Assembly (NCBI GenBank): GCA_036560465.1
Contig: DATBRD010000054.1
Location: 3,261 to 67,260 of the forward strand
Direction of reading: 5' to 3'
DNA: 64,000 nt
From: Methylobacter sp.
GTDB lineage: Bacteria; Pseudomonadota; Gammaproteobacteria; Methylococcales; Methylomonadaceae
Part shown: piece by piece, positions 1 to 64,000 of the stretch
Position numbering within the stretch: the first letter of the stretch is position 1
How the letters are laid out: each line of letters begins with the position of its first letter
Translations under genes and position numbers: made by a program
The notes under the pieces: model-generated
Databases searched by the model: none
Told to the model about the DNA's origin: nothing
Seen by the model: the letters and a program-made list of their open reading frames with translations, nothing else

Positions 1-233
1 GGCCGGAAGAGATTTATGTGATCCGCACGGGCGAGATGCAGCCGGAGATTTTCCAGTTGAATGCGGAATCGCCGGACGCGCTGATTCTTGCGGACCAGTT
101 TCCGTTGCAAGCGCATGATACCGTGTTCGTGGGTACCGCAGGGGTGACTCAATGGTCCCGAGTTATGAACCAAATCTTGCCAGGATCCTTTACATCAATG
201 ATGGGGCAAGCCGCTATGATGGGCGGAATTTAA
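1..233 (+). CDS. wza: Polysaccharide export outer-membrane protein (Wza family), 3' end only
   Basis: The frame is open to the window edge. It ends in the Wza-like ...DTVFVGTAGVTQWSRVMNQILP amphipathic helix and lies directly upstream of wzc. Confidence 0.85.
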   Translation, partial: PEEIYVIRTGEMQPEIFQLNAESPDALILADQFPLQAHDTVFVGTAGVTQWSRVMNQILPGSFTSMMGQAAMMGGI

Positions 234-264
234 TGATGTTTCAAGACTCGGGTTTTCTTTTTTC

Positions 265-2676
265 ATGACTGGGATATTAAAGACTATGTATTCACAAAAT
301 GAAGCTACTTTACAGTTACCGCCGCTGAATCCGTCACGGATCGAAGAGCAGGGCGTCAGTATCCGCGACTATGTCGATCTGCTGATCGAAGGCAAAAAGA
401 TAATCCTGATGGCGTTGTTGTCGGTTTTACTGATAGCTGTGGTCTACTTGGTGTTTGCCCCGCGCACTTACAAGGCTGACGCGTTGCTGCGGATCGATAA
501 GAACAAGGCGCTGCTGGCTGCTCCGCTCCGTAGCGAAGCGAACAAAGCCTCGACTGAAGCCGATAGTCCACGGGCGCAGCGTGAGGTGGAAATCCTCCGC
601 TCTCGTTCGGTGCTCGGCAAGGTTGTCGATGATTTGAACCTGATGGTGGAATATACACCGTACTATTTTCCCATTATCGGAGAAGCCTTGGCGCGTAGGC
701 ATGATGCCCATGACGGAGTTGCCGACGCATGGTGGGGATTCAGTCGCTGGGCCTGGGGCGGCGAAAAGTTGAAGATTGCCAGCTTCAATGTGCCGGATCG
801 TTATCTGGGCAAGCCGTTTACGCTGATTGCGCTGGAACAAGGCCGTTTTCGCCTGCTCGGTCCCAAGGATGAAACTTTGGCCGAAGGGCAGATAGGCGAT
901 ACGCTGACAGCCGACTTGGGTGAGGCTACACCTGTTGTTATCAAGATCACCGAATTCGAGGCCCATCCCGGCACGCATTTCGAGATGACCCGGAAAACCT
1001 CGCTAGCAGCCATCGAAACTTTGCAAAAGGCTTTTTCCGTCAAGGAAGTTTCCAAGGATACGGATATTCTCAGCGTCGAACTTAAGGGTCGAAATCCGGA
1101 GCAACTTGCCAAATCCGTCAACGACATCGCCACTATTTATGTCAACGCGACCGTCAATTGGGAATCTGCGGAAGCCTCGCAAAAGCTGGGTTTTTTGGAA
1201 AGCCAGCTGCCGGTGGTCAAGGAACGCCTGGAAAAAGCGGAGCAGGGCTTGAGCGCCTACAGGCAACAGCATGGCGCAGTTGATATATCCGCCGAGGCCG
1301 AGATACTGCTCAAACAGGCCTCCGAAATGGAGACATTAGGCATTCAACTCAAGCAAAAGTATGAAGAACAGAACCAGCACCTGGAGGCCGCACACCCCGA
1401 TATGGTCGCTACCAAGGCGCAAATCAAACGTATCGATCAGAAGCTGGCGAATTTGGATAAGCGGATTAAGGATTTGCCGCGTACTCAGCAGAACGTCGTA
1501 AGCCTGTCGCGGGATGTGCAAGTCAACACCGAGCTTTACACCTCGCTGCTGAACAGCGCTCAGGAACAGCGCATTGCTGCGGCAGGTTCCTTGGGTAACT
1601 CTCGCATTGTCGACTTTGCGGTAACTCCGGAAAAACCGTATTGGCCGAAGCCCGGCCTGTTGTTAGCCATTGCCACCTTGCTGGGCTTGACCGCGGGATC
1701 GGCTATCGTGTTTCTAAGGCACTCCTTGCAGCGCCATGATAACTATCCGGCCATGCTGGAATATCAGGTGGGCTTGCCGCTTTTTGCCGCGATTCCGCAC
1801 AGCAAAAAGCAGCGTAAGCTGGCTCGCTTGATCGATCAGGGCAAAGACCGTGAACCCGGCATTCTGGTCAGCCAGGATCCGCTCGATATTTCCGTGGAAT
1901 CGTTGCGGGGTCTTCGTACCACGCTGGAAGCGACGCTAGCCAGCGATGCGAGCAAAGTCATCATGGTCAGCAGCCCAGCACCAAGCATGGGCAAATCCTT
2001 TGTCAGCACTAATCTTTCCGCATTGTTGGCCAGCATCAAGAAACGCGTGCTGATCATCGACGCCGACATGCGAAACGGCCGTCTGCACGAAACGTTTTCC
2101 GTCGACAAGGAACCGGGGCTTTCCGACCTGCTGTCAGGCAGGGCCACACTCGGCGAGGTAATCATCAGCCTGCCGGATGTGGGCGTGGATCTGATACCGC
2201 GTGGAAGCATGGTGCTGAATCCTGCGGAATTGCTGGTAATCGGCAATCTGGAAGAAACGCTTGAGCAGCTGAAGAGTTTTTATAACCATATCGTGATTGA
2301 TTCGCCGCCGATTTTGGGCGCCACCGACGCTGCCATTATGGGCAAGTATGCCGATGCCACGTTTCTGGTCGTCAAGGAAGGACGTTACACGGCGCAGGAA
2401 TTGGAAGTCAGCTTCAGGCGTTTCCTGCAGGTCGGCATTAAACCGAATGGCTTCATTATCAACGATATGAAAGAGGGCTCATCGTATTACCCCTATTACG
2501 GCTACGCCTACCACCGTACCGACATGGATGACAAGAATTCGTCGGTGTTTACGGCCGGGTATCAGGCGATCGGCGATTGGCTGGGAAAACGTCAAGATCC
2601 TGATTTAGAACGCCAGGACCCTGATTTTCTTATAGACTCCTATCCCGACGAAGACACGGACGGTAAGGCGGCATAG
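265..2676 (+). CDS. wzc: Polysaccharide co-polymerase / BY-kinase (Wzc family)
   Basis: Two TM segments flank a coiled-coil periplasmic domain. It has Walker A (SSPAPSMGKS), IIDAD and IVIDSPP motifs and a C-terminal Tyr cluster (SSYYPYYGYAY). Confidence 0.95.
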   Translation: MTGILKTMYSQNEATLQLPPLNPSRIEEQGVSIRDYVDLLIEGKKIILMALLSVLLIAVVYLVFAPRTYKADALLRIDKNKALLAAPLRSEANKASTEADSPRAQREVEILRSRSVLGKVVDDLNLMVEYTPYYFPIIGEALARRHDAHDGVADAWWGFSRWAWGGEKLKIASFNVPDRYLGKPFTLIALEQGRFRLLGPKDETLAEGQIGDTLTADLGEATPVVIKITEFEAHPGTHFEMTRKTSLAAIETLQKAFSVKEVSKDTDILSVELKGRNPEQLAKSVNDIATIYVNATVNWESAEASQKLGFLESQLPVVKERLEKAEQGLSAYRQQHGAVDISAEAEILLKQASEMETLGIQLKQKYEEQNQHLEAAHPDMVATKAQIKRIDQKLANLDKRIKDLPRTQQNVVSLSRDVQVNTELYTSLLNSAQEQRIAAAGSLGNSRIVDFAVTPEKPYWPKPGLLLAIATLLGLTAGSAIVFLRHSLQRHDNYPAMLEYQVGLPLFAAIPHSKKQRKLARLIDQGKDREPGILVSQDPLDISVESLRGLRTTLEATLASDASKVIMVSSPAPSMGKSFVSTNLSALLASIKKRVLIIDADMRNGRLHETFSVDKEPGLSDLLSGRATLGEVIISLPDVGVDLIPRGSMVLNPAELLVIGNLEETLEQLKSFYNHIVIDSPPILGATDAAIMGKYADATFLVVKEGRYTAQELEVSFRRFLQVGIKPNGFIINDMKEGSSYYPYYGYAYHRTDMDDKNSSVFTAGYQAIGDWLGKRQDPDLERQDPDFLIDSYPDEDTDGKAA

Positions 2677-2677
2677 C

Positions 2678-3916
2678 ATGAGAATCCGCTTCGAAAAAGA
2701 CTTGCCGTTTCTGTTGTTCGCGCTGGTCAGTGCGTCGACAGTGGCTGCCTTGCCCCAGGTCGAGTCGGCCTGGACAGGCGTGAAGGAGGTCTACGGCGAG
2801 CAGGATTTCGGGTTGCGTATTCTTCGTGAGTTGATGTTGCTGGTGCTGGTGGCTTACGCGTTTCTTGAACCGCGCTTGCGGCGCGGGGCATTGTCCAGCA
2901 CGGTACTGGCTTTTCTAGGCGTTATTGCCAGCTATGTGCTGTTTGAGGTTGGCTATGCGCTGTATCTGGATTTGCCGATAGTGGTGCCGATGGCGGGGCT
3001 GCGCGTTTTCGAATACCTGCCGCTGGCATTGATCGGATTCGTGACCAGCCGCTTGGGTACGGGCGGCTATATTATCAATCGCTTTGCGCATTTTCTGCGC
3101 TATTACATTGCCCTGCAGGCGGTGCTGGCGATAGCCCAGGCTTTATGGGCGCCGCCGTTGTTCGGGGTGTCGTTCTTCGGCGGCGGTCGGCCGTTCGGCA
3201 CTTTTGTCAGTCCGAACCTATTTGGCGCGACTATGGCGACTTGCGCGCTGCTGTTCTCGCTGGTGCCGGCGATGGGTAAGTGGGTGGCCGTCAGTGTATT
3301 TTTGGCGCTGCTGAGCGGCTCTCGGACTGCATTCATCAGCTCGTTGCTGGTAGTTTACTTTCAGATTTATGCGGTGCTCCGTCCACGCGATCGCTGGGCG
3401 TTGGTCATGCCGGCGCCGATCCTTGCGGTGGGCGCGCTGGTGCTGGCATCCAGCCCATTGCTCAGCGGACGGGATGACGCTGATCCAACCCAGGACGGCC
3501 GTATCGACCTGTGGCAGCGGGTGTTTTCAGAGCAGATGCATGGGCCTGCGGACTTGCTGTTCGGCTGGGGACTGGGGCTGAGTTCCAACACCATCAATGT
3601 TCTGTATGGTGCCGAACATTTTAAGGGGCAATTCGATTCCGACAGTCTTTATTTGTTCCTGCTGAACGGTTACGGATTGATTGGCCTGTTGGCGTATTTA
3701 TTCTTTTTATGGACAACGACAAGGACGTCTGTCCACCCCAATAAGGGAATGGTGGTGATGTTCATCCTGGTTGCCGGGCTGACATTCAACATGTGGGAAT
3801 ATTTTCCGCAAAACGCGATTCTGATGTATCTATGGGGAATGGTATTGGGTACCGGGTACCGGTCGGTTTCGTCTCCGTTACAGGCTGAAGGAATGTTCAG
3901 ACCTTCCAGGTTTTGA
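2678..3916 (+). CDS. Probable Wzy-like polysaccharide polymerase / O-antigen ligase family membrane protein
   Basis: 412 aa polytopic membrane protein with RPFGTF..PN, SGSRTAF and DSLYL motifs, located between wzc and the flippase. Confidence 0.7.
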   Translation: MRIRFEKDLPFLLFALVSASTVAALPQVESAWTGVKEVYGEQDFGLRILRELMLLVLVAYAFLEPRLRRGALSSTVLAFLGVIASYVLFEVGYALYLDLPIVVPMAGLRVFEYLPLALIGFVTSRLGTGGYIINRFAHFLRYYIALQAVLAIAQALWAPPLFGVSFFGGGRPFGTFVSPNLFGATMATCALLFSLVPAMGKWVAVSVFLALLSGSRTAFISSLLVVYFQIYAVLRPRDRWALVMPAPILAVGALVLASSPLLSGRDDADPTQDGRIDLWQRVFSEQMHGPADLLFGWGLGLSSNTINVLYGAEHFKGQFDSDSLYLFLLNGYGLIGLLAYLFFLWTTTRTSVHPNKGMVVMFILVAGLTFNMWEYFPQNAILMYLWGMVLGTGYRSVSSPLQAEGMFRPSRF

Positions 3917-3952
3917 AAACCTGGAAGGTTTAGGTTACTAATTGAGGCGCTT

Positions 3953-5272
3953 ATGTCCGGACTATTAAAAGAAAGACGATTATTTGGTGACGCGGTTTGG
4001 GCGCTGTTTGGACAAGCGATGTCCGCCTGTGCTTTGTTGGCAGGCACTCGCGTCCTCACCGAGTTGGTAACGCCCGATATCTACGGGCAAGTCGCTTTGT
4101 TGAATGGCTTTGTGGCGCTGGGCGTTACGCTGTTTTCTTATCCTTTTATTTGTGCCGGTATGAGGATATTGCCGGAGTGCATGAATAAAGGGGAACGCGC
4201 AGCTTTATATGGCGTTGTGTCGAGACTAACGACCCGGGCAACGGCGGTGGCGACAGCTTTGTTGGTGCTGGGCGGTGCTGCCTACAGCTATTTTTCGCAC
4301 AGCGATGTCTGGCTGTTTATGCTGGCTAGCCTGCTGTTGATAGTCACCGTCCGGCGCGAGCTGGGCATTCAGTTGCTGATCGGTGATCGCAAACAGCGCG
4401 GCGCGAGTCTGTGGCAGACCAGCGACAGCATTCTGCGCCCAGTGCTGGCGATCTCGCTGGTCTTATGGGGCGGTCAAAAGGCCGAGTGGGTATTGCTGGG
4501 TTATATCGCGGCAAGCGTGGTTTCGAATACGGTCTGGTCGTTAGTGCTGGGCGCTAAGCCCGACAAAAACAAGCGCTCCATCATGACCCGCAATTTCAGG
4601 GCCGATGTGTGGGCCTATGCCTTGCCGTTGATTCCGATGGAATTGATATTTTGGGTTAACGGCTTGGGCGACCGGTATGTGATCGGTTATTTGATGACGG
4701 CTGCGGAAGTGGGTTTATATGCAGCGACTTACACGATCATCAACGAAGCGTTTAACCGCAGCGCCATGATTTTATTGCGCACCTTCCAGCCGGTTTATTT
4801 TCAGGCTTATTCTGAAAACCGGGCCAGCGAAGGATTCAGGGTTTTATGGATATGGATAGGATGCGTTATTGCTTTAGGGATTATCGGTGTGTCGTTATTG
4901 CTGGTTACCAAGGATTGGGTGGCAGCGATGGTGCTTGCAAAATCCTATCATTCGGCGGTTGAGTTGATGCCTGCCATCGCTGTCGGCTGTGCGCTGCATG
5001 CCTTGGGAACCGTAGTGGCTCAACCGTTGCTGGCTAATAAACGCACACGGGTGATGTTGTTGGGGCGCATTTGCGGGGCGCTGGCTGCGGCGATCAGCAT
5101 CCCAGTGATGGTAAATAATTATGGCTTGCTCGGCGCTGCCATGGCTAATCCCATTTATTTCGGCGTCGAGGCGCTGGTTTTGGCGATGTTGGCCAAGCCC
5201 TGGCGGAGTGTCGGCACAGTTCATGACGGACAGTTGGAACAGGAAAACTCAGGCTGCGAGGCTACGGTTTGA
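3953..5272 (+). CDS. Wzx-type oligosaccharide flippase
   Basis: Many TM segments, with the TP.IYGQ, GLGDRYVIGY and EVGLYAATY motifs typical of Wzx/MOP flippases. Confidence 0.85.
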   Translation: MSGLLKERRLFGDAVWALFGQAMSACALLAGTRVLTELVTPDIYGQVALLNGFVALGVTLFSYPFICAGMRILPECMNKGERAALYGVVSRLTTRATAVATALLVLGGAAYSYFSHSDVWLFMLASLLLIVTVRRELGIQLLIGDRKQRGASLWQTSDSILRPVLAISLVLWGGQKAEWVLLGYIAASVVSNTVWSLVLGAKPDKNKRSIMTRNFRADVWAYALPLIPMELIFWVNGLGDRYVIGYLMTAAEVGLYAATYTIINEAFNRSAMILLRTFQPVYFQAYSENRASEGFRVLWIWIGCVIALGIIGVSLLLVTKDWVAAMVLAKSYHSAVELMPAIAVGCALHALGTVVAQPLLANKRTRVMLLGRICGALAAAISIPVMVNNYGLLGAAMANPIYFGVEALVLAMLAKPWRSVGTVHDGQLEQENSGCEATV

Positions 5273-5353
5273 GCATCTTGCGGCAACGATACGCTTGTCG
5301 TTAAGTGGCAATTGTTTAACAGGTTATAAAAAGAGAAATATAAGGAGAATACT

Positions 5354-6298
5354 ATGACGCATGCATCAACAGCTTCAGGAATCTATGGCGATATCTTGCG
5401 CGAATGTGTCGCCTGTAGAGCCGAGAAAATAAGATACTGGCGGCAGAAAAACTTCCACTATACCGAGAACGCCAGCAACAAGGAGTTCCATATATACCGT
5501 TGCGAAAAATGTGGAACCGGATTCTTAAACCGGCCGCCGCATGTGAAATGGCTGCAATCGATTTATCAATACTCAGGCCAGGCGCTGACCCAGTCGATAA
5601 CGCTGGAGGATGTGCTGGCTAGAGAGGAAGAGTTTCCAAACTGTACGGTGGACGCCGAGCGCATGAGCCGGCAAGCCCATCTGATCAATAATTCGGGCAA
5701 TGATCGGGCTCTTGATATTGGCTCGGGCTTTGGTTTTTACACGCAGGCACTCAGGAAAGCGGGCTATCGGACAGTCAGCATCAATCCCGGTAAATATGAA
5801 AACGAAGTGTTCAAAAACCTGAATGGCGATGAACCTATTGATGTGATGTTTGAAAATTACGATTCCTCGGAGCCGTTTGGCGTAGTGATGATGTCGCAGG
5901 TACTGGAGCATCTGCTCGAACCGGATAACGCGATCGGCAAGGTCGCGGATCTGTTGGCGTCGGGCGGCGTTTTGGCTTGCGCTGTGCCTAATTATGATTC
6001 ATTTTTAGTCAAGCTGCTGGGCACCAAGGACAACGCTTGCTTGTGGGTGCCGGAGCATGTCAATTATTTTACCGAGGACGGCTTAAAAGCCTTGATGGCA
6101 CGAAACGGCTTTAAGGTCGTTAAAGTGGAACAAATAACCCGGATCCCTTTCAACGCGTTATCCAAACGGCTGCGGCTGAAAGGAAGATCGGCTGCCGTTG
6201 TCGACGGTTGGGTCAAGTCTTTGCAAGCCCCGTTTGTCCGATTGATGCACCATTTTGGGTTGGGCATCTATATCAATTTATATGCGGTCAAGAAATAA
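5354..6298 (+). CDS. Class I SAM-dependent methyltransferase with N-terminal Cys4 zinc ribbon
   Basis: CVAC and CEKC pairs, ALDIGSGFG SAM motif, QVLEHL and HVNYFT motifs, and a strong RBS (AAGGAG) upstream. Confidence 0.85.
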   Translation: MTHASTASGIYGDILRECVACRAEKIRYWRQKNFHYTENASNKEFHIYRCEKCGTGFLNRPPHVKWLQSIYQYSGQALTQSITLEDVLAREEEFPNCTVDAERMSRQAHLINNSGNDRALDIGSGFGFYTQALRKAGYRTVSINPGKYENEVFKNLNGDEPIDVMFENYDSSEPFGVVMMSQVLEHLLEPDNAIGKVADLLASGGVLACAVPNYDSFLVKLLGTKDNACLWVPEHVNYFTEDGLKALMARNGFKVVKVEQITRIPFNALSKRLRLKGRSAAVVDGWVKSLQAPFVRLMHHFGLGIYINLYAVKK

Positions 6299-6308
6299 AA
6301 CGCGTTTT

Positions 6309-6495
6309 TTCACCATAGAGGACCCGAACGACTGCATGGATGCAGGAGGTAGAGCACCAACAGTAGGCGCTTTAGGCGACGCAGGAGCAGTTGCCGAGAT
6401 CACGAAGATTCTGTTGTGATAGATCGGATGGTACGAAACGTGTTGTTTTGATGACTATCAACACACTTCGTGTTCCCCGTGTTCTTCGTGGTGAA
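6309..6495. repeat. Composite intergenic inverted repeat whose left arm is interrupted by an inserted ~75 bp repeat
   Basis: The right arm CTTCGTGTTCCCCGTGTTCTTCGTGGTGAA (6466-6495) pairs with a split left arm, TTCACCATAGAGGAC (6309-6323) plus ATCACGAAG (6399-6407). CCGAACG...GTTGCCGAG lies between the two pieces. Confidence 0.7.
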
Positions 6496-6523
6496 TAATC
6501 ACTAATAAATTTAGACAAATCAT

Positions 6524-7306
6524 ATGCTAACTATCGTTATTTTAACCAAAAACGAGCAAACCAATCTGCCGAGCTGCCTGGCGGCTATTCCTGAGCGCTA
6601 TCCGATTGTGATTGTGGATTCAGGAAGCACCGATGATACGGTGGTCATCGCCATTAGCCGGGGTTGCAGAATTTATACCAATCCGTGGCCCGGCTTTGCC
6701 GAGCAGCGCAATTTTGCGATCAATCAGTGCGATATCCACACGCCCTGGATATTGTTCGTCGATGCTGACGAAATCTATCCGCAGGCATTCTACGATTGGT
6801 TTGAATCCGGGATGGCGGACGTCGAGGCAATTGATGTGCTGATGGTGCCGTCGACACTTTATCTTCGCGACAAACGCTTGAACTATGCTCCCGGTTATCC
6901 GATTTACCACCCAAGACTGGTGCGCAGGGAAACGACAAGCTTTGTCCGCAACCATACCGGGCACGGAGAAGCCGTCGTTGATACCTGCCGGATCGGGCAT
7001 TCAGATATTCCGTATGACCATTATTTCTATCATGGAGAGATCATCGAATGGATGCATAAACATGTCGGTAAAGCCGCGCAAGAGGTGCAGCTCCAGCCGA
7101 CAGCGGGGGCAGTAATGACCACAAGAGGACGTTTAAGCGTGTTATTGGGACGATCCTGGATAAGGGTTATTGCCCGTTTTTTATACCACTTCGTATTTCG
7201 GGGTGGTTTCTTGGACGGAGTTGCCGGGCTGGAGTTTGCATTGATGTTTACCTGGTATGAGGCAACCATCTATTTGCAGGCAAAAGCCGGCGCTCAGGCG
7301 AGGTGA
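6524..7306 (+). CDS. Glycosyltransferase family 2
   Basis: TIVILTKNE, IVDSGSTD, GFAEQRN and FVDADE (DxD) motifs. Confidence 0.92.
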   Translation: MLTIVILTKNEQTNLPSCLAAIPERYPIVIVDSGSTDDTVVIAISRGCRIYTNPWPGFAEQRNFAINQCDIHTPWILFVDADEIYPQAFYDWFESGMADVEAIDVLMVPSTLYLRDKRLNYAPGYPIYHPRLVRRETTSFVRNHTGHGEAVVDTCRIGHSDIPYDHYFYHGEIIEWMHKHVGKAAQEVQLQPTAGAVMTTRGRLSVLLGRSWIRVIARFLYHFVFRGGFLDGVAGLEFALMFTWYEATIYLQAKAGAQAR

Positions 7307-7311
7307 TTACT

Positions 7312-8166
7312 ATGAAAATTTCATTGGTGTTAGCAACGCTGGGAAGAGACTGGGAGTTGGCCGATTTCTTGAAGTCCCTGGTCAACCAAACCTATAAGGA
7401 CTTTGAATTGATTATCATCGACCAAAACAAGGACGGCAAGATCGACGCCATTGTCGAGCAGATCAGTAGCTGCTTGGATGTGAGGCATGTGAAAGTGGGT
7501 TTTACAGGTAATGCCAGGGCCAGAGATTACGGCATAGGCTTGGCTCAGGGCAGAATCGTCGCGTTTCCGGATGATGATTGCGCCTATGACAAGGATGTCC
7601 TGAAAAAAGTGGTCGCCGAGTTTAAACGGCGACCAAACCTTTCCATCCTGGTGGCCGGTTCTTATGATGCTTCAACCAGTCGCTTTAGCATCGGCGTAAA
7701 CAGTAACAAAGCAGGATATTTTTCACGCTTTCATATGATGGGGGTAGAGTTCACTCAGTTTTTCGATCGGAGAAAGATTGATAGCAAGCTCTTCCACCTG
7801 GATCATGATTTCGGGCTCGGTTCCAAGTATTCAGGGGGCGAGGGCTTTGAACTTTTGTATCGTCTGCTTCGGGCAGGCTGTGCTGCCTTTTATACCCCGG
7901 AAATAAGAATTTATCACCCGGATAAAGACCACTATAAGCTGGGTACCGGAAGAATGCTGATGTATTCCACCGGTGTTGGGGCTTACATGAGGAAATTCGC
8001 CAATCAGAAGGATGTATATATTCTGTACTACATCATTCGCAAGATGTTTGTCGTGCCGATCCTGAAAATGATGCTGGCACTGGTTTTATTGAACCCGAAA
8101 AGACTGGCTTATTCTTTTTACAACCTCGTCGGTGTTTGGCGTGGGTTTTTGGCGTATGGAAGGTAG
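7312..8166 (+). CDS. Glycosyltransferase family 2
   Basis: SLVLATLGR, IIIDQN and FPDDDC motifs. ATG 7312 follows GAGGTG; the alternative start is GTG 7303, overlapping the upstream stop. Confidence 0.9.
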   Translation: MKISLVLATLGRDWELADFLKSLVNQTYKDFELIIIDQNKDGKIDAIVEQISSCLDVRHVKVGFTGNARARDYGIGLAQGRIVAFPDDDCAYDKDVLKKVVAEFKRRPNLSILVAGSYDASTSRFSIGVNSNKAGYFSRFHMMGVEFTQFFDRRKIDSKLFHLDHDFGLGSKYSGGEGFELLYRLLRAGCAAFYTPEIRIYHPDKDHYKLGTGRMLMYSTGVGAYMRKFANQKDVYILYYIIRKMFVVPILKMMLALVLLNPKRLAYSFYNLVGVWRGFLAYGR

Positions 8167-8176
8167 GATGGGGTTC

Positions 8177-8331
8177 GAGACTGTGAAAGTATTATCCAGA
8201 TCAGACTGAAAGGATTATTCACCACAGAGAACACGGAGGACACGGAGGACACGGAGTCAATGTAATATAAAACTCCGTGCTCTCTGTGTTCTCTGTGGTG
8301 AGTCTCTTAAACAGAATACTCTCACAGTCTC
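8177..8331. mobile_element. Non-autonomous MITE-like element, copy 1 (155 bp)
   Basis: 17-bp terminal inverted repeats GAGACTGTGAAAGTATT / AATACTCTCACAGTCTC (1 mismatch), flanked by a direct GTTC duplication (8173-8176, 8332-8335). No ORF; internal hairpin at 8220-8300. Confidence 0.85.
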
Positions 8332-8396
8332 GTTCGCTGCCCCTCCACCACTCACCGTTTCAATTTATTTAGAGCATGTTTTACAGGAGAAATACT

Positions 8397-9596
8397 ATGA
8401 ATGCAGGTATTGTTACCACGCATATACCCCCGGCTAAGGGTTACGGCGGAGTGTCCGTGACAGCCAGCGTTTTGACCAAGGCTTGGGCGGAGCGGGGCCA
8501 TAAAATGGCGTTGGTTGCATCCGACGAGTCAATTGACGGCCGCTTGCGTCCCGAACAGGTGCTTCTTGGCGAACAGGTAGATGTCAGGCTGTACCGATGC
8601 TATGGATTCAGGCGCTGGGGCTTTGGTTTGGGCGCTATTCCGAAACTGTTTAAATTATGCCGAAAGGCGCCGGTGGTCTACATCCACGGCATCGCAACCT
8701 GGCCGTCTACCTTGGCGGCTGTTTTTTGCAGCCTGTTGCGCCGCCCGTTCATGGTGGCCGTGCATGGCGGCCTGATGCCTGAGCATGTCGATTTGATACG
8801 GCGGCAGAAACCGCATAAATGGCTGTTCTATAAATGGTTGACCTTTCCGACCTTGCGCCGTGCCATTGCCGTGCATTGCACCAGCGAGACCGAGGCCGAA
8901 GGCGTATACAGTGTGCTCGGCAAAGATGCCCGCATATTGCTGGTTCCGAACGGTATAGACAGCCGCGAATTCAAGGTAGCCCAATATCCCGAAGGGGAAG
9001 GCATGAAGCTTTGCTTTCTGGGACATATTCAACAGGAAAAAGGCATCAACGCGTTTATCCGGGCTTGGTTGAAAGTCCGCAATCCTGAGGATCGTCTGGT
9101 TATCGCCGGCAGAAGTGTGGATGGCGATTATTTTGAAGAGTTTCAGGCGCTGGTCGAACAGGCTCAAGGTGCCATCAGTTATAGCGGCTACCTGGAGCGC
9201 AGCGAAGTGATGGACTTGCTGGCGTCCAGCCATTTTCTGGTGTTGCCTTCGGGATTGGAGGAAGCCGGAGGCATGCGCGAAAACTTCGGCAATGTAGTGG
9301 CTGAAGCCATGGCCTCAGGACGCCCTGTGCTGGTCGCCAAAGGTTTGGCATGGGACCATCTGGAATCGTTTAGAGCCGGTTTTGTTTTCGAGAGAACCGA
9401 AGCGTCGGTATGCGAAGCGCTGCGTAAGGCGCAAGCTTTGGAGCGCTGGGAGTGGGAACGGATGTCGTTCAATGGCCGGCAGTATGTTGAACAGCAGCTC
9501 GATCCGGTCAAGCTTGGCGAGCGGGTCTGGCAGGTGTTGAAAAAATTCGACCGGACTAATTTGCCGCAGTCGCTGGCCAAGAGAGTTTCGTTATGA
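8397..9596 (+). CDS. Glycosyltransferase family 4 (GT-B)
   Basis: GYGGV, VHGGL, LVPNGID and ENFGNVVAEAMASGRPV motifs. Start placed at the ATG after AGGAG (8385-8389). Confidence 0.92.
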   Translation: MNAGIVTTHIPPAKGYGGVSVTASVLTKAWAERGHKMALVASDESIDGRLRPEQVLLGEQVDVRLYRCYGFRRWGFGLGAIPKLFKLCRKAPVVYIHGIATWPSTLAAVFCSLLRRPFMVAVHGGLMPEHVDLIRRQKPHKWLFYKWLTFPTLRRAIAVHCTSETEAEGVYSVLGKDARILLVPNGIDSREFKVAQYPEGEGMKLCFLGHIQQEKGINAFIRAWLKVRNPEDRLVIAGRSVDGDYFEEFQALVEQAQGAISYSGYLERSEVMDLLASSHFLVLPSGLEEAGGMRENFGNVVAEAMASGRPVLVAKGLAWDHLESFRAGFVFERTEASVCEALRKAQALERWEWERMSFNGRQYVEQQLDPVKLGERVWQVLKKFDRTNLPQSLAKRVSL

Positions 9597-10516
9597 GCAA
9601 GGTCGGCCTTATCATACCCACGCTGAATGCCGGCAGTCTTTGGGAGCCGTGGCTCAAAGCCTTCGCGCAACAGACCCGGAAACCGGACTGTCTGTTGGTG
9701 ATCGACTCGTCGTCCAGCGACGGTACCGTGGCCTTGGCGCGCGCTCACGGTTTTGAGGTGCAAGTGATTTCCAGGTCGGAATTCAACCATGGCGGCACCC
9801 GTCAGTTCGGCGTGAATAGGCTGGCTGAGATGGATATTATCGTGTTCCTGACTCAGGATGCCTTATTGGCCAAACCCGATGCTATCGAGCGCTTGCTGGA
9901 GGCATTTGTTGATCAGCAGGTCGGCGCGGCTTATGGGCGCCAGCTTCCGCATCGGAACGCCGGGCCGATTGCCGCTCACGCCCGTCTGTTCAATTATCCG
10001 TCCGAAAGCCAGCTGCGCAGCCTGAACGACCGGGCACGTTTCGGTATCAAAACCGCGTTCATATCCAATTCCTTTGCCGCCTATCGGCGCAATGCGCTGA
10101 TGCAGGTCAGCGGCTTTCCCGTCGACACCATCATGAACGAAGACACTTATGTGGCTGGAAAAATGCTGGTGTCCGGCTGGAAAATCGCTTACTGCGCCGA
10201 TGCTCACGTGTTCCATTCCCATGACTACGGTTTTGTGGACGAATTTAAGCGTTACTTCGATATCGGCGTTTTCCATACGCATACTGCATGGCTGCAACAG
10301 ACATTCGGCGGCGCATCCGGCGAAGGTTTGCGCTTTGTAATTTCGGAAATGCGCTACTTGATGAAACATGCCCCGTTGCTGATTCCTTCCGCAGTGTTGC
10401 GGACCGGGTTGAAATGGCTCGGATTCAAGCTGGGTGCGTTACATCATGGCTTACCGCTAGCTATTCTCAGACGCGTTAGCCTGCATAAGACTTACTGGCT
10501 TCGCGCTGTACCGTAA
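9593..10516 (+). CDS. Glycosyltransferase family 2, rhamnosyltransferase-like (RfbN/WbaN type)
   Basis: IDSSSSDGT, FNHGGTR, FLTQDA, SNSFAAYR, NEDTY and HSHDY motifs; ATGA overlap with the upstream gene. Confidence 0.85.
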   Translation: MSKVGLIIPTLNAGSLWEPWLKAFAQQTRKPDCLLVIDSSSSDGTVALARAHGFEVQVISRSEFNHGGTRQFGVNRLAEMDIIVFLTQDALLAKPDAIERLLEAFVDQQVGAAYGRQLPHRNAGPIAAHARLFNYPSESQLRSLNDRARFGIKTAFISNSFAAYRRNALMQVSGFPVDTIMNEDTYVAGKMLVSGWKIAYCADAHVFHSHDYGFVDEFKRYFDIGVFHTHTAWLQQTFGGASGEGLRFVISEMRYLMKHAPLLIPSAVLRTGLKWLGFKLGALHHGLPLAILRRVSLHKTYWLRAVP

Positions 10517-10594
10517 ACTTTCCGGCTGTGTTATTTACGAAAATTTTCTTCTCGTATGCCGCACCGAGTACCAGAATTGTACCGAGTGAGCGCC

Positions 10595-10826
10595 GTAGGG
10601 TACGAGACTGTGAAAGTATTATTCAAATCAAGCTGAAAGGGTTATTTACCACAGAGAACACGAAGGACACGGAGAAAATAATTCTATGAACTCAACCCAT
10701 TAGAATCTCCGTGTTCTCTGTGTCCTCTGTGGTTAGTCTCTTAAACCGAATACTTTCACAGTCTCGTACGCATCGCGTACCTTTTTGGAACTTGATCCAG
10801 AAAAAGGTACGCGATGCGTACCCTAC
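10595..10826. repeat. GTAG-family REP doublet (REPIN-like), left REP interrupted by the MITE
   Basis: Removing the MITE and one GTAC copy restores GTAGGGTACGCATCGCGTACC, the exact reverse complement of GGTACGCGATGCGTACCCTAC at 10806-10826. Confidence 0.85.
10604..10765. mobile_element. Non-autonomous MITE-like element, copy 2 (162 bp)
   Basis: Perfect 17-bp TIRs GAGACTGTGAAAGTATT / AATACTTTCACAGTCTC with GTAC on both flanks (10600-10603, 10766-10769). Internal hairpin arms at 10648-10674 and 10707-10733. Same orientation as copy 1. Confidence 0.88.
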
Positions 10827-10936
10827 CGCTGGCTGAGAGCTTTGCCATAAACCTATCCGGCAAAAATCGATGTGATTGCATCTAGTTGGATTTATAATTC
10901 CTTGAAAATATACTTATTTCGTAATGGAGCGAACCT

Positions 10937-11932
10937 ATGACGACACCTCCTAAAACTGTACTCGTGGTCGGCGGCGCCGGTTACATCGGCTCCCATATGG
11001 TCTGGCTGCTCGGCCAGAAAGGCGTCGATGTCGTCACGCTCGACAATCTTTCCAGCGGACATCGCGATGCGGTGCTGCACGGAAAATTCGTGCATGGCGA
11101 CATTGCAGACCGGCTGATACTCGACAAAGTGTTCAGTGAGCACAAGTTCGATGCGGTCATGCATTTCGCTTCGTTCATCCAGGTCGGCGAATCGATGCAG
11201 GACCCCGCCAAGTATTACCAGAACAACGTCGTCAACACGCTCAATCTGCTCAATGCGATGCGGACTTATGGGGTCGACAAGTTCATTTTTTCATCCACAG
11301 CAGCCATCTTTGGCGAGCCGGAGTATAGCCCTATCGATGAAGCCCATCCCAAGCGGCCTATCAATCCTTACGGCTGGAGCAAACTGATGGTTGAGCAGGC
11401 CTTAGCCGACTACGACCGCGCTTACGGTCTTAAATCGGTTTGCCTGCGTTACTTCAATGCCGCCGGAGCGCATCCTGACAGCTTGCTCGGCGAACGGCAC
11501 GATCCCGAAACGCATCTCATCCCGTTGGTATTGCAAGCAGCCTCCGGTCGCCGTTCGGATATTACCGTGTTCGGTCGTGATTACGCTACGCCGGACGGCA
11601 CCTGTATCCGCGATTACATCCATATCCTCGACCTGGCCGAAGCGCACTGGCTGGCCCTGCAATATTTGCAAGCGGACGGCCAAACCACCGCGTTTAACCT
11701 GGGCAATGGCAACGGCTATTCCGTCGAGAGCGTTATTCAGGCGGCTGGGCGAATCACCGGTAAGGCGATTCCTGTGCAGGAAGGCCAACGCCGCGAGGGC
11801 GATCCCGCCCGGTTAGTGGCCAATGCCGATAAAATAAAGCAGCAACTGGGGTGGCAGCCCGCTTATGCGGATCTGGATGCCATCGTGGGGCACGCTTGGC
11901 AATGGGAATGCAACAGCCGGAAAGCGAGTTGA
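10937..11932 (+). CDS. galE: UDP-glucose 4-epimerase
   Basis: GGAGYIGSH, FIFSSTAAIFG, YGWSK (YxxxK), LRYFNAAGA and DGTCIRDYIH motifs. Confidence 0.96.
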   Translation: MTTPPKTVLVVGGAGYIGSHMVWLLGQKGVDVVTLDNLSSGHRDAVLHGKFVHGDIADRLILDKVFSEHKFDAVMHFASFIQVGESMQDPAKYYQNNVVNTLNLLNAMRTYGVDKFIFSSTAAIFGEPEYSPIDEAHPKRPINPYGWSKLMVEQALADYDRAYGLKSVCLRYFNAAGAHPDSLLGERHDPETHLIPLVLQAASGRRSDITVFGRDYATPDGTCIRDYIHILDLAEAHWLALQYLQADGQTTAFNLGNGNGYSVESVIQAAGRITGKAIPVQEGQRREGDPARLVANADKIKQQLGWQPAYADLDAIVGHAWQWECNSRKAS

Positions 11933-12044
11933 TCAGCGCTTTATTAAGTATTTTACGATATACCTATTTTTAATCACCTGACTTAGAGTATCAAAACTAT
12001 AGATAAGTTCTAATTTGATATTTTTGCAAGACAGGAGATGTGCT

Positions 12045-12203
12045 ATGACAGCTAGAGAGCTGACCAGACAAGCCTTCAATCTTTACGACAGCATTAGGGC
12101 TCAAAGTAGTCAAACTTCAGAATGTACAGAGGAAAGGGTGCGTTTATATTTCTTGGGACGCAAAGCCTTTTATAGATATAAGCGCCGCCTGAAAGCCGAA
12201 TAA
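12045..12203 (+). CDS. Small basic hypothetical protein (52 aa), paralog of the next ORF
   Basis: CAGGAG RBS 7 nt before ATG 12045; shares LxxxAxxLYD and RLxxLxxxAxxRYxRR with 12207-12461. Confidence 0.65.
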   Translation: MTARELTRQAFNLYDSIRAQSSQTSECTEERVRLYFLGRKAFYRYKRRLKAE

Positions 12204-12206
12204 GCG

Positions 12207-12461
12207 ATGAACGGATATTTATTGATAGCAGCCTCCGGCGGCAAGAGCGCAAATACAAACAAACATTCTTCCGGTCGCATTAATGGCAGAAGATTGATTA
12301 AAGAGGCCTGTGATTTATATGATCAGCTGAACGACAAGATTATGGATGAGGGCAATAAATTGTATGTTTGCGCGAAATTTAAGGAGCGCCTCTGTCGACT
12401 TGCAATTCGAGCCCATAAAAGATATATGCGGCGGCAAGGGCGCTTTCATGCGGATGAGTAA
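12207..12461 (+). CDS. Small basic hypothetical protein (84 aa), paralog of the previous ORF
   Basis: Starts 3 nt after the upstream stop and carries the same two motifs. Confidence 0.65.
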   Translation: MNGYLLIAASGGKSANTNKHSSGRINGRRLIKEACDLYDQLNDKIMDEGNKLYVCAKFKERLCRLAIRAHKRYMRRQGRFHADE

Positions 12462-12748
12462 AGAAAGCATTGCAAATTTATCTGCTCGTGGTTCACCCTC
12501 GCTTTATTTTAAAGTCTTAACTGTCACCGTAGCTAAAAGCGGACTTTCAAAAACCTTCCGGGCATCAAGTTAAGCCGGTTTCAATGGCATTCCGTACTCC
12601 ACAGATCATACTTCTTATTTTCAGCCTGGACCTGCCGGTTCGATCTCATGCCTGGCTGCAAGCCGATTCAGTTTGTCCTTTAGCCGATAGCTTCAAGGCG
12701 TTTAATATGCGAGGATAACCGGAGCCTGGCATTTTTCCTGGAGCGCTT

Positions 12749-13597
12749 ATGAACCCACAAGACTTTTTGATGTCCGCTTATGGCGTGCGGATGCCACGGA
12801 TTATTTACGGCACGGCCTGGAAGAAAGAGCGCACGGCGGCACTGGTCGAACAGGCTATCGGGCTGGGTTTTCGCGGCATCGATACTGCCGGTCAACCCAA
12901 GCATTACAATGAACCGGGAGTCGGCGACGGTATGGCCGCCTGTCTGCATCGCGGCATGGATCGCAGTGAGCTTTATCTGCAAAGCAAGTTCACGTCGTTA
13001 AGCGGACAGGATCCGATGCAAATACCTTATGATCCCAACGCAGGACTTAGCGAGCAAGTAGCGCAATCGTTCCAGACTTCCCTGAAAAACCTGCAAACCA
13101 CTTATCTGGATTGTCTGGTGCTGCATTCGCCATTGGCAAGCCACCCGCACACCATGGAAGCGTGGCAGGCAATGGAGCAAATTTTCCACAGAGGCGGCGC
13201 CAAGCAACTGGGGATCAGCAATTGTTACGATCCCCGGCAGTTTAAGCTTTTGTATCAAGAGGCCGAGGTTAAACCCGCTGTTATCCAGAACCGTTTTTAT
13301 GCCGAGACCGGCTATGACCGGGCCATCCGAGATTTTTGCCGGGAGCATCGGATCATTTACCAAAGCTTCTGGACGCTGACCGCCAATCCCACTGTTTTGA
13401 CTCATCCGGCGCTGCAAATGTTGTCGATGAAGTACCAAAGTAGCACCGCCCAAATATTTTTTCGCTATCTGAGCCAAATCGGCATTATTCCGCTGACCGG
13501 CACCACCTCGGAACGCCATATGCGCGAAGACCTGGCGATTTTCGATTTTGAACTGGCCGCCGACGAGTGCGAGGCGGTGGAGAGGTTGCTTTGGTGA
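12749..13597 (+). CDS. Aldo/keto reductase family oxidoreductase
   Basis: IIYGT, GFRGIDTA, YNEPGVG, LQSK, YLDCLVLHSP and LGISN motifs. Confidence 0.9.
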   Translation: MNPQDFLMSAYGVRMPRIIYGTAWKKERTAALVEQAIGLGFRGIDTAGQPKHYNEPGVGDGMAACLHRGMDRSELYLQSKFTSLSGQDPMQIPYDPNAGLSEQVAQSFQTSLKNLQTTYLDCLVLHSPLASHPHTMEAWQAMEQIFHRGGAKQLGISNCYDPRQFKLLYQEAEVKPAVIQNRFYAETGYDRAIRDFCREHRIIYQSFWTLTANPTVLTHPALQMLSMKYQSSTAQIFFRYLSQIGIIPLTGTTSERHMREDLAIFDFELAADECEAVERLLW

Positions 13598-14136
13598 CGG
13601 TGGTTCACTCGATATCCAAGGCCGAAATACAAGATGCCGAGCAGATTGCCGCTTTGGTCAATTCGGCTTATCGCGGCGAATTCAGCAAACAAGGCTGGAC
13701 CACAGAAGCCGATTTAGTGATGGGCCGCAGAACCGAGACCGATGAAATCGAACAATTAATCGCAACTGACGATTCGATGTTTTTGCTGTGCAAGGTTGAA
13801 GCGCAATTGATCGGGTCGGTGCATTTGCAGAAACAGGCGGATCAGGTTTATCTCGGCATGCTGGCAGTAAGCCCGCCGTTACAGGGCAGGGGTGTAGGCA
13901 AGCAATTGCTGTTTGCGGCGGAGCAAGCCGCGCAACGGACCTGGGCCGCCAACAAATTGGTTATGTCCGTCATAGCAAGCAGGAGCGAGCTGATCGCATT
14001 TTACGAACGAAGTGGTTACCGGCGCACCGGAGTCAACAAAGCGTTTCCACTGAAACCTGAACTTTGGACGCCAAAGTTCGCTGATTTGCAGCTGGAGATA
14101 TTGGAAAAAATCCTGCCGACAGATGGAGTGTTTTAA
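13594..14136 (+). CDS. GNAT family N-acetyltransferase
   Basis: LVNSAYRG..GWTTEA and LAVSPPLQGRGVGKQLL acetyl-CoA motif. GTG start overlaps the AKR stop (GTGA). Confidence 0.9.
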   Translation: MTVVHSISKAEIQDAEQIAALVNSAYRGEFSKQGWTTEADLVMGRRTETDEIEQLIATDDSMFLLCKVEAQLIGSVHLQKQADQVYLGMLAVSPPLQGRGVGKQLLFAAEQAAQRTWAANKLVMSVIASRSELIAFYERSGYRRTGVNKAFPLKPELWTPKFADLQLEILEKILPTDGVF

Positions 14137-14277
14137 ACCCAGCCGGATTTTAAAGCGCAACTTTATTGCGGTAACGACATGATTTATTTCGGGGTAGTAA
14201 ATCCATATCATGGCAACACGCTAAAAACCATTAAGCATAGCCATGATATAATGGCCGGCCTAAATTAAGGCTGATCA

Positions 14278-15111
14278 ATGACTGAAAACAATAATCAAAC
14301 AATGGAGCTGCATCCGCTCTGCACCTATTTTCCACGGATGTCTGAGGCTGAGTTTGACTCGCTTAAGGATAACCTTATGGAAAACGGACAAACACACCCT
14401 ATTTATACGCTTGACGGCATGATTCTGGATGGCGGCAATCGCTATCGTGCATTATGTGAGCTGGGCATTGCTCCGGTATTGGTTGAGTACACCGGCTCTA
14501 ACCCTACGCAGTTTATCTTGTCGTCGAATTTACATCGCAGGCATTTAACGCAGGGGCAGTCTGCGGCCATCGTATCGGCTTCGCAAAGTTGGGTAAATGC
14601 CCAGGCAGCGGATAATTCCCAGTTACGCGATACCGCACAATTAAACACAGCCACCGCCAGGGCCAAGCAGTCAGGAGTAGGTCATCGTACTCAACAGTTA
14701 GCGGATAAACTGGTCAAGGAAGCGCCGGCAGAGCTAGTAAAAGAAGTGATAGACGGCAAAAAGAGCCTCAATAAAGCCATTAAAGAGATCACGCCGCCAA
14801 AGCCCGCTCCGGTTATCGAGCAAGAATATGAGGAAAGCCGTGAAGAGCAGTTGAGCGGCACGGCTGACGAACAGCATAGTACGGTAACAGCCTTTGACGC
14901 TGATAACGAGGTCATGCTGAAATCGTTTGAGTCTGATTCAGCTTCGATTGACGAAGTTAAGAAATTAACCGAATTGAACAGGCTTTTAAACGAGCGCATC
15001 AATGAGTTGGTGGATGAAAGAGATGAGGCGATTAACTCTGCCAAACACTGGAAGGAGCAGTTCTTAAAACTTGAGGCTGAACTCAAGGAATTACAAAATG
15101 ACGGCGCTTAA
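14278..15111 (+). CDS. ParB/Spo0J-like N-terminal domain protein (phage/MGE type) with C-terminal coiled coil
   Basis: LHPLC..FPRMSEAEFDSL, ILDGGNRYRA and SNLHRRHLT are ParBc-like motifs. No parA nearby. Confidence 0.75.
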   Translation: MTENNNQTMELHPLCTYFPRMSEAEFDSLKDNLMENGQTHPIYTLDGMILDGGNRYRALCELGIAPVLVEYTGSNPTQFILSSNLHRRHLTQGQSAAIVSASQSWVNAQAADNSQLRDTAQLNTATARAKQSGVGHRTQQLADKLVKEAPAELVKEVIDGKKSLNKAIKEITPPKPAPVIEQEYEESREEQLSGTADEQHSTVTAFDADNEVMLKSFESDSASIDEVKKLTELNRLLNERINELVDERDEAINSAKHWKEQFLKLEAELKELQNDGA

Positions 15112-15201
15112 TGACTTGATCTCGGCTGGGTAATATCCTATCCCAAACAAGCTCATGAAAATCATGATGAACAACATTCCAACCCAAGAGAACCTTCAAT
15201 A

Positions 15202-15507
15202 ATGTTCACGTTACCTTCCGTATGGAACCTGGTTATATCCACCCTTGTGTTTTTTATCGCAGCCAGATATCTCCACCGCTATCTTGATGTGCAGGGAATA
15301 CCCAAGGGCATGACCCGCGGTATATTAGTGTTTTCACTGGCTTCCGTGGTGTCGTGGGGATCAGGAGAGATGGTGGATTGGACCCAGGAAAAAATAGAGG
15401 GGCCGCGGCCACAGGTAGCGCAAAGCTCTGACGATCTGTCGCAACTGCTGACGACGCTGGGTCAAGGGCAACCTTTGGCAGGATTAAAGGACACAGGGTC
15501 GAATTAA
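15202..15507 (+). CDS. Hypothetical membrane protein (2 TM)
   Basis: 101 aa ORF with two hydrophobic segments, filling an intergenic gap. Confidence 0.6.
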   Translation: MFTLPSVWNLVISTLVFFIAARYLHRYLDVQGIPKGMTRGILVFSLASVVSWGSGEMVDWTQEKIEGPRPQVAQSSDDLSQLLTTLGQGQPLAGLKDTGSN

Positions 15508-15606
15508 AGCTACAGGCCGTTGTTTTTAAAATAGCAGCCATAAGGCCAATAACGCCACTCAAATGCTCAGACTGGTGCTTGACGAATATCGTTACCAGCC
15601 AGTGCT

Positions 15607-16203
15607 TCAGCTGTTTTGCAGTACTAGCAAACGATTATTGGCGGGCATGGCGATATCGTTTACTAAGCTAAAACCACAGGATGTCGATAAAGACACGATG
15701 TCTTCAAAGTTTCTAATGCCGCTTAAGATATTTTGGCTTCTAAGCCACTGATCAAAAGCGGCATTACTGTCGCTGGTATAAGTGTTGTTATAGTTAAATG
15801 GGCCATAGATACAAATAAGCGCCTTGGGGCTTAGATATTCGGTCAGGCGATTAAACAGTACTTGCACGTCCTCCCAGCTCATGATGTGCAGCATATTGGC
15901 GGTGAATAATGCGTCGATAGAGCTGCATGGCCACAGCGCATCCGTAACATCCAGCGTTAACGCGGGTTTCAAATTAACTAATTTCGCTTCTTCCCGCCAT
16001 AAATTGATGCCGGGGATATTCTCGCTTCTATCGGTAGGCTGCCATTCAAGATGCGGCAGGTGTTCGGCAAAATAACAGGCATGCTGACCCGTGCCGCTGC
16101 CGATTTCCCAAACGGTTGCGGGCTGGTAAAAAACCGTTCTGATAACCTGTAAAATGGGGGCTTTGTTGTTTTCACAGGCCTGAGAAAAAGGTTTGTGGAT
16201 CAT
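15607..16203 (-). CDS. DUF938 family SAM-dependent methyltransferase-like protein
   Basis: ACENNKAPIL, EIGSGTGQH, WQPTD, YGPF...TSDSNAAFD and MPANN motifs. Confidence 0.88.
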   Translation of the reverse strand: MIHKPFSQACENNKAPILQVIRTVFYQPATVWEIGSGTGQHACYFAEHLPHLEWQPTDRSENIPGINLWREEAKLVNLKPALTLDVTDALWPCSSIDALFTANMLHIMSWEDVQVLFNRLTEYLSPKALICIYGPFNYNNTYTSDSNAAFDQWLRSQNILSGIRNFEDIVSLSTSCGFSLVNDIAMPANNRLLVLQNS

Positions 16204-16255
16204 GTACTGGATAGATTGATATGATTGTGTTGTTTTAACTGTACTGTTTTTAAAA

Positions 16256-17392
16256 ATGGAAGTAAAACAAATCGATAGTATGACGCAAGTGGATTGTGCG
16301 GCCTGGAATCGACTTGCCGGCGACGCCTATCCGTTTTTACGGCATGAGTTTTTATCGGCGCTGGAGCAAAGCGGTTCGGTATCCGCGCAAACGGGCTGGG
16401 AACCTGCGCATTTACTGGTTATGGATGACGATGAACTGGTTGCTTTTATGCCGCTGTATCTGAAACGGCATTCCTGGGGTGAATATGTATTTGACCATCA
16501 GTGGGCCCAGGCTTACCGGCAGCAGGGTATCGATTATTACCCGAAATGGCTGACGGCCATCCCGTTTACGCCTTGCCAAGGAGCGCGTATTGTTAGTAAA
16601 GCGGCTGCTGACTCGCTTGAAATCATGCAATTATTATTGGATTTTATAAAACAGCTTTCCGATAAGCGGGATGTTTCTTCATGGCACTGCTTGTTTCCAA
16701 CCGAGCCGCAGACAGAGCTGTTGCGATCGTTGGGTTTAAGTATTCGCGAAGGCGTGCAGTTTCACTGGTTTAACCGAGGCTATCATGACTTCGACGATTA
16801 TCTGCAAACCCTGAATGCCGGCAAGCGCAAAATGATCAAGCGCGAACGGCGAAGGATCAAAGAGCAGGGCGTCAGTTTGCTGCGTATTGCAGGGCCGGAT
16901 GTCAGTGAATTGCAATGGCGGGCGTTTTTTCGGTTTTATACGATGACCTATTTAAAAAGAGGTTCGCAGCCGTATCTTAATCTGGCGTTCTTTCAGCAAT
17001 TAGCCGCAACCATGGCTGAGCAATTATTGCTGGTGCTGGCGGTAAAAGACGATAACATTATTGCCGCAGCACTAAGTTTTATTGGCGAAGATACGTTATA
17101 TGGCCGCTATTGGGGCTGTGATGAAGAGTATGATAGTTTGCATTTTGAGGTCTGCTATTATCAGGGGCTGGATTATTGCATTGAACATGGCTTAAAGCGC
17201 TTTGATTCAGGCGCTCAAGGCGAACACAAGATTTCGCGTGGATTTGAGCCCATCACCACTTATTCCGCACACTGGATTAAGGACGCCCGGTTTGCAAAAG
17301 CAATCAAGCGCTTTTTAGCCGGCGAGCAAGAAATCATGCGGCTTTATAAACAGGATGCTGCCACTTATCTGCCATTTAAACAGTCCAATTAA
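16256..17392 (+). CDS. GNAT/FemAB-related protein (DUF482 family)
   Basis: PFLRHEFLSALE, HSWGEYVFDHQWA, YYPK, LYGRYWG, LHFEVCYYQG and GAQGEHKISRGF motifs. Confidence 0.9.
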   Translation: MEVKQIDSMTQVDCAAWNRLAGDAYPFLRHEFLSALEQSGSVSAQTGWEPAHLLVMDDDELVAFMPLYLKRHSWGEYVFDHQWAQAYRQQGIDYYPKWLTAIPFTPCQGARIVSKAAADSLEIMQLLLDFIKQLSDKRDVSSWHCLFPTEPQTELLRSLGLSIREGVQFHWFNRGYHDFDDYLQTLNAGKRKMIKRERRRIKEQGVSLLRIAGPDVSELQWRAFFRFYTMTYLKRGSQPYLNLAFFQQLAATMAEQLLLVLAVKDDNIIAAALSFIGEDTLYGRYWGCDEEYDSLHFEVCYYQGLDYCIEHGLKRFDSGAQGEHKISRGFEPITTYSAHWIKDARFAKAIKRFLAGEQEIMRLYKQDAATYLPFKQSN

Positions 17393-17557
17393 GCCGATAT
17401 TAGTAGGAGTAGTGCGAGCATCAATAGTCGTTTCTCGGGATTATTTTTAACGAGCGGTTTGCCTTCACTATGACAATGAGAAAATCATTGCAACCTGTAT
17501 GGCGTTTTGTAAAATTACCCGGCTTTATACCAACCCTAACTTTAAGAGTAACTGATT

Positions 17558-17863
17558 ATGCAAAATGGTTTCACTGTCCGACTGAATCTGAATCTAGCTG
17601 CCACTTGCCTGGCTTTACTTCTTGTCGGTTGTGCGTCCGATCCTGTGCCTGAGCCGATCCTTTCCGGCGAACAAATGCTGAGCGAAAGCCAGGGCATCGC
17701 AAATTTGGGCGATAGATGGAAAAAAGGTAAGCAGATGGTCGATCGCGGCAATATGTTGGTCCGGGAAGGCCAGAATAAAATTGATGAAGGTAATCGGCTG
17801 ATTGCAGAGGGCGAAAAAGTGAAGCTCGAAAGCGAAGAGAGCTATAAAAGCATAAAAAAATAA
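17558..17863 (+). CDS. Small predicted lipoprotein with Gly-heptad coiled coil
   Basis: Lipobox LLVG|C, and a C-terminal helix with Gly at every 7th residue. Confidence 0.75.
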   Translation: MQNGFTVRLNLNLAATCLALLLVGCASDPVPEPILSGEQMLSESQGIANLGDRWKKGKQMVDRGNMLVREGQNKIDEGNRLIAEGEKVKLESEESYKSIKK

Positions 17864-18042
17864 TGTGCTGTTGCGTCAATGGATTGTGATGCGAGATTTG
17901 TCCAACAGGAAGACAACTTGTTATTTTTCCGATTCAGATTTCCATGATCAGTTTAAATGCACCGACATTTCTATTGTATGATTCCGTGTATTTTCAGGAA
18001 TTAACGATTTCTGAAATGTACTGATTTATAAGGAATTCCAGT

Positions 18043-18084
18043 ATGGTTGAAAAAAACCGCAGTAAAACGGTTTTTTTCAACCAT
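18043..18084. repeat. Perfect 17-bp inverted repeat with 8-bp spacer
   Basis: ATGGTTGAAAAAAACCG-CAGTAAAA-CGGTTTTTTTCAACCAT. Confidence 0.8.
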
Positions 18085-18249
18085 TAGTTCTTTCCCCATC
18101 TATTCCAGTCTATTCTTATTTCCCGGCGGGTCTTGATTTTACTGATGTTATTCGAAGCTGCAATTTATGGCATAGAAATGGCTTAATAATTTGTAAGTTG
18201 TTAAAGCTACAGTGTATTCAATGTTTAACTTACATTTTTGAGGGTTGCC

Positions 18250-18348
18250 ATGTTATTTGATATTGTACTTGCAGGTGTTTTTTGCATAGCTGTTTTTTGT
18301 GCGCATGTTTTTATCAAAAAAATAATGACTGATGAATTAAATTCATAA
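18250..18348 (+). CDS. Candidate 32-aa single-pass membrane microprotein (below ORF-track cutoff)
   Basis: GAGGG RBS 5 nt before ATG; encodes MLFDIVLAGVFCIAVFCAHVFIKKIMTDELNS; followed by a long hairpin. Confidence 0.45.
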   Translation: MLFDIVLAGVFCIAVFCAHVFIKKIMTDELNS

Positions 18349-18379
18349 ACAGGCATTTTGAAGCTGCCAAAAAAGTTAA

Positions 18380-18428
18380 AGCCGGTTGGATTTCTTGGCT
18401 ATGGGAGCCAAAATAAATCCAACCGGCT
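18380..18428. terminator. Long hairpin between convergent genes, probable terminator
   Basis: AGCCGGTTGGATTT / AAATCCAACCGGCT arms enclosing TTGGCT / AGCCAA. Confidence 0.55.
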
Positions 18429-18475
18429 GGATTGAGCGATAAGTATACTCAGAGGCTTGGTATTTACGTGATGGC

Positions 18476-19807
18476 CTAATGAATCTCCAGATCGGATGTT
18501 TCATTGGGGTAAATCTGGACAAAGACGATGCGCGATTCATTCATTTTCCTGACAACGACATCGAATTGTCTAAATTCAATTCTTTGACCTTCTACCGGAA
18601 TATTGCGCAGTTTGGCCATGATAAGTCCGCCGATCGAGACTTCATCTTCCAGCTCAAGCTCTTCATTCTCGATATCAATTCCCATAATCCGCTCCAGCGA
18701 AAATATCGGCAGGCTGCCTTTGCCGATCAGGGTGCCGTCATCGAGCCGCGTCCAATCATTGTTGTTTGGACGGAATTCGTCGCGTATCTCGCCGACCACC
18801 GCGCTCAACAAATTATCTAGGGTGATAAAGCCTTGCGGTTTTTGCCCTCTCTGGCCAATGATGGCGAAATGCGAAGTGCCCGTGCGGAATTGACGGAATA
18901 ATTCCAGCGCAGGCGTATGGGGCTGGATGTACCGGACAGGCCGCAAATAATTGCTCAAATCATCAATTGATTTACCTTCCTGCTGAGCGAAAAATAAATC
19001 TTTTAAATGAATCACTCCCAGCACATCAATATCGTTAGTGTCGAAATAGGGATAACGGCTGTAGCGCTTTTGCGACATGGTTTGCAGGTTTTTTTGCAAG
19101 GACGCATTGCGATGCAAGGCAGCGATCTCATGAATAGGTCGCATCAGGTCGGACACCTCGAGCTCACTGAAATCAAGCGTTTTCGCCAGAATATTCCATT
19201 CGTCGCGGGTAAATCGGTCATCCGGACGGTTGCTGCGTAAAATAAGTTTAAGTTCGTTTGCCGAATAATGGGCATCATGGTCATGAGCACTGCTCAGACC
19301 CAATAAGCGCAATACTAGATTGGCACTGGAATTCAGCAGCCAAATTGCAGGGTACATCAGCCAATAAAACCCATAGAGCGGCACGGCGCTCCATAAGCCA
19401 ATTTTTTCAGGGTTACGGATGGCCAGCGATTTCGGTGCAAGTTCACCGACTACAATATGCAGAAACGAGATCACTGAAAAAGCGACAGCGAATGAGATGC
19501 CGTGGATCATTTCCAGTGACGTGATGTTTATTTTGGCGAATACGGGTTCCAGAAGATGGGCGAATGCCGGTTCGCCGATCCAGCCCAGGCCAAGCGAGGC
19601 GAGCGTAATGCCCAACTGGCAAGCCGATAGATAGGCGTCGAGTTTTGCGTGTACCAGTCCTAGAATGCGTCCGCGCCAGCCATGTGTTTTAGCAATCGAG
19701 CGGATGCGCGTTTGCCGAAGTTTGACGAGGCCGAACTCTGCGGCCACAAAAAAGCCGTTGAGTGCAACCAATAACAAGGCGGCAACGAGCGGTAAAAAAT
19801 GGTTCAT
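18476..19807 (-). CDS. HlyC/CorC (CNNM) family transporter: DUF21 + CBS pair + CorC_HlyC
   Basis: LNGFFVAAEFGLV, CQLGITLASLGLGWIGEP, GELAPKSLA and YSRYP motifs. Confidence 0.93.
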   Translation of the reverse strand: MNHFLPLVAALLLVALNGFFVAAEFGLVKLRQTRIRSIAKTHGWRGRILGLVHAKLDAYLSACQLGITLASLGLGWIGEPAFAHLLEPVFAKINITSLEMIHGISFAVAFSVISFLHIVVGELAPKSLAIRNPEKIGLWSAVPLYGFYWLMYPAIWLLNSSANLVLRLLGLSSAHDHDAHYSANELKLILRSNRPDDRFTRDEWNILAKTLDFSELEVSDLMRPIHEIAALHRNASLQKNLQTMSQKRYSRYPYFDTNDIDVLGVIHLKDLFFAQQEGKSIDDLSNYLRPVRYIQPHTPALELFRQFRTGTSHFAIIGQRGQKPQGFITLDNLLSAVVGEIRDEFRPNNNDWTRLDDGTLIGKGSLPIFSLERIMGIDIENEELELEDEVSIGGLIMAKLRNIPVEGQRIEFRQFDVVVRKMNESRIVFVQIYPNETSDLEIH

Positions 19808-19956
19808 ATGACCTTAAGTTTTAGTGAAAAGGGAGTATTAACGTCGTCGAGCACGCAGGATGGCGCTAGTTAAAGCTAATATGCCAAAGGATGCAATAGA
19901 AGTATCGATTTAACTGTACTCGTTAAGCGTGTGTTTTAAAACCATTGCTTCCTATT

Positions 19957-21285
19957 TTATTGCATATGAGTCTGTTCTTGATAATGCTGGCTATACCAAA
20001 CAAATCCAACTGCTGTCGCCATCATTAAGGCGGCAAAAAACCAGAAATAGCCGGCTCCGGCAAGATCGCTGGAGCCGTCCGGATTGCCGATGACAAAATT
20101 CACCGCACTGGTGAACAGGTTGCCAAGCGCAACTGCCGCCATATAAAGAGACATTACCAGAGATTTCATCGTTTTTGGCGCCTGGGTGTAGGAGAACTCA
20201 AGGCAGGTGATCGAAACCATCACCTCGGCAGACGTCAGCAACAGGTAAGCCAGTAATTGCCAAAAGATGCCAGGCTGAAAGCCCGCATCTATACGCAGCT
20301 GTATGAAAGCGACCAGCACAAACGACAGGACCGTGAGGAACAAACCGATCGCAATTTTGTTCAAATAGCCCAGGCTAATATGGTTGCCCAGTTCCGGATA
20401 TATGTATTGGTGAAACAGTGGTATAAGCAGGACGATCAGCAATGGATTGGCCGCCTGGATCTGCGACGGCAATATCTCGATGCCGAATACGAGTCTGTCC
20501 ATATGCTGGGCCTGCAAAACCCAGGAGGAGCTGTTCTGGTCGAACAAGGCCCAGAACATCGCAATAAACAGATAAATCCCGCTCAACCGGCCCAGAAGAC
20601 GTCGGCCTTCGTTGCTCAGTGCTTCACGTACAAAATTCATGCCGGATGGGGGAATATGTACGAATTGGTACCGCCCCGACCAGAATAGCAGTGTTGCGAA
20701 CAGCATTAACAAGCCAGGCACCAGAAATGCAATCGGCGCGCCTTGAGTTTTGAGCAACCACGGCGCCAGCAGCATGGAAATAAAAGCGCCTAAGTTAATG
20801 GTCAAATAAAACCAGCTGAACACCTTGCCTAGCAAGTGCCGATTGCCGACGCCAAACTGGTCGCCGAGATGCGCTGATACACAGGGTTTAATGCCGCCGG
20901 CACCCAATGCGATCAATGCCTGTCCCACCAGCAAGCCCGTCCTGGTATCATCCAGTACCAGGCAAAAAAGGCCTAAGCAATAGACGCTGGATAATAAAAG
21001 GATAGTCTTGTACTTGCCCCATAAGCCATCGGCCAGCACTGCACCTAAAAGCGGCGTGATATAGGTAACTGAGACGAACAGGTGGAAATAGGCTTTGGCC
21101 TCGGTTGGATCCATCGGTGCCAGCCTGCCGTCGGCGTTCATCAGGTATTGCGTCATGAATACGATCAAAATGGCCCGCATGCCATAATAGCTGAAGCGCT
21201 CGGCAAGTTCGTTGCCGATGATGTAAGGAATGCCGGAAGGGACTTCAGAAGAAGGAACGGGGGCGGTCAGGTATGGGATTTTCAT
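19957..21285 (-). CDS. Proton-dependent oligopeptide transporter (POT/PTR family)
   Basis: ELAERFSYYGMR (ExxERFxYY), GGIKPCVSAHLGDQF and FYLTINLG motifs. Start placed at ATG 21285 after GAGGTG. Confidence 0.93.
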   Translation of the reverse strand: MKIPYLTAPVPSSEVPSGIPYIIGNELAERFSYYGMRAILIVFMTQYLMNADGRLAPMDPTEAKAYFHLFVSVTYITPLLGAVLADGLWGKYKTILLLSSVYCLGLFCLVLDDTRTGLLVGQALIALGAGGIKPCVSAHLGDQFGVGNRHLLGKVFSWFYLTINLGAFISMLLAPWLLKTQGAPIAFLVPGLLMLFATLLFWSGRYQFVHIPPSGMNFVREALSNEGRRLLGRLSGIYLFIAMFWALFDQNSSSWVLQAQHMDRLVFGIEILPSQIQAANPLLIVLLIPLFHQYIYPELGNHISLGYLNKIAIGLFLTVLSFVLVAFIQLRIDAGFQPGIFWQLLAYLLLTSAEVMVSITCLEFSYTQAPKTMKSLVMSLYMAAVALGNLFTSAVNFVIGNPDGSSDLAGAGYFWFFAALMMATAVGFVWYSQHYQEQTHMQ

Positions 21286-21542
21286 AAAATGATGCACCTC
21301 ATAAATTTTAATGCCGTTTCCGCAAATTGCCGCGCTTCCCATAAGGCTGGAACGGGAGCAGGGCGTCTAGACCTGCCTGCGTCGGAAAGCGTTAAGCGCC
21401 TGCATGGAGGTTAACATTGAAGAGGCATTTGACGATGCCGATCAGCGATCGTTTGACAGATACTGTTGTGGCCGTCAGGATAAAAGATAAAGACGGCCAC
21501 TGCAATGTTGATAGGTATGCGTCATTGCATCCTAGGCATGCA

Positions 21543-21938
21543 CTATTTAGCTTTAACCAGTTCTTTGTCGCCGCTGGAAAAGTGGCATTGTTTTACGGTA
21601 AAGGAGCTGCAATCTTTCGATTCTTCAATTTTTGCGCCGTTTGGGTTGAGCTTTATTTTCAGTTCGCAAAAGCTGGCTTCGCTTTCAGAATGTTTTTTCA
21701 TGACCAGCTCGTTTTCGCCGGTGCTTTTGGCTTTACCAGTAATAGTCTCGGAACAGTGAGCTTTTTCAGTAGCAGAATCAAAATCCACATCAGCGCTGAC
21801 AACGTAATCATCGTTGGGTATTTTGGTCACTTTAAGATGACGAACAGTGTCGCCATCGCGCAATACATAATGATCGGTAGCGGCGCTTACGTTACCGGAA
21901 ACCAGCAGCGAAATAGTCAGAAACAAAGTTTTTTTCAT
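21543..21938 (-). CDS. Hypothetical secreted protein, 4 Cys
   Basis: Signal peptide ending VSA|A and a hydrophilic mature domain; more gene-like than the overlapping antisense ORF. Confidence 0.75.
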   Translation of the reverse strand: MKKTLFLTISLLVSGNVSAATDHYVLRDGDTVRHLKVTKIPNDDYVVSADVDFDSATEKAHCSETITGKAKSTGENELVMKKHSESEASFCELKIKLNPNGAKIEESKDCSSFTVKQCHFSSGDKELVKAK

Positions 21939-22253
21939 GATGTTACCTCTTGATTGATTAAAATTTGATCAACATGGTAGCAGGCGATGCTTTGTTGCTG
22001 TTCATGTCGTCTTCGATGTATTGGCACAACTGGCAATTATTGTACCTTACTGCAAGCGGTTACTAAAAGGCGATGTAACGAACTACAAGTAGGCAGGCAA
22101 TGCGCCGGCATCGTGTTTATAGCTCGTACATTAGCCTGTTTATGCGATTATAATGTTGAAATAATTCCAGCTCTTACAGGCTGTATTTTGTGGCGCAACG
22201 CGCCTTAACTGTATATTCCTCGCAGTGCGTGGAAATGAGACATAAGATTTTTA

Positions 22254-25200
22254 ATGGCTAACAATTTGATTTTCTCACCGCAAATTCCGCAACAAAATGA
22301 TCAAACACTCATCTGGACGGGTTTGACGGGCTGCGGCGACTCTCTGGCGCTGGCTTCGGCCATTAAAAATGAAGACCGCCTGTTTGTTATTGTCACGTCG
22401 GATAATCAGACCGCTTTGCGGCTTGAGCATGAGCTATCATTCTTCCTGCAGAACGAGCATCCTATTTTGCATTTCCCTGATTGGGAAACGTTGCCTTACG
22501 ATGTTTTCTCGCCGCTGCCGGAAATTATCTCGGAACGTTTGAAAACGCTGGCGTTGTTGCCGCAGGTGAAACGCGGCGCGCTGGTGGTTTCGGTGACGAC
22601 ATTGATGCACCGATTGGCGCCCCGTGAGCACGTCTTAGCCAACAGTTTTGCGGTTAAAGTCGGCGATGATTTTAACCTGGAGCTGAATCGTATCAAGTTG
22701 GAAAGCGTGGGGTACCATTGCGTTTCTCAGGTCTATCAGCACGGTGAATTCGCGGTCAGAGGCTCGATAGTCGATTTGTTCCCCATGGGTAGTAAGGTGC
22801 CGTACCGCATTGAATTATTCGATGAAGAAGTCGAATCCATCCGCACCTTCGATCCTGAAACGCAGCGGTCATTGGAAAAAATCGACCGGATTCAGTTATA
22901 CCCTGCGCGGGAGTTTCCGTTTACCGATGAGGCCATCAAGCGTTTCCGGCAGGCCTTCAGGGAGGCTTTTCCGGAAACTTCCCCCAAGAATCATTTTTAT
23001 CTGGATGTCAGTAAAGGCATCGCACCCGGCGGCATCGAATACTATTTGCCGCTGTTTGTAGAGCAAATGGCGTCCTTGTTCGATTACCTGCCGAAATCGG
23101 CGGTGTTGGTGACGTCAGATAGTTTCGATGCCACATCGCACGCTTTTTATGCCGAAGCCGAGGATAGGTTTCAGCAACGGAAATACGATGTGGACAGGCC
23201 GCTGCTGAAGCCGGAACTGTTATTTCTGTCGACAGATGAGCTGGCGCAAAGAACCGGGGCATTTGCCAGGATTATTCTCGACGGAATGAATGCAGCAGTA
23301 ATTGTCGAGGGCAGTATTGCTTTTAACTGCCGTCCACTGCCCAATGTAACCATCGATGCCAAGCTGGAACAACCTGCCCAGGCATTGCAGCAATTTGTTG
23401 ACAGCTTTGCCGGCAAGATTTTGTTTGTCTCGGAATCGGCGGGTCGCCGTGAAGCCTTAATGGACAAATTAAGGCAGTACAAAATTACCGTAAAGCAGGT
23501 GGAAAGCTGGGACAAGTTTCTGCAATCCGAAACATCGCCGTGCCTGAAGGTCGCGCCGATGGATCATGGCTTATGGCTTGATAATCCTGCGCTTGCGATC
23601 ATCACCGAAAGCCTGCTGTCCGGCGAAAAAGTCCAGCAGCGGCGCAGACGCCGCAAATCCGGGGCGCATGAGCTCGAAAATATCGTCAATAACCTGAATG
23701 AACTGACCATCGGTTCTCCGGTCGTGCATCAGGAACATGGCGTCGGCCGCTACTTGGGCTTGCAGACCTTGGAGATTGGCGGCATCGCCTCCGAATTTCT
23801 GACCCTGGAATACGCGAACAACGACAAGCTTTATGTGCCGGTTTCGTCCTTGCATGTGATCGGTCGCTATACCGGCATGAGTCCGGAAAATGCGCCATTG
23901 CATAAGCTGGGCGGCGATCAGTGGAGCAAAGCCAAGCAAAAAGCCATTAAGCGCATCCGGGATGTCGCCGCGGAATTGCTGGAGATTCATGCCAAAAGAG
24001 CCGTCAAGCAAGGCCATGCCTTTGCGGTTGAAAATGTCGAATATGCGGCTTTTGCCGATGCGTTCCCGTTTGAAGAGACGCCGGATCAACAGACCGCCAT
24101 CGAGGCTATACTGGAAGACATGGCTAGCCCTCATCCGATGGACCGGGTTATTTGCGGCGATGTCGGCTTCGGTAAAACTGAGGTGTCGATGCGTGCGGCG
24201 TTTATTGCCGTGCAAAACGGCAAGCAGGTGGCGGTTTTGGTGCCGACCACGTTGCTGGCACAGCAGCATTACCAGAATTTCCGCGACCGTTTTGCCGACT
24301 GGCCGGTACGTGTCGAAGTGCTGTCGCGTTTTGTCACGCCAAAACAGCAAAAAGAGATTAGCGATGATCTGGAGCAGGGCAAGGTCGATATTGTGATCGG
24401 TACGCACAAACTGTTGTCGAAAGAGATCAAGTACAAAGCGCTGGGATTAGTGGTTATTGATGAAGAGCACCGTTTCGGCGTCACGCAAAAAGAGCATTTC
24501 AAAAAGCTGCGCAATGAGCTGGACATGCTGACTCTGACCGCAACACCGATTCCGCGCACTCTGAACATGGCGATGTCGGGTCTAAGGGATATTTCCATTA
24601 TCGCCAGCCCGCCGCCTAATCGGCATGCGATCAAAACTTTTATCAGCGAATGGATCGATGCCCAGGTCAGGGAAGCCTGTTTGCGTGAAATCAAGCGCGG
24701 AGGACAGGTATTCTTTTTGCACAACGATGTTAAATCCATGGAGAAAATGGCCAGGGAATTGGGAACGCTGGTGCCTGAGGCGCGGATTGAAATGGCGCAC
24801 GGACAAATGCCGGAGCGTGAGCTGGAGCGGATCATGCTGGATTTTTACCACCAACGCTTTAACCTGTTGCTGTGTTCTACGATTATCGAAAGCGGTATCG
24901 ATATTCCCAGCGCTAATACCATTATCATTAATCGTGCCGATAAACTGGGGTTGGCACAGCTGCATCAGTTGCGCGGCAGGGTAGGGCGTTCGCATCATCG
25001 GGCTTATGCCTATTTTGTCGTGCCGCCAAAATCCTTGTTAAGTAAGGACGCTGTCAAGCGGCTTGAAGCGGTTGAGGCCTCCGGCGATTTGGGTGCCGGA
25101 TTTATGCTGTCGTCGCACGACATGGAAATCCGCGGCGCAGGCGAATTGCTCGGTGATGACCAAAGCGGGCAAATTCAGGAAATCGGCTTTACGCTGTACA

Positions 25201-25727
25201 CCGAGTTACTGGAGCGCGCCGTCAATGCGCTTAAATCCGGCAAACAGCCGGAACTCGACACACCGATAGACCGGGGGCCGGAAGTCGATCTGCAAACTTC
25301 TGCGTTGATTCCGGAAGATTATCTGCCGGATATTCATGGTCGCTTGGTGTTATACAAGCGTATTTCCAATACGGAAACTAAGGATGATTTGCGCGAGTTA
25401 CAGATCGAAATGATCGACCGTTTCGGCTTATTTCCGGAACCCGTGAAAACGTTGTTCAGCGTCACCGAATTAAAGCAGCAGGCCGAAAAGCTGGGCATCA
25501 AGAAAATAGAGGCCAACGCAGGCGGCGGGCGTATTATTTTTTCAGCGACGCCTAACATTAATACCGATCAATTGATTTCCCTGATACAAACCCAGGCTCA
25601 GGTTTATAAGTTTGATGGCGCCGATAAGTTAAGGTTTATCAAGCCGTTTGAATCGACCGAGCAGAAGCTTGAGTTTATAACCGAGCTGCTGGATAAATTA
25701 ACCATCAAATTGGCGGATAAAAAATGA
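22254..25727 (+). CDS. mfd: Transcription-repair coupling factor
   Basis: UvrB-homology N-terminus, VVHQEHGVGRY, GDVGFGKTEV, DEEHRF and QLHQLRGRVGR motifs; 1157 aa. Confidence 0.99.
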   Translation: MANNLIFSPQIPQQNDQTLIWTGLTGCGDSLALASAIKNEDRLFVIVTSDNQTALRLEHELSFFLQNEHPILHFPDWETLPYDVFSPLPEIISERLKTLALLPQVKRGALVVSVTTLMHRLAPREHVLANSFAVKVGDDFNLELNRIKLESVGYHCVSQVYQHGEFAVRGSIVDLFPMGSKVPYRIELFDEEVESIRTFDPETQRSLEKIDRIQLYPAREFPFTDEAIKRFRQAFREAFPETSPKNHFYLDVSKGIAPGGIEYYLPLFVEQMASLFDYLPKSAVLVTSDSFDATSHAFYAEAEDRFQQRKYDVDRPLLKPELLFLSTDELAQRTGAFARIILDGMNAAVIVEGSIAFNCRPLPNVTIDAKLEQPAQALQQFVDSFAGKILFVSESAGRREALMDKLRQYKITVKQVESWDKFLQSETSPCLKVAPMDHGLWLDNPALAIITESLLSGEKVQQRRRRRKSGAHELENIVNNLNELTIGSPVVHQEHGVGRYLGLQTLEIGGIASEFLTLEYANNDKLYVPVSSLHVIGRYTGMSPENAPLHKLGGDQWSKAKQKAIKRIRDVAAELLEIHAKRAVKQGHAFAVENVEYAAFADAFPFEETPDQQTAIEAILEDMASPHPMDRVICGDVGFGKTEVSMRAAFIAVQNGKQVAVLVPTTLLAQQHYQNFRDRFADWPVRVEVLSRFVTPKQQKEISDDLEQGKVDIVIGTHKLLSKEIKYKALGLVVIDEEHRFGVTQKEHFKKLRNELDMLTLTATPIPRTLNMAMSGLRDISIIASPPPNRHAIKTFISEWIDAQVREACLREIKRGGQVFFLHNDVKSMEKMARELGTLVPEARIEMAHGQMPERELERIMLDFYHQRFNLLLCSTIIESGIDIPSANTIIINRADKLGLAQLHQLRGRVGRSHHRAYAYFVVPPKSLLSKDAVKRLEAVEASGDLGAGFMLSSHDMEIRGAGELLGDDQSGQIQEIGFTLYTELLERAVNALKSGKQPELDTPIDRGPEVDLQTSALIPEDYLPDIHGRLVLYKRISNTETKDDLRELQIEMIDRFGLFPEPVKTLFSVTELKQQAEKLGIKKIEANAGGGRIIFSATPNINTDQLISLIQTQAQVYKFDGADKLRFIKPFESTEQKLEFITELLDKLTIKLADKK

Positions 25728-26251
25728 TGATGCTTAAAATAATGGCTTACAGTCTGGCAGCAATGCTGTTTTGCAGCCCCGCTTTAGCAGAAAACAGCGC
25801 CTATCAGATAGAGTTGATAATTTTTTCGCAGGCTATGCCCAATACCGAAGTCTTTGAGCAAACGACCAGCGAAATCAGCTGGCCGTCTGGCTTGACTGAA
25901 CTGTCCGCTTATAACAAACCGGATGCCACCACGATGGACGACAGTTATGCGGCATTAGCTAAAGATTCGGCTTACAAGCCTATCATGCATGTTGCCTGGG
26001 TTCAGCCGGTAGCGGCAGGGGGGGTGAGCGCTCCTGTTCATATTCAGGGTTCCGACGGAAAATTGAATGGATATCTTCAAATCCAACCGGGCCAAGGATT
26101 ACAGTTGGCTGTTGATCTGGAGCTTACCGCTAATTCGGGTGATGGCTCGGTAATTTATCGGCTAAATGAAAAGCGCTCCATTAAATTGAACGACATCTAT
26201 TATCTGGATCATCCAAAGTTTGGCGTTGTTGTCAAAGTTAGTCCTCTATAA
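25724..26251 (+). CDS. CsiV-like periplasmic peptidoglycan-binding protein
   Basis: Signal peptide, YQIELIIF, HVAWVQP and YYLDHPKFGVVV motifs; the usual position downstream of mfd. Confidence 0.75.
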   Translation: MMMLKIMAYSLAAMLFCSPALAENSAYQIELIIFSQAMPNTEVFEQTTSEISWPSGLTELSAYNKPDATTMDDSYAALAKDSAYKPIMHVAWVQPVAAGGVSAPVHIQGSDGKLNGYLQIQPGQGLQLAVDLELTANSGDGSVIYRLNEKRSIKLNDIYYLDHPKFGVVVKVSPL

Positions 26252-26539
26252 GATTTAGAGCCCAAGCGCGGGCATTTTTATCCAGAGATACGCGCTAAAA
26301 AATAGTGCTAAGCGGTTTTTTATGTTATTAAAAGGGATTAACCTGGACGTTAACATACAGCGGCGGGATTAGGGGCATTCGTTAGTCCAGTTTGGATTGT
26401 CCAAATATTGACCACAGGTTTGCCTTTAATATGTATCTGACTATTTATCTGGGGTTTGATAAAGAATAAACGGGTTAATAAGTTTGCTACAGGGATCGCA
26501 AATACATTGTTAGCTGAGATAATTAACTGAGGAAGAATA

Positions 26540-27070
26540 ATGAAAAGAAAAGAGATAATCCCGACGAGTAAGGAACGGGTGATGCGGGAAAATGACTTTA
26601 TCGTTTCCAAGACAGACCTGACCGGTCGGATTACCTATGGAAACGAGATATTTATCGAGTTTTCTGGATATCAAGAGTATGAGCTTCTGGGCAGCCAGCA
26701 CAATATCATCCGCCATCCCGATATGCCGCGAGCGGTGTTTAAGTTGCTGTGGGATTATTTGGCAGAAGATAAGGAAATCTTCGCCTTTGTTAAAAACATG
26801 TCAAAGGATGGCGGATTCTACTGGGTGTTTACTCATGTAGCCCCCATGAAAGACAAAAACAAACAAAAGGTCGGCTACACTTCTGTCCGACGCATGCCTA
26901 ATCCCAAGGCCATTCCGATTGTGGCTGATGTGTATCGTGCAATGCTGGAGGCCGAACAAAACGCCGGGCCGAAAGATGCCATAGCTGCTTCAGGAGCTGT
27001 ATTGGCCAGTGTATTAAAAGACAAGGGCGTCACTTACGAGGAGCTTATCAATGTATTACAGTCGCTTTAA
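26540..27070 (+). CDS. Stand-alone Aer-type PAS sensor (CetB-like)
   Basis: [25 protein letters not shown] (FAD-binding Aer PAS), FVKN...FYWV and YTSVRR motifs; no TM or signalling domain. Confidence 0.88.
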
Positions 27071-28811
27071 GAATAATGAGAAATTCGCGTTAGTGGCTAT
27101 CGCTATTGCATGGCTGGGGTCGCTGGTTTACGGGTGGATGTCTGCCTTGAGTGGAGCTGGGGAAGGGTTTATCGCGCCCTCTTTACTGACGGCTGGAGCA
27201 GTTTTATCCATCGCTTGGTGGCGCAAATCAAAATCAGCCGACCAACAATTGCTGGAGAAGCTGCTTAGTGTGAGTCAGGAATGGAGGAAAGGGTCGGTAG
27301 ACGTGCGGCTTACCCATATTGGCGGGAAAGAGCGGAAGCTTCAACAGCTTGCCTGGTCGCTGAATGATTTGATGGATCAAGTGGAAACTGCGCAGATCGA
27401 TATGCATTATTCGATGGCCTATGTTATCTATGGCGATTTTACTCGAAAGAGCTATCCACAAGGCTTGCATGGTGGGTTCGCGACGGCTCTGAAACAGCTT
27501 AATGCAGTCGCAAAAACGCTGGCTATCACCACAACCGCCATTACCAAGCTGATGAACGCGATGGCTGAAGGCCGCTTTAATGAAAAAGTTGAAGTTAATG
27601 TCGAGGGCGAATATAGGCTTGCGGTAGACAAAGCTATGCAAGCCATGCAGGCCATGCAGACTATGCTGGGAGATGTCGGCAAGGTTATGGGCAATGTTGC
27701 TCAAGGCGACATTAGTCAGCGTGTTCAAGCCGAAGGACACGGAGATCTCCGTAAATTAAAAGACGATATTAACCTTTCACTCGATGCTCTGGGTAGCCTG
27801 GATGATATATCACTGATTGCGAGCGCGTTGTCCGAAGGTGATCTGACTAAAACTATCAACAAGCACTATCCTGGCACCTTTGGCACAGTGATTGCCAGCA
27901 TGAACGGGACTGTGGAAAACCTCAGGGGGTTGGTAGGAGAAATCAAAGACTCCACCATTAACATTAACACCGCAGCTAAAGAAATCGCCGCGGGCAACAA
28001 TGATCTCTCGCATCGTACCGAAGAGCAGGCCGCGAGTTTGGAGCAAACCGCCGCCAGTATGGAAGAATTGACTTCCACAGTGCAGCATAATGCTAAAAAT
28101 GCCCAGCAGGCTAATCAGCTTGCGGTGGGCGCAACGGATATTGCCGGCAAAGGGGTTATAGTAGTTGATCAGGTTGTGGGAACGATGGAGGGTATTAATG
28201 AATCCTCGCGCAAGATTGTGGATATTATCTCGGTGATTGACAGCATTGCCTTTCAGACCAATATTCTGGCCCTCAATGCCGCCGTGGAAGCGGCTCGCGC
28301 CGGCGAACAAGGGCGGGGTTTTGCCGTGGTGGCTGGAGAAGTGCGTAATCTTGCCCAGCGCGCTGCCGCTGCCGCTGGAGAAATAAAAAATCTGATTGGC
28401 GATTCGGTAGAAAAGGTTGAAGACGGCACCAAGCTGGTTGCCCAGGCCGGGAAAACCATGGAAGAAATTGTTAGCGCCATTCGCGGCGTTACGATCATTA
28501 TGTCCGAGATCAGAACCGCCACTGTTGAACAAACGTCCGGTATCGAGCAGGTCAATCAGGCTATTGGACAAATGGATGAAGTGACTCAGCAAAATGCAGC
28601 GTTGGTGGAGCAGGCTGCCGCTGCAGCCGAATCACTGGAAGAACAGGCGCAAAATTTGTCGGTTACAGTAGGACGTTTTACTGTTGATACTGACGCACAT
28701 AGCTCTCCAAGCACTCCTCGAGTAACGCCGGCGGTCAGTAAAAGTCCAAGACAGGCTCCGGCAAAACCTCAGTTACAGCCAGCCGTTAGTGAAGAATGGG
28801 AGGAGTTTTAA
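27051..28811 (+). CDS. Methyl-accepting chemotaxis protein, two adjacent TMs and no periplasmic sensor (CetA-like)
   Basis: [39 protein letters not shown] hairpin, HAMP-like repeats and a C-terminal EEWEEF pentapeptide. GAGGAG lies 7 nt before the ATG. Confidence 0.95.
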
Positions 28812-29097
28812 GCAGGCTGTCAGCAGTTGATGGGTTGCCGGAACAACTTTGCTGTCGCACACGCGAAAACGGGGAGTTCCGGCACACTGCACGGCAAACT
28901 GGAAGCGCAGTTCCGCGCCTACACTTTTTGTTTAAACACTCTTCGGGTTATAATAGTGACTAATACTAAGCCTTGGTCTATTGTCCAGGGCTTTTTTCGT
29001 TGCTGTATGGTGGCTTAGCACCGCCGTTCCGTCCCAATAAAATCAAGAAACGGGGGTGTGGCCTCAGTGATTTTTAAATGATTTAGCTGTTTAAAAT

Positions 29098-30453
29098 ATG
29101 ACACAAAAACTTTATATTCAAACCAATGGTTGCCAAATGAACGAGTACGATTCCGATAAAATGCGGGATGTGCTCAATGCCTCACATGGATTTGAATTAA
29201 TCGATGACCCCAAGCAAGCCGATGTTCTGTTGCTGAATACCTGCTCGATACGCGAAAAAGCTCAGGAAAAAGTATTTTCGGCTTTGGGTAAATGGCGCAA
29301 GATTAAAGACAAACGCCCCGATGTGATCATTGGCGTTGGCGGCTGTGTCGCCAGCCAGGAAGGTGCGGCCATCCAAAAGCGGGCACCGTTTGTAGATATC
29401 GTGTTTGGGCCGCAAACCTTGCATCGCTTGCCACAGCTGCTGGATCAAGCACGCAGTCAGCAAAAACCCGTGGTCGACGTTTCCTTTCCCGAAATAGAAA
29501 AATTCGATGCTCTGCCTGAGCCAAGGGCGGAAGGCCCGAAAGCGTTTGTTTCAGTGATGGAAGGATGCAGTAAATATTGTACGTTCTGCGTAGTGCCCTA
29601 TACTCGCGGAGAAGAAATCAGCCGTCCGCTGGATGACGTAATCGCCGAAATTACCGTTTTGGCTAAACAAGGTGTACGGGAAATCAATCTGCTAGGTCAA
29701 AACGTCAATGCTTATCGCGGCGTAATGGACGATGGCGACATCGCCGATTTTGCCTTATTGCTGCATTATGTTGCGGCAGTGGAAGGCATCGATCGCATTC
29801 GTTTTACCACGTCTCACCCGATGGAATTTACCGATGATCTGATTGAGGCGTTTGCCGAAATTCCGCAACTGGTTGACCATCTGCATTTGCCGGTACAAAG
29901 CGGCAGCGATCACATTTTAAAAATGATGAAGCGCGGACATACGCGTGCCGACTACCTTGAAATTATCCGCAAGTTGCGCGCAGTACGCCCCAATATTTAT
30001 TTGTCGTCGGATTTTATTATCGGTTTTCCCGGTGAAACCGATGCCGAATTTGAAGAAACCATGGCTTTCATCGAAGAAATCGGCTTCGATCTCTCATTCA
30101 GTTTTGTCTATAGCCAGCGTCCTGGCACACCGGCGGCAGATCTGCCGGATGATGTCCCGGCGGAAGTCAAAAAACAGCGGCTGGAGCGTTTTCAAAACCG
30201 CATTAACGAAATGACGTCGGCCATTTCGCAGAGCATGATCGGCACCGTGCAAACTGTTTTGGTTGAAGGACAGTCTAAAAAGAATCCGTTGCAAATGCAG
30301 GGCAGAACGGAGAATAATCGGGTCGTTAATTTTATCGGGCATCCCCGGTTGGCCGGACAGTTTGTTGATGTGCTGATTGCCGAGGCTTTGCCAAATTCTT
30401 TACGAGGGCGGATGGTCGATGCTTCCGTTAATAAAATTGTTGGTAATAGTTGA
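29098..30453 (+). CDS. miaB: tRNA-2-methylthio-N6-dimethylallyladenosine synthase
   Basis: [17 protein letters not shown], radical-SAM CSKYCTFC and a C-terminal TRAM domain. Confidence 0.98.
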
Positions 30454-30456
30454 TTT

Positions 30457-31431
30457 ATGATTTCACAGGAAATTTGTCTGGCGCCTGCCGATAGTAATCG
30501 GTTATCTAATTTTTGTGGCCAGTTTAATGCGCATTTGCGGCAGATTGAGTCGCGTCTTCAGGTCGAGATCGCCAATCGCGGTAATCAGTTCAAGATTACC
30601 GGCTTGGATAGTTCAGTCAAGGCGGCCTGCGCAGTCATGCAGAAGTTATTTGAAAGCACCGAAAAAGAACACCTGACTTCTGAACTTGTGCATTTGGCCA
30701 TGCAGGATTCTTCCATTGAAGAGTTATTGGATGATCCGGTAACATCGCCCCAGCAAAATGTAACGATCAAGACCAAATGCGGCATGATCAGAGGGCGGGG
30801 GATTAACCAGCAGGAATATCTGAGGAAAATTGTGACTCATGATATCAATTTCGGTGTGGGACCTGCCGGAACCGGTAAAACCTACTTGGCGGTAGCTTGT
30901 GCCATTGAAGCACTGCAAAGCGAGAAAGTCAGAAAAATCATTCTGGTGCGCCCTGCGGTAGAAGCTGGGGAAAAACTGGGCTTTTTGCCGGGCGATATGG
31001 CTCAAAAAGTGGATCCTTATTTGCGGCCTTTGTATGATGCGCTGTACGACATGCTGGGCTTTGAGCGGGTTGAGAAAATGATCGATAAGGGCATTATAGA
31101 GGTTGCACCGTTAGCTTTTATGCGCGGCAGAACACTGAATGATGCGTTTATTATCCTGGATGAAGCGCAAAATACCACCATTGAGCAGATCAAAATGTTC
31201 CTGACCCGTGTGGGCTTTGGATCGACGGCCGTGGTGACCGGCGATGTTACCCAGATTGATTTGCCTTCGGAAAAAATGTCCGGTTTGCGGCATGTGCTTG
31301 AAGTATTAAAAAGTGTGGAAGGCATCAGTTTTACCTTTTTCAATGCCCGTGATGTGGTCAGGCATCCATTGGTGCAGCGCATTGTCTGTGCCTATGAAGC
31401 CTATGAGAAGACACACAAGGTCGAGCCGTGA
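30457..31431 (+). CDS. PhoH-like ATPase (YbeZ)
   Basis: [24 protein letters not shown] and ILDEAQN motifs; miaB-ybeY context. Confidence 0.95.
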
Positions 31432-31889
31432 ACCAAATAGAAATCCAGGCTGTTTTTGAATCGGCAGGCCAGCCTGATCAGCAGCAAATCCAGCTCTGGG
31501 TGGATGCGGCGTTGGAAGATTATGATCAGGACACCGAGATTGTCGTGCGTATTGTCGACGAGCAGGAAAGCGCCGAGCTCAATGAACAGTATCGCCATAA
31601 ATCAGGTCCGACCAATATTCTCAGTTTTCCGGTTGATTTGCCCGAAGGCATTGAGCTGGATTTACTGGGCGATTTGGTCATCTGCGCGCCGGTCGTGGAA
31701 AAAGAGGCGTTGGAACAAGGCAAAATATTAGAGCATCATTGGGCGCATATCATTGTGCATGGTGTGCTGCATTTGTTAGGTTATGATCACATCGACGATG
31801 ATGAAGCCGAACTGATGGAAAACAAAGAGATAGCAATTCTGAATATGTTGCAGATAAATAATCCCTATACAGAGGTAAAAGATATATGA
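31428..31889 (+). CDS. ybeY: rRNA maturation endoribonuclease YbeY
   Basis: TNILSF and [11 protein letters not shown] motifs; GTG start overlapping the phoH stop. Confidence 0.96.
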
Positions 31890-32728
31890 GTGATGAACAA
31901 CCCCCAAGTAGAAACTCCCCGCAGAAAAGCTGGGTTGACAAAATCAGCCATCTACTGACCGGGGAGCCGCAAGACCTTGAGGATCTACTTGAGATATTAA
32001 GAGAAGCCCGTGAAAAGCGCTTGCTGGATACGGATGCGTTATCCATGATTGAAGGCGTTTTGCAGGTGTCTCAAATGCGGGTCAGGGATATTATGATTCC
32101 CCGCATTCAAATGGTTGTCGTACCCAAAGATGCCGAATTGGAAACCATCATGCCGCTGGTTACGGAGTTTGGGCACTCGCGCTATCCAGTTATTGACGGC
32201 GACCGGAGCAAGGTAGTTGGCGTATTGTTAGCCAAGGACTTGCTGGCCCGCATCCTGGACAATAAAACTCTGAAAGTTCATGAAATAATGCGGCCTTCTT
32301 GCGTTGTACCGGAAAGCAAACGCTTAAACGTATTGCTTAAAGAGTTGCGGACTAACGGTAACCACATGGCAATTGTTGTCGATGAGTACGGTCAGTCGGC
32401 AGGCTTGGTCACCATCGAAGATGTGTTAGAGCAGATTGTTGGTGAGATTGAAGACGAGCATGACGATCATGAAGACGAAGGCTATATTTTTCAGCGCAGT
32501 TCAAACGAGTACACGGTCAAAGCGTTGACGCCTATTGATGAGTTTGATGAATACTTTTCCACGCATCTGGCAACGGATGAATATGATACCATCGGCGGCT
32601 TTGTTGTTAGCCAGCTTGAACATATGCCCAAAAAGGGCGAGAGCCTTGTCGTGGATACCATGAAATTTGAAGTCATCAGAGCGGATAGTCGACGCGTACA
32701 CCTGCTGAAGCTGAAAATACTTGAATAG
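31886..32728 (+). CDS. corC: Mg/Co efflux-associated CBS protein CorC
   Basis: [21 protein letters not shown] and [21 protein letters not shown] motifs. Confidence 0.93.
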
Positions 32729-32788
32729 CAAAGCAGTGGTTTATACGCATCAACTTAAGCAGAAAGTTTGCTTGATTAATTAATGACC

Positions 32789-32872
32789 AAGACACGAAGT
32801 TTTTGTCTGGGGCTTTTTCTCGGCAACCATATTCTGGCGTGTCAAAATAGTTGTCCGCGAACTTCGTGTCTT
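32789..32872. repeat. Intergenic inverted repeat (13-bp arms) related to the CACGAAG hairpin at 6309-6495
   Basis: AAGACACGAAGTT (32789-32801) / AACTTCGTGTCTT (32860-32872), between convergent genes. Confidence 0.6.
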
Positions 32873-32895
32873 CAGCAAAGTGCAGCATAACAAGC

Positions 32896-33279
32896 TTAAT
32901 CATATTTGATATATTTGAACCTCGGGTCATCGGGTGTCCCTTCCAATGATCCGCCCTCTTTGCCGGGCTGCCACATCACCACTTCTTCGATTTTACGGGC
33001 CAATTCAAAATCTTTGTTGGTAATCCCCTTGGCCGCGTGATTCATTAGTTTAACGATCACGAAGGCATAAGAGACGGTAAGGTCCGGATGATGGAATGCC
33101 GCTTCAGCCAAGTGTCCTACCGTATTAACAACCATCAGTGTCGCTTTCCAGCCGCTGGTTTTGTATTTACGCCGGATCCAGCCGCCTTCAAGGTACCAGT
33201 GCGGCAATTCCTCCTTTAGACGCTGCTCGATATCGGCATCGGAATAAATGTCGTCATGTGTGCGTTCTCTCCAACCCAT
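32896..33279 (-). CDS. Pterin-4a-carbinolamine dehydratase family protein (long form)
   Basis: AEAAFHHPDL, KLMNHAAKGITNKDFELARKIE motifs. Confidence 0.88.
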   Translation of the reverse strand: MGWRERTHDDIYSDADIEQRLKEELPHWYLEGGWIRRKYKTSGWKATLMVVNTVGHLAEAAFHHPDLTVSYAFVIVKLMNHAAKGITNKDFELARKIEEVVMWQPGKEGGSLEGTPDDPRFKYIKYD

Positions 33280-33332
33280 AATGCTTCACCTCTCGTTAGC
33301 TTGATTATGAAAGCCCGGATAATCTTGCAGCG

Positions 33333-33929
33333 CTAGTTTTCCGGCTCCTGGTGCGTGGCCTCGCAGCCCTGCTGATAAAAGATTAATGACGGAGCAAATG
33401 GAACAATATCAATTGTCAAAGTTGTTTCGTTTTGGAAAAGTTTAACGGGCTCAGCTACGCTACTGCGAAAATTTTTGGAAAGTTGTTTAGACAATTTCTC
33501 TTGTGCTTCATCTGCGCCCAAGGCAAAGGGATCTTCTGCGAGGTTGGTGGCATTGATAGCTTCCTGCAAAGCTTGTGTTGCAAGGGTTTGAATTTTGCTT
33601 TCGAATTCGCTGAAAATTTGCGTCCCTTTTTCACTTTTAATCCGATCTATATCGGCTGGATTGGCATAGACAAGAAATGCGCCTTTAACGCCTTGAAAAT
33701 CATTTTTACAGGCTCCGCCATCCATGATTTTGACCAGGTTTAATGTTTTGTCGCCGCTAGTCCTGGTCATCGGTGGGTTTGGGCCTGAGCTTTGCGATGA
33801 GTCCTCGGTGATTGCGGGCGCTTTATTAGGGGCCGACACGGCTTTTTCGTCATGTTTGACCTCTTGAGTTGAACATGCGGCCAGTGCAATAAATGTCATA
33901 CCGATTAAAATTTGTATGCTTGATTTCAT
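33333..33929 (-). CDS. Hypothetical lipoprotein
   Basis: Lipobox ALAA|C and a low-complexity linker; 198 aa. Confidence 0.75.
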   Translation of the reverse strand: MKSSIQILIGMTFIALAACSTQEVKHDEKAVSAPNKAPAITEDSSQSSGPNPPMTRTSGDKTLNLVKIMDGGACKNDFQGVKGAFLVYANPADIDRIKSEKGTQIFSEFESKIQTLATQALQEAINATNLAEDPFALGADEAQEKLSKQLSKNFRSSVAEPVKLFQNETTLTIDIVPFAPSLIFYQQGCEATHQEPEN

Positions 33930-34202
33930 AAATTACTCTGCGTCGTTAAATGAGATTTGTGGTCTTTTAGACATTTTAATCTTTAAAAAGTCCTGAGGTA
34001 AAAAATATGTTCAACAAGCTTCGTAAATATATAAAACAGAAGCCCTTACTGCATGGCTATCTAACTGTTTGATCTTTTTAAAAATGAATATCAGGGAGCT
34101 GGACATCATGGAGTTTTATAACAGTCGAATAAAATTTCGCTTTACAAGCTTGTCATAAGTAATTAAAAAGTGCATTTTTTGAGGCTAGATTAAATTACGA
34201 CT

Positions 34203-34451
34203 ATGAAAGTATCTAAATCCGTTCCAGATAAATCCGCGCCTGAAGCTGGTGCCGACAAAAGCAAAGATGATGTTGATCTTGATGTTGAAGGCTTCGATTT
34301 GGGTTTGAGCAGTGAATATGTAACGCTTCCTAACGAAAGTGAGCGAGCAGCGAAAAAAATGGCTGCGCGTAGAAAAATTGAACTGTACTGGGAGAAAAAA
34401 CGCCTGCAGGAACAGCTAGGCGATTTTGATGAGGAGGATCTTGATTTTTAA
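34203..34451 (+). CDS. Small acidic protein, PA3496/DUF3545-like
   Basis: C-terminal RRKIELYWEKKRLQEQLGDFD resembles the RRxIE...LxxxL motif of this family (recognised from memory). Confidence 0.6.
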   Translation: MKVSKSVPDKSAPEAGADKSKDDVDLDVEGFDLGLSSEYVTLPNESERAAKKMAARRKIELYWEKKRLQEQLGDFDEEDLDF

Positions 34452-34656
34452 TGTGGCAGTATTAACGGGACAAAACGCCGTTTATCCATAGCTTGGTAAT
34501 AATAGGTTTTTTGTTCAGTAACAGACTGTTGGGCATGGTTTGTGGTTGATATCCTGCTGCATAATCATGCTCAACCGATTTTTCAATCCGGTTTTGCACG
34601 TTTTTCGGTTAATATTGTCGCCCGTTGGTGAGTTTCTTTATTTTAATCCGGATTTC

Positions 34657-36597
34657 ATGACCATTTTTACACCTGTTGCAGCAGTCAATTGCTTAAATAA
34701 AGCGTTTTTGTTGTTTTTTCTTATCGGTTTTTTCGGTACTGCATCTGCACAAGAACACCACTTTCTGGTTCTCAATTATCATGACATCGTCGGTGCGGAA
34801 GGTGCTAAGCCGCCTTTTAATGCCATGGATGTCAGTGTCGACCATCTTGAAGAGCATCTGGACTGGTTGAAAAACAAAGGCTACAAGATTGTCAGCGTAC
34901 AAAACATCCTCGATGCCGCTACAGGCAAGGATGCGTTGCCCGATAAAGCGGCATTGTTGACCTTTGATGATGGCTACCAGAGCTTTTATACCCGCGTCTT
35001 TCCACTATTAAAAAAATATCATTATCCGGCTACGGTTGCCTTGGTAGGAATCTGGATGGACGGCAACGTGACTGCGGATGAACCGGGCAAACCATTGCTC
35101 AGCTGGGAGCAGGTCAGGGAAATGGTGCAGTCCGGTTTGGTAGAGGTCGCCTCGCACAGTTATGACTTGCATAAAGGCGCGAATGCCAATCCTCAAGCCA
35201 ACTCACAGGCGGCGGCGGTTACCCGGCTTTATGATGACCCAATGCTGGTTTATGAAACCGATGAGCAGTATCGCGAACGCATTAATGCAGCGTTGCTGAA
35301 AAGCGCGGAGTTCATTTTTCAACACGCCGGAGTCAGACCCAGAGCTATGGTTTGGCCGTATGGGGAATATAATCAAATCACCGTGCAGGCTTCTCGTGAA
35401 GCCGGAATGCCAATGACGATGGGACTGGTGGACGGCTTTAATACCGTGGCGGACATCAGCGCTTTGCGCCGTTTGATTATGGTCGATAATCCCGACGCCA
35501 ATCAATTTGCAGAAATTGTTACCGGGCTGCGCGCTGATCGGCCTTTACGGGTAGCACATCTGGATATGGATTATCTTTACGATAAAGATCCCGACCAAAC
35601 CGAGCACAATTTGGATGCCGCTATTCAGCGCATCAAAGACATGCACATCAATACGGTTTATTTACAAGCCTATACCGATCCTGACGGCGACGGCAATGCC
35701 GATGCGTTATATTTTCCCAACCGACATTTGCCGGTAAAACAGGACTTGTTTAGTCGAGTCGCCTGGCAATTAAAGACAGTTGCCAGAGTCAAGGTTTATG
35801 CCTGGATGCCGATTATGGCCTATCAGGGCAAAGCGCCGGAATCTTGGTATGTTCAGGAATGGCGGGACGGCAAAGCTCAAAAAGCCAGTCACATTTATAA
35901 TCGGCTGTCGCCGTTTAATCCCGAAGCGCGCCAATATGTGGCTGAAATCTACGAGGATTTGGCCAAGCATTGTAATTTCGACGGTATCTTGTTTCATGAT
36001 GATGGCATTTTGTCGGACTACGAAGATGTATCGCCGCTAGCGTTGGCTTATGCGAAAGAGGCGTGGGGCCTGCCCGATCAATTCGAACAATTGCATGCAA
36101 CCAGCAAAATGCGTATGGTTTGGGCGCAACATAAAACCGAATTGATTAATCAATTTACCGATGAACTGGCTAACCGAGTGCGCATTTATCGCCCCGGCAT
36201 AAAGACTGCGCGTAATTTTTATGCGCTGCCTTTGTTAAAGCCTTATAGCGAAGAATGGTATGCTCAGTCTTATAAGTCTTTCTTAGCGCACTATGACTAT
36301 GTTGCCATCGAAGCTATGCCGTTTATGGAAGAGGCTGACAACCCCAAGCAGTGGCTCACGCAATTGGTAAAAGCAGCGGCTAAACAGCCGGATGGTCTTA
36401 AAAAGACTGTGTTCGAACTGCAATCGGTCGACTGGAAAGCCCAACAGAAAGTCCCGATGACGACTTTTGTCGAACAATTGAAACTATTGAAAAAACTAGG
36501 CGTCAAGCACATCGGCTATTATCCGGACAATGTTTTTGAGGATCAGCCGCGCTTGGTGGATTTACAACAGCACTTCTCGCTTCCTATCCAGCCTTAA
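34657..36597 (+). CDS. pgaB: Poly-beta-1,6-GlcNAc N-deacetylase (CE4 + GH153)
   Basis: LNYHD, LTFDDGY, ASHSYDLH and WPYGEY CE4 motifs, and a C-terminal domain with DGILFHDD. Start moved to ATG 34657, which gives a signal peptide ending ASA|Q. Confidence 0.93.
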   Translation: MTIFTPVAAVNCLNKAFLLFFLIGFFGTASAQEHHFLVLNYHDIVGAEGAKPPFNAMDVSVDHLEEHLDWLKNKGYKIVSVQNILDAATGKDALPDKAALLTFDDGYQSFYTRVFPLLKKYHYPATVALVGIWMDGNVTADEPGKPLLSWEQVREMVQSGLVEVASHSYDLHKGANANPQANSQAAAVTRLYDDPMLVYETDEQYRERINAALLKSAEFIFQHAGVRPRAMVWPYGEYNQITVQASREAGMPMTMGLVDGFNTVADISALRRLIMVDNPDANQFAEIVTGLRADRPLRVAHLDMDYLYDKDPDQTEHNLDAAIQRIKDMHINTVYLQAYTDPDGDGNADALYFPNRHLPVKQDLFSRVAWQLKTVARVKVYAWMPIMAYQGKAPESWYVQEWRDGKAQKASHIYNRLSPFNPEARQYVAEIYEDLAKHCNFDGILFHDDGILSDYEDVSPLALAYAKEAWGLPDQFEQLHATSKMRMVWAQHKTELINQFTDELANRVRIYRPGIKTARNFYALPLLKPYSEEWYAQSYKSFLAHYDYVAIEAMPFMEEADNPKQWLTQLVKAAAKQPDGLKKTVFELQSVDWKAQQKVPMTTFVEQLKLLKKLGVKHIGYYPDNVFEDQPRLVDLQQHFSLPIQP

Positions 36598-36658
36598 TCA
36601 TGCATTTTGTTTTAATTAACCCGAATAGGATGGGCAATTTCGTTTGCTCTGAGAAACC

Positions 36659-37987
36659 ATGAGTACTTCATTGCAGAATCTGACCGCACTACTACAGACC
36701 CAATGGCATGATTTAGTTTCTTTGTGGGAACCTTTGGATGACATGATCGAAGGATTCGTTTATTACTATCCATTGTTTATGGCCTACATTTGGATGTTTG
36801 GCGCGCTTATTTTTTATTTTCGTCATGAATGGCATCAGCAGGGTAATGATGAGCACTTGCCGGAATTAACGGAATATCCTCCTGTTTCCATCTTGATACC
36901 CTGCTATAACGAAGGGGAGAATGTCCGTGAAACCGTGGAAATTCTGCTGCGCCAGAAATATCCCGCGTTTGAAATTATTGCCGTTAATGACGGCAGCAAG
37001 GACAACACCCTAGCGATATTGCAGGAGCTGGCCGAACAACACGAGCAGCTGCGCGTGGTCAACTTGCACACCAACCAGGGTAAGGCGATGGGCTTGCGCA
37101 CCGCCGCATTGCTGGCGAACAGCGAAATCCTGATTTGCATCGACGGCGATGCGCTGCTCGCTCCCGAAGCTATCGCCTGGATGGTGCGGCATTTTCAGGA
37201 TAATCCCAACGTCGGCGCAGTTACCGGCAACCCCCGCATCCGCAACCGCTCCACGTTATTAGGACGGATTCAGGTCGGCGAATTCTCAGCCATCGTCGGT
37301 ATGATCAAGCGGGCGCAACGGTCTTACGGGCAGGTGTTTACCGTCTCCGGCGTAATTGCCGCATTCCGTAAATCCGCATTGCACAATGTCGGTTACTGGA
37401 GCAACGATATGGTCACCGAGGACATCGACATCAGCTGGAAATTGCAGCTGGCCGGTTGGTCGATCTATTTTGAACCGAACGCCTTGTGTTGGGTGCTGAT
37501 GCCGGAAACCCTGCAAGGCCTATGGAAGCAAAGGATGCGCTGGGCGCAAGGCGGAACCGAAGTGTTGCTGCGCTATTTTCGTTCGCTGTTTCGCTGGTCG
37601 TCGCGCGGCATGTGGCTGTTATACGGCGAATGCCTGATCAGCATCGTCTGGGCGTTTTTGATCCTGTTGCATATGCTCTACGCGCCTGTGGCATTGTTTA
37701 GCGAATCGACCAATGAATCGTTGCACGATCTTAGCCCTAACTGGACCAGTATGTTACTGAGCCTGACTTGCCTTATACAGTTCGGCGTCAGCCTGTTCAT
37801 TGATTCGAAATACGAATACCGAACCGGCGGCGTCGCTCGGTATTATTACTGGATGGTATGGTATCCGATCGTGTATTGGATGATAAATGTCGGCACCACC
37901 ATCGTCGGCTCGATCCGGGCGATAAAAAAGAAGCGCGGACAACGCGCCATCTGGGTCACTGTGGATAGAGGTTTACGCGCAAAATGA
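36659..37987 (+). CDS. pgaC: Poly-beta-1,6-GlcNAc synthase
   Basis: YYYPLFMAYIW, CIDGD, TEDIDISW and QRMRW motifs. Confidence 0.95.
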   Translation: MSTSLQNLTALLQTQWHDLVSLWEPLDDMIEGFVYYYPLFMAYIWMFGALIFYFRHEWHQQGNDEHLPELTEYPPVSILIPCYNEGENVRETVEILLRQKYPAFEIIAVNDGSKDNTLAILQELAEQHEQLRVVNLHTNQGKAMGLRTAALLANSEILICIDGDALLAPEAIAWMVRHFQDNPNVGAVTGNPRIRNRSTLLGRIQVGEFSAIVGMIKRAQRSYGQVFTVSGVIAAFRKSALHNVGYWSNDMVTEDIDISWKLQLAGWSIYFEPNALCWVLMPETLQGLWKQRMRWAQGGTEVLLRYFRSLFRWSSRGMWLLYGECLISIVWAFLILLHMLYAPVALFSESTNESLHDLSPNWTSMLLSLTCLIQFGVSLFIDSKYEYRTGGVARYYYWMVWYPIVYWMINVGTTIVGSIRAIKKKRGQRAIWVTVDRGLRAK

Positions 37988-38448
37988 AGGAATACATTAT
38001 TAATGCGCCGCAGTTGCAAAGCCTGCACAAACGGATGGGCGCTTTATTGGCCTGGGCCGTTTGCTGGGTGATGTGGGTCTATTTGTTGATTCCATTGATT
38101 CCCTTGAGCAGTTGGGTACTCGGCGATAGAAAGATGATCAATGAAATGCGCTGGTTCGGCGGCTACAAAAGCCTGCTGGAACTGATGCAGATTTACGCAG
38201 CGACCTTACTGGTCATGGTCGCGCTCTGGTTATGCTGGATTTTCTGCCGCACTTTGTGGAGTAGATCGACACTTACGGCGGCACATAAAATTGTCAGCGA
38301 CGCCGAGTTGTGCGCGTTTTATCAAGTCAAAGCCGGTGAATTGCGGCAGTGTCGAGATGCAGCGGTGGTTACCGTTTATTTTGATGATCATGGACGTATC
38401 GTTCATCTTGATCCTCATATAAAAGCGAAGCGTGTCCTACGGTCCTAG
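37984..38448 (+). CDS. pgaD: PNAG biosynthesis protein PgaD
   Basis: Two TM segments, ATGA overlap with pgaC and a C-terminal VTVYFDDHG motif. Confidence 0.8.
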   Translation: MKEYIINAPQLQSLHKRMGALLAWAVCWVMWVYLLIPLIPLSSWVLGDRKMINEMRWFGGYKSLLELMQIYAATLLVMVALWLCWIFCRTLWSRSTLTAAHKIVSDAELCAFYQVKAGELRQCRDAAVVTVYFDDHGRIVHLDPHIKAKRVLRS

Positions 38449-38532
38449 TAAATAACAGCTGAGTTGTGGCAACAAGATTTGTATCGATATTTCTGTTGCG
38501 GTAAACATTTAATCAACTAAGAAAGGAAAAAC

Positions 38533-38895
38533 ATGGAGTATAAACTAGACATCATCAATCGCTTTGGTGACGCAAACAATAGTGCTTATGCCATATTTCA
38601 GAAGAACGCAGCCACTGACATGAACGTCCAATCTATTGCGTGGAAAGCGGTTCACAACTCGGGTTATAACCATCCGTTCGTCTTCTACCCCATGAATTTT
38701 GAGGCGGATGTGAAGAATTTCGATGCGGGATTCAAAGCGGTTCACAACCTGGGTAACGGCGACAATTATCCGTTCGTCGTCTATTCCATGGATTTTGACG
38801 TGGACGCGAAGAATTCAGACGGCAACTAAACGCTGCTGATCGATGTGGTGAATGGATATATCCACGAGATCGCTATGGAGTACTCAATACAATAG
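38533..38895 (+). pseudogene. Probable decayed gene with an internal ~90-bp duplication and in-frame TAA
   Basis: Strong AAGGA RBS. 98-aa ORF with two diverged KAVHN...PFV.Y.M.F..D.KN units. The frame continues 21 codons past TAA 38827-38829 to TAG 38893-38895. Confidence 0.55.
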
Positions 38896-39182
38896 GATGG
38901 GTTCCGTAACTCAATATGTCGTTTTGAAAGGCGCATCCTTTGTTTTGTCCTCCTTGGGGTATCAGACTGCGCCTCAGAGTGCTAGGGTATGCGCCTCTCT
39001 TCCACCAAAGTGTTAGGTATTTGTACCAATTATGCTACTGTTGAAATTAGCATACATTTTAAATCACGAACGATAGGCTTCCTTCGTCAGCTTATCCTAT
39101 AGCGCTACATTCTTTTATAATCAGGCTTTCGTCAAATCAAACGCGGTTGTATAGTGTTTACCACGAAACAAGAGGTGCCGAT

Positions 39183-39719
39183 ATGTCGAAAGAATCCTTT
39201 CCCTTGTCCAAGGTCTATGGCCTGCTTGAGCCGGGGCCGGTTGTGCTGGTTTCGACTGCTAGAGAGGGGCGAGCGAACATCATGACTATGTCGTGGCATA
39301 CCATGCTGGAGTTTGAGCCGCCGCTCGTGGGTTGCGTAATCAGCAACAGGAACTACACATTCGATATATTGAAAGCAACCAAGCAATGTGTACTCAACAT
39401 TCCAACGGTGGAGCTGTCGAAACAGGTAGTGGACTGCGGCAACACATCAGGGCGAACGGTTGACAAGTTCAAGGAGTTTGGGCTGACGTCAGCGGTCGCC
39501 TCAAGCATTAATGCGCCGCTTATTGATGAATGCTATGCCAATCTTGAGTGTCGGGTTATCGATGACAAGATGGTTCCCAAGTACAATCTTTTTGTCCTTG
39601 AAGTTATTAAAGCCTGGATTGATCCTCGAAAAGAACATCCGCAGACGATTCATCATCTAGGCGAAGGCGCATTTATGGTCGCCGGCGAAACGATCCATCT
39701 GCCATCCAAGATGAAATAG
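39183..39719 (+). CDS. Flavin reductase-like family protein
   Basis: LLEPGPVVLVS, NIMTMSWH, VLNIPT, CGNTSG and ECYANLECRV motifs. ATG 39183 follows GAGGTG. Confidence 0.9.
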   Translation: MSKESFPLSKVYGLLEPGPVVLVSTAREGRANIMTMSWHTMLEFEPPLVGCVISNRNYTFDILKATKQCVLNIPTVELSKQVVDCGNTSGRTVDKFKEFGLTSAVASSINAPLIDECYANLECRVIDDKMVPKYNLFVLEVIKAWIDPRKEHPQTIHHLGEGAFMVAGETIHLPSKMK

Positions 39720-40148
39720 CTAATCCAGCCATTCAATAATGTGGTCTTCCAGATCATCAATTTCAGATTCTTTCATCGCATAGCTGCTGATTGAAACGCC
39801 TGTATCCTTAACGCTATCAGAGTTTTTCGATAACAAGGGATGCCAAGCGGGAAGCGCTTCTCCATCACTTAATAAGCGGTAAGCGCAGGTTGCAGGCAGC
39901 CAGTTGTACTCAGCAAAATCGTGTTGTTTTAAGTCCAGGCATTCAGGGACTAAGGTAGTACGTTCGGTATAACGGGTGCAACGGCAGGTGTCCAGATTAA
40001 TAAGGTTGCAGACGACGCTGGTAAAGTAAATGTCGCCGGTGTCTTCGTCTTCCAGTTTGTGTAGGCAGCATTTGCCGCAGTTATCGCATAATGACTCCCA
40101 TTCTTCGGGGGTCATTTCAGATAGTTTCTTGGTTTCCCAAAAGTTCAT
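39720..40148 (-). CDS. YcgN family cysteine-cluster protein (UPF0260)
   Basis: EWESLCDNCGKCC and WLPATCAYR motifs. Confidence 0.93.
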   Translation of the reverse strand: MNFWETKKLSEMTPEEWESLCDNCGKCCLHKLEDEDTGDIYFTSVVCNLINLDTCRCTRYTERTTLVPECLDLKQHDFAEYNWLPATCAYRLLSDGEALPAWHPLLSKNSDSVKDTGVSISSYAMKESEIDDLEDHIIEWLD

Positions 40149-40188
40149 GTGGCTATTCTCGTTAACAGGCTGAGGTTACGGCTGGGCT

Positions 40189-41022
40189 TTAATTAAGCAG
40201 TTCCCATATAGGTTTAATGTTCTCAGGCAGGGGCGCAAGCCTGCCTAATTCCACCCACAGGTTGGCCGGGTTGTGAAAGTCGGAGCCGACCGAGCCGGCC
40301 AGTTCAAAGTATGTTGCATAACGGGCGACGAGTTTTATTTCGTCGCTATTATAACGGCCGGTAACGACTTCTATGCCCGCACCTCCGGCTTGCTTGAAAG
40401 CCGCCAGCAGGCGTTTCATCCAGCTGGCGGTCAGATTGTAGCGTAACGGATGCGCCAATACCGCAACGCCGCCGGATTCAGTGATCCAGCTTATCGCCAG
40501 TTCCAGATCAGCCCAGGTTGTCGGCACATAAGCGTCTTTCCCGGAGCCGAGATAGCGGTCGAAAGCTTCCTGGTGAGTGGATACATGGAATTGCGAAACC
40601 AGGAAATCGGCGAAATGAGAGCGGGTGATCATGCCGTCTCCTGCGGCTTTTTTGACGGCTTCCAGCGCGCCGGAAATGCGTTTTTTCTCCAGCTTGGATG
40701 CGATCTTCTCGGCGCGTTCAATACGCATGAGTTGCAGGTTGCGGGTGGCCTCAGCCAGTGGCGGATGCATAGGATTAATGCCCAGTCCGACAATGTGAAA
40801 ACATTTGTTCTGCCAGCTGGTTGACAATTCAATGCCGGGAATTAATTTAATGCCCGCCGCGTCCGCCGCAGTTTTTGCTTCATTAAGTCCTGCGACCGTA
40901 TCGTGATCGGTTAAAGCCAGCGAGGTGACGCCGCATTGATGGGCGCGTTGCACTAAGGCTGTCGGCGACAGTGCGCCATCGGAGGCGGTAGAGTGGCAGT
41001 GTAGATCGTAGTGTTCAGTCAT
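40189..41022 (-). CDS. PHP domain protein (YciV/TrpH-like)
   Basis: DLHCHSTASDG, LTDHDT, VLAHPLRY and GSDFH motifs. Confidence 0.92.
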   Translation of the reverse strand: MTEHYDLHCHSTASDGALSPTALVQRAHQCGVTSLALTDHDTVAGLNEAKTAADAAGIKLIPGIELSTSWQNKCFHIVGLGINPMHPPLAEATRNLQLMRIERAEKIASKLEKKRISGALEAVKKAAGDGMITRSHFADFLVSQFHVSTHQEAFDRYLGSGKDAYVPTTWADLELAISWITESGGVAVLAHPLRYNLTASWMKRLLAAFKQAGGAGIEVVTGRYNSDEIKLVARYATYFELAGSVGSDFHNPANLWVELGRLAPLPENIKPIWELLN

Positions 41023-41103
41023 AGGTCTTCTAGCTTAACGGTGCAAGGTTAAAGGCAGCTTAAGGATATTGTTTCTCCTCGCGCCTTTTGTGTTTCACCT
41101 GTA

Positions 41104-42918
41104 TTACTGATACTCACCATAAAGTTTTGCATAAAGGCCGTTTTGGCTGAGCAGTGTTTCATGTTGCCCGTGTTCGCAGATTTTGCCTTGCTCAAAAACA
41201 TAAACATGATCGGCCTGTCTAACGGCGCTCAGGCGGTGGGCGATGATGATGGTGGTGCGGCCTTCTAAAAATTCAGCCATCGCTTGATGCAATTTATGCT
41301 CTGTTTCGCTATCCAGCGCCGAGGTGGCTTCATCCAATATAACCACCTTGGGGTCGGCCACGATCATTCTGGCAATCGCCATGCGTTGCCGCTGGCCGCC
41401 CGAGAGTCTCATGCCCAGCCGACCGACAATGGTATCCAGTCCTTTGTGCATATCCTGCACGATGTCGTTTAACTGTGCGATAGCCAACGCATTCCACAAG
41501 GCCTCATCGGTAGCTGGTTTACCCAGAGTCAGATTAGCACGGATGGTGTCATTAAAGAGGACGGGGTGTTGCAGTACGGTAACGACGTTTTCCCTGACCA
41601 CTTCCAGGCCGATGCGGTCGATCGGAACTTCATCGAAATAAATCTGGCCGTGGTCGGGTGGATAGAGGCCGATCAGGGCTTGTATCAGTGTCGATTTGCC
41701 GCCGCCGCTCGCGCCGACCAGTGCCACCTTTTCGCCGGCTTTGATTTTTAAATGGATGCCGTCGAGTATTTTTTCATCGCTGTAGCTGAAATGCAGGTTT
41801 TTTACGCGCAAAGACACAGTCTTTTTGTTCAAAAACGGATTTTCAAGGTGAGGATAATGAGGCTCTTGCTTCAGGGTGTTAAGCCGGTTGATGCGGATTA
41901 GCGCCGCTTTGGCAGCATAGAAGGCATACTGGATGCTCAGGATTTCCTGTACCGGAGCCATCATAAACCACAGGTAGCCGAACACGGCCAGCATTTGCCC
42001 GATGCTGAGATCGGAATAAAACACCATCAGCATCGCGCAGGCTCGGAATATGTCAAATCCGAACAGGAACACCAGAAAGCTCAATCGTGTCGCTGCATCG
42101 CTTTTCCAGGCGAATGCGGTCGAAAAGTCCTTAACGGAACGGGCCGAATCAATCAGTTGCTGACAATAATGCTTTTCGCGGTTGCTGGCGCGTATCTGAT
42201 GGATTGCTTCCAAAGTTTCAGTCAAGGATTGCTGAAAAACTTCAAAGGCAGAGTTTTCTTTTGATTTAAGGTCTTTAACACGGGAACCGATCACGCGGGT
42301 CAGATAAATAACCACAGGATTTAGCAGCAGGATAAATAAACCCAGCTGCCAGTGCATCCATAATAAAATGACCGCGGTACCGATAACGGTCAGGGCGGCC
42401 ACCAGCAGTTTGCTGACGGTCGTGCCGATAAACGTGTCGATTGTGTCAAGGTCTTTGACCAGGTGGGTCACCACCGTGCCGGTGCCTAGACTCTCGTATT
42501 CAGACATGGAAATATTTTGTAAATGCCCGATCAGGTTAGCGCGGATGCGGAACACAATATCTTTGGCAATGCAGGAAAATTGCCTGGACTGAATGATGTT
42601 GAAAATGATCGCGATAATGCGCAGTATAACGCTGACCAGCAAGATAACGCTGATGTAAAGAATCGGAAGTTGCCAGGCTACAGGGAACAGCTGATTGACT
42701 GTTTTTATGATAATGCCGGGTTTATGCAATAAAACTTCATCGACCAGCAACGGCATCAATAAGGGAACCGGAACGCTGGCAATGGTTGCCAAAATGGCGA
42801 TAAAATGAGAAATAATCAGTTCTTTTTTGTGTTCCAAAGCAATCTGGTAGATAGAACTCCAACTGTATGGCTGGGGAGCTTGCTTTGGCTGCACGGGATT
42901 TGATAGGGATGTTTTCAT
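41104..42918 (-). CDS. ABC exporter, fused TMD + NBD
   Basis: GASGGGKST, LSGGQRQR and ILDEATSALD motifs; N-terminal membrane domain. Confidence 0.95.
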   Translation of the reverse strand: MKTSLSNPVQPKQAPQPYSWSSIYQIALEHKKELIISHFIAILATIASVPVPLLMPLLVDEVLLHKPGIIIKTVNQLFPVAWQLPILYISVILLVSVILRIIAIIFNIIQSRQFSCIAKDIVFRIRANLIGHLQNISMSEYESLGTGTVVTHLVKDLDTIDTFIGTTVSKLLVAALTVIGTAVILLWMHWQLGLFILLLNPVVIYLTRVIGSRVKDLKSKENSAFEVFQQSLTETLEAIHQIRASNREKHYCQQLIDSARSVKDFSTAFAWKSDAATRLSFLVFLFGFDIFRACAMLMVFYSDLSIGQMLAVFGYLWFMMAPVQEILSIQYAFYAAKAALIRINRLNTLKQEPHYPHLENPFLNKKTVSLRVKNLHFSYSDEKILDGIHLKIKAGEKVALVGASGGGKSTLIQALIGLYPPDHGQIYFDEVPIDRIGLEVVRENVVTVLQHPVLFNDTIRANLTLGKPATDEALWNALAIAQLNDIVQDMHKGLDTIVGRLGMRLSGGQRQRMAIARMIVADPKVVILDEATSALDSETEHKLHQAMAEFLEGRTTIIIAHRLSAVRQADHVYVFEQGKICEHGQHETLLSQNGLYAKLYGEYQ

Positions 42919-42976
42919 TAGCGCTTGATTATATCTGTCTGAAACATCTTTAGGAATACATTACTGTGAGTGAAAT

Positions 42977-44872
42977 ATGAAATGCTTGGCATGGATTGTG
43001 TTGATATATCCGCTTCTTTTTTCCGATGCAGTATTTGGCAATACGCTCGATCAGCAAAGAAACGATTTTCTACAAGCGGAAAAACTGCTTGCTCAAGGCA
43101 ATGATGCGGCATTCACGCGCGCGAGTGCTGCCTTGAGCGATTATCCCCTGTATCCTTACCTGCAATATCAATGGCTGAAAGAGAATTTACAGCAAGATGA
43201 TCAAGTTCTGTCCTTTTTAGCAGCCTATAAAACGACCCGCTACGCCGGATTGTTGCGATCCAAGTGGCTGGATTACCTAGCTAAAAATGAGCGCTGGAGC
43301 GATTTTATCCTGAATTATGAAGCAGCGGAAAATACGGCTCTTGAATGCCAGTACAATCTGGCAATCTATAAGACAGGCAATCAGCAGCAGGCATTAAATG
43401 AAGCCAGACGTTTGTGGATAACCGGGGATTCTTTGCCGCAAGAATGTGATCCACTGTTGTCGGAATTAATGATGTCTCTCGGCTTTACACGGGAACTTAT
43501 CTGGCAACGGTTTGAGTTGGCTCTGAGCAAAGATAATGTCTCGGTGGCCGAATACGTCCGTCGTCTGATGGATGGTGCTGATCAGGATATTGCCGAGGTA
43601 TGGTTGCAGGTTCATCAAAAGCCGGCCCTGATCGGGAATGACGGTTTTTTGAGTCCGCAAATGGGGCGGCTTTTCGCTCATGGCATACATCGGCTGGCAA
43701 AATCCGATTTGAGTATGGCCATCCAACTTTGGGACGATAAAAAGCACACTTTCCAGATAGATGCTCAGACTATCCTGCAATTGGAGCGCAGCCTTGCACT
43801 TAGCTTGGCGCACAGCCGAAGCCCGGAAGCTTATTCACGTCTTAATCAATTGCCGATTGCTGATGAGGAAGTTAATGAATGGAAAGTCCGTGCAGCTTTG
43901 CTTGAACAAAACTGGCAACATGTCACCGAAGCGCTGGCAGGTTTGACAGCCCAAGAGCTGCAAGATCCTAAATGGCAATATTGGCTGGCTAGATCGCTGG
44001 AAAAAACCGGAGATACTTTACAGGCGCAAAATGTCTACACGAAGCTCGCAGAAGACCGGAGCTTTTACGGGTTTCTGGCCGCGGATAATGTTCATAAGCC
44101 TTATCAGTTCTCAAATAAACCGGTTCTTCTGGCGGAAAATGAGCTGGAAAAATTAGCCAATGAAACCGACTTTAAAGTGGTTCGGGAGCTTAATTTGCTG
44201 AACAGGGATCAAGAGGCTGAACGGCAATGGTGGTATGCGGTAAAAAAACTGAGCAAGGAGCAGCGCATGGTTGCTGCCAAACTAGCTCAGCAATGGCACA
44301 AAGACCAAATTGCCATTGCTACATTGGTTAAAGCGGACTATTGGGATGATCTGGCGTTGCGGTTCCCCGTTTATTATGCGAGCCAGGTTCATAATAATGC
44401 CTCCTTGCATAATCTGGATCCGGCCATTGTTTTTGGCCTGATCCGGCAGGAAAGCATATTCAATAAAAATGCCGAGTCAGCCGTTGGTGCGCGTGGTTTA
44501 ATGCAAGTTATGCCCAAGACAGGAATGCAGATAGCCCGCGATTTAAAGGAAAAATGGCAGTCAGACAACAGTCTGTTTAATCCTGATGTTAATGTCAGGT
44601 ACGGTGCTTTTTATTACAAGCAGTTGCTAAGGCAATTTAATGGCCATTTTGCATTGGCAATTGCGGCTTATAATGCCGGGTCGGGACGAGTAGCAAAATG
44701 GCTGCCCATTGCTGCGTCCGTGCCTGCAGATATCTGGATAGAAACCATTCCTTATAAAGAAACCAGGAAATATGTAACTTCGGTGCTTTCTTATGCCATT
44801 ATTTATCAGCAGCTCATGCAAAGGAAGGCTCTGAAGATAAAGGAATTGATGCTCGACGTGCTGCCCGGCTAA
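42977..44872 (+). CDS. slt: Soluble lytic murein transglycosylase (Slt70-like)
   Basis: YPLYPYL, SFYGFLAA, IRQES (catalytic Glu), GLMQVMP, AAYNAG and ETRKYV motifs. Confidence 0.94.
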   Translation: MKCLAWIVLIYPLLFSDAVFGNTLDQQRNDFLQAEKLLAQGNDAAFTRASAALSDYPLYPYLQYQWLKENLQQDDQVLSFLAAYKTTRYAGLLRSKWLDYLAKNERWSDFILNYEAAENTALECQYNLAIYKTGNQQQALNEARRLWITGDSLPQECDPLLSELMMSLGFTRELIWQRFELALSKDNVSVAEYVRRLMDGADQDIAEVWLQVHQKPALIGNDGFLSPQMGRLFAHGIHRLAKSDLSMAIQLWDDKKHTFQIDAQTILQLERSLALSLAHSRSPEAYSRLNQLPIADEEVNEWKVRAALLEQNWQHVTEALAGLTAQELQDPKWQYWLARSLEKTGDTLQAQNVYTKLAEDRSFYGFLAADNVHKPYQFSNKPVLLAENELEKLANETDFKVVRELNLLNRDQEAERQWWYAVKKLSKEQRMVAAKLAQQWHKDQIAIATLVKADYWDDLALRFPVYYASQVHNNASLHNLDPAIVFGLIRQESIFNKNAESAVGARGLMQVMPKTGMQIARDLKEKWQSDNSLFNPDVNVRYGAFYYKQLLRQFNGHFALAIAAYNAGSGRVAKWLPIAASVPADIWIETIPYKETRKYVTSVLSYAIIYQQLMQRKALKIKELMLDVLPG

Positions 44873-44956
44873 AATTTGAGCTGATTTTTTTTGGCGTCTG
44901 TTAGATAATGCACAATTCATAATAATAATAACCACCACGTTAAGGTATTAAAGAGT

Positions 44957-45472
44957 ATGGGTAAACAGCACAGTTTTACGCGCGAAGAATTGTTGAAGTC
45001 CGGCAGGGGGGAGCTGTACGGGCCAAAAAATGCGCAATTACCTTTACCGAATATGCTGATGATGGATCGTATTACCCTTATTACGGATGAGGGCGGCGCA
45101 TATGGAAAAGGCGAGATTATTGCTGAGCTGGATATAACGCCTGATTTATGGTTTTTCGGCTGCCATTTTCAGGGCGATCCTGTAATGCCCGGTTGCTTGG
45201 GGTTGGACGCGATGTGGCAGTTGGTCGGCTTTTTTTTGTGCTGGATGGGCGGTCCCGGTAAAGGTCGTGCTTTGGGGGTCGGTGAAGTTAAATTTACTGG
45301 ACAAGTGTTGCCTACTGCCAAGAAAGTTATCTATCGGGTCAACTTAAAAAGAGTGATAATGCGGAAGTTAGTTATGGGTATAGCTGATGCCACCATGGAA
45401 GTTGATGGCAAAGTGATTTATGAGGCTACCGATTTACGGGTTGGTCTATTCACTTCCACAGAAGATTTTTAG
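44957..45472 (+). CDS. fabA: 3-hydroxyacyl-ACP dehydratase/isomerase
   Basis: [12 protein letters not shown] and [25 protein letters not shown] motifs. Confidence 0.98.
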
Positions 45473-45483
45473 AGGCACTAACA

Positions 45484-46707
45484 ATGAAAAGAGTCGTAGT
45501 TACCGGTTTAGGTATTGTTTCCAGTATAGGAAATAATCGAGCCGAAGTTGTCGATTCGCTAAAGGAAGGCCGTTCAGGAATTGCCTTTGCAGACGTATAT
45601 AAAGAAATGGGTTTTCGTAGCCATGTTCACGGGCCTATCAATATAGATTTAGACGAATTTATCGACCGTAAAATAAAACGTTTTATGGGTGATGGTGCTG
45701 CGTTTAATTATATTGCCATGCAGCAAGCGATTGATGATTCCGGTCTGGATGAAGCAGAAGTTTCAAATTTCAGAACTGGCCTGGTCATGGGATCCGGCGG
45801 TCCTTCAACATCAAACATTGTTGATGCTGCTGATATTTTACGCGACAAGGGCATCAAAAAAGTCGGGCCTTATATGGTGCCTAGAAGCATGTCCAGCACC
45901 AATACTGCATGTCTTGCTACACCTTATAAAATTAAAGGCGTCAATTACACGATCAGTTCAGCGTGTGCAACCAGCGCGCACTGTATCGGTCATGCGATGG
46001 AACTGATCCAGATGGGCAAGCAGGATATCGTGTTTGCTGGTGGTGGTGAGGAAGTGCATTGGTCCATGTCGATGTTATTTGACGCGATGGGTGCTTTGTC
46101 TTCCAAATACAATGACACTCCGACTACGGCTTCAAGGCCTTATGATGAAACCCGTGACGGCTTTGTTATTTCCGGCGGCGGCGGTGTTCTGGTCATTGAA
46201 GAACTGGAACATGCCAAAGCGCGCGGCGCGAAAATCTACGCTGAGCTGACCGGTTACGGAGCAACTTCCGACGGTTATGACATGGTTCAACCGTCAGGCG
46301 AAGGCGCTGTGCGTTGCATGCAGCAAGCGATGGCGACTATTGGCGGCAGCAAGATTGATTATATTAATGCTCACGGCACCAGTACGCCGGTCGGCGATAC
46401 CAAAGAACTTGAAGCTTTGCGCGCCGTGTTCGGCCAGGATAATGTACCTTTGGTCAGCTCCACTAAGTCGCTGACAGGTCATGCACTGGGCGCGGCGGGC
46501 GTTAATGAGGCGATTTATTCGTTGTTAATGATGGAAGAAAATTTCCTTAGCGCATCGGCCAACATCACCCAGCTTGATCCGGGTGCAGCAGGTATTCCGA
46601 TAGTGCGTGAACGTAAAGACAACATTACGTTAAACACGATCATGTCGAATAGCTTCGGCTTCGGCGGCACCAACGCTACACTGATTTTTCAGCGTTACAA
46701 CGGCTGA
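45484..46707 (+). CDS. fabB: 3-oxoacyl-ACP synthase I
   Basis: [17 protein letters not shown] and SLTGHALG catalytic Cys/His/His; follows fabA. Confidence 0.97.
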
Positions 46708-46720
46708 CGCAATCGTTTAT

Positions 46721-46744
46721 CGGGGTTCGGCTACACGAACCCCG
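46721..46744 (+). terminator. Probable intrinsic terminator after fabB
   Basis: CGGGGTTCG-GCTACA-CGAACCCCG 9-bp stem followed by a pyrimidine-rich tail. Confidence 0.6.
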
Positions 46745-46779
46745 CATTCTTTCCTTTCAAATATCTCATATCTCTGACC

Positions 46780-47688
46780 ATGTCAGATCCAAACCAAAAA
46801 TCTAGAACCCAATTTAACAAGCTGCAAAAGAAATTGCGGCACACCGTCGGCGATGCGATAGCCGACTACAACATGATCGAAAACGGCGACAAGATCATGG
46901 TGTGCTTGTCCGGCGGTAAAGATTCATTTACCTTGCTGGATATTCTGATGCACTTGCAACAAACGGCGCCGGTTGAATTCGAGTTGATTGCGGTCAACTT
47001 GGACCAGAAGCAGCCCGGTTTTCCCGAGCATGTATTGCCGGAATATCTTAAATCGCTGGGCGTGCCGTATCATATTATTGAAAAAGACACCTATAGCGTG
47101 GTAAAGCGGGTTATCCCTGAGGGCAACACTACCTGCGGACTGTGTTCGCGCTTGCGGCGAGGTACCTTGTACGGTTATGCCGAAGCCAACAATGTCACCA
47201 AAATAGCTTTGGGTCATCATCGCGACGACATACTCGAAACCTTTTTCCTGAATATTTTTTACGGCGGCAAATTAAAAGCGATGCCGCCCAAGTTGTTAAG
47301 CGACGATAAGAAAAATATTATTATTCGGCCTCTGGCGTACACCCGTGAAAAAGACATTGAACGCTTGGCCGCGTTTAAAAACTACCCGATCATCCCGTGC
47401 AACTTATGCGGTTCCCAGGAAAACATGCAGCGCCAAGCCATGAAAGCCATGTTGAGAACTTGGGATAAGCAGTTTCCGGGACGTCTGGAAACCATTTTTA
47501 CCAGTCTTCAAAATGTCGCGCCTTCACAATTGGCTGATACCAAGTTATTTGATTTTGCCGGGCTAACACGCAGCCAACAAGCCGTTGAAGAGCAGGTTAT
47601 GACATTTATCGCCAGGGATGGTGTGTATGCTGCTAGCCAGTCGGGAACTGGCGCGGCGAATGCCGGACTGGACGTGCTGGCTCAGTGA
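46780..47688 (+). CDS. ttcA: tRNA 2-thiocytidine(32) synthetase
   Basis: SGGKDS PP-loop, CGLC and PCNLCGS motifs. Confidence 0.96.
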
Positions 47689-48419
47689 CCTGCATCGTTC
47701 TTTTTACCGATTTTGGGCCATCCGGCCCTTATATCGGGCAAATGGAATCCGTGTTACGGCAAACAGCGCCGAATACACCTGTCATTAATCTGCTGAGTAA
47801 TGCCCCGATAGCCGATCCCCATTTAAGTTCTTATCTATTGGCCGCATTGCGGCACAGTTTTCCTGCAAACAGCATTTTTCTGGCTGTGGTCGATCCTGGT
47901 GTCGGCGGCGAGCGCAAAGCCGCTGTTTTGCACGCTGACGGACAAATTTTTGTCGGGCCGGATAACGGCTTGTTCAATACCGTCTCCGTCCAGGCTAAAC
48001 ATGCGCAATGGTCGGAAATTACCTGGAGACCGAAAGTTTGCTCGATGAGCTTTCACGGCAGGGATCTATTTGCTCCCGTTGCCGCAAAGTTGGCTATCAA
48101 TGAGGCGGATGGTTTGTCGCAGCCATTTGAACGAAATGATTTAAGCAATTGGCCGCAAGACTTGGCGGAAGTGATTTATTTCGATTATTACGGCAATGCA
48201 ATGACCGGATTGCGCTATCAAGAAACCTATGACGGCAAGACTCTAACCATCAACAATGTAACAGTTAAACAGGCCGGTACTTTCAGCGATGTCGAAGAAC
48301 AACAGGCGTTCTGGTATAAAAATTCCAGCGGTTTGATCGAAATTGCGATCAATAAAGGCCGTGCAGAACGGCAGCTGTCCCTGAAGCTGGGGATGCAAAT
48401 CGATTTTTCCGTTATTTGA
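47685..48419 (+). CDS. SAM hydroxide adenosyltransferase / chlorinase-fluorinase family (DUF62)
   Basis: [26 protein letters not shown] and DYYGN motifs; GTGA overlap with ttcA. Confidence 0.88.
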
Positions 48420-48578
48420 TGACAGGTGACTAGCTAAAGTTGCTATCCAACGGTTTCAAGCCGGTAACTTGGGATGAATAGGTCCTGCTAATGGTTTATA
48501 ATCTCTTCCTCTAAAGTTTTTATCGACCGGCGTTCATACGTGCGTTTGGTCTCGACTGTCATTGGTTAAATACACCTC

Positions 48579-49677
48579 ATGCAAGAAATAAATCCGATCA
48601 AAAACAAAATAGCCGACTTAAAAAGCCGTGGCGATGCCCTTAGGAGGTATCTTTGACTTTGACGTCAAGAGCGAACGTCTAATCGAAGTTTTACGGGAGC
48701 TGGAAAATCCGAAAATATGGGATAACCCCGAAGAAGCGCAGGCTCTGGGCAAAGAGCGCGGCCAACTGGAAGTCATCGTTAATACCATTAATGACCTGGA
48801 ACGCGGTCTTAGCGACGCAGAAGAATTGCTGCTGATGGCGGTCGAAGAAAACGATGAGGAAACCGTTGATACCGTCGTAGATGATCTGGAGGGTTTTGAA
48901 AAAAGAGTCGCAGACCTGGAATTTCGCCGCATGTTCTCCGGAAAAATGGACGCCAACAACGCCTTTTTGGACATACAGTCCGGCTCCGGCGGTACCGAGG
49001 CTCAGGACTGGGCATCAATCATCGAGCGCATGTATTTGCGTTGGGGCGAGCAGAAAGGTTTTAAAACCGAACTGATCGAAGAGTCGCAAGGCGACGTGGC
49101 CGGCATCAAAAGCGCCACGATCAAGTTCGAAGGCGAATATGCGTTCGGCTGGCTGCGCACCGAAACCGGCGTGCACCGCTTGGTCAGGAAATCGCCGTTC
49201 GATTCGGGCAATCGCCGCCATACCTCGTTTGCATCGGTATTCGTATCGCCGGAAATTGATGATGATATCGACATCGACATCAATCCCGCCGATATACGAG
49301 TCGACGTTTACCGTGCCAGCGGCGCGGGCGGTCAGCATATCAACAAAACCGAGTCGGCCGTGCGTATGACCCATAACCCGACCGGAATTGTCGTGCAGTG
49401 CCAGAGCGACCGCTCACAGCATAAAAACCGCGATACCGCGATGAAGCAATTGAAAGCGAAATTATACGAACTGGAAATGCGCAAGCGTAGCGAATCGGCC
49501 CAGGCACTGGAAGATACCAAGTCGGATATAGGCTGGGGCAGTCAGATCCGTTCCTATGTTTTGGATCAATCGCGGATCAAGGATTTGCGTACCAGCGTCG
49601 AAACAGGCAACACCCAGGCAGTTTTGGATGGCGATCTGGATCAGTTTATCGAGGCCAGCTTGAAGAGCGGTCTGTAA
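48579..49677 (+). CDS. prfB: Peptide chain release factor 2, with programmed +1 frameshift
   Basis: ATG 48579 opens [25 protein letters not shown], then CTT-TGA-C. The +1 frame continues DFDVKSER and contains SPF and GGQ motifs. Confidence 0.98.
48642..48657 (+). promoter_or_regulatory. prfB frameshift signal
   Basis: AGGAGG-TAT-CTT-TGA-C: internal SD 3 nt before the slippery CTT-T. Confidence 0.97.
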
Positions 49678-49705
49678 ATCTATTTAAACAAAGAGTTAAC
49701 AAAAA

Positions 49706-51205
49706 ATGTCAGAAATTGAGCACGACGAACAGGAACAAATCAGGCAACGCCGCAGCAAATTGAACGAATTGCGCGAAAACGGCGGCATTGCTTTTCCTAC
49801 CGATTTTCGCCGCAATGTGGTGGCCGGCGAACTGCTGGCCGAATACGCGGAAAAATCCAAGGAAGAACTCGAAGCAGAGCCAATGCGTGTGAAATTAGCA
49901 GGGCGGATGATGACCCGCCGGGTGATGGGCAAGGCCAGTTTCTGCCATATTCAGGACATGTCCGGCAAAATACAGCTGTATGTAACTCGCGATACATTGC
50001 CCGAAGGCTTTTACAACGAGCAGTTTAAAAAATGGGATATCGGCGATATTGTCGGTGCGGAAGGCGTATTGTTTAAAACCCAGACTGGCGAACTCAGCGT
50101 TAAGGTTGATGACATTCGCCTGCTGACAAAAGCTTTGCGTCCATTGCCTGAAAAATTTCACGGCATTGCCGATCAGGAAATTAAATACCGTCAGCGTTAT
50201 TTGGATTTGATCATGAGCGAGCAATCGCGCAACACTTTCTTGATTCGTTCCAAAGTCGTTGCTTATATTCGCCAATTCTTGATTGAGCGCAATTTCTTGG
50301 AAGTTGAAACGCCGATGATGCAAATGATTCCCGGTGGAGCAACGGCACGTCCTTTTACGACTTTTCATAACGCGCTGGATATGGAGCTGTATTTACGTAT
50401 CGCACCGGAATTGTATTTAAAACGCTTGGTGGTCGGAGGTTTTGAACGGGTGTTTGAAATTAACCGCAACTTCCGCAACGAAGGTTTATCGACCCGCCAT
50501 AATCCCGAATTCACGATGCTGGAGTTTTATCAGGCTTATGCGGAATACCATGAGTTAATGGACTTAACCGAAACCATGTTGCGCGGTGTTGCGATTGAAG
50601 TGTTGGGGCAAACTATGATTACCTATCAAGGCGAACAATACGATTTCGGCAAGCCGTTCGACCGTATGACCGTGGTTGAGTCGATTCTGCACTTTAATCC
50701 CGACTTAACGGCGGAGAATATCGCCACACGCGAAGCTGCGGTTGAAGTTGCCAAAAAACTGAATATTCCGGTCAAAGACGGTTACGGTCTGGGCAAAATC
50801 CAGATCGAGATATTTGAAAAGACCGTGGAAAGCCGGTTGATGAATCCGACTTTTATCACTGCTTATCCGGTTGAAGTATCACCGTTGGCAAGACGCAATG
50901 ACAACGATCCGCATGTCACCGATCGTTTTGAATTCTTTGTCGGAGGCCGTGAAATCGCCAACGGCTTTACCGAGTTGAACGATGCCGAAGACCAGGCCGC
51001 GCGTTTCCAAAAACAGGTTGAGGAAAAAGAAGCCGGCGATGATGAAGCCATGCACTTTGACGCCGATTATATCGTCGCGCTGGAACACGGCATGCCGCCG
51101 ACAGCAGGCGAGGGCATAGGTATCGATCGTCTGGTGATGCTGTTTGCCGATGCGCCGTCAATCCGCGATGTATTGTTGTTTCCGCATATGCGGCCGAAAG
51201 GCTAA
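49706..51205 (+). CDS. lysS: Lysine-tRNA ligase (class II)
   Basis: RYRQRYLDL-like motif, [21 protein letters not shown]; downstream of prfB. Confidence 0.98.
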
Positions 51206-51224
51206 TCTTTGGGATGCCTATGGA

Positions 51225-51248
51225 GGCGACCCGGCAGGTCGCCCCTAC
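51225..51248 (-). repeat. Single GTAG-type REP palindrome
   Basis: The reverse complement reads GTAGGGGCGACCTGCCGGGTCGCC; located between convergent lysS and gloB. Confidence 0.65.
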
Positions 51249-51313
51249 ATTTGTCCAACGCTGTGGAGCTCAGTTTACTGGCTCTATAATCCGACATTGA
51301 TCCTCAAAGGCAA

Positions 51314-52078
51314 TTAAAAATTGTCCTTCAGCCGCCTGATTTCCGCAAAAACTTCTACTGGCGTTTTATTTGCCATCATAATGGTTTCCTGCAATGCCAA
51401 ACTGTCTTCCCTGAAAAACGGATTGGTCGCCAGTTCCTGTTCTATCGTCGACGGTACTGTCGGCAAGTGGTTTGCCCTCAGCTGATCAATAACATCCATT
51501 CGTTGTTGTAATTGCCGGTTATCCGGCTCTACCGTTAACGCAAACCGGCCATTGGCTTGGGTATATTCATGGGCACAATAGATTTGAGTCGGTGTGGGCA
51601 ATGCCTTCAATTTCTGTAACGAATGCCACATCTGCTCCGCAGTACCTTCAAACAACCGGCCGCAGCCCATCACAAACAACGTGTCGCCGCAAAACAGAGT
51701 GTTGTCATCGGCAAAATGATAAACGACATGGCCGCTGGTGTGTCCCGGAGTCGAGATAATCCTGGCCGAATGCTTGCCGAGTGTTATCAGATCACCGTCA
51801 ACAACGCCGCGATCTACGCCGGGGATTCTATGCCGGTCTGAAAGAGGCGCAATCACCGTGCAGCCGGTTTTTTGCTTCAACTCCAGATTACCGCCGACAT
51901 GATCCCCATGATGATGGGTATTAAGAATCATGGTTAGCCGCCAGTCTTTTTGCGCCAAAATATCAAGAACCGGCTGGGCAACGGCAGGGTCTACCACAGC
52001 AGTTCCGCCTGATACAGGGTCGTGAATAAGGTAAATGTAATTATCGTTTAATACCGGAAGTGTCAGGATGGTTAACAT
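51314..52078 (-). CDS. gloB: Hydroxyacylglutathione hydrolase (glyoxalase II)
   Basis: THHHGDHVGG, PGHTSGH, FCGDTLF, GCGRLFEG and CAHEYT motifs. Confidence 0.96.
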   Translation of the reverse strand: MLTILTLPVLNDNYIYLIHDPVSGGTAVVDPAVAQPVLDILAQKDWRLTMILNTHHHGDHVGGNLELKQKTGCTVIAPLSDRHRIPGVDRGVVDGDLITLGKHSARIISTPGHTSGHVVYHFADDNTLFCGDTLFVMGCGRLFEGTAEQMWHSLQKLKALPTPTQIYCAHEYTQANGRFALTVEPDNRQLQQRMDVIDQLRANHLPTVPSTIEQELATNPFFREDSLALQETIMMANKTPVEVFAEIRRLKDNF

Positions 52079-52208
52079 GTCTTTAAGCCAAGGTAAGGAG
52101 CGTTCATCGCGTAGATGGGAAAATGGTATGCGATGCTATTGAGCTTGATCAAGTGTTTTGGATCTCAAAAATTAAGTATGGCAATCATTTCATGCCTTTC
52201 ATAGGCAT

Positions 52209-52241
52209 AAAAAAAGGGCGACCCTTTGGTCGCCCTTTTTT
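52209..52241. terminator. Intrinsic terminator downstream of dxs (potentially bidirectional)
   Basis: A-tract, GGGCGACC-CTTT-GGTCGCCC, T-tract. Confidence 0.88.
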
Positions 52242-52262
52242 GATCATTACCTCAGAATGCTT

Positions 52263-54125
52263 TTACGCGCAAAACTTCTCAGCCTGAGTAAGAATTCCTT
52301 GCACATCCAGACCGCATAACGCCAGCAATTCTTCTCTTGTGCCTTGCTCGACAAAACTGTCCGGCAGGCCGATATTCAACACCGGCATCAGGATTTGTTG
52401 CGCTTGCAGGAAGTCATTGACGGCACTGCCTGCGCCACCGGCGAGCACGTTTTCTTCGACGGTGATCAGCACTTCATGGCTCTTGGCTAACTCAAGAATC
52501 AGTTCGGCATCGATAGGCTTCACAAAGCGCATGTTGACGACGGTTGCGCCCAATTGTTTGCCCGCTTCCATAGCCGGAGCGACCATGCTGCCCCAAGCCA
52601 AAATAGCGATACGGCTGCCTTGATGACGCACTTCGCCTTTGCCTATCGGTAATGCGGTCATGTCTTTATTGACGGCAACGCCAGGACCTTTGCCGCGCGG
52701 ATAACGCACCGACGCCGGGCCTTCATGCATAAAGCCAGTATAGAGCATTTGCCGGCATTCGTTTTCATCGGCAGGCGCCATCACCAGCATATTCGGAATG
52801 CAACGCATATAGCTGTAATCGAAGCTGCCGGCATGGGTCGGGCCGTCCGGGCCGACTAAACCGGCGCGATCCAGCGCAAACAATACATCCAGATTCTGGA
52901 TTGCGACATCATGAATCATCTGATCGTAAGCCCGTTGCAGGAACGTCGAGTAAATAGCGACGACGGGCTTTGCACCTTGGCAAGCTTGTCCTGCTGCCAG
53001 CGTTACTGCATGTTGTTCGGCAATGGCCACATCGAAATAACGTCTTGGGTAGCACTCCGAAAATTTAACCAGTCCGGAACCTTCGCGCATAGCCGGGGTA
53101 ATGCCCAATAAGCGCTCGTCTTGTGCGGCCATATCGCAAAGCCATTCGCCAAACACTTCCGTATAAGTCGGATGCGGGGAAGGCGCGGATTTAGGGAGGC
53201 AATCCTTAGTCGGATCGAAGGCCGGTACACCGTGGTAAGCCAATGGATCTTTTTCGGCAGGCGGATAACCTTTGCCTTTTTGAGTGACGATATGTAAAAA
53301 GCGCGGGCCGGTAATATGCTTCAGGTTTTCCAGAGTTGATACCAGCATGTCTACATCGTGCCCGTCAATCGGGCCGATATAGTTAAAACCAAGCTCCTCA
53401 AACAAGGTGCCCGGCACGACCATGCCTTTCATATGTTCTTCGGTACGTCGCGCCAGTTCCCAGACGCTGGGCATGCTGCTCAGCGCTTTTTTGCTGCCTT
53501 CGCGCATTGACGAATAAAATTTGCTGGACAAAATCTTGGTCAGGTAATTATTCATCGCGCCGACCGGTGGCGAGATCGACATATCGTTGTCGTTCAGAAT
53601 CACCAACAGATTGGCATCCAGAGCGCCCGCATGGTTCATCGCTTCAAAAGCCATGCCGCCGGTAATGCTGCCGTCGCCGATAATGGCGACCATTTTTTTG
53701 TCTTCGCCTTTTAACTCAGACGCAATCGCCATGCCTAAGGCCGCGCTGATCGATGTGCTGGAATGCCCGACGCCGAACGCATCGTATTCGCTTTCTGCCC
53801 GATTCGGAAACGCCGATACGCCGTCCTTGGTACGAATAGTCGTCATGCGTTCTTTTCGTCCGGTCAGAATCTTGTGCGGATAAGCTTGGTGACCCACATC
53901 CCAAACCAGCTGGTCAGAGGGTGTATCGAACACATAATGCAAGGCTACCGTTAACTCAACTGTGCCCAAGCCCGCGGAAAAATGGCCGCCGGAAATGCTC
54001 ACAGTATGGGTTAAAAATTCGCGTAACTCTTTTGCCAGAGGCTTAAGCTGGCTTTTCGACAGCTTGCGTACATCGGCCGGTGAATTGATATCTTTAAGCA
54101 GTGGGTAGTTATGTAATGTATTCAT
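52263..54125 (-). CDS. dxs: 1-deoxy-D-xylulose-5-phosphate synthase
   Basis: [33 protein letters not shown] and [11 protein letters not shown] motifs. Confidence 0.98.
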
Positions 54126-54126
54126 A

Positions 54127-55770
54127 TTAGTAAAGAGGTTCGCGATAGAACATCAGGATGATGCCAATCTGAAACAGGGCGGCAACAGAAATAAAACCGG
54201 CAATGTCCTTGCCTGGTCTGTCCAATTTTAATTCCAGCCAACGACCGCTTGCCAGAATGAGAGAGAAAATCCCCATCATCGTATGGCCGACCTGGATAAG
54301 AAAAGCACTTTTGGGCTGAAAGCCGACATGTGAATGGGTCAGCAGCATCAAACCGCCAAAAGCCGCCAGCAATGGAAAAACAAACGGTAATTTGCTGGTT
54401 GGGTTTTTGGTTATTCTGGCAGTGAGTTCCATAATGCCGAGTACAAATACCAGTAGGGTCGCAATCCGGTGCTGTAATACCTCACCGTTGTTAAAAGTAC
54501 TTTCCCAAAAGCCTATTGGACCCAGAGGCCAGGTTTCGGCGTCACTGCGGAAAAACAGGAAGATACCCAGACCGACAAAGCCCAGCGGCCAATATTTGCA
54601 GTATTCAAAGCCAGGCTTTCTAACGTAAGACAACATCGCAAAAAAACTCATTACGGTCAGAAAAATACCGGCAATGTTATGGTTATAGTTCGACCATTCG
54701 GTTGCCGCCAGGGAAGGCACTTGGCCGACAATGGCAACACGTCCTGCTTCGCCTGCAATCAAATCGGTATGCGTTGGCGAGCTGGTTTGTGGGATTTGCG
54801 GGCTGAATGTGTTCAAGACTTCCTGCCAGCTTGCCGTCAGGCTAGGAATATCGATAGCCGGAGGCTGAGAAGCCAAGCTCGCGGCGGTAAACAGCAAAGT
54901 GATCAGTACAAAAGTTTCCGCTTCAATGTAATAAGGAACGCGGTTAGTTAATGCGTGGCTATTGCCTGAAAAACCGAATGCCGATACTGCGGATTTGTTC
55001 AAAAAGGCAAAGCCCAGAGCGATGCTCATTAAAACTATTTTTACCATCAGCAAATTGCCGTAGCCGGTACCGATCAAGCCGTTCCAGGTGTCGATGTATT
55101 GCAGAGCGATAGGCAGACCCGAGATCAGAATCATTGCAACCGAAGCTATGCCGAACATAGAGAAACGCTTAAGCAACAAAGGCCATAGTCCGGCATCAAT
55201 CTGTTTGCTGCTGCGTAACAGCCACAGGTAGACCAGCTGAAACACACCGCCGATCCAGGCCGCTGCGGCCAACTGATGGATGACCGTCAGTGACATTAAT
55301 ATAAACTGATTTTCAAAACGTCCGGCGCCATGCACCAGCCAAGCGCCAGAAATAATCATCGGCAAGGCTACAATGCCGGCGGTTATCCAGTGCTGTTTGG
55401 AGTCAGGATTCTTGCTGAGGTATTGATAACAGTACCCCGCCATAACTACAGTCAGAACTGTACGTACTATGCCGCCTATAAATTGCGTGGTACTCGCGAA
55501 TTCAGGAAACGGCCAGCGCTCAAGTACGGCGGTCATCAACCAAACTTTGAGCACAATTTTAAAAAGTTGAGCCGCAGCCAGCCAAAAGCCGCCTTTGTAA
55601 ATAACAGTGACGGTTTTTTGCAATAATGCTGCATTGTAGCCATTGTTACTGGTCCACGGACGCAATACAAAAAGTCCCCAGAACAGGCCGCCGATTGCTA
55701 GTGAATAACAAATCAGGTCAAACCCGCCAATCAGGGAATCGAGAAAATCAGCTATGCCGGCCATTGCCAA
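54127..55770 (-). CDS. Long CopD-family membrane protein with His-rich C-terminal membrane domain
   Basis: [11 protein letters not shown] and YGNLLMVK CopD motifs; downstream of copC. The C-terminus has [19 protein letters not shown] and VGHTMMG. Confidence 0.8.
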
Positions 55771-55773
55771 CTC

Positions 55774-56130
55774 CTATTTGGAAACGGAAAAATGAATAAC
55801 GTCTTCGGTTAAATGACCATCAGCAGCGAAGACTTTAAATCTGAGAGCATAATCGCCAGCGTCCAAAGGCGGAATCTGGATAACAATCTGACCTTGTTTG
55901 CTGCCATTAGTAGCGGTTAACAATTGATGTTTATCGCCTTTGCTAACTAGGAAAATCTGCGACAAGCCCAGTTCAATATGGGAATTAAACAACAGCTCGA
56001 CATTGCCCGGAGTATTGGCACGAATCGGCGTGATTTTTAGCGAATAATCGGTTATCACCGCATGAGCGGCCGCCCAATGTGAAAAGCACAAAGTGATAAA
56101 TAATAAACATATTGGAATGATTTTTTTCAT
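55774..56130 (-). CDS. copC: Periplasmic copper chaperone CopC
   Basis: Signal peptide ...AAA|HAV gives a mature His1; C-terminal ADGH; no Met-rich Cu(I) loop. Confidence 0.88.
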   Translation of the reverse strand: MKKIIPICLLFITLCFSHWAAAHAVITDYSLKITPIRANTPGNVELLFNSHIELGLSQIFLVSKGDKHQLLTATNGSKQGQIVIQIPPLDAGDYALRFKVFAADGHLTEDVIHFSVSK

Positions 56131-56235
56131 TGCTTTTTCCAGTTTGTAACTATTTGCAGATGCAGATTAATAATAGAACGCTGTTAACTATGATGGAATA
56201 AGTTTTATGAAACTATCAACTTTCATCATATTCAT

Positions 56236-56264
56236 CTGCGTCGCCTAGAGGCGCCTACTTTTGG
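56236..56264 (-). repeat. Short repeat matching the insert at 6357-6384
   Basis: Minus strand CCAAAAGTAGGCGCCTCTAGGCGACGCAG versus CCAACAGTAGGCGCTTTAGGCGACGCAG: 26 of 29 positions match. Confidence 0.75.
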
Positions 56265-56282
56265 CGTCCGCGTTCTTTTTCT

Positions 56283-57671
56283 CTAGCCTTTTTTTCCTTT
56301 TAAGGCATGTCCCGCCAGATTCTTGCCCAAATCCCAGATGGAGCCGGGGATTTGATGGGTATCGGCGATGGTTTTATCGAATGAATTGACGATGGTATCA
56401 CGGTCTTTTTGCGTTAAGTTTAGCGGCGGCAACAGCTTGACCACGTTCATGCCGTGGCCGGCAACCTGCGTTAAGATGTGGTGTTCTTTAAACAAAGGTA
56501 TGGTGATCATTTGGCAGAACAGACCCTTGTTGGCGGCTTCCAGCATTGCCCATGCTGCTTTGAGTTTCAGGCTTTTGGGGGATTGGAATTCAATCGCAAT
56601 CATCATGCCTTTGCCGCGCGCTTCTTTCAGGAATTCATATTTTCCAGCCATAGTGTTCAGGCTGTCGATAATGTCGGTGCCGACTTTCATGCTGTTTTCG
56701 ACCAGTTTCTCGTCTTCCATCACATGAAGTGTGGCAAGTCCTGCCGCCATCGCCATGTTGTTCTTTGAGAAGGTAGAGCCATGCACGACAGCCCGGTCCA
56801 TACGGTTATAAACGGTATCCATAATTTTTTGGGTGATGGCAACCGCACCGACCGGTACAAAACCGCCGGACAGGGCTTTGGCCATACAAATCATGTCCGG
56901 TTTGACGTTCCAATGGTCGATCGCCCAGAATTTTCCGGTGCGTCCCAAGCCGGTTTGGACTTCATCGGCGACGAACAACGTGCCGTATTTTTTGCATAAA
57001 CGTTCAACTTCCGGTAAATAATTGTCATCAGGAACATTAACACCTTTGCCTTGAATAGGTTCGACGATGAAGGCGGCAACGTCTTTATTGCTTAAAGCCT
57101 GTTCCAGCGCGGCAAGATCGTTGAAAGGAACGGCACTGCAACCGGGCAGCAGCGGTCCAAAACCTTCACGGAAAATATTTTCGCCGTTTAATGACAATGA
57201 TCCCATGGTCAAGCCGTGATAGCCGTGTTCGCAGAAGACGATTTTTTCACGCTTGGTGGTATAGCGGGCAAATTTGATTGCAGCTTCTACGGATTCGGTT
57301 CCGGAGTTGCAAAAGAACATCTTGTTCAGATTGTCCGGCGTGGTTTTCAGGATTTCCTGCGCCAGCAATCCACTGAGCACCGATACGTCCATTTGCACTA
57401 AGTTTGGCAGTTCCAGCGTTAAGGTCTCAGTCAATGCGCTAATAACGGCCGGATGATTGCGGCCGATCGCAAACACACCGAAACCGCTGAGCAAGTCCAG
57501 GTATTCAGTGCCTTCCTGGTCGTAGAGATATTGTCCGATGGCTTTTTGATAGTGGCGGTCATAACCTATGGTCTTTAACACTCTGACCATTTGGTTGTTT
57601 AAATGTTGTTCGTGCAGATCAAATTTATCAGTGCTGTGTTGAGAAAAAAGTTCGGCGATACTGAATGACAT
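56283..57671 (-). CDS. hpnO: Class III aminotransferase, aminobacteriohopanetriol synthase-like
   Basis: YLDLLSGFG, NSGTESVEAAIKFAR, EPIQGKG, DEVQTGLGRTG and AKALSGG motifs; in the hopanoid cluster. ATG 57671 follows GAGGT. Confidence 0.85.
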   Translation of the reverse strand: MSFSIAELFSQHSTDKFDLHEQHLNNQMVRVLKTIGYDRHYQKAIGQYLYDQEGTEYLDLLSGFGVFAIGRNHPAVISALTETLTLELPNLVQMDVSVLSGLLAQEILKTTPDNLNKMFFCNSGTESVEAAIKFARYTTKREKIVFCEHGYHGLTMGSLSLNGENIFREGFGPLLPGCSAVPFNDLAALEQALSNKDVAAFIVEPIQGKGVNVPDDNYLPEVERLCKKYGTLFVADEVQTGLGRTGKFWAIDHWNVKPDMICMAKALSGGFVPVGAVAITQKIMDTVYNRMDRAVVHGSTFSKNNMAMAAGLATLHVMEDEKLVENSMKVGTDIIDSLNTMAGKYEFLKEARGKGMMIAIEFQSPKSLKLKAAWAMLEAANKGLFCQMITIPLFKEHHILTQVAGHGMNVVKLLPPLNLTQKDRDTIVNSFDKTIADTHQIPGSIWDLGKNLAGHALKGKKG

Positions 57672-57687
57672 TAGATACCTCAAAAAA

Positions 57688-60303
57688 TTAAATTCTTTTG
57701 CCGCTGAAAGCAGGCAGGACTATTAAAGAACACATCACTGTGAAAGTAAGGCCTATGGCCAATACTAAACCCATGCTTGCCATACCCTGATGGGCGGTGA
57801 AAGCAAGGCTCGAAAAACTGCACAAGGTCGTTATGGAGCTGAAAATAATGCCTCGGGTGGTGCTGCTTTGCAGCAAATTTTCATCTTCACCCGAACTGGA
57901 ATGGTGTCTGTGCATGATCAGGATACTGCTGTCGATACCCATGCCCAGCAGCAAGGGCAGGGCGATGATATTGGCAAAATTGAAAGGATTATCCAGTAAC
58001 ACGTTGGTTGCACCGGTTAGCATTGCAGCTAGCAGTAATGGCATGATGACCAGTAAGGTCTTTCTGACGCTTCTGTACATCAGCAATAATAACACCACAA
58101 TGGCAATAAAAGCACCGCTGAAGGCATTAATAAATGCCTTGACAATAGCATCGCCACCCGCCTGATTGATAATCGGCAGGCCGGAAACCGAGTTATCAAT
58201 AGCTTGCACCTGAGTAACAAATTCTTTTAAATTCTCAGGTTGGTTTTGATCTTTTTCCGGCATGATCAGTACCCGATAGAGTCCACTGGCGCTAATCCAG
58301 TGCGATCTTATCTCCAGCGGTAAGTTATTCAGTCCAAATGCGGTTGCTGTCAGGCTGGTTCGCAGGCGTTCTAAGGTAAACGGCAGCAAGCCTAAAATGT
58401 TTTTTTCCAGCTGCACGTAACTTGCAGTTGGGTTCTGGTTAGCATCTGCCTGTTTCATAAACGCTTCGATGCGCTGTTGCAATTGTTGCAAGGTTTGTTG
58501 CGGCACATTCGGAGATTTTTCAAGAATGGCTTTTTTTAACGCGTCATTGAATTTGATCAACGCCGCTTGCTGATTGGCGGTATCGAGTATGTTGTCGAAA
58601 TTTTCAAGTTGTCCGCCCAGCATCATATTTAAATCTTCAATCGTCGTTAGTTTTTCATCCTGATCTTTAGCTACAAAATTCGCCAAGGTGATGGTTTCAT
58701 GGACTGATGGCTGCTGTTTAAGTTGACCAGTGACTTTTTCGGCGTCTTCAAGATTGTTTGCCAACGCAGTCAGCGCAAACGGGGAATCCGTTTTGGACTT
58801 TAATAATTCTTTAATGGCTAAGACTGATTCGCTGTTAGGATCTCTGAGATTGATAGGGTTGTAATCAAAAGAAAGATCAGTCAAGACAAAGCAGGCGCCT
58901 ATAGCCAGCAATATGGAAACAATTCTGATGCCGGTTGAAAAGCGAAATGGGAAAGTAATAATAAATGCCGGGGTCAACGGTGAACGAATCGGCTGTACAT
59001 CGTTGACGGAAAGAACGCTGAATAGGGCGGGCAATACCGTCAATGAAATAATCAGGCCGATAAAAATGCCTCCGCCTGAAATGATGCCCAATTCGGATAC
59101 GCCGGCATAATCGGTAGGGATAAAAGCAAAAAAACCGATTGCGGTAGCCAATGCGCATAAAAACAGTGAGGAGCCGACATCGCGGATACTGTCCAGGATG
59201 GCTTCACTATTTGTCAAACCATTGGCCTTGCCTTCGCGATAATGCAGACAAATATGAACTGCATAATCGACTCCCAGCCCAATATATAAACTGGCAAAAG
59301 CGATTGAAATGACATTCAAATGTCCCACGGTAATGGCGGCGAATCCGGCTGTCAGTATCAATCCCATAACCAAAACAATATAAGTTGTAATTAACAACTT
59401 GACTGAACGCAGTCCTACCCATTGAATCCCAAACACTAAAACCAGAGACAATAAACCGGAGAATGTGGCGCCTTTGGTAACGCTCTCAAGTTCTTCGTGT
59501 TCCAGCGCGGTCTCGCCGGTTATACGGATGCTAAGCGATGGATTTTCCGCCATGATGGCCTGGCTGATTTCGCGTGCTGCTGAAAGTGCGACATCTGCGG
59601 GCAGCATTTCATTGAAATGCATTTTAGGTTTGGCGATGACGATAGTTCGGTTGAACTTGGGCTTTGCCTCTTCTTTGTAGTTGTCGGCGGACAGTATGTT
59701 TTGCCAGGATAAATAATGCGATTGGCCAATTAACTGACTTTTTAGTACGTCGTCAATGGCAAGGAGTATCGGGTTTAAGTCCATAGGCAAGGCATGATCG
59801 TGGCGATTAAGCGCTTGGCCGATAATGCCGAATAGGCCTTCAAGGTGGTAGTTCTGAGCCAGGTGACCTATAAAAGGCTGGGCATCGGTGAGTTTTTGGG
59901 CAAAATTATCCAGATCTTTTTGATCCAGGTAGAGCAATGCCTGCTGTCTGAAGAATGCATTATCTGTGGGGATATAAACAGATTCAAAACGGTCGTTTTC
60001 CTTATCCAGTTGTTCGACCAGATGGTTGGCGGCTTGAGAGGATTCTTCCGGCGTTTCGGCCTCAACCACCAAAATAATGGTAGTGGCATCCTCTGGAAAT
60101 GCCTGGTTAAAACGCGCCTGGTTTTGCTGAAAAGGTAAGTCGGGCGACAGCATTTCGGCCGTGTTGGTGTTGATCGCCAGGTTTTTAATGGAATAGTACA
60201 GCGTGCTGCCGCACAGCAACAGCGAGAGCAATATTAGCGTCCATGGGCAACGCATGATTTGTCGCTCGCACCAGCCGAGAAGGGTGTTGAAAAAAGATGA
60301 CAT
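57688..60303 (-). CDS. hpnN: Hopanoid-associated RND/MMPL transporter
   Basis: Two TM bundles with large periplasmic loops, GLGVDYAVH and GMGIDSSI motifs; hopanoid context. Confidence 0.88.
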   Translation of the reverse strand: MSSFFNTLLGWCERQIMRCPWTLILLSLLLCGSTLYYSIKNLAINTNTAEMLSPDLPFQQNQARFNQAFPEDATTIILVVEAETPEESSQAANHLVEQLDKENDRFESVYIPTDNAFFRQQALLYLDQKDLDNFAQKLTDAQPFIGHLAQNYHLEGLFGIIGQALNRHDHALPMDLNPILLAIDDVLKSQLIGQSHYLSWQNILSADNYKEEAKPKFNRTIVIAKPKMHFNEMLPADVALSAAREISQAIMAENPSLSIRITGETALEHEELESVTKGATFSGLLSLVLVFGIQWVGLRSVKLLITTYIVLVMGLILTAGFAAITVGHLNVISIAFASLYIGLGVDYAVHICLHYREGKANGLTNSEAILDSIRDVGSSLFLCALATAIGFFAFIPTDYAGVSELGIISGGGIFIGLIISLTVLPALFSVLSVNDVQPIRSPLTPAFIITFPFRFSTGIRIVSILLAIGACFVLTDLSFDYNPINLRDPNSESVLAIKELLKSKTDSPFALTALANNLEDAEKVTGQLKQQPSVHETITLANFVAKDQDEKLTTIEDLNMMLGGQLENFDNILDTANQQAALIKFNDALKKAILEKSPNVPQQTLQQLQQRIEAFMKQADANQNPTASYVQLEKNILGLLPFTLERLRTSLTATAFGLNNLPLEIRSHWISASGLYRVLIMPEKDQNQPENLKEFVTQVQAIDNSVSGLPIINQAGGDAIVKAFINAFSGAFIAIVVLLLLMYRSVRKTLLVIMPLLLAAMLTGATNVLLDNPFNFANIIALPLLLGMGIDSSILIMHRHHSSSGEDENLLQSSTTRGIIFSSITTLCSFSSLAFTAHQGMASMGLVLAIGLTFTVMCSLIVLPAFSGKRI

Positions 60304-60308
60304 GTGGC

Positions 60309-61028
60309 TTATTGGGCTTGGCTGGCTAATGCGGACAAGCGGTCAAGTTGTTTGGCGACCGATCTTAGCGTGTTTTTTGCGGCATTGAAATGTAGGCCTA
60401 GTTTGATAAGACCGGGTAATTCAGTAGGGTGTAATGCGATAAATGCTAATAACTTAGCTAAAATAACGTCGCCCTCATCATTAAGAGAATGATTGATAGC
60501 TTTAGGCAAGTCCATGTGAACCGGATCGGCAACGGTTCGGATAGTTAGAAAAGGGAGATCGTTTTGCCGGGCAACTTTGGCAATAGCAGTGCTTTCCATG
60601 TCCAATGCAATCGCGCCGGTTTGGCTATGCAGGTGTTTTTTGTCCTTGGCCGTTGCTACGATGGTAAGGCTTTCAGCTAAACTGCCGATATGGGCTTTTG
60701 CATGGGGTGAGAGCAGGGTGTCGGTTAATCCGATCCAGTCATGATGAATGTCGATCTGAGTGCCTTCGGCATCTATCAGTGTATCGGCCAGGATCAGATC
60801 GCCGGGTTTTAACGATTCGCTGAGGGCGGCTGCGCAACCCCAGCTGATCAGGCGGACGGCGCCTTGGGTAAGCAATAGTTCGGATGCTGCTCGTGCATTG
60901 TCGGCGCCTGCACCGGAATAGGCGAGAACGATCGTGTCGGTAATAAAAACACAGCACCCTTTATCGATCTTTTTCGAGGTCAGGGTGCTGAGTTCTTCCG
61001 GTAAAGCTACAACAATACCTGTGATCAC
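60309..61028 (-). CDS. hpnG: Hopanoid-associated nucleoside phosphorylase-like protein
   Basis: SWGCAAAL, ALDMES and RTVADP motifs; GTG start overlaps the shc stop. Confidence 0.82.
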   Translation of the reverse strand: MITGIVVALPEELSTLTSKKIDKGCCVFITDTIVLAYSGAGADNARAASELLLTQGAVRLISWGCAAALSESLKPGDLILADTLIDAEGTQIDIHHDWIGLTDTLLSPHAKAHIGSLAESLTIVATAKDKKHLHSQTGAIALDMESTAIAKVARQNDLPFLTIRTVADPVHMDLPKAINHSLNDEGDVILAKLLAFIALHPTELPGLIKLGLHFNAAKNTLRSVAKQLDRLSALASQAQ

Positions 61029-62980
61029 TTTTTATTGAGCTCGTTACGGTAGCGAGCCAAAGCCCATAGTGGGAAGAACTTGTCGTAGCCGTGATATTTG
61101 AGGTAAAAAACTTTCGGAAAACCGGGCGCGGTAAAGCATTCGTCATTCCATACACCGTCAGCTTTCTGGTTGCGCAAGATGAAATCAATGCCTGCTTTTA
61201 CTTCCGGGCTGTGGGCTTCGCCCGCAGCCATCAACGCCAAAACAGCCCAAGCCGTTTGGAATGCAGTGCTGAAACGATATTTACCGCTATGGCTTAAATC
61301 ATGATAGCTGTAATTGTCCTCGCCCCAGCCGCCATCAGTGCGTTGTACGCTTTTTAGCCATTTTGCGGCTTTGGTGTAGAGTGGGTCGCTTTTAGGCAGG
61401 CTAGTTTGCTCCAGTCCAAGCAATACCGACCACGTGCCGTAGATGTAGTTAGTACCCCAGCGGCCAAACCATGAGCCGTCTTGCTCCTGTTCGCTACGGA
61501 GGTAGTCGATAGTGCGCTCCAGAGCAGGTAAATATTCGTCGTGATCCTTGGCGACTCTAGCCATCAGCATCGCGCAACGTGCGCTAACGTCGGATGTAGG
61601 AGGGTCTAGCAGTGCTCCGTGATCGGCGAATGGAATTTCATTCAAATAATAGTGAGTGTTATCAACGTCAAACGCACCGTAGCCGCCGTTCTTAGATTGC
61701 ATGCCGACTATCCAGCGGGTCGCGCGATGGATCGGTTCATCCAGAAAGGGCAAGTTCGACTCTGCCATCGCAAAGGCAACAACTGCAGTATCGTCGACAT
61801 CGGGATAATGCGGGTTTTCGAATTGAAATGCCCAGCCGCCGCCTGCTAAATCAGGCTTGGAAATTCGCCAGTCGCCAGGTTCGTCGGATAACTGTTTGCT
61901 CTTAAGCCAATCGTAGGCGCGAGTCAGGCTTTGGCTGTTACCGGTCTTGTTGGCTTCCTGTAAAGCCAGTGCGGTAAGCGCAGTATCCCAAACCGGAGAC
62001 AAACAGGGCTGGCAGTAAGCATCATGCTCATTGATGACCAGTAATTTATCGATGGCTTTACGTGCAGTAACCACATGCTCATGATCTTTGGGCATGCCCA
62101 GCAGCAGCATGGCTTCATAAGCGTTGACCATCGCCGGAAAAATCCCGCCCAGGCCGTCTTCGCCGTTCAGGCGTTCAATAAACCAGTTTTTGGCTTTTTC
62201 AATCGCCAATTCATGGGCTTTTTTCGGGATTAATGGGCGGGTTACCCGGCCCAATTTATCCAGACCCAGAAAGATTTTGTTCAGAGTTGTTCTTTCTGGG
62301 AAATAGTGCTTTTCCTTGTCAGGATGAGTGATGAAAAGCTCCAGTATATTGACCTTGTTTGGGTTCTTTGCCGTTGCTTTTAAAGTGCAGAGAATAAATA
62401 ACGGCACCATAACGGTTCTGGACCAGTACGATACTTTATCTAAATGGAATGGAAACCAGCTGGGAAACAGCATGATCTCGACAGGAATATACGGAACGCC
62501 GCGCCAGGGCAATTGCTCAAAGGTTGCCAGTGCAATACGGGTAAATACGTTGGCTTTAGCTGCGCCGCCTTGACTGAGGATGTAATTTCTTAACAGAACC
62601 ATATGCGGCGCGTCGATAGAATCGCCGGCCATCTTTAACGCGTAATAGACTTTAACGCTGCAACTGATGTCGCCGGGTCCGCCGGTAAATAGCGGATAGC
62701 TGCCGTCTTTGGATTGACGCGGTCTTAAGTAGTTGGCAATTTTAGCTTGTAGCGATTCATCAATTTCACCCAAGTAGTGCATCATCATGATGTACTCAGA
62801 TGGAATCGTACAGTCGGCTTCCAGTTCGAATACCCAATAGCCGTCTTTATCTTGCAGGCTTAATAATTTGTCCTGCGCTTTGTTAATGGCTCGGTTAAGG
62901 TCAAATGCAGGGTTATTAACAGTTTTCGATGAACTCGAAATGGTGCTGGTAGTGTCTTCTGAAATGGTTTCATTAAACAT
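61025..62980 (-). CDS. shc: Squalene-hopene cyclase
   Basis: YPDVDDTAVV (DxDD), QW-type repeats (QEQDGSWFGRWG) and TAPGFPKVFYLKYHGY. Confidence 0.97.
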   Translation of the reverse strand: MFNETISEDTTSTISSSSKTVNNPAFDLNRAINKAQDKLLSLQDKDGYWVFELEADCTIPSEYIMMMHYLGEIDESLQAKIANYLRPRQSKDGSYPLFTGGPGDISCSVKVYYALKMAGDSIDAPHMVLLRNYILSQGGAAKANVFTRIALATFEQLPWRGVPYIPVEIMLFPSWFPFHLDKVSYWSRTVMVPLFILCTLKATAKNPNKVNILELFITHPDKEKHYFPERTTLNKIFLGLDKLGRVTRPLIPKKAHELAIEKAKNWFIERLNGEDGLGGIFPAMVNAYEAMLLLGMPKDHEHVVTARKAIDKLLVINEHDAYCQPCLSPVWDTALTALALQEANKTGNSQSLTRAYDWLKSKQLSDEPGDWRISKPDLAGGGWAFQFENPHYPDVDDTAVVAFAMAESNLPFLDEPIHRATRWIVGMQSKNGGYGAFDVDNTHYYLNEIPFADHGALLDPPTSDVSARCAMLMARVAKDHDEYLPALERTIDYLRSEQEQDGSWFGRWGTNYIYGTWSVLLGLEQTSLPKSDPLYTKAAKWLKSVQRTDGGWGEDNYSYHDLSHSGKYRFSTAFQTAWAVLALMAAGEAHSPEVKAGIDFILRNQKADGVWNDECFTAPGFPKVFYLKYHGYDKFFPLWALARYRNELNKK

Positions 62981-62991
62981 AAGTTACGTCC

Positions 62992-64000
62992 TTAAAGTTT
63001 TGCCGTGGCTTTTGAGGATGGTGTTGAATACGTCCAGTCGGGCGTTTTGAGTTCATTACTTATTAAATTGAAAAGTAAGCTAAGCATGGTGTTGCTGCGT
63101 CCGGTTAATCGGGTTGCGAGAATTGTCGCTTTAACACTGTTGCGAGTGATTTTGACTTGGTTGGAATTGTTGAAATCCAGATTTTGCTTAATTTTCTTTA
63201 AAGTCAAAACGGCCATGCCTAATGCCCAAAGGCAGAAGTTGCGGATACCTGTCTCATGAGAGGGAAGCAGTTGCGTGTATCTCAGTGCATTACTTAAATG
63301 ACCATGAGCAATGCTGATCAAGTGCTCCAGACCCTTCCTGAAGTTTTCGTCATTAGTTTCCGGAGTCAGGTTTTTAAGGTCAAACCCTGTTTCCGTAAAT
63401 ATATCCTGTGGTAGCCAGCATACGCCACGTCCGGCATCGTCCCAGATGTCTTTCAATATATTGGTCATTTGCAGGCCTTGGCCGAAAGATACTGAGAGAG
63501 TAAGCAGTTCGTCTTTGTGTTTTGCGATTTCCGGCGAGTAATGGCAAAAAAGCTTGGCTAGCATTTCCCCGACGCATCCTGCAACGTAGTAGCAGTATTT
63601 GTCCATATCGGCCATAGTTGCAAGGCCGTCGTGCAGATCCAGTTCCTGGAAAATCGGCATGCCTTCGGCCATGGTTTCCACGCAGGTAGCCAATGCCTCG
63701 ATCTGGTCGGGATCAAATTTGTGGGTGATTTCAATAACTCTCGGCAGCACGTGAATCAAGGTGTGCTCGGCGGGAATGGTTTGATCGGAAAGTAACGGGG
63801 CAAGATCTACAGCAAACGGCTCTGAATTGTTGCCGGTTTTTACAACATTAATAAATTCGGAACAAAAATATTTTTTCTGTCCTGGAGATAAAGAAACTTC
63901 ATCTTCTATGGTGTCGACTATGCGGCACAGTAAATACGCGTTGGCTACTGCGCCGTATAACTTTTCCGGCAGTTGGGGAATAGTCAGCGCAAATGTTCTG
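62992..64000 (-). CDS. sqs: Squalene synthase (head-to-head prenyl diphosphate synthase), 5' end outside window
   Basis: The frame is open to the window edge (RTFALTIPQLP...CRIVDTIED). It also contains YCYYVAGCVG and LQMTNILKD motifs. Confidence 0.9.
   Translation of the reverse strand, partial: RTFALTIPQLPEKLYGAVANAYLLCRIVDTIEDEVSLSPGQKKYFCSEFINVVKTGNNSEPFAVDLAPLLSDQTIPAEHTLIHVLPRVIEITHKFDPDQIEALATCVETMAEGMPIFQELDLHDGLATMADMDKYCYYVAGCVGEMLAKLFCHYSPEIAKHKDELLTLSVSFGQGLQMTNILKDIWDDAGRGVCWLPQDIFTETGFDLKNLTPETNDENFRKGLEHLISIAHGHLSNALRYTQLLPSHETGIRNFCLWALGMAVLTLKKIKQNLDFNNSNQVKITRNSVKATILATRLTGRSNTMLSLLFNLISNELKTPDWTYSTPSSKATAKL

Follow-up and report, generated by a model that had tools for sequence, protein, structure and literature searches.

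Two MITEs of probable IS1182 descent in a Methylobacter sugar-transferase gene cluster, and the palindromic targets of their family

Introduction

Two short elements that lack ORFs stand on either side of two glycosyltransferase genes in a 64-kb stretch of Methylobacter DNA (the window), and they raise the questions of what they are, what moved them and how their insertion sites were selected. An earlier note on this DNA read them as two copies of a MITE that is mobilised by a DDE transposase encoded elsewhere and that inserts at GTWC inside the stems of REP palindromes. We examined the structure and flanks of both copies, their relatives in public genomes and metagenomes, and the sites that they occupy.

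Results

Structure and flanks of the two elements

Copy 1 (8177-8331, + strand, 155 bp) and copy 2 (10604-10765, + strand, 162 bp) contain no ORF and have a common 17-bp TIR, GAGACTGTGARAGTATT, which is located at 8177-8193 and 8315-8331 in copy 1 (16/17) and at 10604-10620 and 10749-10765 in copy 2 (17/17). When the window was searched with the 17-mer GAGACTGTGAAAGTATT, allowing at most one mismatch, four matches were obtained as compared to 0.07 expected, and these are exactly the four ends of the two elements. Aligned in direct orientation, their left 77 nt and right 68 nt are each 90% identical according to the repeat finder, which also locates an internal hairpin in each element: at 8219-8301 in copy 1 (29-nt arms, 90% complementary, built from 9-bp tandem units CACRGAGRA) and at 10648-10733 in copy 2 (35-nt arms, 80% complementary). 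As single strands both fold far better than their shuffles (z = -8.7 for copy 1 and z = -9.2 for copy 2). Direct reading and the repeat finder thus confirm two ORF-less elements that share TIRs, subterminal sequence and an internal hairpin. Direct reading also shows the flanking repeats, all on the + strand, as GTTC at 8173-8176 and 8332-8335 for copy 1 and GTAC at 10600-10603 and 10766-10769 for copy 2; because GTTC is non-palindromic, the pair that surrounds copy 1 is a direct repeat. The two copies are only ~80% identical over their whole length and so are not recent duplicates of each other; the two were inserted independently.

Full-length insertion sequences with the same ends

A search for a full-length IS with the same ends was successful, as the identical 17-bp TIR bounds ISs of 1703-1708 bp in Methylobacter and Methylotuvimicrobium. 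Their transposases score 405, 394 and 415 bits against the IS1182 model NF033551 (cutoff 270), whereas they fall below the cutoffs of the IS5 models, and they contain the Pfam domains DUF772, DDE_Tnp_1 and DDE_Tnp_1_6. The IS1182 family, as defined in ISfinder, comprises elements of ~1.3-1.95 kb with one ORF, TIRs and short or variable direct repeats. The ISs found here fit this definition, being 1703-1858 bp long with a single ORF of ~500 aa, TIRs of at least 17 bp and 4-bp repeats. The 1.7-kb ISs with the identical TIR encode IS1182-family transposases, so of the earlier guess 'IS1182- or IS5-like' the first half is right and the second is not; the proposal of a non-autonomous element with a DDE transposase partner likewise agrees with the shared TIR and the DDE_Tnp_1 domains. 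Like the MITEs, these full-length ISs carry 4-bp duplications, and they are positioned in REP loops; in M. alcaliphilum 20Z (locus L272), for example, the order is TTTCCCAAGC-TCCA, an IS of 1707 bp, and TCCA-GCTTGGGAAA, and further cases of the shared TIR are L274, L277, L047 and L036. Another full-length IS (L270) resides in the Methylobacter MAG DATBQB01, which also carries a MITE (L092). At its 10604 end, copy 2 carries ~30 nt that, judged by eye, are similar to the right terminus of the 20Z element. A tblastn search of the 64-kb window detected no IS1182 transposase gene or remnant, and we therefore infer the partner in the source genome from other genomes.

Target duplications and the target rule of the family

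In a scan of public genomes the same TIR was found at at least 120 loci, and ~70 TIR-bounded elements, mostly from Methylococcales, were present among the matches listed. An exact 4-bp duplication surrounds 41 of these 70 elements as compared to 2.3 expected; the tabulation of copies thus extends to the family what is read in the window, and the GTTC and GTAC pairs are true target duplications. No direct repeat is present in 19 of the 70, several of which have perfectly inverted flanks (e.g. TCCA...TGGA), as is the case at L029, L088 and L273. Assignment to the IS630/Tc1-mariner type, with TA/TT as a 2-bp duplication and CGAGACTG as the TIR, was considered and rejected, as across the 70 copies the base that precedes GAGACTG is not constant and the repeat extends over 4 bp. 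In the source run, words from the MITE ends reach ~4x genome depth. The TIR scan of viral contigs returned 21 single matches, which were judged consistent with chance.

The duplicated sequences differ among elements (TAAA, TCCA, GTAC, GATA, CGGA and others), and the conserved signal in the target logo consists of G and C at the two positions on either side of the duplication, found in 76-77% of sites. At least six of the eight bases outside the duplication are complementary in 25 of the 70 elements (3.6 expected), and the folding of the rebuilt empty sites is more stable than that of local controls (-6.1 as compared to -3.7 kcal/mol, Mann-Whitney p = 5e-6). The target rule is therefore GC-NNNN-GC at the centre of a palindrome, where the duplicated 4 bp usually form the hairpin loop; at most hairpin sites the duplication is the 4-nt loop itself. 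Use of a GTAC within the stem is confined to one REP family, GTAGGGTACGCNNNGCGTACC, which has a 3-nt loop. The earlier claim that GTWC inside REP stems is the target does not survive these data, whereas its broader statement that palindromes, including GTAG-tagged REPs, are preferred is upheld by the complementarity counts, the logo and the folding statistics. As ~30% of the family's insertion sites have no hairpin, palindromy is preferred but not required.

These hairpin-free sites also speak for an alternative in which sequence alone determines the target: a transposase complex with two-fold symmetry would read GC-N4-GC as ordinary duplex DNA, REPs would contain this motif by chance, and the hairpin or cruciform would be irrelevant. 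The alternative is favored by the fact that GC-N4-GC is the strongest signal in the logo and that at both sites of the window one side has the GC and the centred palindrome is poor. It is nevertheless somewhat unlikely, as complementarity persists at positions 3-8 outside the duplication, where no sequence is conserved (46-61% of sites as compared to 25-29% in controls). Moreover, the stems are wholly different between genomes (TCCCAAGC, CAATAGC, GGTTAGC and others) while palindromy is retained, and the related IS1272 inserts into hairpins that have no sequence consensus.

Copy 2 interrupts a REP doublet

At site 2 the 5' part of the interrupted REP, GTAGG followed by GTAC, is located at 10595-10603 (+ strand, by direct reading; the REP family is documented). 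Beyond copy 2, at 10766-10786 (+ strand), the repeat finder places the right-hand GTAC, the 3' remainder of the REP (GCATCGCGTACC) and a run of T, and then, at 10787-10800, the spacer, or loop, between the inverted REPs of a doublet. The intact partner REP (AAAAAGGTACGCGATGCGTACCCTACCGC) occupies 10801-10829 (- strand), and once copy 2 is excised the left REP reads as its reverse complement. Removal of 10604-10769 in silico yields GCCGTAGGGTACGCATCGCGTACCTTTTT. When this is aligned to the reverse complement of the right arm, GCGGTAGGGTACGCATCGCGTACCTTTTT, 28 of the 29 positions match, 26 of them consecutively, so that the regenerated REP and its partner form a near-perfect inverted doublet. 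The restored site folds as a single long hairpin (z = -11.5), and the palindrome with its terminal tag reads GTAG-GGTACGC-ATC-GCGTACC, in which the GTAG tag is joined to a short imperfect G+C-rich stem-loop with a 3-nt loop.

The REP belongs to the family GTAGGGTACGCNNNGCGTACC (as the GTAC target it is written GTAGGGTACGCATCGCGTACC), which has at least 183 matches in at least 120 metagenome loci, with 10 on one contig. Among the matches listed there are 45 inverted (convergent) doublets, 40 of which are spaced 26-90 nt start to start, the other five being overlapping palindromic matches. Its words reach ~13x genome depth in the source run, and the 64-kb window contains this single doublet only. 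Copy 2 therefore sits in a genuine multi-copy REP doublet, and the same stem GTAC was used by four independent insertions at unrelated loci (copy 2 of the window, L080, L188 and L217).

Copy 1 occupies a half-site with a weak hairpin

Copy 1 is positioned just past a stop codon at the half-site GG-GTTC-GC. Its excision leaves GTAGGATGGGGTTCGCTGCCCCTCC, the sequence that had been described as a degenerate GTAG hairpin; the letters are as written, but the hairpin is a weak one at -7 kcal/mol and does not outperform its shuffles (z = -0.5, 59 of 200 shuffles being as good), and neither a convincing REP nor a convincing hairpin is present. Site 1 is also not a stable palindrome of a repeated family when judged by this folding score and by a ~97%-identical relative, from which both the MITE and the 5' arm of the weak hairpin (10 nt, GATGGGGTTC) are missing. 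The site bears only a loose resemblance to REPs of the GTAGGATGGGC type, as seen at L063.

The absence of these 10 nt from the relative, together with the perfectly inverted flanks at L029, L088 and L273, would also be expected if palindromic flanks did not exist beforehand and were instead created by the insertion, through repair that copies one flank in inverted orientation. Such an origin is very improbable, as uninterrupted palindromes are abundant: besides the many matches of the GTAC REP, six contigs of the source run extend into it without a MITE. In addition, the palindrome TTCCCAAGC-TACA-GCTTGGGAA is intact at L143 (a REP variant also reads TTCCCAAGC-TCCA-GCTTGGGAA), and excision of copy 2 in silico restores the REP family consensus exactly.

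Neighboring genes and MITE-free relatives

The window covers a Methylobacter sugar-transferase gene cluster, in which a GT4 gene (8397-9596, + strand) and a GT2 gene (9593-10516, + strand) are located between the two MITEs. The gene order GT2-GT2-GT4-GT2-epimerase is present without these MITEs in M. tundripaludum, several MAGs and other Methylobacter genomes, and each MITE has its own target duplication; the GT4 and GT2 genes are therefore bystanders and not cargo. The same facts argue against a composite transposon in which the MITE pair brought in the two genes. Two direct copies do bracket exactly two genes, as such a transposon would, but the outer flanks differ (GTTC and GTAC) and the copies are only ~80% identical, and we reject this origin as exceedingly improbable. 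A joint from 8247 to 10707 in run X1 was considered as a deletion of the glycosyltransferase genes and rejected; as its 16-nt loop is different, we read it as a third MITE copy elsewhere.

Relatives that lack both MITEs were found, yet none has an exact empty site of the kind that the earlier note proposed to look for, and their intergenic DNA differs as well. In four look-ups of orthologous loci, site 2 is reduced to 46-84 bp that contain neither REP nor MITE, while site 1 is occupied by other repeat elements. One ~97%-identical contig among those of runs X1, X2, X3 and X5 skips 8160-8352 and carries 17 other letters instead, and is thus MITE-free and not exactly empty. Contigs of the same four runs contain no joint that skips exactly 10604-10769, and a search of metagenome contigs for the exact empty site 2 (GTGAGCGCCGTAGGGTACGCATCGCGTACC) returned 0 matches.

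The promoter and terminator scan detected neither a T-run terminator nor a promoter consensus on either MITE, and a single terminator-like match close by (10766-10780) corresponds to the 3' REP arm that adjoins copy 2. An Rfam search of 6000-11200 returned only spurious sub-threshold matches of the microRNA type, so the MITE corresponds to no known RNA family. The intergenic location and strong folding of the elements might suggest hairpins that do not move and that have a structural or regulatory role, as terminators or RNA-stability elements, with 4-bp repeats beside them by chance. This reading is hardly conceivable and is contradicted by the promoter and terminator scan, by the ~70 TIR-bounded copies with 4-bp duplications at unrelated loci in many genera, and by ends identical to those of transposase-encoding ISs.

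Discussion

Both elements are very probably transposase-less MITEs derived from an IS1182-family IS that circulates in Methylococcales and other Proteobacteria and favors palindromes, including REPs, as targets. In the proposed mechanism, a ~500-aa DDE transposase encoded by a 1.7-kb full-length IS at another place in the genome or in the population would bind the 17-bp TIRs. The element is integrated via cuts staggered by 4 bp, as the duplications show. Integration strongly favors the centres of short palindromes with G-C pairs beside the cut (GC-NNNN-GC), as the statistics of the family show, and the hairpin loop therefore becomes duplicated. REPs are the commonest sites of this type in these genomes. 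Copy 2 entered one of the two arms of an inverted REP doublet, using the GTAC beside the GTAG tag, and copy 1 entered a half-site that directly follows a stop codon and has no more than a weak hairpin.

Each part of this behavior has been published: hairpin targeting by an IS1182-family element (IS1272), insertion of ISs into REPs, and an IS1182-derived MITE with 4-bp repeats. The last is MITEPye1 of Paracoccus yeei, whose partner is ISPye18 of the IS1182 family (PMC11578231). As described there, it resembles the elements of the window in being ORF-less, ~160 bp long and intergenic, in having 17-18-bp TIRs that match IS1182-family ISs and 4-bp direct repeats, and in folding as a long stem-loop. 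The first nine TIR bases are identical (GAGACTGTG), whereas beyond base 9 the TIR departs (GAGACTGTGTAAAAACTC as compared to GAGACTGTGAAAGTATT in the window) and the interior and host differ; its repeats are GGCC, and the available text of PMC11578231 mentions neither a palindrome nor a REP target. IS1272 / TnSha1 of staphylococci, also of the IS1182 family, targets hairpin-forming inverted repeats (PMC4923244, PMC5678879), which for IS1272 are little conserved in primary sequence and often terminators. However, IS1272 enters at the base of the stem, deletes or replaces the stem-loop and leaves no duplication, whereas the family described here keeps the hairpin and duplicates 4 bp, in most cases those of the loop. 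The model in PMC5678879 contains this outcome only as the hypothetical pathway (c).

Insertion of one repeat family into another also has precedents. IS1397 duplicates 3-4 bp when it enters the loop of a REP. REP palindromes are preferred landing sites, as they are here, for IS1397, ISKpn1 and ISPsy8 (IS3 family), ISPpu9, ISPpu10, ISPa11 and IS621 (IS110) and ISRm22 (IS4) (PMC1525189); these are full-length ISs with transposases of other families, whereas the elements of the window are IS1182-derived MITEs, and IS1182 is absent from the five families of that survey. The target at site 2 in turn resembles REPINs, the GTAG-tagged REP doublets that are mobilised by RAYT transposases (PMC3116915, PMC3733652), in its tag, short G+C-rich stem-loop, inverted doublet and many copies, but here it is the target of copy 2 and not the element itself.

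A bolder reading is that the IS1182-type transposase recognises extruded hairpins and cuts across the loop, and that the TIR pair serves as a shared chassis for nested hairpin repeats. We regard it as unlikely, although it is consistent with the observation that, between genera and between two proteobacterial classes (Gamma- and Alphaproteobacteria), conservation is limited to the 17-bp TIRs, while the interiors comprise at least five unrelated hairpin modules, among them REPs, a hairpin whose arms are 9-mer repeats and a module of 47 nt with two hairpins. If it were true, MITEs in REPs, and REPs and mini-modules in MITEs, would constitute a structure-driven ecosystem of small mobile DNAs instead of one parasitic relationship. 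The 47-nt module also nests inside itself; an Rfam search of L161 gave only spurious sub-threshold matches of the microRNA type, and this side module corresponds to no known RNA family.

Returning to the IS1182-derived MITEs, the two elements are a real but ordinary case of behavior known for the IS1182 family, a tidy instance of known biology that leaves the current understanding of transposition unchanged. What the family gains is a clear, countable target rule, GC-N4-GC at the hairpin loop with a 4-bp duplication, which complements the stem-loop deletion reported for IS1272, and IS1182 joins the families known to colonise REPs. For annotation, the elements account for a frequent source of broken contigs and of variable intergenic lengths in the MAGs of methanotrophs, and in the Methylobacter gene cluster the two direct copies could mediate loss of the GT4 and GT2 genes by recombination.

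Two separate MITE insertions in a polysaccharide cluster

Reading of 7900-11100, together with a repeat finder, bore out the earlier note's description of two MITEs that share terminal inverted repeats (TIRs), end sequences, an internal hairpin and 4-bp flanking repeats. Copy 1 (8177-8331, 155 bp) and copy 2 (10604-10765, 162 bp) lie in direct orientation to each other within a Methylobacter polysaccharide cluster (flippase, methyltransferase, GT2, GT2, copy 1, GT4, GT2, copy 2 with its REP doublet, epimerase). Identity between the copies is 90% in both the left 77 nt and the right 68 nt and ~80% over the whole length, and their central loops are unlike each other. The 17-mer GAGACTGTGAAAGTATT has exactly four matches in the 64 kb at up to one mismatch (0.07 expected), all of which are element ends. 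The flanking repeat is GTTC for copy 1 (8173-8176 and 8332-8335) and GTAC for copy 2 (10600-10603 and 10766-10769). Both contain a long internal hairpin with arms of tandem 9-bp units of type CACGGAGGA, and both fold far more stably than shuffled sequences (z = -8.7 and -9.2, respectively); neither contains an ORF. The copies are separate insertions, as each has its own target-site duplication (TSD) and the intervening gene pair is syntenic in MITE-free relatives, which also rules out a composite transposon formed by both copies and the gene pair.

TIRs do not always accompany the 9-mer-repeat hairpin: at 6308-6500, for example, it stands without them and carries a ~47-nt module, CGACTGCATGGATGCAGGAGGTAGAGCAACGCAGGAGCAGTTGCCGA (at ~6330-6398). 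This module recurs on further contigs (L145:1375-1524, L146:1434-1586, L217:8919-9053, L216, L161:8700-9100, L175, L099, L083, L184 and L259), inserted in hairpin repeats, always after an A and often at the palindrome centre, and it is nested in itself (L161) and inside one MITE (L217). It folds into two stems, with GTAG standing before one of them; four pairs show compensatory changes, and 97% of cells are paired. It bears no TIR or TSD and has no match in Rfam. Candidate identities are a mini-element of the REP/RAYT or IS200/IS605 type and a small structured RNA.

The target sites of the two copies

The target of copy 2 is a GTAG-tagged, REPIN-like REP doublet. In silico removal of 10604-10769 yields GCCGTAGGGTACGCATCGCGTACCTTTTT, 28 of whose 29 positions agree with the reverse complement of 10801-10829, upholding the claim that excision regenerates a REP inverse to its partner; the consensus is restored only when the 4-bp duplication is taken into account, with one GTAC removed along with the element. 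The restored 88-nt site folds as a single near-perfect hairpin (z = -11.5). The REP unit, GTAGGGTACGCNNNGCGTACC, is a genuine repeat family, with at least 183 matches in at least 120 loci of a metagenome scan, at least 45 of them as convergent doublets, and 10 copies on one contig. Six contigs of X1, a metagenome run that holds the window sequence, run into the REP without a MITE. The excision match, the single hairpin, the abundance of the repeat and these MITE-free contigs together identify the target. Word depths in X1 over 10560-10810, relative to a genome depth of ~80, are ~4x for the MITE end, ~13x for the REP and ~15x for the 9-mer hairpin arm, which suggests about 4, 13 and 15 copies, respectively, in the community or genome of origin. 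Another two X1 contigs terminate in the MITE left end, so there are more MITE copies than the two in the window.

Copy 1 was said to leave a degenerate GTAG hairpin on excision. The excised sequence is as written, but we do not accept the site as a REP, because its hairpin (-7 kcal/mol) is no better than shuffles (z = -0.5) and a ~97%-identical relative lacks its 5' arm as well as the MITE. The relative is represented by a contig from another metagenome, in which 17 other letters take the place of 8160-8352, so that this site is MITE-free but not an exact empty site.

The space upstream of GT4 (8167-8396) holds differing hairpin or REP elements in other, more distant Methylobacter genomes (L143:3120-3500, L145:3201-3500, L146:3266-3500 and L144:1-107), with arms of (GGCGAAA)n or AACACGGAT units around TTCCCACGC-type REPs; it is free of such repeats in the ~97%-identical relative. 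This space is apparently a small-repeat hot spot.

A TIR family shared with IS1182-family insertion sequences

One pass over 185,579 species genomes located the TIR at 120 or more loci. Among the matches listed, most are in Methylococcales (Methylobacter, Methylovulum, Crenothrix, Methyloprofundus and Methylotuvimicrobium), and other hosts are Thiosymbion, Thiohalocapsa, Alcanivoracaceae, Arenicellales and Paracoccaceae. Pairing of the listed ends gave at least 70 distinct TIR-bounded elements, mostly 113-350 bp, and the claimed 4-bp duplication extends across them: it is exact in 41 of 70, compared to 2.3 expected from shuffled flank pairing, and has at most one mismatch in 50. The base preceding GAGACTG is variable across the family; this places the TIR start at G and sets the duplication at 4 bp, ruling out one of 2 bp. 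The members compared with both window copies (L023-L142) have only the 17-bp TIRs in common, and their interiors are drawn from five or more hairpin modules with no relation to one another (the 9-mer-repeat hairpin, CCCCTCTTTAGCAAAGAGGGG, CGTCATTCTGGCATGGATGCCAGAATGACG, GTAGG...CCTAC REP hairpins and GTGGGAGGGGCTTTAGCCCC). In some members (L116, L135) REPs are nested, and the MITE's own loop seems to have been invaded repeatedly by other hairpin repeats.

Four long elements of ~1.7-2.3 kb (L047, L036, L122 and L121) have the same ends. The first three each encode one ~500-aa protein that exceeds the 270-bit cutoff of the NCBIfam IS1182 model (scores 394-415 bits) and contains DUF772, DDE_Tnp_1 and DDE_Tnp_1_6 domains, so that IS1182, offered earlier as a guess, proved correct for the partner. 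Homologues annotated as IS1182-family transposases occur in Methylobacter, Methylovulum and Methylotuvimicrobium alcaliphilum, where their contigs reveal the full-length partner: ISs of 1703-1708 bp with perfect GAGACTGTGAAAGTATT at both ends. One of these (L270) shares a Methylobacter MAG, DATBQB01, with a MITE of the window's subfamily (L092), and the IS of M. alcaliphilum 20Z is set in the context TTTCCCAAGC-TCCA-IS-TCCA-GCTTGGGAAA. Judged by eye, copy 2 is similar to the IS right end over ~30 nt at its 10604 end. The 64-kb window itself contains no transposase gene.

Target preference and mechanism

The earlier reading was largely right, but its target rule, GTWC inside REP stems, needs correction. 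At 44 exact-TSD sites among the matches listed, G and C occupy the two bases either side of the duplication in 76-77%, while the duplicated 4 bp are A+T-rich and variable (TAAA 8, TCCA 5, GTAC 5, GATA 3, CGGA 3, and others). Complementarity of the eight bases outside the TSD is far above control, and reconstructed empty sites fold at -6.1 kcal/mol versus -3.7 for sites 70-100 nt away (p = 5e-6). Where a hairpin forms, its loop usually coincides exactly with the duplicated 4 nt. GTAG/CTAC tags are present on many target stems, and other stems come from a TTCCCAMGC family that is also found uninterrupted. Palindrome targeting is a preference, since ~30% of sites have no hairpin. GTWC in stems does hold for the 3-nt-loop REP GTAGGGTACGCNNNGCGTACC, as the same GTAC beside its GTAG tag is used at unrelated loci (copy 2, L080 of M. 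marinus A45, L188 and L217). Both window sites have the half-motif, GC on one side (GG-GTTC-GC and GG-GTAC-GC).

Two palindromes, at 18043-18084 (17-bp stem, 8-nt loop) and 52210-52241 (14-bp stem, 4-nt loop), contain no insertion, so not every window hairpin is occupied; they are long and perfect, have A/T runs and resemble bidirectional terminators. Some MITE or IS copies (L029:6841-7069, L088:1515-1684, L092, L126, L273:1126-2832 and L278) have perfectly inverted rather than direct flanks, loop included (e.g. TCCA...TGGA), and no 4-bp direct repeat. Such copies (TCCA...TGGA in L029, L088 and L273) may be recombinants between copies in oppositely oriented REPs; alternatively, they could reflect an unrecognised feature of insertion into hairpins.

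The MITEs and the IS1182-family IS thus have common ends, a staggered 4-bp duplication and a preference for GC-N4-GC palindromes, REPs included. The IS1182-family transposase would mobilise the MITEs in trans, and the target could be recognised in duplex form, as a symmetric site, or in the form of an extruded hairpin. Palindromy without sequence conservation, together with the behaviour of IS1272, leads us to favour a structural component in target recognition. IS1272, itself an IS1182-family element, is directed to hairpins, but it deletes the hairpin and leaves no duplication (PMC4923244, PMC5678879), whereas the window family duplicates 4 bp, usually the loop. According to a review cited in the IS1272 papers (PMC4923244, PMC5678879), some IS1182 members target palindromes. 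REP-targeting ISs have been described in the IS3, IS110, IS4, IS256 and IS5 families (PMC1525189), and MITEPye1 of Paracoccus yeei is described as a 159-bp IS1182-type MITE with 18-bp TIRs beginning GAGACTGTG and 4-bp repeats (PMC11578231). The window elements thus belong to an already described kind of element, and the present results add an explicit rule by which the target loop is duplicated, together with the broad distribution of a single conserved TIR.
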